From a virus (taxonomy: Duplodnaviria > Caudoviricetes), in IMG/VR virus record IMGVR_UViG_3300038379_000915, positions 1-35,876 of that record: a stretch of DNA of 35,876 bases; one strand, written 5' to 3'. Under the pieces are notes generated by a model. It did not search any database. It worked only from the letters and a program-made list of their open reading frames with translations, and was not told the DNA's origin. The translations under genes and the position numbers were made by a program. Every line of letters begins with the position of its first letter. The stretch's first letter is position 1. This document shows positions 1 through 35,876 of the stretch, piece after piece.

Positions 1-2
1 GC

Positions 3-155
3 GCCTTCTGGCTCAACGAGGGCATGCTCGAAGCACAGTTCGAAGAGAAGCGCCGCGCCCAGCAGCTGGCCGTGCGCGGCCGCGTGCGCGAGGCGGACGA
101 CGGCGCCGGGATGCGCGGGCGCGTCGTGGGCCGGCGCGACAAGGAACGGAGGTAG
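3..155 (+). CDS. 3' end of a gene upstream of the tape measure; probable tail assembly chaperone (partial)
   Basis: Open frame AFWLNEGMLEAQFEEKRR...KERR* with GC3-rich codons, ending 3 nt before the tape measure ATG; this is the usual position of tail chaperones. Confidence 0.5.
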   Translation, partial: AFWLNEGMLEAQFEEKRRAQQLAVRGRVREADDGAGMRGRVVGRRDKERR

Positions 156-158
156 CCG

Positions 159-2285
159 ATGGCCAGGGGAGCACGTGAAGCCGCGATCCGCATGGGCATC
201 GACCAGCGCTACCTGCGCGCGTCGATCGGCTCGACGGAGCGGACGCTGCAGCGCTTCGGCGGCAAGGTGACCGCGGACCTCAACCGGACCTTCCGGGGCG
301 CCTTTGGGGGCTTCGGCGGGATCGCGGGCGTGCTCGGCATCGGCGCGCTGGCGGCCGAGGCGAAGAAGCTCATGGACTTCGAGACGCGCGTCGTGCGCCT
401 CGGGATCGCCTCGCGGTCGAGCGCGCAGCGGATGGCGCAGCTGAAGACGCAGATCTTCGCGGTCGGTCAGGCGCGAGGCCTCGACCCGAACGCGCTGCTC
501 GGCGGCGTGGAGAAGTTCGTCGCGCTGACCGGCGACATCGAGGCCGCGGCGAAGGCGCTCGACGCGTTCGGCATGGTGGCGTCGGCGACGGGCTCGAACG
601 TCCAGGACATCACCGTCGCCGCCGCGGCGCTGTCGACGAACCTCGGCGTGAGCGGCGACCTGATGAAGGACGCGTTCGCGGGCCTGGTCGCGCAGGGCAA
701 GGCTGGCGCCGTCGAGCTCAAGGACATGGCCGCCGAGCTGGCGGGCCTCACGCCGCAGTTCGCGACCTTCAACAAGGTGGGCGTCGAGGGCCTGCGCGAG
801 CTCGGCGCGCTCCTGCAGCTGGCGCGGCAGGGCTTCGGCTCGGCGGCCGAGACGGCGACGGGCATGACGTCGCTGATGACCAAGCTGGTGAAAAACGCGC
901 GGCAGCTCAAGGCCGTCGGCGTGAACGTCTTCGAGACCGGGCCGAACGGCGAGAAGCGCCTGCGCAACATGGCCGACATCATCTTCGAGCTCGGCGACAA
1001 GACGCAGGGCGACCCGGCGAAGCTGATGAAGGCCATCGGCGACATCGAGGCGTACAAGGCGCTGCTCCCGATCCTCAAGGAGGGCCGTGCCGAGTTCGAG
1101 AAGCTGGTCGCGGTGGCGGCCGGCGGATCGCGCGAGCTCGACGCCGACTTCGCCCGGATCGCCGAGACGCCAGCCTTCAAGATCGAGCAGGCGAAGGCGC
1201 AGCTGCAGCGCGTCTTCGACGAGCAGCTCGTGCGCGTCCTGCCCATCGTCGCGAGCGCGATGGAGAAGATCGCCGCGGCGGTCGAGTGGCTCGCGAAGCA
1301 CTCTACGGAGGCGGCCGCCCTGTTCATCGCGCTCAAGGGAGGCGGCTGGCTCGGCGGGCTCGCAGGCACGCTCGGTGGCGGCGCCGCGGGCGCGCTGGCC
1401 GGGGGCGGGCGCGGCGGCGCGCTCGGCAACCTGGCCATGACGGCGGCCGGCTGGGCGGTCGGCGGCGGCGGGCGCGGCGGCGTGGGCGCGGCAGGCCCGA
1501 CCCGGGGGCAGCGCCTGCTCGGCATGGGCGGCAACATGCTCCAGGGCGCCGGCATCGGCTACGCGCTCACGAGCCTGTCGCCGCACGGCGTGTCGTCCCT
1601 CGAGGCGGTGACCTCGACGGTCGCCGGCGCGCTCGCCGCGCTGCCCGGCCCGGTCGGGATGGCCGCGAAGGCGGCGCTCGGCCTGAAGGCGGCCTTCGAC
1701 CTGGCGAGCTCGAGCATCGACCGCAAGGAGAACCAGCGCGCCGCTCGGACGCTCGACGAGTTCTTCCTCGACCGAGGCAAGGACATGGGCCTCCACGTGT
1801 CGCCAGGCTCGCGCACGGGCGGCGTCTGGTTCGACCCCAACGTCGATCCGGAGAAGGCGCGGTCGGGCGCCCGCTCAATCCTCACCGAGGGCATGACGCA
1901 GGGCTTCATCACGCGCGACGGCACGGACGGCTTCAAGATGGATCGCGAGGCCATGAAGAAGTTCGTCCTGTCCCAGAAGGGATGGTCGGGCGCCAAGATG
2001 GCTGCGGCCGAAACAATGTTCAGCCACGCCTTCGCCATGATGACCGGCGCCGGTCCGATCGACGGCGACGCCGGGCTGCAGAGCTGGGCGCACGGCAGGA
2101 TGGCGCCCGTCGTCTTCGGCCAGGACACGGGCGGTGCGGTCAACCCGTCGCTCACCGCGGACCAGGCGATGGCCGCCGGCCAGGCGGCGGGCAAGGTCCT
2201 CATCCAGATCGGTGTGGCGCCCGGCTTCATCGCCGAGGTGCTCAACAACGACCCGAGCATCCGCACCAGCGGGGGAGGGCGGTAG
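159..2285 (+). CDS. Phage tail tape measure protein
   Basis: 708 aa, Ala/Gly-rich and helical; core with QGKAGAVELKDMA, GFGSAAETAT and GVNVF...LRN motifs typical of TP901-type tape measures; precedes baseplate genes. Confidence 0.9.
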   Translation: MARGAREAAIRMGIDQRYLRASIGSTERTLQRFGGKVTADLNRTFRGAFGGFGGIAGVLGIGALAAEAKKLMDFETRVVRLGIASRSSAQRMAQLKTQIFAVGQARGLDPNALLGGVEKFVALTGDIEAAAKALDAFGMVASATGSNVQDITVAAAALSTNLGVSGDLMKDAFAGLVAQGKAGAVELKDMAAELAGLTPQFATFNKVGVEGLRELGALLQLARQGFGSAAETATGMTSLMTKLVKNARQLKAVGVNVFETGPNGEKRLRNMADIIFELGDKTQGDPAKLMKAIGDIEAYKALLPILKEGRAEFEKLVAVAAGGSRELDADFARIAETPAFKIEQAKAQLQRVFDEQLVRVLPIVASAMEKIAAAVEWLAKHSTEAAALFIALKGGGWLGGLAGTLGGGAAGALAGGGRGGALGNLAMTAAGWAVGGGGRGGVGAAGPTRGQRLLGMGGNMLQGAGIGYALTSLSPHGVSSLEAVTSTVAGALAALPGPVGMAAKAALGLKAAFDLASSSIDRKENQRAARTLDEFFLDRGKDMGLHVSPGSRTGGVWFDPNVDPEKARSGARSILTEGMTQGFITRDGTDGFKMDREAMKKFVLSQKGWSGAKMAAAETMFSHAFAMMTGAGPIDGDAGLQSWAHGRMAPVVFGQDTGGAVNPSLTADQAMAAGQAAGKVLIQIGVAPGFIAEVLNNDPSIRTSGGGR

Positions 2286-2288
2286 GCC

Positions 2289-3248
2289 ATGCGCGACGTG
2301 TGGGCCGACGAGCTCTTCGAGTGCAGCTTCGGCGGGATCCGGCTGGACGTGCAGCTCACCCAGGACGTCGGCGGCCGAGTACTCGTGCCGTTCGAGTCGC
2401 CGGGGCGCGACGGCGCCGAGCTGCGCGACATGGGTGGCGAGCCGCGCGTCACGCGCTGCCGGCTCGTCTTCCTGGCCACGGCCGAGGACGACGACCCGAT
2501 GGCGCGCTTTCGTGCCCTCCACGACCTCGTGCGCGAGGGCGCGACGCGGACCTTCGTCCACCCCCTCACGGGCTCATTCGAGGCCAAGGTCGGGCAGTTC
2601 GACTACAGCGCCGAGGCCGACAGCCGCGGCCTGCTCGTCGTCGACGCCACCTTCCACGAGGACGCGACCCGGCCGGCGCTCTTCCAGCCGGGGCCGGGCG
2701 CGCAGCCGCTCGGCGGTGTCGAGGACGTCCGGGCGTCGGCGGCGGAGGTGGACGCCGGCCTGGTGGAGGTCAACGAGGAGCTCGGTCTCGAGGGCAGCTC
2801 GGCGCTCTCGACGACGGTGCACGAGGACGCGCTCGAGCTGGCCGAGACCTGGGAGGCCGCCGAGCCGGGCGCGCTCACCTCCCGCGACGTGACCATGGCG
2901 CTGAACAGCCTCACCAACGACCTCGAGCGAGAGATGGACCGGCTCGAGCTCGCCACCGACCTCGACCGCTGGCCGGTGCTGCAGGCCTTCAACCGCCTGC
3001 TCTACAGCGTGCGCAAGGCGGCCGAGACGGTCATCACCGACACGCCGAGGATCGTCGACTGGCGCCCGCTCGCGCCGACGTCCCTCTTCGCCTTCTGCCA
3101 GCGCACCTACGGCGCCGACGAGGCGGAGGAGCGGGCCGACCAGATCGAGCGGCTCAACGACATCAAGAACCCCGCGCGCATCGAGGCGGGCACGGTCCTC
3201 AAGGTGCCGGCGGCCTCGAGCTCGCCGCGCCTGCGGAGCCCTCGGTGA
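2289..3248 (+). CDS. Mu-like DNA circularisation/tail protein with C-terminal LysM-like motif
   Basis: N-terminal SFGGI..D...ESPGRDGAELRDMG...FVHPLTG matches the DNA-circulation N-terminal family; C-terminal YG...IERLNDIKNPARIEAGTVLKVP is LysM-like. Confidence 0.8.
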   Translation: MRDVWADELFECSFGGIRLDVQLTQDVGGRVLVPFESPGRDGAELRDMGGEPRVTRCRLVFLATAEDDDPMARFRALHDLVREGATRTFVHPLTGSFEAKVGQFDYSAEADSRGLLVVDATFHEDATRPALFQPGPGAQPLGGVEDVRASAAEVDAGLVEVNEELGLEGSSALSTTVHEDALELAETWEAAEPGALTSRDVTMALNSLTNDLEREMDRLELATDLDRWPVLQAFNRLLYSVRKAAETVITDTPRIVDWRPLAPTSLFAFCQRTYGADEAEERADQIERLNDIKNPARIEAGTVLKVPAASSSPRLRSPR

Positions 3249-4495
3249 GGCGGCTCGAGCACAAGGTCACCATCGTCTCGGGGGTCTACTCCATCGAGGG
3301 CTGGCAGACCTACGACATCACCAACGACATGCTGTCGCCGGCGGATGCCTTCTCGCTCGCGGTCGGCCCGACCACGCCCGAGCTGTGGCGCGCGCTCGCC
3401 AAGGACAGCGAGGTGCAGGTCTTCCTCGACGACACGCGCATCCTCACCGGCTTCATCGATCGGCGCGCCGGCTCGAGCTCGAAGCGGACCGGCTCCTCGA
3501 TCTCCATCAGCGGGCGCGACCGCGGCGGCCGGCTGGTCGACGAGCGCATGCCGCTCATCAGCTTCGGCGGGCTCGGGATCGCCGACCTGGCGAAGCGCTG
3601 CGCCGATCCGTGGATCCCGAACGTCGCGCTCTCGAACGCGACCAATCGGCGCCTCATCTCGGGCGGCGGGGCGGTGGGTCGCGTGTCGGGGGAGCCGCTC
3701 GTCGACGTGAATCTCAGCAACGGCCAAAGCGTCACCGTTCCTCGCTCAGTCGCCGGGGCCAAGTCGACGGGGAACAAGGCGCAAGACGAAGCCATCCTGC
3801 TCTTGTCCCAGGACGCGAAGCGCGCCGAGGCTCGGCGCAAGGTCCGCCCGGGCGAGAGCCGGTGGCAGGTGCTCGCCCACTTCCTCGAGGAGGCGAAGCT
3901 GCTCGCGTGGAGCTCGGCGGACGGCAAGACGCTCATCGTCGGTCAGCCCAACTACCAGCAGGAGCCGACCTTCACCTTCTTCCACCCGGGCCCGGGCTCG
4001 ATCCGCGCCGACGAGTCGAACGTCGAGAGCCTCGAGGTCGTCGACGACTGCGGCGAGATGTACTCCAAGATCATCTGCCTCTCCGAGACCCACGACGACT
4101 TTGACGACGCCGTTACCCGCGTGTCCGGCGAGGCGGTCGACGGCCCCGGGCCCGACGGCACCGGCAAGCACCTGCAGCACCCGAAGGTCCTGATCGTTAC
4201 CGACAACGACGTGAAGACCCGGAAGCAGGCGATCGCGCGCGCCGAGCGCGAGCTGGCCGAGCGCGCCGCGGCCGGGCACGAGCTCGTGATCACCGTCCGC
4301 GGCCACGGCCAGCGGCGGGCCGGCGCCGCGCGGCCGACCCTCTACGCCTTCGACCTGATGGCCCGGGTGGAGTCGGAGGAATTCGAGATCAAGGGCGACT
4401 ACCTCATCACCCGCGTTCGGTTCTCGTGCTCCAAGGAGCAGGGGCCGACCACCGAGCTGCGCCTCGTGCCCAAGGGCACTGTGCTCACCGTGTAG
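3245..4495 (+). CDS. Mu gp44-like baseplate hub/tail protein
   Basis: True start is GTG 3245, overlapping the previous stop; GWQTYDI..DMLSPADAF, ILTGFID, ISGRD..GRLVD, PGESRWQVL and YLITRVRF motifs. Confidence 0.85.
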   Translation: MRRLEHKVTIVSGVYSIEGWQTYDITNDMLSPADAFSLAVGPTTPELWRALAKDSEVQVFLDDTRILTGFIDRRAGSSSKRTGSSISISGRDRGGRLVDERMPLISFGGLGIADLAKRCADPWIPNVALSNATNRRLISGGGAVGRVSGEPLVDVNLSNGQSVTVPRSVAGAKSTGNKAQDEAILLLSQDAKRAEARRKVRPGESRWQVLAHFLEEAKLLAWSSADGKTLIVGQPNYQQEPTFTFFHPGPGSIRADESNVESLEVVDDCGEMYSKIICLSETHDDFDDAVTRVSGEAVDGPGPDGTGKHLQHPKVLIVTDNDVKTRKQAIARAERELAERAAAGHELVITVRGHGQRRAGAARPTLYAFDLMARVESEEFEIKGDYLITRVRFSCSKEQGPTTELRLVPKGTVLTV

Positions 4496-4506
4496 GAGGA
4501 CTCTCG

Positions 4507-5073
4507 ATGCGTCAGACCATCTGGGACCGGCGCCAGCGCCAGAGCGGGACCGCGGTCCGGATCGGCAGCCTCGTCCGCCGGCTGGTCGTGAAGGCGGCCA
4601 CGGCCGTGAACCGGTGGCAGCTCGCCGGGCACGTGGACGACGAGGGCAACGAGGAGCCCTTCGAGAGCGTGCCGGTCTACCAGCAGGTGGGCTTCGTCTC
4701 GCGGCCGAAGGCGGGCACCGGGAAGACGAAGGCGATCCTCGTCGCCGCCGGCGGCAGCGCGCGCGCCGTCGCCGTGATCGCCTCGGACGACCCGACCGGG
4801 AAGCCGGCGCTTGACCACGACGAGACCGCGATCTTCAACAGCCTGGTCCGGGTCATCTGCACGGACGACGGGACAGTACTGATCGACAACGGCAGCGGCG
4901 CAGTGCCGCTGGCCCTCAAGAGCGACGTCGAGGCGCTGCGCACGGCCTTCAACGCCCACACCCATGTGGCGAGCGTCCCGATCACCGGGCCGGCGGGGAC
5001 GACGGCGGTCGCAATGGTCGCGCCGTCCGCCGCGCCCGCGGTGGTCGGGACCTCCGTCCTTAAGGGCAAGTAG
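4507..5073 (+). CDS. Mu gp45-like baseplate spike (gpV)
   Basis: SD AGGAGGA before ATG 4507; QQVGFVSRP motif and C-terminal HTH (FNAHTH) metal-binding spike motif. Confidence 0.85.
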   Translation: MRQTIWDRRQRQSGTAVRIGSLVRRLVVKAATAVNRWQLAGHVDDEGNEEPFESVPVYQQVGFVSRPKAGTGKTKAILVAAGGSARAVAVIASDDPTGKPALDHDETAIFNSLVRVICTDDGTVLIDNGSGAVPLALKSDVEALRTAFNAHTHVASVPITGPAGTTAVAMVAPSAAPAVVGTSVLKGK

Positions 5074-5089
5074 CCCGATTCCGCCGGGG

Positions 5090-5127
5090 AGTGGCGTCCC
5101 GCGCGCGCTGCCGCGCACCCTTGGGCC
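5090..5127 (+). promoter_or_regulatory. Putative late promoter, copy 1 (AGTGGCG-N19-CACCCT-N6-ATG)
   Basis: Intergenic; same motif and spacing recur at 9475 and 13146. Confidence 0.6.
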
Positions 5128-5511
5128 ATGCCCGGCTGGGACCTCCGCATCGACCCCGTCACGAAGGACTATGTCGACGACGGCAGGGGTGGGTTCCAGA
5201 CCACCGAGACCATCGAGACGATGCTCTACCACCAGCTCCAGACCAGGCGAAACGAGTGGGTTGCCGACCCGGAGCTTGGCTGCACCGCGCACCTCATCCC
5301 GCCGAAGGACACCGCCTCGGTCGCCCTGCGCCGGCGCGACGCTTTCCTGCAGGCGCTCAAGGAGTTCGTCGACCTCGGCCTCGCCGCCGACCTGGTCGTC
5401 GAGGTCGACCGCGACCAGCGCGGCCGGCAGGTGATCCGGTCGTCCATCCGTGACGTGCAGCGCGGCGAGATCAACCTGCAGGGCCTCCTGCCCTTCGCCC
5501 CCGGAGAGTGA
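5128..5511 (+). CDS. Mu gp46-like baseplate wedge protein
   Basis: 127 aa; W.ADPELG motif and 'ALKEFVDLGLA'; sits between the gp45-like and gp47-like genes. Confidence 0.8.
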   Translation: MPGWDLRIDPVTKDYVDDGRGGFQTTETIETMLYHQLQTRRNEWVADPELGCTAHLIPPKDTASVALRRRDAFLQALKEFVDLGLAADLVVEVDRDQRGRQVIRSSIRDVQRGEINLQGLLPFAPGE

Positions 5512-5513
5512 CG

Positions 5514-6935
5514 ATGGCCTTCAAGCTGCCGAGCCTCCGCGAGCTGATCGACGACGTCGTCCGGGACTTCAGCAACAAGTTCCCGGGCGCGAACGTCGCC
5601 AAGAAGAGCGACAACTGGCTGCGCGCCGCGGTGAAGGCGACGGCGGTGGCGCTCGTGCTGCGCCGGCTCCGCGTGATCGAGCGCGACCTCTGGCCCGACA
5701 CTGCGAGCGGCGACGAGCTCGAGCGGCACGCCGCGATCCGCGGCATCACGCGGCGGCCGGCCACGCCCGCGAAGAAGGCCAACGCCGGCCGGCTCGTCGG
5801 CACGGCGACCTCGGCCTTCACGGCGGGGGCGCAGCTCACGCACGCGTCGGGGCTGCGCTTCCAGCTCAACGAGAGCGGCGCCATCCCCGGGGGCGGCTTC
5901 ATCGACGTGGACATCCTGGCGATCGACGTCGGCTCGGCCACGCGCCTGAGCGCCGGCGAGGTCCTCACGTTCGTGTCGCCACCGGCGGGCATCAACGCGC
6001 AGGTCGCCCTGGTGCTGTCGCTCGACGAGGACGGCGCCGACGAGGAGACCGACGGCGAGCTGCAGACGCGCATCCTCGACAAGATCGCCCAGCCCGGCAT
6101 GGGCGGGAACGCGAACGACTACCGGCAGTGGGCGAAGGAGGTCACCGGCATCTTCGAGGCCTACGTCTGGCCGAACCGCGGCGGGCTGGGCTCGGTCCAC
6201 ATCGCGGCCGTGCATCCCGGCAGCGGCGCCGCGCGCATCCTCTCGGCAGGCGAGGTCACGGCGCTGCAGACGTACCTCGACGGCAAGCGGCCGGTCGGCA
6301 TGGCCGACTGCAAGGTGCTCACCGTCGTCGAGCAGAAGCAGCAGATCGATCTCCGCGTGACCGTCGACTCCGACCCGCAGTTCGCCTGGGATTGGGTCGA
6401 CAACGGGGCGTGGACCGTCGCGTCCTGGACCGGCGGCACGCGCACGCTGCAGCTCAGCGCGAACCGGCCGGCCGACATGCAGGTCGGCGACCGGCTGACC
6501 TACAAGCGCACGACGGGGACGCTCAACAGCGGGAAGCAGCACGTCATCGAGGCCTTCGGCTCGAACCCGGACGAGGTGGTCCTGAAGGACGACCCCGAGC
6601 TGGCGGCCACGCCGCCGGTGGCCGGGAACCCGGTCTACGCCGGCGGCGCCATCGTCGACCCGATCCGCGAGAAGGGCCAGGCGCTCATCGACGCGCTCGG
6701 GCCCGGGCGGCCGGACACCTGGCCTTACGTCGGCACCCGGCCCGACTACTCCGTCGGCGGCACGTACTGGGATGGCACGCTGCGGCCGTCGCGCCTGCAG
6801 GCCGCGGCTGCGAAGGTCGACGGCGCCGTCGACACCATCGTGGTCGCGCCGGCGGCGAACGTCGAGGCGACGAACCTCGCCCCGGCGAACACGGTGAACC
6901 TCATCACGGTCGACCAGTTCATCGTGAGGCAGTAG
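5514..6935 (+). CDS. Baseplate J / Mu gp47-like protein
   Basis: PDTASGDELERHA, GADEETDGEL..R, GG.ANDYRQWA.EV.G and RP motifs; an alternative GTG start exists at 5508. Confidence 0.9.
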   Translation: MAFKLPSLRELIDDVVRDFSNKFPGANVAKKSDNWLRAAVKATAVALVLRRLRVIERDLWPDTASGDELERHAAIRGITRRPATPAKKANAGRLVGTATSAFTAGAQLTHASGLRFQLNESGAIPGGGFIDVDILAIDVGSATRLSAGEVLTFVSPPAGINAQVALVLSLDEDGADEETDGELQTRILDKIAQPGMGGNANDYRQWAKEVTGIFEAYVWPNRGGLGSVHIAAVHPGSGAARILSAGEVTALQTYLDGKRPVGMADCKVLTVVEQKQQIDLRVTVDSDPQFAWDWVDNGAWTVASWTGGTRTLQLSANRPADMQVGDRLTYKRTTGTLNSGKQHVIEAFGSNPDEVVLKDDPELAATPPVAGNPVYAGGAIVDPIREKGQALIDALGPGRPDTWPYVGTRPDYSVGGTYWDGTLRPSRLQAAAAKVDGAVDTIVVAPAANVEATNLAPANTVNLITVDQFIVRQ

Positions 6936-6938
6936 CGC

Positions 6939-8858
6939 ATGACCCTCGCCTTCGCGCAGCCGCTCGACTCCAGCGCCGACGCCGAGACCGTCGCGCTCTG
7001 GCACTTCGACGAGACCTCGACGCAGCAGCGCCCGCAGGACGTGCAGGGGCACCTCGAGCCGCTCGGGCTCGCGCTGCCGGTGTGGCCTGATGTCGTCGAC
7101 GCACGCTTCGGCAAGGGCCGGCAGTTCTCGACCGTCCAGGCCTTCAAGACGGCAGAGACCGCGGCCGGCGCCGGCAAGCTGCGGCTGACGCGGTCGCTCA
7201 CCGTCGAGGCGGTCGTGACGTACGCGCCGGTCGATGGAGCCGTGCAGCAGCTCGTGCTCCACGGCGACGCGGCGGCGCTCGGGAGCTGCTACCTCTACGG
7301 CGTCGCGATCGCGCGCGTGGCCGGCCAGGACTACCTCCGCTTCAGGTGGCAGCGCTCGGGCCTTACGCACGCGACCGTGCCCGACCTGGCGGTGACGCTG
7401 CCGAGCGGCGACTTCTACCTGGCCGCGGTCCGCGAGTGGATCTCGACCGCGGAGGTGAAGGTCCACTGGTACATCAACGGCCAGCACGTGGGCTCGGTCA
7501 CGTCGGCCCACGGGGACATCGACGGGGGCTCGACGGGCGGGCTCACCATCGGCGCCCGCAACAGCGTGGGCGTCTACAGCTTCGACCAGTGGCGCGGGAC
7601 GATCGACGAGCTGCGCATCTCGCGCGGGGTGCGCTCGGCCGAGGAGATCGCGCATACCTACGCGACGCTCTACGTCTACCCGGAACTCATGTACGAGCTG
7701 GTGAAGGCGTGCCTCCCGCCCGGGCAGAGCTACTCGACCGACCCGAGCTCGCGCGTCCAGCGCCAGCTGCGCGTGTTCAGCGACGCGCTCGGCACGGCCT
7801 GGGCGAAGGCCGTCGAGCTGGCGTTCTACTACCACCCCGACGTGGCCTGGTCGCTGCTCGACCGCTGGGAGGCCGTCACGCGCCTGTCGCCGCTCCCGGG
7901 CGACTCCATCGCCACCCGGCGCGAGCGCGTGGTCGGCCACCTGCGCAAGGTGCACGGCTACACGCGCGACGACATCAAGATCGCCCTGCGCCAGCTGCTC
8001 GCGCTCGACGACGCGGACATCGTCCTGGTCGAGCACAGCAACATTCTCACCGACACCTTCGCGTCACTCGCGAGCTACTGGGTGAGCGAGCCGCGCGCAG
8101 GCACGGTCGGCGTCGCCGGCGGCAATCTCGACCTCGACGCGGGCGTCGGCGTCGACGTGCGCTGGGACGGCGCCTTCGATAAGGCGCCCCGCGTCCGCGC
8201 GACGCTGGCGGAGGGCTTCCGCTGCGAGATCGCGGCGGCCTTCCAGATCTCCTCGCTGCCCGCGTCGTGCTGGGCCGGCATCTACCAGCTCGACCTGGTC
8301 ACTGGCTACTTCCAGATCTTCGGCCTCTACAACCAGGGCGGCAACCGCAGGCTGTGGACGCGGAAGGTGGACAGCCAGGGGGTGATCGACATCTTCGGCG
8401 CCTCGAACCCGCTCGGCGCCGCCACGACCTACTGGCTGCGCTCCGTGGACTCGGGCGCGGGCTTCGGCGGCACCATCGTGCTGCCCTACCACCGGCTCGA
8501 CGGCGCGGGCTACGAGGCCGGGTGGCTCGACGACTTCGGCTCCGACCCCTACAACATCATCGGCGGCAACCGCTGCTGGTGGGGGCTCGCCATCGGCTCC
8601 GACCTGAGCGCCCTCGCCTCAGCGATCTCCGTCGACGTGCTCGAGTGCCGGGTGTGGTGCCCGCAGTGGCGAGGCGTCTACGACTGGTTCATCTACCGCG
8701 ACCCGGCGATCCTGCCGACCGCCTACGACCGCGTGGGCGCCCAGCAGGTCGTCGACCGCATGAAGCCGGCGCACACGCGCGGCACCATCATCGAGTCGCT
8801 CGCCGCGGTGGCCGGCTCGCCCTACAGCCGCGTCGGCGGCGTGCCCGTCGGAGGCTAA
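6939..8858 (+). CDS. LamG-domain / Mu gp48 (YmfQ/DUF2313)-like baseplate fusion protein
   Basis: N-terminal ALWHFDE...LTVEA...WYING...GTIDELRIS (LamG-like); then LPPG...LLDRWEAV...RRERV and C-terminal KPAHT of the gp48 family. Confidence 0.75.
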   Translation: MTLAFAQPLDSSADAETVALWHFDETSTQQRPQDVQGHLEPLGLALPVWPDVVDARFGKGRQFSTVQAFKTAETAAGAGKLRLTRSLTVEAVVTYAPVDGAVQQLVLHGDAAALGSCYLYGVAIARVAGQDYLRFRWQRSGLTHATVPDLAVTLPSGDFYLAAVREWISTAEVKVHWYINGQHVGSVTSAHGDIDGGSTGGLTIGARNSVGVYSFDQWRGTIDELRISRGVRSAEEIAHTYATLYVYPELMYELVKACLPPGQSYSTDPSSRVQRQLRVFSDALGTAWAKAVELAFYYHPDVAWSLLDRWEAVTRLSPLPGDSIATRRERVVGHLRKVHGYTRDDIKIALRQLLALDDADIVLVEHSNILTDTFASLASYWVSEPRAGTVGVAGGNLDLDAGVGVDVRWDGAFDKAPRVRATLAEGFRCEIAAAFQISSLPASCWAGIYQLDLVTGYFQIFGLYNQGGNRRLWTRKVDSQGVIDIFGASNPLGAATTYWLRSVDSGAGFGGTIVLPYHRLDGAGYEAGWLDDFGSDPYNIIGGNRCWWGLAIGSDLSALASAISVDVLECRVWCPQWRGVYDWFIYRDPAILPTAYDRVGAQQVVDRMKPAHTRGTIIESLAAVAGSPYSRVGGVPVGG

Positions 8859-8863
8859 GCACC

Positions 8864-9433
8864 ATGGCCCTGCCCAGCAGCCGGAATCGCACCTACGTCC
8901 ACGGCGCCACCATCATCGAGGCGCAGGACATGAACGAGCTCCAGGACTACCTGGTCACCCTGCTTTCGACGCCGATCGAGGTCTTCGTGCCCGCGGCAGC
9001 GGGCGAGTGGTACTCCGGCGGCGGGACCGTCGCGAACCGAGCCGGCGACCTCAACGTGGCGGGCGGCGTGGCGAGCGAGATCGTCGGCGTGACGGCCAGC
9101 CTGACCGTCGAGTTCCCGCTGCTCGTGCCCGTCGGCTTCCGGCTGCGGGAGGTCAAGGCGTACGTCGGAGCGAACGCGGCGTCGGCGATGTTCCTCCGCC
9201 TGATGTCCGAGGGACTGGCCGGCGCCACCAAGACCCAGCGCGGGACGATGAAGTCCTCGGCCCTGGCCGCGACGAACCAGACGCTCACCATCGACGCGAC
9301 GTCGGACCCGTCGGTGATGCCGTACACGGTCGCGGCCGGCGAGGCCATGGTGGCTCAAGTGCAGTTCGGCACGACCACGCCGAGCACGCAGAAGATCCGC
9401 GGCGTGTCCTTCAAGTACTCCCGCTTCCTGTAG
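8864..9433 (+). CDS. Putative tail fibre/baseplate-associated protein
   Basis: MALPSSRNRTY...AQDMNELQD resembles a fibre N-terminal attachment motif; follows the gp48-like gene. Confidence 0.55.
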   Translation: MALPSSRNRTYVHGATIIEAQDMNELQDYLVTLLSTPIEVFVPAAAGEWYSGGGTVANRAGDLNVAGGVASEIVGVTASLTVEFPLLVPVGFRLREVKAYVGANAASAMFLRLMSEGLAGATKTQRGTMKSSALAATNQTLTIDATSDPSVMPYTVAAGEAMVAQVQFGTTTPSTQKIRGVSFKYSRFL

Positions 9434-9448
9434 TCCCGCTTCCTGTAG
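9419..9448 (+). repeat. 15-bp perfect tandem duplication TCCCGCTTCCTGTAG x2 including the stop codon
   Basis: 9419-9433 is identical to 9434-9448. Confidence 0.95.
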
Positions 9449-9474
9449 GTCTCGGTCTCGCAGACCCTCCGTGA

Positions 9475-9512
9475 AGTGGCGGGCTCGCTGGCCAGGCCCC
9501 GACCATCGAGCC
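9475..9512 (+). promoter_or_regulatory. Putative late promoter, copy 2 (AGTGGCG-N19-GACCAT-N6-ATG)
   Basis: Intergenic; identical geometry to the copies at 5090 and 13146. Confidence 0.6.
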
Positions 9513-9893
9513 ATGGGCTTCAACGAAGAGCAGGCACGGGCGGCGAAGCTCGGACGCGTGACCACGCCTGGAGGCGTCCTCGGCGAGAACGTCGAGCAGG
9601 ACATTGCCGTCACGGTCGGCAAGCTTGGCCCGCTTCCTGATGGGCAGTACACCCTTGAGGCGACGGTGAAGTGTTACGTCCTGCAGTGCGACAAGGCGTA
9701 CGCGGACACCAACCCATCGGCGGCGACCGTCAAGGCGGAGGGGGTCATCGTGCCCGCAGGTGCCGAGGTGACATTCAACGTCGACGCGCCCATCGGCGAC
9801 GCGGCCAAGGGTGATGGGTACCTTCTCTGGGTGCGCGATACCGTCGATGGGAAGCTCCGCATCAACGACCGCACCACCGCGAGGAGGGGGTAG
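9513..9893 (+). CDS. Hypothetical virion-region protein
   Basis: ATG 9513 (MGFNEEQ...), beta-rich, 126 aa. Confidence 0.6.
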   Translation: MGFNEEQARAAKLGRVTTPGGVLGENVEQDIAVTVGKLGPLPDGQYTLEATVKCYVLQCDKAYADTNPSAATVKAEGVIVPAGAEVTFNVDAPIGDAAKGDGYLLWVRDTVDGKLRINDRTTARRG

Positions 9894-9898
9894 CCCCC

Positions 9899-10315
9899 AT
9901 GTACCGCAACGCCTACCGAAGCGACGGGGGTGGCGGTGGGGCAGCGGCGTCGAAGGGCCGCTACATGCCATCCTTCCGAGTCAACAACAAGACCACCAAC
10001 TCGACCCAGGCGGGCCTCTACAATGCCGACCTCGAGTGGACGGCGCCGCGTGCGGTGCGCCTCCTCCGTTGGACGTACTTCGGCAATCTCATCTCTGCCG
10101 GTGGCGCGCTCTCGTGTGAGGTGAGCGTGGATGGCGGAGCGTCCTGGACGCAGGTGGCCTCGATTCCCGCCGGCACGCTGCGCACCGGCGGCGCTCCGCT
10201 GAACCCGATCAACGCAGCGCAGGATGCGGGCGTGCAGGCGCGTTTCATCTCCGACGCGGGCTGGTCGAGCACCAGCACTGACCCGCAGATCTTTCTCGAG
10301 TTCGAGGAGGTCTAG
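9899..10315 (+). CDS. Hypothetical beta-sandwich virion-region protein
   Basis: SD GAGGAGG upstream; contains an Asp-box-like SVDGGASW motif. Confidence 0.6.
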   Translation: MYRNAYRSDGGGGGAAASKGRYMPSFRVNNKTTNSTQAGLYNADLEWTAPRAVRLLRWTYFGNLISAGGALSCEVSVDGGASWTQVASIPAGTLRTGGAPLNPINAAQDAGVQARFISDAGWSSTSTDPQIFLEFEEV

Positions 10316-10317
10316 TC

Positions 10318-12633
10318 GTGTCGCGCCGCGCCGGCGGTCGTGTCGCGCCAGCGGAGCAGGCGGCCCTCGTCGCTCCGACCATCGTCAAGACGCCGGCCAT
10401 TCCACCTTCGTTGGCCGTCGGGAATCAGGTGCACTACTACCCCCGCCTGGGCGAGCTGCCGGCAAGCACACCCGGACTGCTCGTTACGATCGCGGCGGTC
10501 CACTCGTTCGATCTCATCGAGGTCATCCATGGTGGCAGCCGCGTTCGAGCGGTGCGTGGGGGGCGAAACGGCGTGCTGCGCGGGACTCGTGGCACGTTCG
10601 ATCCGCTCGACCATCGACATCGGCGCCAGTTCCGCATCCATCTCACACCGCACGCGCAGGACTTCGCGGCCAACCTCGAGGCCGACCAGGCGCTGGTCAC
10701 CTGGTGGCGCGACACCGCGAAGGTCGACATCCACCTGATCGTCCAGTCGCCGGACACCCAGCAGGCGCTCTTCGTGACGACGGTCGACCGCTACCGGGCG
10801 CTCGGCTTCTCGGTCAACTATGGCTTCATCCCCGTCGCAGCCGCTCACAGCACGCCAGACGATGGCGTGCCCGTGCCCGATCAGAGCGAGTACGGCGCGC
10901 CGTACATCAACGCGGCGGGCCAGCAGGCGTACGCCAAGGGGATGACCAGCGTCTGGACGAACCCCGCCTTCTGGACACCCTGGGCCGAGCACCTGCGGAC
11001 GTACGAGGCGCTCGCCGGCGGCAAGTGTGACGTGTGGCTGCACTGCCAGATGGAGCCCGCGTTCATCAGCCATCCGTTCGCCGAGGATCTCGCTGCGGCC
11101 GGGTACACCGTGGCCGACCTCGAGGTCGGGATGAAGCCATACCTCGACGCGATCACCGCGACGGCGAAGTGGACCATCGTGCGACCGCTGAGCTCGGTCG
11201 TCGACCTCGCTCTTCCGCTCGTGGTCGCGGCCGGCGCACCCGGCTCGGTGTGGTGCCACGAGGGCACGAACACCGGTGCCAAGAGGCGCCGCACGAACGA
11301 GCGTGGCTACCAGGAGTACCTGGGGATCACGCAAGCGACCCTCGCGACCATCGCGCGGTTCATGCCCGCCGACTCACGTGGGGTGCCGCTCAAGCTGGAG
11401 AACACCTTCCGCATCGGCGGCGCGCGCGAGTTCGAGGACCCCTTCGCCGAGGGGGGTACTTACGCTATCCACGAGATCGTCGATCTCAACGAGGGCGTCG
11501 GCCGCGTGCAGCAGATCGGCAAAACGGCGTGGCGGCGCTACACGACGAAGACCCAGTCGCTCGCCGGCGGGACAAAACAGCCGTCGATGAACGACGTCCT
11601 CGCGCACTGGACCGTTGCCAACGATGGCCTCGCGACCATCAACGCCGTGCGCTGCGTCGGAACGGGCCGCGGCACCGCGAACCAGACCGCAATCGAGCCG
11701 TGGCTGCGGCGGTCCAACGGGACCAGCGTGACCACCGACGCGATCGACAACGGTCGGCCCGTCGGTGCGAGCGGCTTCACGACACCGCCGCTCGAGGCGA
11801 ACACCATCCGCGGCTGGCGCGTCGGCAGCACCGACACGTTCGTCACGGCGGACCCGGCGAACCCCTCCGTCGCGTGGGAATCGGTCACGCACGTCTTCGA
11901 CGTCACGTTGCCGAGCGTGGCGCCGGCGCCAGGCGTCACGTGGGGCATCTACTGCATCGCCGCTAGTAACGCCCACGCCATGAACATCGTGTGGGACGGG
12001 ACTACAGGCCAGCTGCTGCTCAACGTGCGCGCGGCGGTCGGCCAGGACACGGTCACCTACTACGCATCGCCGGTCCCAGGCGGGACCTACCGCTTCGTGG
12101 TCGCCTACGACCGCAACCGCGACGGCAGCGCGACCGGAAAGTGGTGGACACCGCACGCGGGCTGGGTGGCGACCTCGGCGGTCAAGAACACCACGACCGT
12201 CGCCCCGATCATAGGCGGCGCGCACAATTTGCTGAACCGCGCCGGCGAGCTGTGGGGCATCCCGGGCCTCGTGATGCCGTACGACTCCGATCACGGCTTC
12301 TGGAACCGCGCGAACTGGTCGGCGGCCGAGATGGCGTGCCTGAACACCGTCACCTTCATGCTCACGCCCACAGTGTCCAGCTCGACCACCTACTCGGGCA
12401 CCGTCGACGGCGTGGCCTGGTCGTACACGAGCGACTCGAGCGCGACGCTTGCCGAGGTGCTCGCAGGGATCGCGGCAGCGATCGACGCCGTGACGACGGC
12501 GACGGTGACCAACACGGGCGCCGAGGTGGCCGTGGTCCGCGACGGCTGGCTGCACGTCTCGCGGGACGACTACCGATTCCTCACGTGCGAGCGGAGCATC
12601 AACCGCTGGCCCTTCGGCTACAACTTCGACTGA
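10318..12633 (+). CDS. Large putative tail fibre/receptor-binding or carbohydrate-active virion protein
   Basis: 771 aa, Thr/Trp-rich; C-terminal half has lectin/LamG-like beta pattern (YRFVVAYD); located in the tail module. Confidence 0.5.
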   Translation: MSRRAGGRVAPAEQAALVAPTIVKTPAIPPSLAVGNQVHYYPRLGELPASTPGLLVTIAAVHSFDLIEVIHGGSRVRAVRGGRNGVLRGTRGTFDPLDHRHRRQFRIHLTPHAQDFAANLEADQALVTWWRDTAKVDIHLIVQSPDTQQALFVTTVDRYRALGFSVNYGFIPVAAAHSTPDDGVPVPDQSEYGAPYINAAGQQAYAKGMTSVWTNPAFWTPWAEHLRTYEALAGGKCDVWLHCQMEPAFISHPFAEDLAAAGYTVADLEVGMKPYLDAITATAKWTIVRPLSSVVDLALPLVVAAGAPGSVWCHEGTNTGAKRRRTNERGYQEYLGITQATLATIARFMPADSRGVPLKLENTFRIGGAREFEDPFAEGGTYAIHEIVDLNEGVGRVQQIGKTAWRRYTTKTQSLAGGTKQPSMNDVLAHWTVANDGLATINAVRCVGTGRGTANQTAIEPWLRRSNGTSVTTDAIDNGRPVGASGFTTPPLEANTIRGWRVGSTDTFVTADPANPSVAWESVTHVFDVTLPSVAPAPGVTWGIYCIAASNAHAMNIVWDGTTGQLLLNVRAAVGQDTVTYYASPVPGGTYRFVVAYDRNRDGSATGKWWTPHAGWVATSAVKNTTTVAPIIGGAHNLLNRAGELWGIPGLVMPYDSDHGFWNRANWSAAEMACLNTVTFMLTPTVSSSTTYSGTVDGVAWSYTSDSSATLAEVLAGIAAAIDAVTTATVTNTGAEVAVVRDGWLHVSRDDYRFLTCERSINRWPFGYNFD

Positions 12634-12652
12634 GGTCGCAGGAGGATCGGCA

Positions 12653-13135
12653 ATGTCCGTCGAGATGGACCCGCTCAACTTCGACTTCACCCCCGCAAAC
12701 CTCGCGGGCTACGGCCTGAGCCCGGTGATCGCCGGCGACTACCTCTCGTACCGAGTCCAGTACGTGGTCGACGGCGTGGCGCAGTCGCTGCTTGACGCGG
12801 TGCTCGTGCTCACCCTGCGCAGGCGCGACGGCACGGTTGCGCCTGACGATCAGGTGCTGCAGCGACGGTCGCTCGACAACATAGCGGGCTGGACACCGAC
12901 GACCAAGCAGATCGCGATCGACGCAGACCAGTCGCAGGAGACGGAGACCGGCACCGGGAAGGGCTGGTACGCCATCAACTTCACGCCGCCGGATGAGGCC
13001 GCGCTCCTCGGGGTGCTCGGGCTGTGGCACTACGACGTGCGCGCGCTCTTCAGCGACGGCAGGGTGCGGACCCTCCTCCGCGGGCGCATGCAGATCCTCT
13101 CGCCGCGCACGGCCAGCACGCAGTTCACGCCGTAA
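12653..13135 (+). CDS. BppU-N-like/structural accessory protein
   Basis: SD GGAGGA; GD...YRV...V.G, G.WHYDV...DGRVRTLLRG pattern of BppU-like Ig-fold proteins. Confidence 0.55.
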   Translation: MSVEMDPLNFDFTPANLAGYGLSPVIAGDYLSYRVQYVVDGVAQSLLDAVLVLTLRRRDGTVAPDDQVLQRRSLDNIAGWTPTTKQIAIDADQSQETETGTGKGWYAINFTPPDEAALLGVLGLWHYDVRALFSDGRVRTLLRGRMQILSPRTASTQFTP

Positions 13136-13145
13136 CCCTCGCCGA

Positions 13146-13183
13146 AGTGGCGGCGCGATGTGCGCCACCAGCACCGTGGAGCC
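13146..13183 (+). promoter_or_regulatory. Putative late promoter, copy 3 (AGTGGCG-N19-CACCGT) ahead of the lysis cassette
   Basis: Intergenic, same spacing as the other copies; followed by SD AGGAGG and ATG 13199. Confidence 0.6.
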
Positions 13184-13198
13184 CAGGAGGCTTCACCC

Positions 13199-13990
13199 AT
13201 GGTGCGTTCCCCACTCCGCTTCGTGCCCGCTCTGCTCATGGCAGCGGGCCTGACCCTGGCCGCCTCGGGCTGCTCGCGCGAGGCCCACGCGTTCCCGACC
13301 ATCCTGTGCGACTCCACCTGCGTCATCGTGGATAGCGAGTTCCGCGCTCCGGCGGTCGCGCCCGCCGAGGTCGACGCCCAGCTCGACGTCGCCGAGGCAG
13401 TGCTCCTGGCCTCGCTCGAGCCGGTCGCGCTGCCGCCCGCGCGAGCTGCGCGCGCGCCGCTCGCGATCGCTGCCGCGGGCGTGCTGCCCGACCTGCCCGA
13501 GCTCGCGGTGGACTACGGTGACAAGCTGCTCGGCTGGATCCTCGCGCTGCTCGGCGCGGCGGCGACCTGGCTGCTGGTACGCGTCGGGGCGTCGGCCGCG
13601 TGGAGGTCTCTCGTCACCGAGCTCGGCGCGCACGCCCGCGATGTCGTGCTCGAGGTCTGGCAGACCTACGTCGAGGCGCTCAAGGAGGGCCGCGCGGACG
13701 GCAAGCTCACGGACCAGGAGAAGCGGATCGCCAAGGAGCGCGCGGTCGCGAAGCTCCGGGCCCGGCTCGGATGGCGCAAGCTGATCGCGCTCGGCGGCGG
13801 CGTGCTCACGAAGCTCTTCGCCGGCTCGGCGTGGGCGCAGCGGGTGGAGGACTGGCTCGGCGGCGCCGTCGAGACCGCGGTCGCTGAGGCGAAGCGGGAG
13901 GGCAAGGCGGCCGGCCTCGGCCAGCTCCGTGGCCTCGCGATCGCGCCGCTCGCGCCCGCGGGCCAGGAGTCGTCGATGGTCCCTCGCTGA
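13199..13990 (+). CDS. Holin-like (LL-H type) membrane protein with N-terminal lipoprotein signal
   Basis: SD AGGAGG; hydrophobic stretch plus LAASGC lipobox; internal TM LLGWILALLGAAATWLLV; V.EV.QTYV..LK...DGKLT..EK..AK and VETAV pattern. Confidence 0.6.
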   Translation: MVRSPLRFVPALLMAAGLTLAASGCSREAHAFPTILCDSTCVIVDSEFRAPAVAPAEVDAQLDVAEAVLLASLEPVALPPARAARAPLAIAAAGVLPDLPELAVDYGDKLLGWILALLGAAATWLLVRVGASAAWRSLVTELGAHARDVVLEVWQTYVEALKEGRADGKLTDQEKRIAKERAVAKLRARLGWRKLIALGGGVLTKLFAGSAWAQRVEDWLGGAVETAVAEAKREGKAAGLGQLRGLAIAPLAPAGQESSMVPR

Positions 13991-13995
13991 GCGCC

Positions 13996-14265
13996 GTGGT
14001 CGCCGACGCGGGCACCACGGCGCGCGACGCCCTCGATCGCGTGGAGGCGCAGCTCGAGCCCGGGCGAGGGCGCGTCGACCTCTTCTCCTTCGTCCGAGGC
14101 TCGAGCACGGGCGGCGCGGTCGCCGGCGCCGGCGTCGACCTGCAGCACCGGCTCGGGCTCCGCGGCGCGCTCTTCACGCACGGATGGATCGGCGCAGCCT
14201 GGGACCCGCTCGGCAGCCGCGAGCTCGCCGGCGAGGTCCTTGGCGGTCTTCGCTGGAGGTGGTGA
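13996..14265 (+). CDS. Small beta-strand protein in lysis region
   Basis: Alternating beta pattern ending LGGLRWRW; GC3-rich codons; no clear SD. Confidence 0.55.
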   Translation: MVADAGTTARDALDRVEAQLEPGRGRVDLFSFVRGSSTGGAVAGAGVDLQHRLGLRGALFTHGWIGAAWDPLGSRELAGEVLGGLRWRW

Positions 14266-14268
14266 GAG

Positions 14269-14694
14269 ATGGGCAACCTCGACGACACCCCGCCGAGCCG
14301 GCGCGGGTCGACTGCATCCGAGGCCGCGCATGAGACGCCCACGTCGGCGATCACGCGGTGGGGCGGGGCAGCGGCCGCGGCGAAGGCTCTCCTCGGTCTG
14401 CTCCTCCTGGGGCTCTCCGCGCTCGTGGGCGCTCTCATCACCCTGCAGAGCGTGGCGACCCACCGGGACGTCGCCGAGGCGGTCGAGCGCGAGGACGCGC
14501 GCGCGGCGGCGGCGCTCGAGCGTCACGCCGCCGGCGGCCACATCGTCCACGAGCAGCGGCTCCTCGATCACGACGAGCAGCTCCGCGTGCTCCACGGCGA
14601 GCTCACCTGGCAGGGCCTGGCGCTCGAGGCGATCGCCGACAAGCTGCGCGTGCGCCTGCCGCCGCGGCCGCGCGCGCGCCCGGTGACCCCGTGA
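14269..14694 (+). CDS. Single-TM membrane protein with coiled coil (holin/spanin-like)
   Basis: SD GGAGG; TM ALLGLLLLGLSALVGALITL followed by a heptad-like segment. Confidence 0.6.
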   Translation: MGNLDDTPPSRRGSTASEAAHETPTSAITRWGGAAAAAKALLGLLLLGLSALVGALITLQSVATHRDVAEAVEREDARAAAALERHAAGGHIVHEQRLLDHDEQLRVLHGELTWQGLALEAIADKLRVRLPPRPRARPVTP

Positions 14695-15125
14695 CCGGCT
14701 ACCTGGGGCTGTCGTACTGCGACATGTGCTCGCACGGCATGCGCCAGGCTGTGTGGGCCGAGGGCGCGGCGCGGCTGTGCCGCGAGCACTTCGAGGCCAC
14801 CACCGGCAGCGCGCCGCCGGCGCCGCCGCGCCTCGCGGACCTGCCGTCGCCACCGCCCGCCGAGCCCATGCCTGCGTGGCTGCGGCTCGGCCCCGGCCTG
14901 CGCGCGCGCCCCGCCGGCGAGCACGGCGTCGAGCTGCAGGCCGTCCACAACGTGATTCTCGACGGGCAGCCGCACGCGGTCAGCGACGGGACGTGGACGC
15001 TCACCGCAGAGCAGCTCGCCGAGCTCGTCATCCTCGCGAGCGTGCACCGGGACGCGTCGGCGCCGAACCGCACGCTTGCCCGCGTCTGGCTGCAGGAGTT
15101 CCTGCACGGAAAGGGAAGCCCATGA
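14691..15125 (+). CDS. Hypothetical protein with N-terminal CxxC...CxxH
   Basis: GTGA overlap with the previous stop; YCDMC...LCREH. Confidence 0.55.
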   Translation: MTGYLGLSYCDMCSHGMRQAVWAEGAARLCREHFEATTGSAPPAPPRLADLPSPPPAEPMPAWLRLGPGLRARPAGEHGVELQAVHNVILDGQPHAVSDGTWTLTAEQLAELVILASVHRDASAPNRTLARVWLQEFLHGKGSP

Positions 15126-16111
15126 CGCCCCTGCATGGCGGCTGTCTGTGGGGGGGCAACGACCCCGTCCATTGTCGGGGCTGCGCCGAGGCGCTCGGAC
15201 ACCGCCGATCCTTGCCGCTGCCCGCGCCGGACGACGGACCCATCACCGAGCGCCTGCCACCCGAGCTGCGCGCCTGGCACCGGCTGCAGCTGCGCGCGCT
15301 CGAGCTGGTGGCGCGGCCGCCGACGCTCGTCGCCCAGCCCTACCGCGAGGCGCCCGTCACCTCGCCGGCGGCGCGCCTCGCGCTCGCGATGGAGCGCGTG
15401 CGGTCGGCGAGCGGTCGATCGTGTTCGGGTCCGCCGAACCCGGCGGCGACCTGGCCGGGCTCGACGTACGAGTACCGCGTCGTCGACGCGCTCGCATGGG
15501 CGGCTGCGGCCGGGCTCGACGGCGACGAGTCCGGCATGGCCTGGGCGCTCGCCAGCGAGGCCGATCGCGTTGACCTCTACCCGCAGTACGCGCTCGCCAT
15601 CGGCGAAGCCATCTGGAACGACGCCCAGGCGAACACCGGCGGGTCCGTGCACCGCCGCGTCACCATGGCCGGCGTCCGCCTCAAGGGCGGGAAGCGCCCG
15701 CCGGCGGAGGGCCACTACGGGCGCCAGAGCGGCCGCTGGTGCTCCTCCTGGCAGCGACCGACCGAGCGCCACGTCGTCGCCGCGCGCGCCGTGCTGGGCG
15801 CGATGCGCGAGAGCTCGCCGCTCATCGGCCACGGCGGCCGGCGCTGGATCGACGGCCGGGTCATGGACCGCGGCTTCCAGGCCGGCAAGCGGCTGCGCCA
15901 CGACGCCGAGGGCATCGTGCGCGCCTGGGGCGCCGAGGGCTGGCAGTGGGTCGGCCCCATCCTCGACGGGCGCGGCGAGCTGCTCCTCGACCCCTACGTG
16001 CTCTGCCTCTTCCGCTTCGTGGGCCGCGGCGCCGCCGACATCGAGCGCGGCGTCGAGATGGTCCGCGACGGTCGCCGCCGTTGGCGGATTTCGCCACGAC
16101 AGGCTGGCTAG
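15122..16111 (+). CDS. Putative endolysin, SleB/Hydrolase_2-like cell-wall hydrolase
   Basis: ATGA overlap; MAWALASEA...YALAIGEAIWN resembles the SleB 'LA..I..EA...AVA.VI.NR' motif; located in the lysis region. Confidence 0.55.
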   Translation: MTPLHGGCLWGGNDPVHCRGCAEALGHRRSLPLPAPDDGPITERLPPELRAWHRLQLRALELVARPPTLVAQPYREAPVTSPAARLALAMERVRSASGRSCSGPPNPAATWPGSTYEYRVVDALAWAAAAGLDGDESGMAWALASEADRVDLYPQYALAIGEAIWNDAQANTGGSVHRRVTMAGVRLKGGKRPPAEGHYGRQSGRWCSSWQRPTERHVVAARAVLGAMRESSPLIGHGGRRWIDGRVMDRGFQAGKRLRHDAEGIVRAWGAEGWQWVGPILDGRGELLLDPYVLCLFRFVGRGAADIERGVEMVRDGRRRWRISPRQAG

Positions 16112-16137
16112 CGTCCGCTGCGTCCGCCGCGCCGAAG

Positions 16138-16572
16138 TCACTCGGGCCGCGCGTGGCGCACGATGCGCTTCATCGCCGCGTCTCGCAATCGCTTCGCTTG
16201 ACCCCTTTTGATCTTGCTCTCATCTGGTCGCTGGACCGTCACGTGGCCGTACGGCTCGAGGCCCTGTGGTGGGTCGTCCTTCTTCAGCTCAAGCGCACCA
16301 TCGGCCAGAACGAACTCAGCCGTGACCTGAGCAGCCCCATGGGCTGGTAGCTCGGCTAGAAGTTCATCGACGGGCACGTATGAATCCCGGAAAACGGAAA
16401 GGTGCTCCGTCACGAACACGCCGGAGCTGATCCTCCCCTCCTGCCAGTCGCGCCAGGAGAAGTGCCGCGTCAACAGCTCGGCCGCCCCTATAGCCTCGGG
16501 TGTCGGAGGGCGCGGGGTATCGGCAGCGGCCGTCGCAGTGGCGCGGTCTACGGCCGGCCCGTCGTCATCCAT
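16138..16572 (-). CDS. Putative ADP-ribosyltransferase-fold toxin
   Basis: ELLTR...ISSGVF...LSVFR...D.P...GHVTV matches the R / S-x-x-F / LSV / H pattern of small ART-like toxins; last gene of a lower-GC operon. Confidence 0.6.
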   Translation of the reverse strand: MDDDGPAVDRATATAAADTPRPPTPEAIGAAELLTRHFSWRDWQEGRISSGVFVTEHLSVFRDSYVPVDELLAELPAHGAAQVTAEFVLADGALELKKDDPPQGLEPYGHVTVQRPDESKIKRGQAKRLRDAAMKRIVRHARPE

Positions 16573-17096
16573 TGCGCCAAGGCCGTAGCGAGACGCCAAT
16601 CACCGGCGCCGTCCTCGACTTCTGCGCCGTTCTCGAACTTCGAATACTGGAAGGTGCCGTCCGCGAGTACTTCGACCAAGAGCTCGCGCCCACCCTCCTC
16701 CCACTCGATCATGATACCGCCGTCTTCGATGGGCGAAACGATGGGGCGAGTCGTACGGCCGAACTCGCGCTCGAAGGCACCCAGGAAGAGGAAAGCGCTC
16801 TCAACCGTCTGCGTCGTAAGTCGCTCGGTTCGCCACGCCGGTGTACCGGCCAAGTCGGCGAGCGTTTGGAGTCGGATTTGGCCGATCGATGCAGCCGTAC
16901 TCACGATCCAGCGACCCTCGTTGGCCTGCCACTCCGCGAGTGGGATGGACAGTGGTGCGTCGAGGTTGTGGCGGCCCCTGGGGGGCATCAGTTCGCCCGC
17001 GAGGCGCACCTCTGCTGGTGGCCGCGACCGGCGAGCGTTGCCCTCGGTCGTGCCCCACAATTCAAGAAGGTCGTAGTTGGGGATGATGAAGGGCAC
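16548..17096 (-). CDS. Putative antitoxin
   Basis: L..L...W....A..FL......P.VSP..DGGIMIEW...G.EL.VEV..DG..Y motif; overlaps the toxin gene start by 25 nt. Confidence 0.6.
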   Translation of the reverse strand: MPFIIPNYDLLELWGTTEGNARRSRPPAEVRLAGELMPPRGRHNLDAPLSIPLAEWQANEGRWIVSTAASIGQIRLQTLADLAGTPAWRTERLTTQTVESAFLFLGAFEREFGRTTRPIVSPIEDGGIMIEWEEGGRELLVEVLADGTFQYSKFENGAEVEDGAGDWRLATALAQWMTTGRP

Positions 17097-17099
17097 TTT

Positions 17100-17519
17100 C
17101 TAGTCTTCCTTTGTTATGCGGCGCGCCTCGGCTTGCAGATGCTCCAGTCGCTCGATGTGCTGGCCCAGCCATTGGTGCAGGTTCTTGGCGTGGTCGAGAT
17201 CCATCGTGATAGCGACCTCCACTTCTCGCATCACACCCTTCTTCTGCTCCGCCGTAACCACAGGCCCCATCGTGCCGTCGGGGAAGATGGTCTGCGTCTG
17301 CCGGCGAGGGATTGGCGCGCGCTCGCTGAAGAAGTTAACCACGATTCGACCGCTTGGCGAAATCCCACCCCAGGCGCCCTCGGAGTAGACCACTCTGAAG
17401 AAGTTGCTCTTCTTGTAGTGGAACTGGACTCGCCGCGCGCCCTCGGGTACCGGCGGAAGCTCGTCGCCGGTCAGGTCGTCGTCGGCGCCGTCTTCGTTGG
17501 ACTCCTCGTCAATAGCCAT
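17100..17519 (-). CDS. DUF3467-like protein (putative chaperone/sensor)
   Basis: FHYKKSNFFRVVYSEGAWGGISPSG.I.VNFFSER.PIP...REVEV.I.MD...AK.L..WL pattern; acidic N-terminal tail. Confidence 0.6.
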   Translation of the reverse strand: MAIDEESNEDGADDDLTGDELPPVPEGARRVQFHYKKSNFFRVVYSEGAWGGISPSGRIVVNFFSERAPIPRRQTQTIFPDGTMGPVVTAEQKKGVMREVEVAITMDLDHAKNLHQWLGQHIERLEHLQAEARRITKED

Positions 17520-17522
17520 GGC

Positions 17523-17538
17523 GTGGTACTCGTACCAC
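17523..17538 (-). promoter_or_regulatory. Palindrome GTGGTAC-N2-GTACCAC between the SD and ATG of the three-gene cassette
   Basis: Minus strand reads GGAG-GTGGTACGAGTACCAC-GCC-ATG. Confidence 0.6.
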
Positions 17539-17613
17539 CTCCAGGCAGTGCCAGCAAAGGGGGCAGATATAGGGGCTGCGCAAGCGAGCAGTGGCGCCGG
17601 CTGAAGGCGAAGC

Positions 17614-17739
17614 TCACGTCTCCGCCATGCTGGACGGCATGCGAGCCTCGAGCGCCCGCCGCCACCAGCGCTCCGCCTCGGGGTGCAGCCCGGCCGCGCG
17701 CGCCAGCGCCGCCAACCACAGCATCTCGATCCAGGTCAT
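17614..17739 (-). CDS. Small hypothetical protein (41 aa, MTWIEMLWLAALARAAG...)
   Basis: Read by hand; GC3-rich codons; not in the ORF track. Confidence 0.4.
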   Translation of the reverse strand: MTWIEMLWLAALARAAGLHPEAERWWRRALEARMPSSMAET

Positions 17740-17776
17740 GCCGCGGTCTTCGGCGGCGGCCGGCGCCGGTTGCTAG

Positions 17777-18010
17777 CTAGTCCTCGGGAAACAGCCGGTC
17801 GAGCTCGGCCCTGACGCCGGCCAAGTCGCCGGCGAGCTGCGTCACCGCGCGAGGGTCGACGTCCTCCTGCTCCTCGAGCTGCTCGAGCCGGCGGTCGAGC
17901 GCGGCGAGCTGAGCGTCGACCTCGTCGCAGATGGCGGGCTGCAGGCCGCGGAAGCGCTCGACCTTGCCCTGGGCGTCAGCGAGTGCCACGCCCAGCCGCA
18001 GGACGGGCGC
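17777..18010 (-). pseudogene. Orphan coiled-coil C-terminal fragment, out of frame with the integrase
   Basis: Frame PVLRLGVALADAQGKVERF...AELDRLFPED* has coding-like codons but no SD. Confidence 0.45.
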
Positions 18011-18521
18011 CCTTGGCCCACGTGAGCCCGTAGGGCGTGGCGCCGCGCGCCTTCGCGCCGCGGGCGACCGCCTCGCGCACGCCGCGCATGAAGGCCTCGG
18101 TGCGCCGGCGCTGGTCCTCCGCCGCGATCGCCGCCGTGAGACCGGCCATGATGTCGCCCACGCCGGCGCGCAGGTCGAGCAGCTGGCCGGTGGCCATGAA
18201 CGCGACGCGCACGCCGGCGTCCTGCAGCGCGCCGAGGATCTCGCCCCGCTCGCGCCAGCTGTCGGTGCGGGTGAGGCGGGACATGTCGACCGCGACGAGG
18301 ACGTCGAAGCGGCCGGCGCGGGCGTCGGCGAGCAGTCGGCTGAAGCCGGTGCGCTGCTCGAGCTTGCCGGCGCTGGCGCTGCGCCCGTCGTCCACGTAGG
18401 TGCCAACGACGCGCCAGCCCTGGCGCTCGGCGTAGGCGGGGAGCTCGCGGAGCTGCGAGTCGATCGTGCGCAGCTGCTGCTGCTCGCGGGACGACACACG
18501 GGCGTAGATGGCTGCACGCAT
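17976..18521 (-). CDS. Serine recombinase/integrase, catalytic domain only (truncated large serine recombinase)
   Basis: MRAAIYARVSS (catalytic Ser), DDGRSA, R.GF.RLL.D...G.FD, SRLTR, helix E, then G..PYG where the recombinase domain begins, followed quickly by a stop; 181 aa. Confidence 0.85.
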   Translation of the reverse strand: MRAAIYARVSSREQQQLRTIDSQLRELPAYAERQGWRVVGTYVDDGRSASAGKLEQRTGFSRLLADARAGRFDVLVAVDMSRLTRTDSWRERGEILGALQDAGVRVAFMATGQLLDLRAGVGDIMAGLTAAIAAEDQRRRTEAFMRGVREAVARGAKARGATPYGLTWAKGARPAAGRGTR

Positions 18522-18534
18522 GCGAGTGCCGGTC

Positions 18535-18729
18535 CTACCTCGGGGGCTTGTCGAGCTCAAGGAGCCTGGCCAGGGCGTCCACGACGTCGTCCCAGACCCG
18601 GGCATCCTCGATCTCGGCGGGGATGACCCGCACGGTGATCTGATCCTGCGCGCGCTTCGGTCCCTTGCCGGTGCCTTGGCAGGGCTTGATGCGGGGACCA
18701 CGCGGAGACGGCGCGCGCGCGGTCTTCAT
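18535..18729 (-). CDS. Small basic protein upstream of the integrase (possible recombination directionality factor)
   Basis: 64 aa, basic N-terminus plus an amphipathic helix; positional inference. Confidence 0.5.
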   Translation of the reverse strand: MKTARAPSPRGPRIKPCQGTGKGPKRAQDQITVRVIPAEIEDARVWDDVVDALARLLELDKPPR

Positions 18730-18763
18730 GCCTGCAGAGTGCTCCCGGGGTTAGCATGCAGCC

Positions 18764-18973
18764 ATGGTGACGTGCCCCAGGTGCGGTCAGAAGGTGCCGA
18801 TCGGTGTCCTGACGAACCAGGCACTGCAGGCCAACATCCAGTTCCCTCTACCTCACCAGGCTCCGTGCGGCCTGCCGTGCTCGTTTGCGTTTCCACCCCC
18901 CGAGGGCGAGGAAGTGCATTGGAGCCGCTACTCGTGCAAGACATGCGGCGTCGACCACGGCGCCACTGGCTAG
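18764..18973 (+). CDS. Small Cys-rich (zinc-finger-like) protein on the opposite strand
   Basis: CPRC...H..PC..PC...H...CKTC; TAGCAT -10-like hexamer 6 nt before the ATG. Confidence 0.55.
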   Translation: MVTCPRCGQKVPIGVLTNQALQANIQFPLPHQAPCGLPCSFAFPPPEGEEVHWSRYSCKTCGVDHGATG

Positions 18974-18985
18974 GCAAGAACTCGC

Positions 18986-19477
18986 TCACGACGTCTCTCC
19001 CGGCGCGGGCAGGCCCGGAAGCAGCTTCGGCATCTCGCCGCTCTCGTAGGCGCGGGCGATCTGCGGGGCCATGAATTGCCCAACGGTCGAGCCGTCGGGC
19101 AGCACGACCCAAGGCATGAACTCCTCCTCGAAGGTCGCGATGCCGCTCTCGACCGCCTCGAGCTTCGCCTTGATGACGAGCGCGAGCGCGCGCCACAGCC
19201 GGCGGATCTCCTGCTCGTAGGCCGCGCGCGCCTGCTGCTCGTTGCGCCTCTTCTCGAAGAGCGCGTTTGCGCGCTTCGTGTGTGTGAAACGGTGCTCGTC
19301 CGGCTTTGGCATCGCGAGCACGAAGCGCAGCTGGCGCCCGTGCGCGCTGAATCCGACCAGCGCACGGTCGTGGTCCCACCCGCTCACGAACTGGGACGCG
19401 CCGTAGCGTCGCAGCATCTGCTCGATCTCGGCGCGGCTGCGCTCGGCCGGGACCATGGTTCCCTCGGCGAAGCTCAT
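18986..19477 (-). CDS. Conserved phage hypothetical protein
   Basis: T.V..ERSRAEIE..L.RYGA...WRAL.LVIKAKLEAVESGI..FEEEF is a recurrent phage family pattern. Confidence 0.8.
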   Translation of the reverse strand: MSFAEGTMVPAERSRAEIEQMLRRYGASQFVSGWDHDRALVGFSAHGRQLRFVLAMPKPDEHRFTHTKRANALFEKRRNEQQARAAYEQEIRRLWRALALVIKAKLEAVESGIATFEEEFMPWVVLPDGSTVGQFMAPQIARAYESGEMPKLLPGLPAPGETS

Positions 19478-19716
19478 CGCGCTCTCCGGTGCCGCTCAGC
19501 GTTGGGGCAAGTGGCGAAGTGGCTCTTGAACCTGGCCTCGAGCGGGTCGGGCTCCTCGGTACGCCCGAGCACCACCGCGACCTGGCCGTCGATGGTCTTC
19601 CGCACGACGACGTTTCCGTCCGCGACGGGCATCTCGTCGAGCGGCATAGCCTTGCCGGCCCCCGTCTTCGCCCACCGGATGCGAGCGCCGCAGCTGGCGC
19701 AGGCCCCTCGCTTCAC
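19474..19716 (-). CDS. Conserved small Zn-ribbon phage protein
   Basis: C.SCGA.I.W.KT..GK.MPLD...SHFATCP. Confidence 0.75.
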   Translation of the reverse strand: MKRGACASCGARIRWAKTGAGKAMPLDEMPVADGNVVVRKTIDGQVAVVLGRTEEPDPLEARFKSHFATCPNAERHRRAR

Positions 19717-19916
19717 GGCCGCCTCCCGAGCAGCGCCGTGGCGAGGTAGATGACCGCGAGCCCGACGATGCCGAGCACTAGGAGGATCGGCATCACGACC
19801 GCCAGGGCGAGCGGCCCGGCCGGCGGGTGGTCCTCGGGCGGCGCGGCCACGATCGCGGCGTAGAACGCGCCCACGAGCACCAGGTACGCCGCGAGCACGA
19901 GCAGCGGCGTCGTCAC
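19713..19916 (-). CDS. Small two-TM membrane protein
   Basis: VTTPLLVLAAYLVLVGAFYAAIV...LALAVVMPILLVLGIVGLAVIYL; coupled overlaps at both ends. Confidence 0.6.
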   Translation of the reverse strand: MTTPLLVLAAYLVLVGAFYAAIVAAPPEDHPPAGPLALAVVMPILLVLGIVGLAVIYLATALLGRRP

Positions 19917-21460
19917 GACCGCTTGCCCTTCTTCGCCGGCTTCTCGGCTGGCGCAACGACCGCCGCGGCCAGCCGCTTCTCGATCGCCTTGAGGTCGACG
20001 CCGAAGGCCTTGCAGACCTCCTTGAAGTCCCCGTCGCCGACGCCCTCGGAGTACACGTCGGCGGCGTCCTGCAGGAGCAGCTCGGCCATGAGGCCCTGCG
20101 CCTGGGCGGCGGTGAGCTTCTTCTTCAGCAGCTTGTCCAGGTCGACGCCCCGACGCGCGGCGACCTTGACCTGCGCGCTGAACGCCATGTCGAGGAGGCG
20201 GTCGAGGATGTGCTCCCAGCCGGCTGCGCCGATGCCCTGCTCGGCGGCCGCGGCGATCTCGCCCATCGCCTCGGCGGCAACCTTCGCGTGCAGCTCGCGC
20301 GCGACCTTCTCGGCAGCGGCGTCCGCCTTGCTCTTCTTCGGCGGCGCGCCCGGGTCCCGATCGCTCTTCGAGACCATGCCCTTGTCCTTGAGGACCTTGT
20401 TGGCCACCGAGGTCTCGACGAGCTCGACGATCCGGCCGTCCTTCGGGTGGCGCGCGAGCACGACCGGCGCGCCCTTGCCGAGCACCTGCTTCCACTTCTT
20501 CCCGCCGTCGACCTTGGGGCAGTAGGCGTCGAGGTCGACGTAGCCCTGCGGCGGCCCCCACTCGCTCGGCCAGACCTCCTTGGCGGCCTTGGCGGTGAGC
20601 ACCTCGCCTCCCTTCTCCTTCGCCTCGCGCGTGCGGATCTGCCAGAGCGCCTCGACCTTGCTCTCGTAGCAGGGCGGGTCGGTGCACACGTCTGCACTCT
20701 CGATGTCCGGGAAGAGCTCGCGCTGGTTGCCGGTCCGCTTGAGGCACGTGGTGCACGACCCCGCCTCGGGGACCAGCATGTTGTCGGCGACCGCGAAGGG
20801 CGCCTCCTTCAGGAGCAGCGTGAACTGGCGCTGCAGCAGGTACGACGCCTCGCGCGCGGGGATGCGCTCGCCCTCGTCGCCGCGGTCCCAGTCGAGCAGC
20901 ACCTTGAGCGCCTTGTCCTGCAGCGCGACCGGCACCCGGGCGAGGTAGAGCGCGACGGAGGCCTCGAGCTTGCCCTCGCGGAAGGCGAGCCGCCCGGGCT
21001 TCTGCAGCGCGAGCAGCTTCATGCGCGCGTAGACATAGCCCTTCGAGCGGCCGACTCGGTCCGCGATCTGCTCCACCGCGTAGCCGTGCTCCTTGTGGAG
21101 CCGCTCGTAGCCCTCGGCCTCGTCGAGCGGGTGCAGGTCGCGCCGGCGCAGGTTCTCGACAAGGAGCAGCTCGAGCGCGTCGCGGTCGCCGAGCTCGCGG
21201 ACGATGAAGGGCATGGTCGGCCGGTTTGCGCGCCGCGACGCGTCCCAGCGGCAGTGGCCGAAGACGATCTCGTAGGGCGTGGGTCCCTCCGGCGTCGGCC
21301 GCGCCAGCCCGGGCGTGACCACGCCATGCTGGGCGACGCTGGCGACCAAGTCGTCGTCGGCCTTCCGGCTCTTGGGCTGGAAGGGGGAGGGGGTGAGCTG
21401 GTCGAGCGGTAGGTACTCGAAGCGCTCGGTTGGGGGGGAGGTCTCGGTCTGCGTGTCCAT
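19913..21460 (-). CDS. parB: ParB/RepB/Spo0J-family protein with Cys-rich C-terminal extension
   Basis: L..L.PSPFQP, YEIVFGHCRWDA (GxxRxxA), ENLRRRDLHPLDEAEGY, HTH IADRVGRS; CTTC.KRTG...C.DP.CY. Confidence 0.85.
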   Translation of the reverse strand: MDTQTETSPPTERFEYLPLDQLTPSPFQPKSRKADDDLVASVAQHGVVTPGLARPTPEGPTPYEIVFGHCRWDASRRANRPTMPFIVRELGDRDALELLLVENLRRRDLHPLDEAEGYERLHKEHGYAVEQIADRVGRSKGYVYARMKLLALQKPGRLAFREGKLEASVALYLARVPVALQDKALKVLLDWDRGDEGERIPAREASYLLQRQFTLLLKEAPFAVADNMLVPEAGSCTTCLKRTGNQRELFPDIESADVCTDPPCYESKVEALWQIRTREAKEKGGEVLTAKAAKEVWPSEWGPPQGYVDLDAYCPKVDGGKKWKQVLGKGAPVVLARHPKDGRIVELVETSVANKVLKDKGMVSKSDRDPGAPPKKSKADAAAEKVARELHAKVAAEAMGEIAAAAEQGIGAAGWEHILDRLLDMAFSAQVKVAARRGVDLDKLLKKKLTAAQAQGLMAELLLQDAADVYSEGVGDGDFKEVCKAFGVDLKAIEKRLAAAVVAPAEKPAKKGKRS

Positions 21461-21468
21461 GGGTCACC

Positions 21469-22476
21469 TCACTCGTCGTCCGAGCCGGGCTCGCGGGGTA
21501 GGGCAGAGGGGGCAGGCGGCGGCGCGGCCTTCTGGCCGGCGGCCTGCTGGACCTTCCCCTTGAATCTGCTCGGCGCCTGGGTCGGCGGCGCCGCCGGCGC
21601 GCCCTGGCCGCGCTCCTCGCGCCGCTGCTCCATGACAGCCGACCACGTGGTCTCGCCGTCCTTGATGGCCTGCCAGACGCCGCGGAGCTCGATCAGCTCG
21701 TCGGGTGTGGTGTCCTGCATCTTGTGGCCGAGGTACTCGGCGAGCGCCTCGGCGCGGATGCCGAGCTCGGCGAAGGCGTCCACCGCCATCCGCTTCTCGG
21801 CGTCGGGGTCCTTCGTGACCTGCCCGCGGAGCACGGCCTGCACCTGCTCCATGCCCTCCTCGAGCAGCCAGCCCGGGAAGATCCTGAAGACCAGGTTGCG
21901 CAGCGTCTTCGAGACGAGCGCGTTCTCCTTGTTCGACAGCTCGTCGTCGGTGGCAATCACCGTGTAGGTCTTGATCCCTTCGCTGTTCGTGCGAACCGAG
22001 ATCGGCACCTGGCCATCGCGCAGCGCGCGCCGCTCGACCGTCTTGGCGAAGGTGATGTCCTTCGACGCCGACGCGTTCGTCTCGAGGTCGACGACGGTGA
22101 CGCGAACGATCCGACGCTCCGGGTCGTCGTAGATGGTCGGCGTCGTCACGCGCAGGTTGCCGAAGACGCGCAGTGCCACCTCGGCCAGGCGGATCGAGGG
22201 GCCCTCGATTTTCTCCCTGCCGACCGGCTTCCGGTACCGCGCGATCTTCGCCAGGGAGGGGCGCGAGCACTCGCGGAGGAACCGGTCGCGCACGACCTCG
22301 AGGTCGCGCGGGCGCTGCAGCGCGACCACGTACTGCGACTCCACCTCGGCGCGCGCCTGCGCCGCGGCCGCGGTGATGGCGGTCTCGGCGACCTGCTGCA
22401 CCTGCAGCGCCCCGAGCTCCTGCCTCACGATCCCGTGCGCCGGCGCGGCCGGCACCATCATCGTCGTCTCGGACAT
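21469..22476 (-). CDS. Putative single-strand annealing/recombination protein
   Basis: Directly downstream of the YqaJ gene; ALQRPRD...YRKPVG..IEGPSIRLAE...FGN motif; acidic C-terminal tail (EPGSDDE). Confidence 0.6.
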   Translation of the reverse strand: MSETTMMVPAAPAHGIVRQELGALQVQQVAETAITAAAAQARAEVESQYVVALQRPRDLEVVRDRFLRECSRPSLAKIARYRKPVGREKIEGPSIRLAEVALRVFGNLRVTTPTIYDDPERRIVRVTVVDLETNASASKDITFAKTVERRALRDGQVPISVRTNSEGIKTYTVIATDDELSNKENALVSKTLRNLVFRIFPGWLLEEGMEQVQAVLRGQVTKDPDAEKRMAVDAFAELGIRAEALAEYLGHKMQDTTPDELIELRGVWQAIKDGETTWSAVMEQRREERGQGAPAAPPTQAPSRFKGKVQQAAGQKAAPPPAPSALPREPGSDDE

Positions 22477-22481
22477 GTCGA

Positions 22482-23492
22482 TCACTCCTCCGTGTCGGTG
22501 GCGCCGGCGTCCCTCAGCCGACGTGACGTGAACCGCGGGGCCGGATACGAGCGGCCGCGGCAGGCTTCCTCGAGCTGGGCGCGGCGCTCGGGCGAGGTCT
22601 TCGCCTCCTGCAGCAGCACCTCGGCGACGCGCTTCCAGTTCACCTTCCCGCGCTGCTCGACGTTGACGAACCGCCAGGCGTCGTTGGCGAACCCCTTCAC
22701 GCCCAGGTTGGCGGCGAGCGCGGCCAGGCGCTGCCGCAGCTCGGCCTTGCGGTGCTCGGCGCGCTCGATCGTGAGCAGCACCTCCTCGAGGTCGCTGGCG
22801 ATCATCTCGGCGGGGACGGTCGGCTCGATGCACTTGCCGCCGGCGCCGCGCATGCGCTCGTGCACGTAGCGCCACGCGGCGTCGCCGCCGTCGAAGTCCG
22901 GCGGGACGTTCGCCTGGACGTGGTCCCGCCAGAAGCGCTCTGCCACGTCGAGCAGGGCGGCCTCGACGTCCGTGTCGCGCTCGAGCGTGTAGGCGCGGAA
23001 GTCGTTGCCGTCGAGGAGCACGGCCACGTCCCAGCGCGGCAGGTCGGTGAGCGACATGTACCAGTGCGCCTGCGCCTGGACCTCGTCGGGCACGCCGGCC
23101 GCGCCGTCGCGCTCGGCTCCCCAGCGCCATGCCTGACGCAGGCCGCGCGCCTTGATCTCGAGGCCCCACTCGGCGGACGCCTGCGAGCTGGCGTTCACCA
23201 GCCGGTCGGGCGTGCCGAGCTGCCACGGGCGCGCCGCGTGGACGACGGTCGCCCCCTTCCACAGCGCGACGCCGAGGCGCTCGCGGTACTCGTCGGCGAT
23301 CACCGCCTCGAGCCGGTTGCCCCAGCGGGTGAAGCGGTTCTCCGGCGAGGGCTCGGCGCGACCGGTCTTCTCCGCCCACACGTCCCAGGCGGTGCGGTAC
23401 GGGTCGAGCCCGAGCAGGGCGGCGACGTCGCTGCCGCCGATGCCGCGGCGGCGCATTGCGAGTTGCTCGTCGCTGAGACCGAGCGCGGTCAC
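22482..23492 (-). CDS. yqaJ: YqaJ-like viral recombination exonuclease
   Basis: RRRGIGGSD.AA.LG..PY.T..DVW..K, WGNRLE..I, TPD, LEIK, Q..WYM. Confidence 0.9.
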   Translation of the reverse strand: MTALGLSDEQLAMRRRGIGGSDVAALLGLDPYRTAWDVWAEKTGRAEPSPENRFTRWGNRLEAVIADEYRERLGVALWKGATVVHAARPWQLGTPDRLVNASSQASAEWGLEIKARGLRQAWRWGAERDGAAGVPDEVQAQAHWYMSLTDLPRWDVAVLLDGNDFRAYTLERDTDVEAALLDVAERFWRDHVQANVPPDFDGGDAAWRYVHERMRGAGGKCIEPTVPAEMIASDLEEVLLTIERAEHRKAELRQRLAALAANLGVKGFANDAWRFVNVEQRGKVNWKRVAEVLLQEAKTSPERRAQLEEACRGRSYPAPRFTSRRLRDAGATDTEE

Positions 23493-23785
23493 GGCTGCGC
23501 CTCGCGCGCGGCGTCGGCCCGCACCAGCTCGACGCACTCCTTGCACATGTAGACGCCGTTGCCGTCCTCGTCGGTGTCGGAGGCGTTCGAGTACGCGACC
23601 AGGACCTCGCAGCGCTCGCACATCACCGAGTCGATGACGTCCATGACGAGCAGCGCCGGGTCGGCGTTCTCGACCACGTACTCGATCGCGTCCCTGGCGA
23701 TCGCCTCGAGCAGAACGCCCGGCACGCCGATGTAGCGGTAGCCGCCGTCGAGCCCTTTCAGGTAATTCACGATGCGCTTCTCCAT
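23489..23785 (-). CDS. Hypothetical protein with CxxC...CxxC
   Basis: SD AGGAGG; CERC and CKEC motifs. Confidence 0.7.
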   Translation of the reverse strand: MEKRIVNYLKGLDGGYRYIGVPGVLLEAIARDAIEYVVENADPALLVMDVIDSVMCERCEVLVAYSNASDTDEDGNGVYMCKECVELVRADAAREAQP

Positions 23786-23800
23786 GGTCGACCTCCTGTG

Positions 23801-23884
23801 TGGAGCCGAGGGGAGTCGAACCCCTCCACCGTGGCGCGCACCTGGGAGGATGGCGGTGCGCGCCGACGGGACCCGCGTGGCCCC
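23801..23884 (-). ncRNA. tRNA-Ala/tmRNA-TLD-like structured RNA (not a canonical tRNA)
   Basis: 5' GGGGCC pairs with 3' GGCTCC-A (G3:U70 wobble); T-arm GAGGGG-TTCGACT-CCCCTC; central 10-bp stem GGCGCGCACC/GGTGCGCGCC with a 12-nt loop; no D-stem. Confidence 0.7.
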
Positions 23885-23920
23885 AGATGCCCGCGTTCGG
23901 CGGCGGGCGCGCCATGCGAA

Positions 23921-24163
23921 CTAGGAGTCGGTCAACACGTCGACCTCGCCCGGCCCCACACCGAGCGGCCGACGCTCTCGCGTCTCCAGGCCTCGCGACC
24001 ACCTCCTGTCGACCTGGCGGTCGAGCCGCCTGGCCGAGTCGAACCCGTCGAGCCAGGCCTCGAGGCGCCCGTCGCGGGCGCGCTTCTCCGCCCACTCGAA
24101 GACCAGCGCCGCGCCGATGAGCGCGACGACGATGGCGAACACCACGAAGGCGGCGATCACCAC
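23921..24163 (-). CDS. Small N-terminal-TM protein
   Basis: VIAAFVVFAIVVALIGAALVF hydrophobic segment. Confidence 0.6.
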   Translation of the reverse strand: MVIAAFVVFAIVVALIGAALVFEWAEKRARDGRLEAWLDGFDSARRLDRQVDRRWSRGLETRERRPLGVGPGEVDVLTDS

Positions 24164-24327
24164 GCCCTCACGAGGGCCGCGACGATCATCGCGGTCCCGA
24201 TGCAGATGAGCGCCAGCGCCCAGCCCACGCCCGGCGCGGTGTACCAGCGCGGCCGGCGCGCCGGCGTCATGCGCTCGAGCCGCGGCGCGACGCGCTGGCC
24301 GTCGAGGATTCGTGAGCGGCTACGCAT
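24157..24327 (-). CDS. Small C-terminal-TM protein (56 aa)
   Basis: Read by hand: MRSRSRILDG...GWALALICIGTAMIVAALVRAW*. Confidence 0.55.
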   Translation of the reverse strand: MRSRSRILDGQRVAPRLERMTPARRPRWYTAPGVGWALALICIGTAMIVAALVRAW

Positions 24328-24583
24328 CGCCGTGCTCCCTCACTCGTCGCCGGCGCTCCGGGGTGACCTCTTCCTGCGGCATTCCGGCCGCCGAGCACGT
24401 GGCGCTCAGCGCGTCGACGAGGCCCGCGGCCAGGCCGCGCTGCGGCTCGCGGAAGCTCGTCGTGATGTGCAGCCGGCCCGCCTTGTCGAGTACGCAGAGC
24501 ACGACCATCGGCGCGTCCAGCTCGTCGCGCACGCCGCCGGCGACATCGACGAGCATCGCGTTGTCCATCGCGCCCTCAGGCAT
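24320..24583 (-). CDS. Hypothetical protein
   Basis: MPEGAMDNAMLVDV...; GC3-rich codons; overlaps its neighbours. Confidence 0.55.
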   Translation of the reverse strand: MPEGAMDNAMLVDVAGGVRDELDAPMVVLCVLDKAGRLHITTSFREPQRGLAAGLVDALSATCSAAGMPQEEVTPERRRRVREHGDA

Positions 24584-24938
24584 GGGCCGCTCCGTGCCGC
24601 GACCGGACGTGCGTGAAGCGCGCCATCGCGAGCTGCTCGTGCGCCCGCGCCTCGGCGAAGGCCTGGTAGGCGCGCCTCGCCTCCGCGGACTCGGCACCGA
24701 GCAGGTGCGCGAGGGCGCCGCACGCGTTGCTCGCCAGCGTGACCGCCGCGTGCGCCAGGTCGGCCGCGCGGGCGACGACGACCAGCTCGTCGCTCTGCCG
24801 CGCCTCCTCCTTGCACGCGCGCGCCTGCTCCGCGTATTCGACCACGCGCCGCGCCAGCTCGCGCCCGAAGTCCTCGAGCGACGCCGAGCGCAGCGACAGC
24901 TGGATGAGCGCCGCGTCCTCCACCGGGTGCAGGGCCAT
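24576..24938 (-). CDS. Hypothetical helical protein
   Basis: MALHPVEDAALIQLSL...; TGATG coupling with the upstream gene. Confidence 0.6.
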   Translation of the reverse strand: MALHPVEDAALIQLSLRSASLEDFGRELARRVVEYAEQARACKEEARQSDELVVVARAADLAHAAVTLASNACGALAHLLGAESAEARRAYQAFAEARAHEQLAMARFTHVRSRHGAAHA

Positions 24939-25105
24939 CACGGCACCACCACGCCGCTCGCGACGAGCAGCAGCAGGTACCCGCGCCGGCGCGCGCGACG
25001 CTGCACCGGCAGCGCACGCACCTCGGCGACGATCTCGCCGGTGGCCGGGTCGACCGCGAGCCACGCCTGGCCGCCGAGCGGCTGCATCACGGCGACGCGC
25101 CTCAC
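24938..25105 (-). CDS. Small hypothetical protein
   Basis: Read by hand: VRRVAVMQPLGGQAWLAVDPATGEIV...LLLLVASGVVVP*. Confidence 0.5.
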   Translation of the reverse strand: MRRVAVMQPLGGQAWLAVDPATGEIVAEVRALPVQRRARRRGYLLLLVASGVVVP

Positions 25106-25305
25106 GACGGCCCCACCCCGGCCTGCTCGGCCGCATGGATGAAGTCGTCCGCGTTCAGCAGCGTGAAGCGCGCGCAGACCGGCAGCGTGTGGACGAGCCC
25201 GGTCACGTTCCGCCGCGTCTCGGGATCCCGCACGTCGGCGAGCAGGATGTCGCCCTTGCAGAAGGGGCAGCGCTCGGCCGCGCCGTTCTTGACGAGCCGC
25301 TTCAC
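25102..25305 (-). CDS. Small CPFC-containing hypothetical protein
   Basis: VKRLVKNGAAERCPFC...H..P.C; GTGA overlaps. Confidence 0.55.
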   Translation of the reverse strand: MKRLVKNGAAERCPFCKGDILLADVRDPETRRNVTGLVHTLPVCARFTLLNADDFIHAAEQAGVGPS

Positions 25306-25652
25306 GCTGCCACCGCCTGCGGGGGCGAGGCGAACGGGCCGCGCGCGGTCAGCGTGAGCACCCACGCGTCCTGGTCGGCGGTGAGCTGCGCGGTGATGTC
25401 GAGGCCGTACTCGCGCCACTCCTCGAGCCAGGACTGGATGATCGCCTCGGCGACCGGCGCCTCGTAGACGACCAGCGTCAGCCACGTGAGCGGCCGCGAG
25501 AGGTGCTCGCTCGGCGGCGCGTCGAGCAGGAAGGACCCCTCGTGCTGCGTCTGCAGCTTCCGCAGCCGCTGGACCTGCGCCTCGTACGACTTGCGCTCGG
25601 TGCGCGCGGTCGCGCGCGGCGAGCAGACCCGGGTGACGATCGAATCGTTCAT
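25302..25652 (-). CDS. Hypothetical protein
   Basis: 116-aa ORF with SD GGAGG and ATGA overlap. Confidence 0.6.
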   Translation of the reverse strand: MNDSIVTRVCSPRATARTERKSYEAQVQRLRKLQTQHEGSFLLDAPPSEHLSRPLTWLTLVVYEAPVAEAIIQSWLEEWREYGLDITAQLTADQDAWVLTLTARGPFASPPQAVAA

Positions 25653-26131
25653 GACCTACCTCCCACGTGACGCCAGGTCACGCCCTTGACCACGTTCCGC
25701 ACCGTCTGCGGCCGCACACCGAAGCGGGGCGCCAGGCTCCCGATCGAGGAGCCGGCGGCGTACAGCTCGCGCATCTCGCTGACCTGCTGGTCCGAGAGCT
25801 TCGCCGCGCCTCGGGCGGGCTGGCCCGCTGCGCCGTGCCGCCGCCGCTTGCCGCGCCCCTTGGCGGCGCAGTCCGCCATGTTCTCCGCGTGAGTGCCCAC
25901 GCGCAGGTGCGAGGGCCGCACGCACGCGGGGTTGTCACAGGCATGAAGGACGTGCCCGGCAACCTTGCCGAGCGTCAGCGCCAGCGCGACGCGGTGCGCG
26001 CCCACGAGTCGCCCACGGAGCCAGAAGACTCCGTAGCCGTGGAGGCTGCGCCCGCCGCGCCACTCCCAGCAGCCGTCGCCGATGGCGACCTTCGACCAGA
26101 AGCGGGACTCGTCGTCGCCTGGCCGCCTCAT
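25649..26131 (-). CDS. HNH endonuclease with C-terminal HTH
   Basis: CWEW.G...GYG...AHR...VLHACDNPACVRPSHL..GT..EN..D; C-terminal HTH ending V.G.TW.H. Confidence 0.9.
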   Translation of the reverse strand: MRRPGDDESRFWSKVAIGDGCWEWRGGRSLHGYGVFWLRGRLVGAHRVALALTLGKVAGHVLHACDNPACVRPSHLRVGTHAENMADCAAKGRGKRRRHGAAGQPARGAAKLSDQQVSEMRELYAAGSSIGSLAPRFGVRPQTVRNVVKGVTWRHVGGRS

Positions 26132-26346
26132 GACACCCTCGCGACGAGCACGACGAATTCCCGGCCGTCCACCGCCGCGGCGCCCGAGAGCACGCGCAGC
26201 AGGTCACGCTTCGTTCGGCCGCCGACGAGCAGGCTCGCGTAGAGCAGCTGCTCGCGCTCGGTGTCGTTCGCCGGCGGCAGCAGCATCGGCGCGCGCGCGA
26301 TGGCGATCACCGCCAGACCTCCGGCTCGCCGTAGCCCGGACGCCAC
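26128..26346 (-). CDS. Small hypothetical protein (start uncertain, possibly near 26311)
   Basis: Fills the operon gap; GC3-rich 3' part. Confidence 0.4.
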   Translation of the reverse strand: MASGLRRAGGLAVIAIARAPMLLPPANDTEREQLLYASLLVGGRTKRDLLRVLSGAAAVDGREFVVLVARVS

Positions 26347-26567
26347 CGCGCGTCAGCGGAGGCCTGCGCCTCGCGCGCCTCGATGCGCTCGGCCTCCTCG
26401 ATGTCGAGCACGCCGCCGCCGCCGCAGTCCCAGCAGCGACAGTAGGCGACGCGGCCGTCGCCGGCGCAGGTCGGGCACCACGCGAGATCGCAGCCGCAGG
26501 CGCCCGTGTCGCCGCAGTGGTGGCACTCGATCGCGGCTGGAAGCTCCGACGAGAGCGCGTCTCTCAT
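26307..26567 (-). CDS. First gene of the leftward operon; DnaJ-type CxxCxGxG zinc-finger protein
   Basis: CHHCGDTG, CPTCAGDG and CWDCGGGG repeats. Confidence 0.7.
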   Translation of the reverse strand: MRDALSSELPAAIECHHCGDTGACGCDLAWCPTCAGDGRVAYCRCWDCGGGGVLDIEEAERIEAREAQASADARWRPGYGEPEVWR

Positions 26568-26627
26568 GAACGTGAGAGTTACTCACGCCATGAGTGTCTG
26601 TCAACTAGATTGGTGAGACTTTCTCAC
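26551..26627 (-). promoter_or_regulatory. PL-like promoter (TTGACA at 26599-26604) with operators GTGAG-N5-CTCAC
   Basis: Operators at 26551-26565 (GAGAG/CTCTC), 26572-26586 and 26613-26627; weak copy at 26590-26604. Confidence 0.8.
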
Positions 26628-26674
26628 GAATAGAGCGGCGGCGGGAAGTTCCGGGTCGCCGGCGACGAACGACT

Positions 26675-27031
26675 TCACCAACTCGCGCAGCGCCTGGTAC
26701 TCGTCGGGCCTTCTGGCCTTGAGCTCCAAGAGCAGGCGCAGGACGTCACGCTCCCCCACACTTCCGACGCTACACGAACGGCACACCGATGTCGATTGAG
26801 AAGATCGAGGTCTTCCTCGGTGACCGCGGCGGGCTGGCTGGGGAGCGGAATGCCCGTGTACTCGGAGATCGGTAGGACCCAGGTCGAGGTCTTGTACTCG
26901 TCGGGGCGGTTCACCAGCTGCGAGATGTTCGAGGGGTCGCAGCCGATCGCCTTGGCGAGCTCGGTCTGGCGGCCGCGCTTCTGAAAGAGCCACATCCGGA
27001 GCGCCTCGCGGAACTCGTCGGTCACCACCAT
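26675..27031 (-). CDS. CI-like XRE HTH repressor (3' part appears frameshifted)
   Basis: QTELAKAIGCDPSNISQLVN HTH; divergent from the Cro-like gene; flanked by operators. Confidence 0.75.
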   Translation of the reverse strand: MVVTDEFREALRMWLFQKRGRQTELAKAIGCDPSNISQLVNRPDEYKTSTWVLPISEYTGIPLPSQPAAVTEEDLDLLNRHRCAVRVASEVWGSVTSCACSWSSRPEGPTSTRRCASW

Positions 27032-27065
27032 CAGTTGGGCCGCTACCGGAGCGCCGGCTCATAGA

Positions 27066-27138
27066 TTGAGCAATACTCTCAAACATCTAGAGAGTCCCTC
27101 ACAAAGTGCTTGACGTAATCGTGAGGAACTCTCACGAT
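27066..27138 (+). promoter_or_regulatory. PR-like promoter (TTGACG-17-CACGAT) with three operators
   Basis: Operators at 27066-27080, 27088-27102 and 27121-27135 (extended palindrome AATCGTGAG-N5-CTCACGATT); -35 at 27110-27115, -10 at 27133-27138. Confidence 0.8.
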
Positions 27139-27144
27139 TGCGGC

Positions 27145-27462
27145 ATGTCTGAAATGAGCCTGGGCGCGCGGCTGCGGGCCGTTCGCGAGGACCGGAAGAT
27201 CAGCCGCGCCGACGTCGCCAAGGCGCTCGCCTGCCACCCGACCAACATCGCGCACATCGAGAGCGATCGGCACCGCCCGAGCGTCGAGCAGCTGCAGGTG
27301 ATGGCGCGCCTCTTCGGCTGCACCATCGACGCGCTCGTCCAGGGGCCGCTGCCCATCGCGCTCGACGAGCCGCCACCGGCGGAGCAGGCCGAGGCGGCCG
27401 CACCGCCTGCGGACGCCAAGTCCGACTGGAAGTGGCGGAAGCTGGTCGGCGAGGGCGCGTAG
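27145..27462 (+). CDS. Cro-like XRE HTH regulator
   Basis: LGARLRAVREDRKISRADVAKAL...IAHIE....PS...L..MARLF. Confidence 0.85.
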   Translation: MSEMSLGARLRAVREDRKISRADVAKALACHPTNIAHIESDRHRPSVEQLQVMARLFGCTIDALVQGPLPIALDEPPPAEQAEAAAPPADAKSDWKWRKLVGEGA

Positions 27463-27470
27463 TGGGCGCG

Positions 27471-27644
27471 CTACTGCCGCTGCCTGGCCAAGAGCGCAGC
27501 CTCCTGTGCGATCTGCTTCGCCAGCCCCTCGAACGCGCGAGCGAAGCGCTCGTTGCGGTCGGCGTCGCAGCGTTCCCAGTGAGGGACGTGAGGCCAGCGC
27601 TCGACGCAGTCGATGGACACCACCAGCGTCGCGCCGTAGTACAT
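27471..27644 (-). CDS. Small antisense-oriented hypothetical protein (57 aa)
   Basis: MYYGATLVVSIDCVERW...QEAALLARQRQ*; GC3-rich codons on the minus strand. Confidence 0.4.
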   Translation of the reverse strand: MYYGATLVVSIDCVERWPHVPHWERCDADRNERFARAFEGLAKQIAQEAALLARQRQ

Positions 27645-27822
27645 GACGCGGGCCGAGTGCCGACGGCGAATCCGCCGGATGATCGGCTGGTTCGTGAGGG
27701 AGCTGCGCTCCGCTGGGCTCACCTGCCGGGCGATCGCGGAGCGGTACGGCATCACGCGCAGCGGCGTGAACAACATCGTGCGCGGCGTGAACTGGAAGCA
27801 CGCCGGGCCATTCGCGAGGTGA
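27643..27822 (+). CDS. Small stand-alone HTH protein (59 aa)
   Basis: Read by hand: VRELRSAGLTCRAIAERYGITRSGVNNIVRGVNWKH, similar to the HNH C-terminal HTH. Confidence 0.65.
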   Translation: MTRAECRRRIRRMIGWFVRELRSAGLTCRAIAERYGITRSGVNNIVRGVNWKHAGPFAR

Positions 27823-27827
27823 CCAAG

Positions 27828-28082
27828 ATGGCGAGTCGAGCCACCTACGTCCTGCTGTGCGACGACTGCGGCGAGAACTACACGCCCGTCGTCGCCTTCC
27901 CCAGCGACGAGCGCCTGGCGCACGAGGCCTGCGTCGCGCGCACGCTCACCGACGTGCGGCTCGAGGCCGAGCGCCAGGGCTGGAAGCACGTCTGGCACAC
28001 GCCGGAGGGCAGGGGGCTCGGCTGGAGCACCGATCGCTGCCCCGAATGCGTGCGCGTGACCGCCGGCGAGGCGGTGCACTGA
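27828..28082 (+). CDS. Zn-ribbon hypothetical protein
   Basis: CDDC...GW...DRCPEC. Confidence 0.65.
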   Translation: MASRATYVLLCDDCGENYTPVVAFPSDERLAHEACVARTLTDVRLEAERQGWKHVWHTPEGRGLGWSTDRCPECVRVTAGEAVH

Positions 28083-28405
28083 TGCGCGAGCTCGCCGCCG
28101 TGCTGTGCTGGGCCGGCATCGCCGCCGGGCACACGCGCTACCTGATGCAGACCATCGGCCTGCGCGACGAGGACCTCGCGCGCGCGATGGCGGAGGGCGA
28201 CCTGCAACGCGCGCTTGCCGCCGAGCGCGCGCCCCTGAAGAACACCCTGGTCGCGCGGCAGCGCGCGATCCCGACGCTCATCCGCGAGGCCGAGGCCCGC
28301 GGCGACCTCGAGGGGGCGCGCGAGCTCTACCTCGAGGCCTGGGACATCGCTCGCGAGCTGCAGCCGGGCGCGGGCGTAGCCAGGCGCCAGGGAGGAGACC
28401 TGTGA
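28082..28405 (+). CDS. Hypothetical helical protein
   Basis: TGATG coupling; GC3-rich codons. Confidence 0.6.
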   Translation: MRELAAVLCWAGIAAGHTRYLMQTIGLRDEDLARAMAEGDLQRALAAERAPLKNTLVARQRAIPTLIREAEARGDLEGARELYLEAWDIARELQPGAGVARRQGGDL

Positions 28406-28833
28406 CGACGTTTGCAGCCATCCCGACGATGTACCGCGGCGTGCGGTTCCGCTCGCGGCTCGAGGCGCGCTGGGCGGCGTTCTTCGACGTCGCCGGCTGG
28501 AGCTGGGTTTACGAGCCCGTGGAGCTACCAGGCTACATCCCGGACTTCCTGGTTGTCGGTCCTGGTGGTGCACGGGCGGCCGAGATTCTCGTCGAGGTCA
28601 AGCCAGCCGCGTGCCCCGAGGAGACGCAGCCGGCGTGCTCGAAGGTCGTCGCGTCGGGATGGGGCGGTCACGCGTGCGTCGTCGGTCGCGACCCGAGCAT
28701 CGGCTCGACGAGGGTGGCTCCAGGGCCAGCATGGCTCTCCGTTCCGTTCTTCGCGTGGCTGCTGCCAGACAGCTGGCAGCGGCGCTGGGCCGAGGCTGGA
28801 AACCTCACGCAGTACAAGCCGGGGTCGCCCTGA
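28402..28833 (+). CDS. PD-(D/E)XK nuclease-family phage protein
   Basis: Y.GVRFRSRLEARWA.FFD...YEP...YIPDF...VEVK. Confidence 0.85.
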   Translation: MTTFAAIPTMYRGVRFRSRLEARWAAFFDVAGWSWVYEPVELPGYIPDFLVVGPGGARAAEILVEVKPAACPEETQPACSKVVASGWGGHACVVGRDPSIGSTRVAPGPAWLSVPFFAWLLPDSWQRRWAEAGNLTQYKPGSP

Positions 28834-28835
28834 GC

Positions 28836-29822
28836 ATGGACTGGAGCGACGAGCGATACGTCCGCGCCTACACGCGTGACACCACCGACTACCTGATGTG
28901 GTCGTGGGAGGCGCAGGCCCTCTGGTGGCTGCTGCTGCGGAAGTTCAACCGCGCCGGCGTGCTCGAACTCGGCCGGCATGGCCTCCGCGGCATCTGCGCC
29001 CACATCAAGATGCCCTGGGAAGTGGCCGGGCGCGCGCTCGAGGAGCTGCTCGCTGATGGGTGCGTCGAGCTGCGCCAGGGCGTCAAGGACGGCACCAGCT
29101 ACCTCTTCGTGCCCAACTACCGCGACGCCAACGAGACGGTCCAGAGCGACAAGGCACGCCAGCAGGCCCTCCGCGAGCGCCGGAAGGACTTCGACAGGCT
29201 AGCCGAGCTGGAAGGTGGCGCAGCTCACACTGGCGTCACGAAACGTGACGGCGAGTCACGAAGCGTGACCGAACGTCACGCGGATTCGGAGGCGCGTCAC
29301 GCGGCGTCACACGCTGTCACTCCTTCCGTGCCTTCCGTGCCTTCCGTGCCTTCCGTGCCTTCTGTGCCTTCCGTGCCTGATCAAGATCCCCGACCAGGGT
29401 CGGGGGTGCTCGAGCTGCCGATCCCGAAGCAGGAGCGCAGGGCCTTCGACCTGGAAGCGGCCTACCGGCTCTACCCGCGCAAGGAGGGCAAGAAGCGCGG
29501 GCTCGAGAAGCTCGCGAAGGCGGTCAAGACGCCGGGCGACTACGCGTCCCTCATGGCGGCCGTGAAGGCGTACGCCGAGCATCGCCGAGGTCAGGACCCG
29601 CAGTTCACGAAGCACTTCGACACGTGGGCCGGCGAATGGGAGGACTGGATTCCCGACGCCACTGGCAAGCCGCAGAACGGCGCAGCGGCGGGGCCGACGA
29701 CGGTGCGCGCGGCCGTCGTCCCGATGCCACGCGGGCGAGGTCTGTCCGACTTCGAGGACCGGCAGCTGACCCGCGACGCCATCGCAGCCGGGCTCATCGA
29801 CGAGCAGGGGAACCGCCGGTGA
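28836..29822 (+). CDS. Phage replication initiator (O-like)
   Basis: N-terminal wHTH-like region, low-complexity linker carrying DNA repeats, C-terminal F...Y..YPRK.GK...Y...F.KH..TW domain; upstream of DnaB. Confidence 0.8.
   Translation: MDWSDERYVRAYTRDTTDYLMWSWEAQALWWLLLRKFNRAGVLELGRHGLRGICAHIKMPWEVAGRALEELLADGCVELRQGVKDGTSYLFVPNYRDANETVQSDKARQQALRERRKDFDRLAELEGGAAHTGVTKRDGESRSVTERHADSEARHAASHAVTPSVPSVPSVPSVPSVPSVPDQDPRPGSGVLELPIPKQERRAFDLEAAYRLYPRKEGKKRGLEKLAKAVKTPGDYASLMAAVKAYAEHRRGQDPQFTKHFDTWAGEWEDWIPDATGKPQNGAAAGPTTVRAAVVPMPRGRGLSDFEDRQLTRDAIAAGLIDEQGNRR
29234..29320. repeat. GTCAC/GTGAC iteron array; probable replication origin
   Basis: Eight GTCAC/GTGAC motifs at roughly 10-bp phasing, including CGTCACG-AAA-CGTGACG. 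Confidence 0.7.
29322..29378 (+). repeat. 9-bp tandem repeat CCTTCCGTG x6 (encodes PSV repeats)
   Basis: Six copies, one with a C>T change. Confidence 0.95.
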
Positions 29823-30502
29823 GCGGCCGGAAGCGCAGCATGCGCGGGCGCGACGTGCCATCCCCGGCGCGCACGCGCGCGCACCTGGACGCGGCCATCC
29901 AGGACCGCAAGCGCAAGGAGTTCGGCGAGCGCGTGGTCGGCACGAACGGCACGTGGCCGTCGTCTGCGGCCGCGCCGTCGCGCCCGGCGATCTGCTACCT
30001 GTACGAGGACCTCGCCGAGCTCGACGCGGCCACGCCGCCCGCGCCGGTCTTCGGCCAGTACCCCGCGGCGCTGATCGGCAAGCTGCTCCCCTGGCTGCGC
30101 TGCGAGCGGCGCGAGATCCTCCACGTCTGCTCGGGCTCGCTGCCAAAGGGCGAGGGGATCCGCGTCGACATCCGCCCGGCGGCTCGGCCCGACATCCTCG
30201 CCGACGGGCGCGCGCTGCCGCTCGCCGACGGTTCGGTCGCGGCAGTCATGCTCGACCCGCCCTACACCGAGCATTACGCCAAGGAGCTCTACAGCGTCGA
30301 GTACCCGCGCCCGAAGCACCTGCTCGCCGAGGCGGCGCGCGTCGCGCGCCCTGGCGGGATGATCGCGTTCGTCCACTACATCACGCCGAACCCGCCGCCC
30401 GGCTGCCGGTTCGTGAAGGCGTTCGGGCTCTCGACCGGGTTCGGGTTCCCCATGCGCGCGGTGACGCTCTACCAGCGCGCACAGAAAGGGCTGGCACTGT
30501 GA
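29819..30502 (+). CDS. Orphan N6-adenine/N4-cytosine DNA methyltransferase
   Basis: LHVCSGS SAM-binding motif, DIRP, and catalytic DPPY. Confidence 0.75.
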   Translation: MSGRKRSMRGRDVPSPARTRAHLDAAIQDRKRKEFGERVVGTNGTWPSSAAAPSRPAICYLYEDLAELDAATPPAPVFGQYPAALIGKLLPWLRCERREILHVCSGSLPKGEGIRVDIRPAARPDILADGRALPLADGSVAAVMLDPPYTEHYAKELYSVEYPRPKHLLAEAARVARPGGMIAFVHYITPNPPPGCRFVKAFGLSTGFGFPMRAVTLYQRAQKGLAL

Positions 30503-31905
30503 GCCGCGAGCGCGAAGACAACCGCGACCACCGCGCGCTGCTCGCGACGTCGCACAACGTCGACGCCGAGGCCTCCGTGCTCGGCGCGGTCATGCTGCGG
30601 TCCGACGTCCTCGACGACCTCGCGCTCACCGAGTGGGATTTCTTCCACCTGCCGCACCATGCGCTCTTCGCGGCGATGCGCACCCTACGCGCGCGGAAGC
30701 AGCCGGTCGACGCGATCACGGTCTCGGACGAGCTGCAGCGCACCGGCCATCTCGCGGCCGTCGGCGGCCTCAGCGCGCTCTCCGAGATGGTCCGCAGGAC
30801 GCCGACCGCCGACAACGTCGAGCACTACGCGCGGATCGTCGCCGACCACGCGCTCCGCCGGCGCGTTGCGATCGCGGTCGCCGAGGTCGAGGCCGCCGCG
30901 GCGAAGGACGACCAGCCCGGCGAGCAGCTCCTCGGCGCGCTGCTCACCACCCTCGGCGCCGTCGAGCTGCCGCGGCGCGACGAGTCGCTCACCATGCGTG
31001 AGGCCGCGAAGAAGTGCTTCCTCGAGCTCGGCCAGGCCATCGACGCCAAGCGCCGCGGCGAGATCGTCTCGCTGAAGCTGCGCACCGGCATCGGCTCCCT
31101 CGACGCGCTCCTCCGCGGCGGTCTGCCGGTCGGCAACGTGACGATCCTGGCCGGCCGCCCGAGCCAGGGGAAGAGCGCGCTCGCCCGCTCGATCGCCGAC
31201 CAGGTGAACGCCGCCGGCGACGGCGTCCACGTGTTCTCGACCGAGGACACGACCAAGGCGTACGTGATGCGCGCGCTCGCCGACCACGGCGACGTCGACC
31301 TCGCGAAGCTCTGGGACCTCGACGTGAACGAGCTCGAGTGGCGCCGCGTCTCGGTCGCCGCCGACACGCTCTTCCAGCGCGACCGGTGGGTCATCGACGA
31401 GGCGCGCGGCCTCACCATCGCCGAGCTGCAGCTGCGCGTGCGCCGCAAGCGCCGCGCGAACCGCACCAAGCTCGTCGTGATCGACTACGCGCAGATCATC
31501 CGCGCGCCCGGCGAGCGCCAGCACGAGCGGATCGCGGCGGTCTCGCAGGGCGCGGCGGACCTGGCGCGCGAGGAGGGCTGCGCGGTGCTGCTGCTGTCGC
31601 AGCTCAACCGCGAGAACGAGAAGCGCGAGGGCAACCGGCCGACGCTCGCCGACCTGCGCGGCGCCGGCGAGCTCGAGCAGGACGCCGACGTCGTGCTCAT
31701 GGTGCACCGGCCCGAGTACTACCTGCGCAAGCAGGACCTCGACGACCCCAAGGTCGCCAAGCAGCTCGAGCTGTGGGCCGGCCTCGGCCTGGTGATCTGC
31801 GAGAAGAACAAGAACGGGCCGACGGGCCAGGTGTCGCTCGGCTGGGACGCCAAGAGCGCCACGTACCGCGACCGCGGCCGCAAGCCGCAGGAGAACGCCG
31901 CGTGA
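30499..31905 (+). CDS. dnaB: Replicative DNA helicase DnaB
   Basis: AEASVLGA N-domain, Walker A GRPSQGKS, VIDYAQ, LLSQLNR, LADLR.AG.LEQDAD, KNKNGPTG. Confidence 0.95.
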   Translation: MSREREDNRDHRALLATSHNVDAEASVLGAVMLRSDVLDDLALTEWDFFHLPHHALFAAMRTLRARKQPVDAITVSDELQRTGHLAAVGGLSALSEMVRRTPTADNVEHYARIVADHALRRRVAIAVAEVEAAAAKDDQPGEQLLGALLTTLGAVELPRRDESLTMREAAKKCFLELGQAIDAKRRGEIVSLKLRTGIGSLDALLRGGLPVGNVTILAGRPSQGKSALARSIADQVNAAGDGVHVFSTEDTTKAYVMRALADHGDVDLAKLWDLDVNELEWRRVSVAADTLFQRDRWVIDEARGLTIAELQLRVRRKRRANRTKLVVIDYAQIIRAPGERQHERIAAVSQGAADLAREEGCAVLLLSQLNRENEKREGNRPTLADLRGAGELEQDADVVLMVHRPEYYLRKQDLDDPKVAKQLELWAGLGLVICEKNKNGPTGQVSLGWDAKSATYRDRGRKPQENAA

Positions 31906-32177
31906 GCTGCACGCCAGTCTCGGGCCCGGGCTGGAGCGGGTACATCTGCAGCCGCGGCCGCCAGCCAGCGCCGAGGTGCAGCGTGCCCGGTTGCGACCGC
32001 AAGGCGACGCACGCCTGCGACTACCCGGTCGAGCGCTGCGACCGCGCCGGGCGCCCGCTGTCCGGGACCTGCGACGCCGAGCTGTGCCAGGTGCACGCGC
32101 GCCCGCAGGAGCCCGGCGTCGACTACTGCCCGCCGCACGCCAAGGCGGCCGGGCCCAAGCAGGGGAGGTTGTTTTGA
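31902..32177 (+). CDS. Cys-rich Zn-binding phage protein
   Basis: C..PGC...A...CDYP...TCDA.LC..H....DYCPPH. Confidence 0.7.
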   Translation: MSCTPVSGPGWSGYICSRGRQPAPRCSVPGCDRKATHACDYPVERCDRAGRPLSGTCDAELCQVHARPQEPGVDYCPPHAKAAGPKQGRLF

Positions 32178-32824
32178 TCATCATGGGAATCGACCCGGGC
32201 TTCGCGGCCTGCGGCTGGGCGCTCGTGCGCCTGCGCCCGACGGCCGAAGAGGTCCTCGGCCTCGGCGTCATCGAGACCGAGAAGAGCGACAAGAAGCGGC
32301 AGGTCCGAGCGAGCGACGACAACCTGCGCCGCGCGCGCGAGCTCACGAGCGAGCTGCAGGTCGTGCTCGAGCAGCGCGGCGGCGAGCGGGTGGCGGTGCT
32401 CGCCGCGGAGGCGCAGAGCTGGCCGCGCAACGCCGGCGCCGTGGCCAAGGTGGGCATCGCGTGGGGCGTGGTCGCGGCACTCGCGACCATCCACAGCGTC
32501 TCGGTCGTGCAGGCCTCGCCGCAGGAGGTCAAGAAGGCCATCTGCGGGCGCAAGGACGCCAGCAAGGAGGCGATCGCGGAGGCGATGCTCTCGTGGGCGG
32601 CGCCGCGGGGTGCCGCAGACGCGATCCGCGCGATGCGCGCCGAGGTCGCCGGCGCCAAGCACGAGCACGCATGGGACGCGCTCGCCGCGGTGGTGACGTG
32701 TCTCGACAGCGAGCTCGTGCGCATGGGGCGCGCGCTGCAGGGGAACCCGCTCGGCGGCGGCGCGGCCGCCGGGCTCGTGGCCAACGGGCCACTCATGCAC
32801 GGGCCGCGTCCGGCGGCCCGGTAG
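32174..32824 (+). CDS. ruvC: RuvC-like Holliday junction resolvase
   Basis: IMGIDPG...G, E in AAE, P.EVKK..CG...ASKE, H..DALA. Confidence 0.9.
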   Translation: MIIMGIDPGFAACGWALVRLRPTAEEVLGLGVIETEKSDKKRQVRASDDNLRRARELTSELQVVLEQRGGERVAVLAAEAQSWPRNAGAVAKVGIAWGVVAALATIHSVSVVQASPQEVKKAICGRKDASKEAIAEAMLSWAAPRGAADAIRAMRAEVAGAKHEHAWDALAAVVTCLDSELVRMGRALQGNPLGGGAAAGLVANGPLMHGPRPAAR

Positions 32825-32834
32825 GAGAACGACG

Positions 32835-33134
32835 ATGGCGAAGAAGAGCAAGACCACACCACCGGATCAGAACGGCGCCGACGGCGTCGAGCACGACGGC
32901 GCGGGCCCGGTCTACCTCGAGAAGCTCTCGGCCGACGAGAAGGCGGCCGCCGGTCTGGCGCTCGCCGAGGCAGAGCTCGAGCTGGAGCAGCTCGAGGCCG
33001 ACTGGAAGAAGCGCTCGTCCGAGCACCGCGGCGAGAAGAAGCAGCTCAAGGCGCGCATCAAGGCGCTCGGCGAGCAGGTGCGCAGCGGTGTGCGGAAGAA
33101 GCCGGCGCAGCAGGCGCTGCCGGGTGCTCAGTGA
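32835..33134 (+). CDS. Coiled-coil hypothetical protein
   Basis: SD AGGAG; 99 aa. Confidence 0.7.
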   Translation: MAKKSKTTPPDQNGADGVEHDGAGPVYLEKLSADEKAAAGLALAEAELELEQLEADWKKRSSEHRGEKKQLKARIKALGEQVRSGVRKKPAQQALPGAQ

Positions 33135-33358
33135 GCGTCGCCGGCTTCTACTTCGGCGGGCAGACCAACACCCAGGCGTCGTGCCGGTGCTGCTCGTCGC
33201 CCAAGGCGCGGGACGCCTCGCCGACGTGTGAGGCGTGCGCGAGCTGCCGCTACGCCGGCATCTGGCACCGGGGCGACGGGTGCCCGGTGCGCGGGCGCGC
33301 GAAGCGCACGGCGGCGCGCGCGAACGCCACCCGCGCCGCGCGGCGGAAGGGCGCCTGA
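33131..33358 (+). CDS. Small Cys-rich basic protein
   Basis: CRCC...CEACASC...H...C; GTGA overlap. Confidence 0.5.
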   Translation: MSVAGFYFGGQTNTQASCRCCSSPKARDASPTCEACASCRYAGIWHRGDGCPVRGRAKRTAARANATRAARRKGA

Positions 33359-33360
33359 CC

Positions 33361-33663
33361 ATGCGCTGGCTGGCAGCGCTCATGGTCCTGGCGCTCGGGA
33401 CCGCGTGCGAGCCGACCGGGCTCGCCGCCGGCGAGGCCTGCGCCGCGGGCGCCGACTGCGCGTCGGGCATCTGCGTGGGCTTCGGCTGCGACGGCCTCGG
33501 GACCTGCGTCGACCCGGCCGCGACCGAGGACTGCGGGCCGGAGGCCGACACGCCGGGTCACGTCCCGGCCTGCACCTGCGAGGGCGAGACGCTCGAGCGC
33601 GTGCGGCCGCTGTGCCCGAGCGAGCCGATCGCGCACTACGGCCGCTGCGAGGTGGGCTGGTGA
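33361..33663 (+). CDS. Cys-rich lipoprotein (myxobacterial type, Kazal-like C-terminus)
   Basis: MRWLAALMVLALGTAC lipobox; GEAC...DCASG.C repeat; CTCEG.T...C...H.G.C. Confidence 0.7.
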   Translation: MRWLAALMVLALGTACEPTGLAAGEACAAGADCASGICVGFGCDGLGTCVDPAATEDCGPEADTPGHVPACTCEGETLERVRPLCPSEPIAHYGRCEVGW

Positions 33664-34424
33664 GCCGGGCGGGTGGCCTGAACGGCGAGGCGGTGCAGCT
33701 CGTGCGCGGGCTGCTCGCCCAGAAGCAGCGGCTCGAGCGCGAGCTCGCCGCCGTCAACGAGGCCTTCGGCCGGCTGCGCGCGCTCGCCGGGCTCGACGTG
33801 CAGACGTGTGCACGCCGGGCGGGCGGCCGGCCGAAGCAGGCGCGTCCGCGCGCCGCCGCATGCGTGCCCGCGCCGGCGAAGCCCGTGAAGGCTGCCGCGC
33901 CGCCGGCGCCACCGGCGAGGAAGGCCGCGCCCCGGCCCGCGCGCGCGCCGCGCCCCACGCCGAGCGCGCCGGCGCCGGGCCCGAGCGCGGACGAGCTGCG
34001 CCGGGCGGCGATCCGCACCGCCGCCGAAGCCCGCCTCGCCGCCCGTGTGACCGCGCGGCCGTCGCAGCCCGAACCCGAACCCGAGGAGGACGACGTGAGC
34101 GCGATCGACGACCTGGAGGACGACTTCCATCCGGCCGCCGCGAAGCCCCCCGAGGTCGCGCGCGGCCCGCGCGGCGCGCACGCGATCCCGCCGGCGAAGC
34201 GCGTGTCGCGGCGCCGGGTCCCTCCGCCCGGGGCGCGCTCGGCCGCGCAGCCTGTGATGCCGCCCCGCGAGCTCGTGCGGTGCAGGCGGTGCAAGACCAC
34301 CGTGCTGCGCAAGGACGAGGAGCTGCGCGGGCACCTGGCGCGCGCGCACGGCGGCATCCCGGCAGCCCAGGACCCGGCGCCGCTCTTCGAGCCCGCCGCG
34401 GCGCCGGCGAAGGCGGCGGGGTAG
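33660..34424 (+). CDS. Pro/Ala-rich protein with N-terminal coiled coil and C-terminal C2H2-like zinc finger
   Basis: CRRC...LRGHLARAH. Confidence 0.6.
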   Translation: MSRAGGLNGEAVQLVRGLLAQKQRLERELAAVNEAFGRLRALAGLDVQTCARRAGGRPKQARPRAAACVPAPAKPVKAAAPPAPPARKAAPRPARAPRPTPSAPAPGPSADELRRAAIRTAAEARLAARVTARPSQPEPEPEEDDVSAIDDLEDDFHPAAAKPPEVARGPRGAHAIPPAKRVSRRRVPPPGARSAAQPVMPPRELVRCRRCKTTVLRKDEELRGHLARAHGGIPAAQDPAPLFEPAAAPAKAAG

Positions 34425-34427
34425 CCG

Positions 34428-34832
34428 GTGGGCGTCCCAGCACGCGCCCGGGCGCGCAGCATCGGCCTCAAGCACCTTGGGCGCCTCGTGCGCCCCGAGG
34501 CCGAGGAGCAGCTCGAGTTGTCGGCCGAGCGGCGGCCGCGGACCAGGGGCGAGTGCGTGGGCGGGCCGCGCCCCTGTCCCTGGGTGAGCTGCCGGCATCA
34601 CCTCTACCTCGAGGTCACGGAGGCGGGGAGCATCAAGCTCAACTTCCCCGACGCCGAGCTCGACGAGCTGTTCGACACCTGCGCGCTGGACGTGGCCGAG
34701 CGGGTGCAGGGCGCGACGCTCGAGGTCGTCGCCGAGCGGCTGAACTTGACCAAGGAGCGCACCCGCCAGCTAGAGGAGCGCGCGCTGGAGCGGGTGGCCC
34801 GCCGGATCGAGCGCGGGGGCGGCGAGCGGTGA
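34428..34832 (+). CDS. Cys-rich stand-alone sigma-70 region-4 HTH protein, paralog 1
   Basis: [21 protein letters not shown]...TCALDVA...[19 protein letters not shown]. Confidence 0.8.
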
Positions 34833-35260
34833 GCGGCGGCGGCGAGGGGCGGCGCGTGCGGGCGAAGACGATCGCCGTCCGGTGGGGCGTGCGCCGCGCT
34901 CGCCGCTACCTCGCCCTGCCGATCGTGCAGGAGGTCGAGGCCGCGCGCCCGCGCACACGCGGCGAGTGCGCCACCGGCCCGCGGCCCTGCCCATGGGTCG
35001 GCTGCAAGTACCACCTGTACCTCGACGTGAACGAGGACAACGGCTCCATCAAGCTCAACCACCCGCACAGGGAGCTCGACGAGCTCGAGGAGACCTGCGC
35101 GCTGGACGTCGCCGACCGGCACGAGAAGAAGGGCGTCACGCTCGAGCACGTCGGCGAGCTGATGAACCTCGTGCGCGAGCGCGCCCGCCAGCTCGAGATC
35201 GCTGGGCTCTTCAAGGTGCGCCGGGCGTTCGAGCGCATCGAGGAAGAGGGGGAGGAGTAG
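34829..35260 (+). CDS. Cys-rich stand-alone sigma-70 region-4 HTH protein, paralog 2
   Basis: [21 protein letters not shown]...TCALDVA...[17 protein letters not shown]. Confidence 0.8.
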
Positions 35261-35262
35261 CC

Positions 35263-35529
35263 ATGCACGAGTGCCCGGAGTGCTACCAGACCTGCACCTG
35301 CGACTGCGACGATCTGTGGACCGACCAGAACGACGGCTGCCGGTGCGACTGCTCGTGGGCACGCGACCAGGGCTGGGACTACGACGACCTCGGCGACGAC
35401 ATCGAGCAGGGGTGCGTTCTCGGCAACGCCTGCCTGCACCCAGACCCATACCACCTGTCGAGCGAGTGCTTCGACGAGGAGATTGCGGAGGCGCATGACG
35501 CGCAGGGCGAGGGCGACGATGGGGCGTAG
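35263..35529 (+). CDS. Acidic Cys-rich small protein
   Basis: SD GGAGGAG; MHECPECYQTCTCDC...CRCDC...C. Confidence 0.6.
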   Translation: MHECPECYQTCTCDCDDLWTDQNDGCRCDCSWARDQGWDYDDLGDDIEQGCVLGNACLHPDPYHLSSECFDEEIAEAHDAQGEGDDGA

Positions 35530-35876
35530 GTTCGAACGGCTACGCCGCGTGCTGGGGAAGGCGGTGGGTGCGCGCGCAGCGCGCCCCCGCTCCGTGGTGC
35601 TGCGCTACGCCGAGGCCATCGGGTGCACCAAGGCCGAGGCGGCCGAGCTGTGGCGCGCGTGGCTGCAGCTGCCGGACGATGAGCGTGGACCCTCGCTCAT
35701 GCGCATGCAGGAGAAGCTGGACAAGGTCGACAAGACGCTCCGTCGCACGGCTCTAAGTACGCGACAATACAGGGAGCAAGTGGCGCAACGCGAACAAGTG
35801 ATTTCGCGTGGTTACGCGCCCTTGTCCACAGCCGAAATCATTGGGAATTTCGGCGGGGCTACCGACAGCCGGGCGG
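35519..35876 (+). CDS. Hypothetical protein, open to the window end
   Basis: MGRRFERL...; coding-like to about 35750, then lower GC with inverted repeats. Confidence 0.45.
   Translation, partial: MGRRFERLRRVLGKAVGARAARPRSVVLRYAEAIGCTKAEAAELWRAWLQLPDDERGPSLMRMQEKLDKVDKTLRRTALSTRQYREQVAQREQVISRGYAPLSTAEIIGNFGGATDSRA

Follow-up and report, generated by a model that had tools for sequence, protein, structure and literature searches.

Small RNAs that resemble, in one respect or another, the element described here have been known from phages, bacteria and organelles. The CI RNA of phage P4 is processed and acts in trans, and according to PMC4825925 it pairs with sites lying both upstream and downstream, in the layout called seqA/seqC. 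The precursor of C4 is described as a substrate of RNase P (PMC4919922), and c4 is listed as an RNA family (PMC2864571). According to PMC5499578, both C4 and CI are without an equivalent of the T-loop. Another group is formed by anti-SD loops of the NfeR1/cuckoo type, in which a hairpin loop on a variable stem silences several mRNAs in trans (PMC10746234). Cuckoo RNAs consist of two to four adjacent hairpins, each with CCUCCUCCC, and are without a tRNA-like domain (PMC4615179). Mycobacteriophage DS6A provides the precedent of a tag-less (TLD-only) tmRNA (as reported in PMC4131195 and PMC11915505). In plant mitochondria, t-elements are tRNA-like folds with a conserved T arm that are found near gene starts, and cuts by RNase P and RNase Z have been proposed for them (PMC1920247).

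The window, by which we mean the whole 35,876-nt stretch of viral DNA that was analysed, carries a tRNA-like RNA with a large anti-SD loop on its minus strand (Table 1). Like P4 CI and P1/P7 C4, it is a small phage RNA within its own operon, and its processing is predicted here. Two SD-like copies in the window flank the element upstream and downstream and recall P4 seqA/seqC, but the pairing is weak, at background levels of 3% and 12%. Unlike CI and C4, however, the window RNA has a full T arm, it gives no match to Rfam c4 (RF01695), and no specific flanking target is demonstrable for it. With cuckoo RNAs, alpha-r14 and NfeR1 it shares the anti-SD sequence in a hairpin loop, as do two look-alikes discussed below (L525 and L526), whose loops read CCUCCUCC. 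In contrast to cuckoo RNAs, the window has one loop with CCUCC only, placed on a tRNA scaffold, and the ar14 model (RF02344) scored 14 bits on the window against a cut-off of 58.8. The likeness to the DS6A RNA extends to a length of about 80 nt, an alanine-type acceptor, a T arm, a missing D stem and a long helix that replaces the anticodon arm, whereas the window RNA differs from it in having no RF00023 score and no GAC...GGAC, and in possessing a 6+6 split and the large anti-SD loop. The t-elements differ in being organellar, and no antisense loop is described for them in the passages of PMC1920247 consulted. By analogy, the element would act like P1 C4, P4 CI, t-elements and cuckoo RNAs, but it belongs to none of them.

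The virus record is 35.9 kb long with 71.5% GC, and the element fills the 135-nt gap between the stop codon at 23921 and the ATG at 23785. The 98-aa ORF that begins at this ATG matched only itself and had no Pfam or PHROG family, and the Atlas was uninformative on it. Neither a sigma-70 promoter nor an intrinsic terminator was found in 21000-27500. By protein, the nearest relative is P0002 (81%), and the one named homolog, in a Polyangiaceae genome, gives a weak hint of the host. The only sequencing run containing the stretch, possibly its source, showed no differences. The window also encodes a lone serine resolvase catalytic domain (PF00239) at 17976-18521 on the minus strand, followed by a 70-aa ORF.

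Table 1. Features of the tRNA-like element and of its surroundings in the window.
Feature	Position	Strand	Remarks
tRNA-like RNA, 84 nt (G1 to A73 equivalents)	23801..23884	(-)	
Acceptor stem, 6 bp, G3·U70	23884-23879 : 23807-23802	(-)	A73 at 23801
D-loop-like region, 9 nt, has GG, no D stem	23878-23870	(-)	
Central stalk, 4 bp + bulged C + 10 bp (14 bp)	23829..23869	(-)	
12-nt loop, anti-SD core CCUCC	23854-23843	(-)	predicted fully unpaired
T arm	23808..23826	(-)	stem 6 bp, 23826-23821 : 23813-23808
Canonical 7-nt T-loop	23820-23814	(-)	
Upstream hairpin, 6-bp stem + 8-nt loop	23908-23889	(-)	4 nt 5' of G1
SD of next gene	23797-23792	(-)	starts 4 nt past A73; ATG at 23785
98-aa orphan ORF	23489..23785	(-)	two CxxC motifs; YqaJ/RecE-like gene directly after
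Second copy of 9-mer around SD	24001..24009	(-)	125 nt upstream, inside preceding ORF
Divergent repressor pair	26675-27462		
Leftward early operon			end = YqaJ/RecE-like nuclease, phrog_3657, ParB
Tail genes; replication genes	window		

The tRNA-like element in the window is real. All letters and helices put forward in the initial annotation were found on the minus strand, including the 6+6-bp minihelix, the G3:U70 pair, the A discriminator and the long central helix, as was the lack of a D stem, and the further hairpin ahead of the element (23889-23908) was likewise confirmed. The acceptor and T stems are stacked as 6+6 = 12 bp. Folding gave z-scores of -3.0 to -3.4 with none of 200 shuffles equally stable, and the element is the only strict 12-bp acceptor/T minihelix of the window, where 0.03 are expected from 100 Markov-simulated windows. 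In the energy model, a competing 5' hairpin and the acceptor fold are equal in stability (-50.9 vs -50.5 kcal/mol), with P(acceptor) = 0.56, and the D-loop-like region can alternatively fold back onto the 5' strand. The small 3' hairpin that directly follows position 73 in most look-alikes is absent from the window. In one fold, a long-range stem masked the AUG of the precursor; it was gone in longer folds and was rejected.

Assignment to a known class gave mostly negative results. The ARAGORN and Infernal/Rfam checks advised in the initial annotation both missed the element: ARAGORN found nothing in the window, and in Rfam nothing reached a cut-off, all matches at E<=10 being far under it. 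As compared with tRNA (RF00005), the D stem and the 7-nt anticodon loop are both lacking. The identity set of tRNA-Ala is G3·U70 plus A73; this set is complete in the window copy, and the CCA end is not encoded, so that CCA would need to be attached afterwards. A D-stem-less domain with acceptor and T arm is a tmRNA-like feature that the element does have. Identity as a tmRNA was ruled out by two results. RF00023 gave no match in the window even at E<=10, with three tag-less tmRNA controls scoring 60-68 bits on the same model, and the GAC...GGAC junction, which we take to be the SmpB site, is absent from the element and present in most tag-less tmRNA matches. IMG/VR contigs often carry tag-less mini-tmRNAs, 65-85 nt long (L120-L177, L378-L497). 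An attP copy of a tRNA 3' end was also rejected, as both acceptor strands exist and an integrase is not adjacent.

Two other viral contigs (L525 and L526) carry an RNA of the same length and plan, again with an upstream hairpin. They were obtained with a pattern demanding CCTCC and GGAGG and were chosen by eye from 81 distinct matches. They match the window in length (83-84 nt), 6+6 split, D region and the upstream stem with its 8-nt loop, none of which was required by the search pattern. Their alignment with the window is nearly gapless, upstream hairpin and 6+6 split included; this hairpin has the same size as that of the window and contains one compensatory pair. RNAalifold gave the same four helices, with compensatory changes in 5 of 29 pairs. 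The 6+6 split is found in 15 of the 516 minihelices in the loci gathered. On model R2, built from L525 and L526 only, the window is the top non-seed match from 100 sources (40.4 bits), followed by a tag-less tmRNA at 35.6 bits and then by 28.8, a structural margin of about 5 bits. Judging from these sequences, the window element is likely homologous to L525/L526; this is not proven, because the seeds were picked by eye and their sequence-only profile scored the window at no more than 9.5 bits. Both contigs have C-G at position 3:70. Their RNA lies between the portal gene and an orphan ORF, with a minor head gene next in L526. Since the ORFs 3' of the element are orphans in the window as well as in L526, a toxin/antitoxin reading of these ORFs has no support.

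A wider set of similar RNAs is the Mu-like family (L512-L520, L503 and L258), comprising 11 acceptor/T-arm RNAs that have pyrimidine anti-SD loops and covary strongly. They are located in the phage early leader, between the repressor and ner/transposase, and among the members scanned no match to an Rfam family reached its cut-off. When Ner was used as the anchor of a search, 13 loci were obtained, in which the RNA is present in 9/9 near-full-length relatives (five of them seeds) and in 0/4 weak partial Ner matches. In an alignment fitted to the model, 95.9% of cells pair and 9/20 pairs are compensatory, above all slid controls. All 11 loops keep 4-7 nt of the anti-SD sequence (CCUCC in eight, UCCUU in two, CUCC in one). 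Four of the eight CCUCC members were selected for CCUCC; among the seven members found without this requirement, CCUCC occurs in four, UCCUU in two and CUCC in one. On the family model R1, the window reaches 31.3 bits, a score that generic tRNA-like RNAs also attain, and Mu-like members outside the seed of that model score 40-71 bits. Because the window does no better than generic tRNA-like RNAs, the Mu-like family is to be regarded as an analogue of the window element rather than as demonstrated kin. Compensatory changes, the covariation check that the initial annotation had called for, were found both in the L525/L526 comparison and in the Mu-like family, and the idea of a tRNA-like phage RNA with an anti-SD loop, likely processed by RNase P and a 3' enzyme, is supported, the plan recurring with such changes in other phages. 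In all 10 Mu-like members examined, a conserved leader segment of about 100 nt starting with TTGACA and containing two variable hairpins lies 5' of the RNA (L512:2674-2770 and equivalents); it is possibly a second structured RNA.

Of the 14 elements, 9 have G3·U70, 13 have A73, 13 have the upstream hairpin and none encodes CCA. G3·U70 is lost in 5 of the 13 look-alikes, three of the Mu-like members having A-U at 3:70. By a stricter rule, an upstream hairpin accompanies 61 of the 516 minihelices. In scans for alanine-type acceptor/T RNAs, the majority of matches were tRNAs or tag-less tmRNAs. Unselected scans yielded three CCUCC-loop RNAs (L176, L379 and L465), all of the Mu-like leader family, and CCTCC was seen in 5 of 76 non-tRNA acceptor/T RNAs from such scans against 3 expected. 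The CCUCC loop is a family trait and not a general one among tRNA-like RNAs.

Closer relatives were not detected by other searches. Annotated phages searched with the element by BLAST yielded nothing beyond T-arm/3' matches to tmRNA or tRNA and chance matches, and the exact 3' 27-mer did not occur in IMG/VR. A metagenome scan covering 10 of 64 parts returned at least 96 distinct matches, of which half are tRNAs and one is a member of the Mu-like family (L258). The pattern of an Ala acceptor plus YCCTCC had seven viral matches (six Mu-like and one with CCUCC in a stem) and seven in GTDB (five Lachnospiraceae/Clostridia tRNA-like RNAs and two that are probably chance). These five (L505:4010-4082, L506, L509, L510 and L511) are tRNA bodies with a full D arm that score 47-52 bits with Rfam tRNA. 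Their anticodon loop is enlarged to the UCCUCCC type, with a UUCG hairpin in front, and they are intergenic among prophage-like early genes; the pattern demanded CCTCC. The initial annotation had linked the element to the recombination genes downstream, which turned out to be incidental: a strict scan of 80 phages that have the downstream phrog_3657 gene in common found two minihelices, neither of the window type, and thus such an element in 0/80. No description of such an RNA was found in the mostly non-subscription literature covered.

What the loop may bind was analysed in the window. The complementarity noticed initially between the loop and the SD plus AUG of the next gene is present, but it is weak: it amounts to 5+4 bp, needs a 6-nt bulge and reaches -10.9 kcal/mol, a value matched by 12% of all 25-nt windows. 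For loop binding, the own start ranks 35th of 58 predicted starts (gene calls from our own codon model), and the bulged pairing is not confined to this start: genes elsewhere that have GGAGG and AUGG offer it too, and for the tape-measure gene it reaches -13.9. No own-target preference was seen across 15 elements including L059 (p=0.13 by permutation; window residual +1.8), nor an own-downstream preference in the Mu-like 11 (p=0.12). With this rank and this p value, the switch that had been proposed specifically for the next gene's SD and start codon is not borne out. Start regions in general gave a different result. Against the 58 start regions, the loop binds at -3.25 kcal/mol over background, shuffled loops at -1.76 +/- 0.51, and 0/150 of the latter do as well as the real loop. 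Among starts, the best partners are those at 2289 and 12653, which belong to the late region. The predicted anti-SD loop probably binds to start regions in general and does not favour the next gene over others. A random 12-mer of the window holds CCTCC 1.3% of the time, and the chance for the lone window copy is about 1-2%.

The 9-mer around the SD has only two sites in the contig (24009 and 23799). The duplex between the loop and the upstream copy has -13.9 kcal/mol, in the top 3% of windows, and this copy is a possible upstream target of the loop, albeit of doubtful significance. An identical 13-mer beginning with AGGAGG is found at 12640 and 19780 on the plus strand, the former at the start of the late gene at 12653 and the latter antisense inside the early operon. 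The two sites rank with the best partners of the loop (-18.2 kcal/mol). In L525/L526, loop complementarity to the bases preceding their SD was dropped from consideration because those bases can form the 3' hairpin.

RNase P and RNase Z recognize the 12-bp stack, the T-loop and the GG of the D region. It is such features, and not the alanine identity, that are conserved across the elements. We put at about 50% the probability that a stable anti-SD small RNA of about 84 nt, acting in trans, is cut out by the host's RNase P together with a 3' tRNA-processing enzyme. The acceptor/T stack together with the T-loop and the D-region GG would be read as a pre-tRNA, and cuts at G1 (23884) and after A73 (23801) would free the RNA. 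The mRNA piece upstream of the RNA would be left with a new 3' end, which the upstream hairpin may protect, and the piece on the other side would start at the SD of the orphan/RecE/phrog_3657/ParB genes. The operon would therefore survive excision, one piece being capped by a hairpin and the other starting with an SD. In the freed RNA, the stalk would keep the anti-SD loop exposed, so that CCUCC could pair in trans with ribosome-binding sites of the GGAGG type and initiation would be dampened on several mRNAs, be they of phage late or early genes, of host genes or of a superinfecting phage. Pairing in cis would be unlikely in the folded form, because the SD sits by the acceptor end and the loop lies at a long distance from it.

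A broader proposal, which we advance tentatively and at odds somewhat below even, is that unrelated phages repeatedly use the top half of tRNA as a self-excising cassette presenting a trans-silencing anti-SD loop. As part of the same proposal, the cassettes would form a class excised by RNase P/Z, with flanking hairpins keeping both mRNA pieces intact, and the sites of this tRNA-scaffolded class would include a lambdoid-type early operon, a head operon, Mu-like leaders and the D-armed Lachnospiraceae/Clostridia prophage-like regions. If true, this would be an undescribed phage route to a stable regulatory RNA inside an operon, without promoter or terminator, in which the host tRNA-processing machinery is borrowed and the product is aimed at ribosome-binding sites. 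Three known ideas would come together in one 110-nt unit, namely RNase P-matured immunity RNAs, the punctuation by t-elements and anti-SD small RNAs, and the unit would be a natural counterpart of the engineered tRNA scaffold.

Several other explanations can be considered for the element. The fold may serve for punctuation only, directing RNase P/Z cuts by which the early transcript is divided and stabilised, in the manner of a t-element, with CCUCC being incidental. The flanking hairpins, the CCA-less ends and the variable position 3:70 are consistent with this, and so are the mid-operon position in the window and L525/L526 and the fact that CCUCC is not enriched across tRNA-like RNAs generally. 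However, cutting does not need a long stalk with an exposed loop, and in 7/7 unselected Mu-like members the stems vary but 4-7 nt of the anti-SD are retained; we consider this explanation unlikely. It is very unlikely that the loop acts as a clamp on the adjacent SD and AUG until processing frees them. The close SD and its 5+4 bp complementarity would suit such a cis switch, as would the presence of GGAGG within about 30 nt in 7/11 Mu-like members and the joint absence of CCUCC and nearby GGAGG in L515 and L516. Against it stand the low rank of the own start, the like pairing of the tape-measure gene and the lack of own-target preference, and L513 retains CCUCC without a nearby SD. Moreover, from tRNA geometry, the 4-nt tether would be too short to reach a loop at the far end of the L-shaped fold.

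The proposed trans-acting RNA also has to be weighed against a decoy, that is, a degenerate tag-less tmRNA or alanylated mimic titrating SmpB, AlaRS or EF-Tu, or soaking up a nuclease that attacks tRNA or the 16S tail. The initial annotation had raised a tmRNA/alanine decoy, for which the support is weak at best. The alanine identity set is complete in the window copy, and RF00023 scores two Mu-like members weakly, at 17-22 bits. Phages often carry tag-less tmRNAs, the DS6A RNA being a precedent as reported (PMC4131195; PMC11915505). Yet the window gives no RF00023 match and has no GAC...GGAC of the tag-less class, and 3:70 is changed in the other elements, to C-G in L525/L526 and to A-U in the three Mu-like members, G3·U70 being lost in those five look-alikes. 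A decoy thus appears quite unlikely. Highly improbable, in our opinion, is a remnant with no current role, whether from the decay of a tRNA-Ala or from attP-type copying of the 3' end of a host tRNA. Its 3' 26 nt are within 2 mismatches of nine places in the gathered loci, seven of which are ordinary tRNA-Ala-type genes, and a close homolog was not found by BLAST against annotated phages, by the IMG/VR 3' 27-mer or by the IMG/VR and GTDB pattern. The origin as a mere copy of a host tRNA 3' end, which the initial annotation had named as one of the findings that would overturn its view, is at variance with a 5' acceptor strand that is present in register, so that both strands are there, and the stalk contains a helix of 10 bp without a mismatch. 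The proteins scanned in the window included no tyrosine integrase; the nearest recombinase domain, and the sole recombinase match, is the serine resolvase 5.3 kb off. A remnant would also not be expected from a plan that recurs elsewhere with covariation.

Some further tRNA-like units were observed among the loci gathered. At L297:290-383 (-), tandem alanine-acceptor/T-arm units with differing middles lie beside a tRNA-Ala-like gene. Streptomyces phage phiScoe44 has an unannotated acceptor/T minihelix of about 49 nt in an intergenic gap before an SD (L118:1478-1526). At L059:565-646 (minus-strand numbering), a 6+6 minihelix carries a ACCUCCUU loop directly ahead of an SD and ATG.
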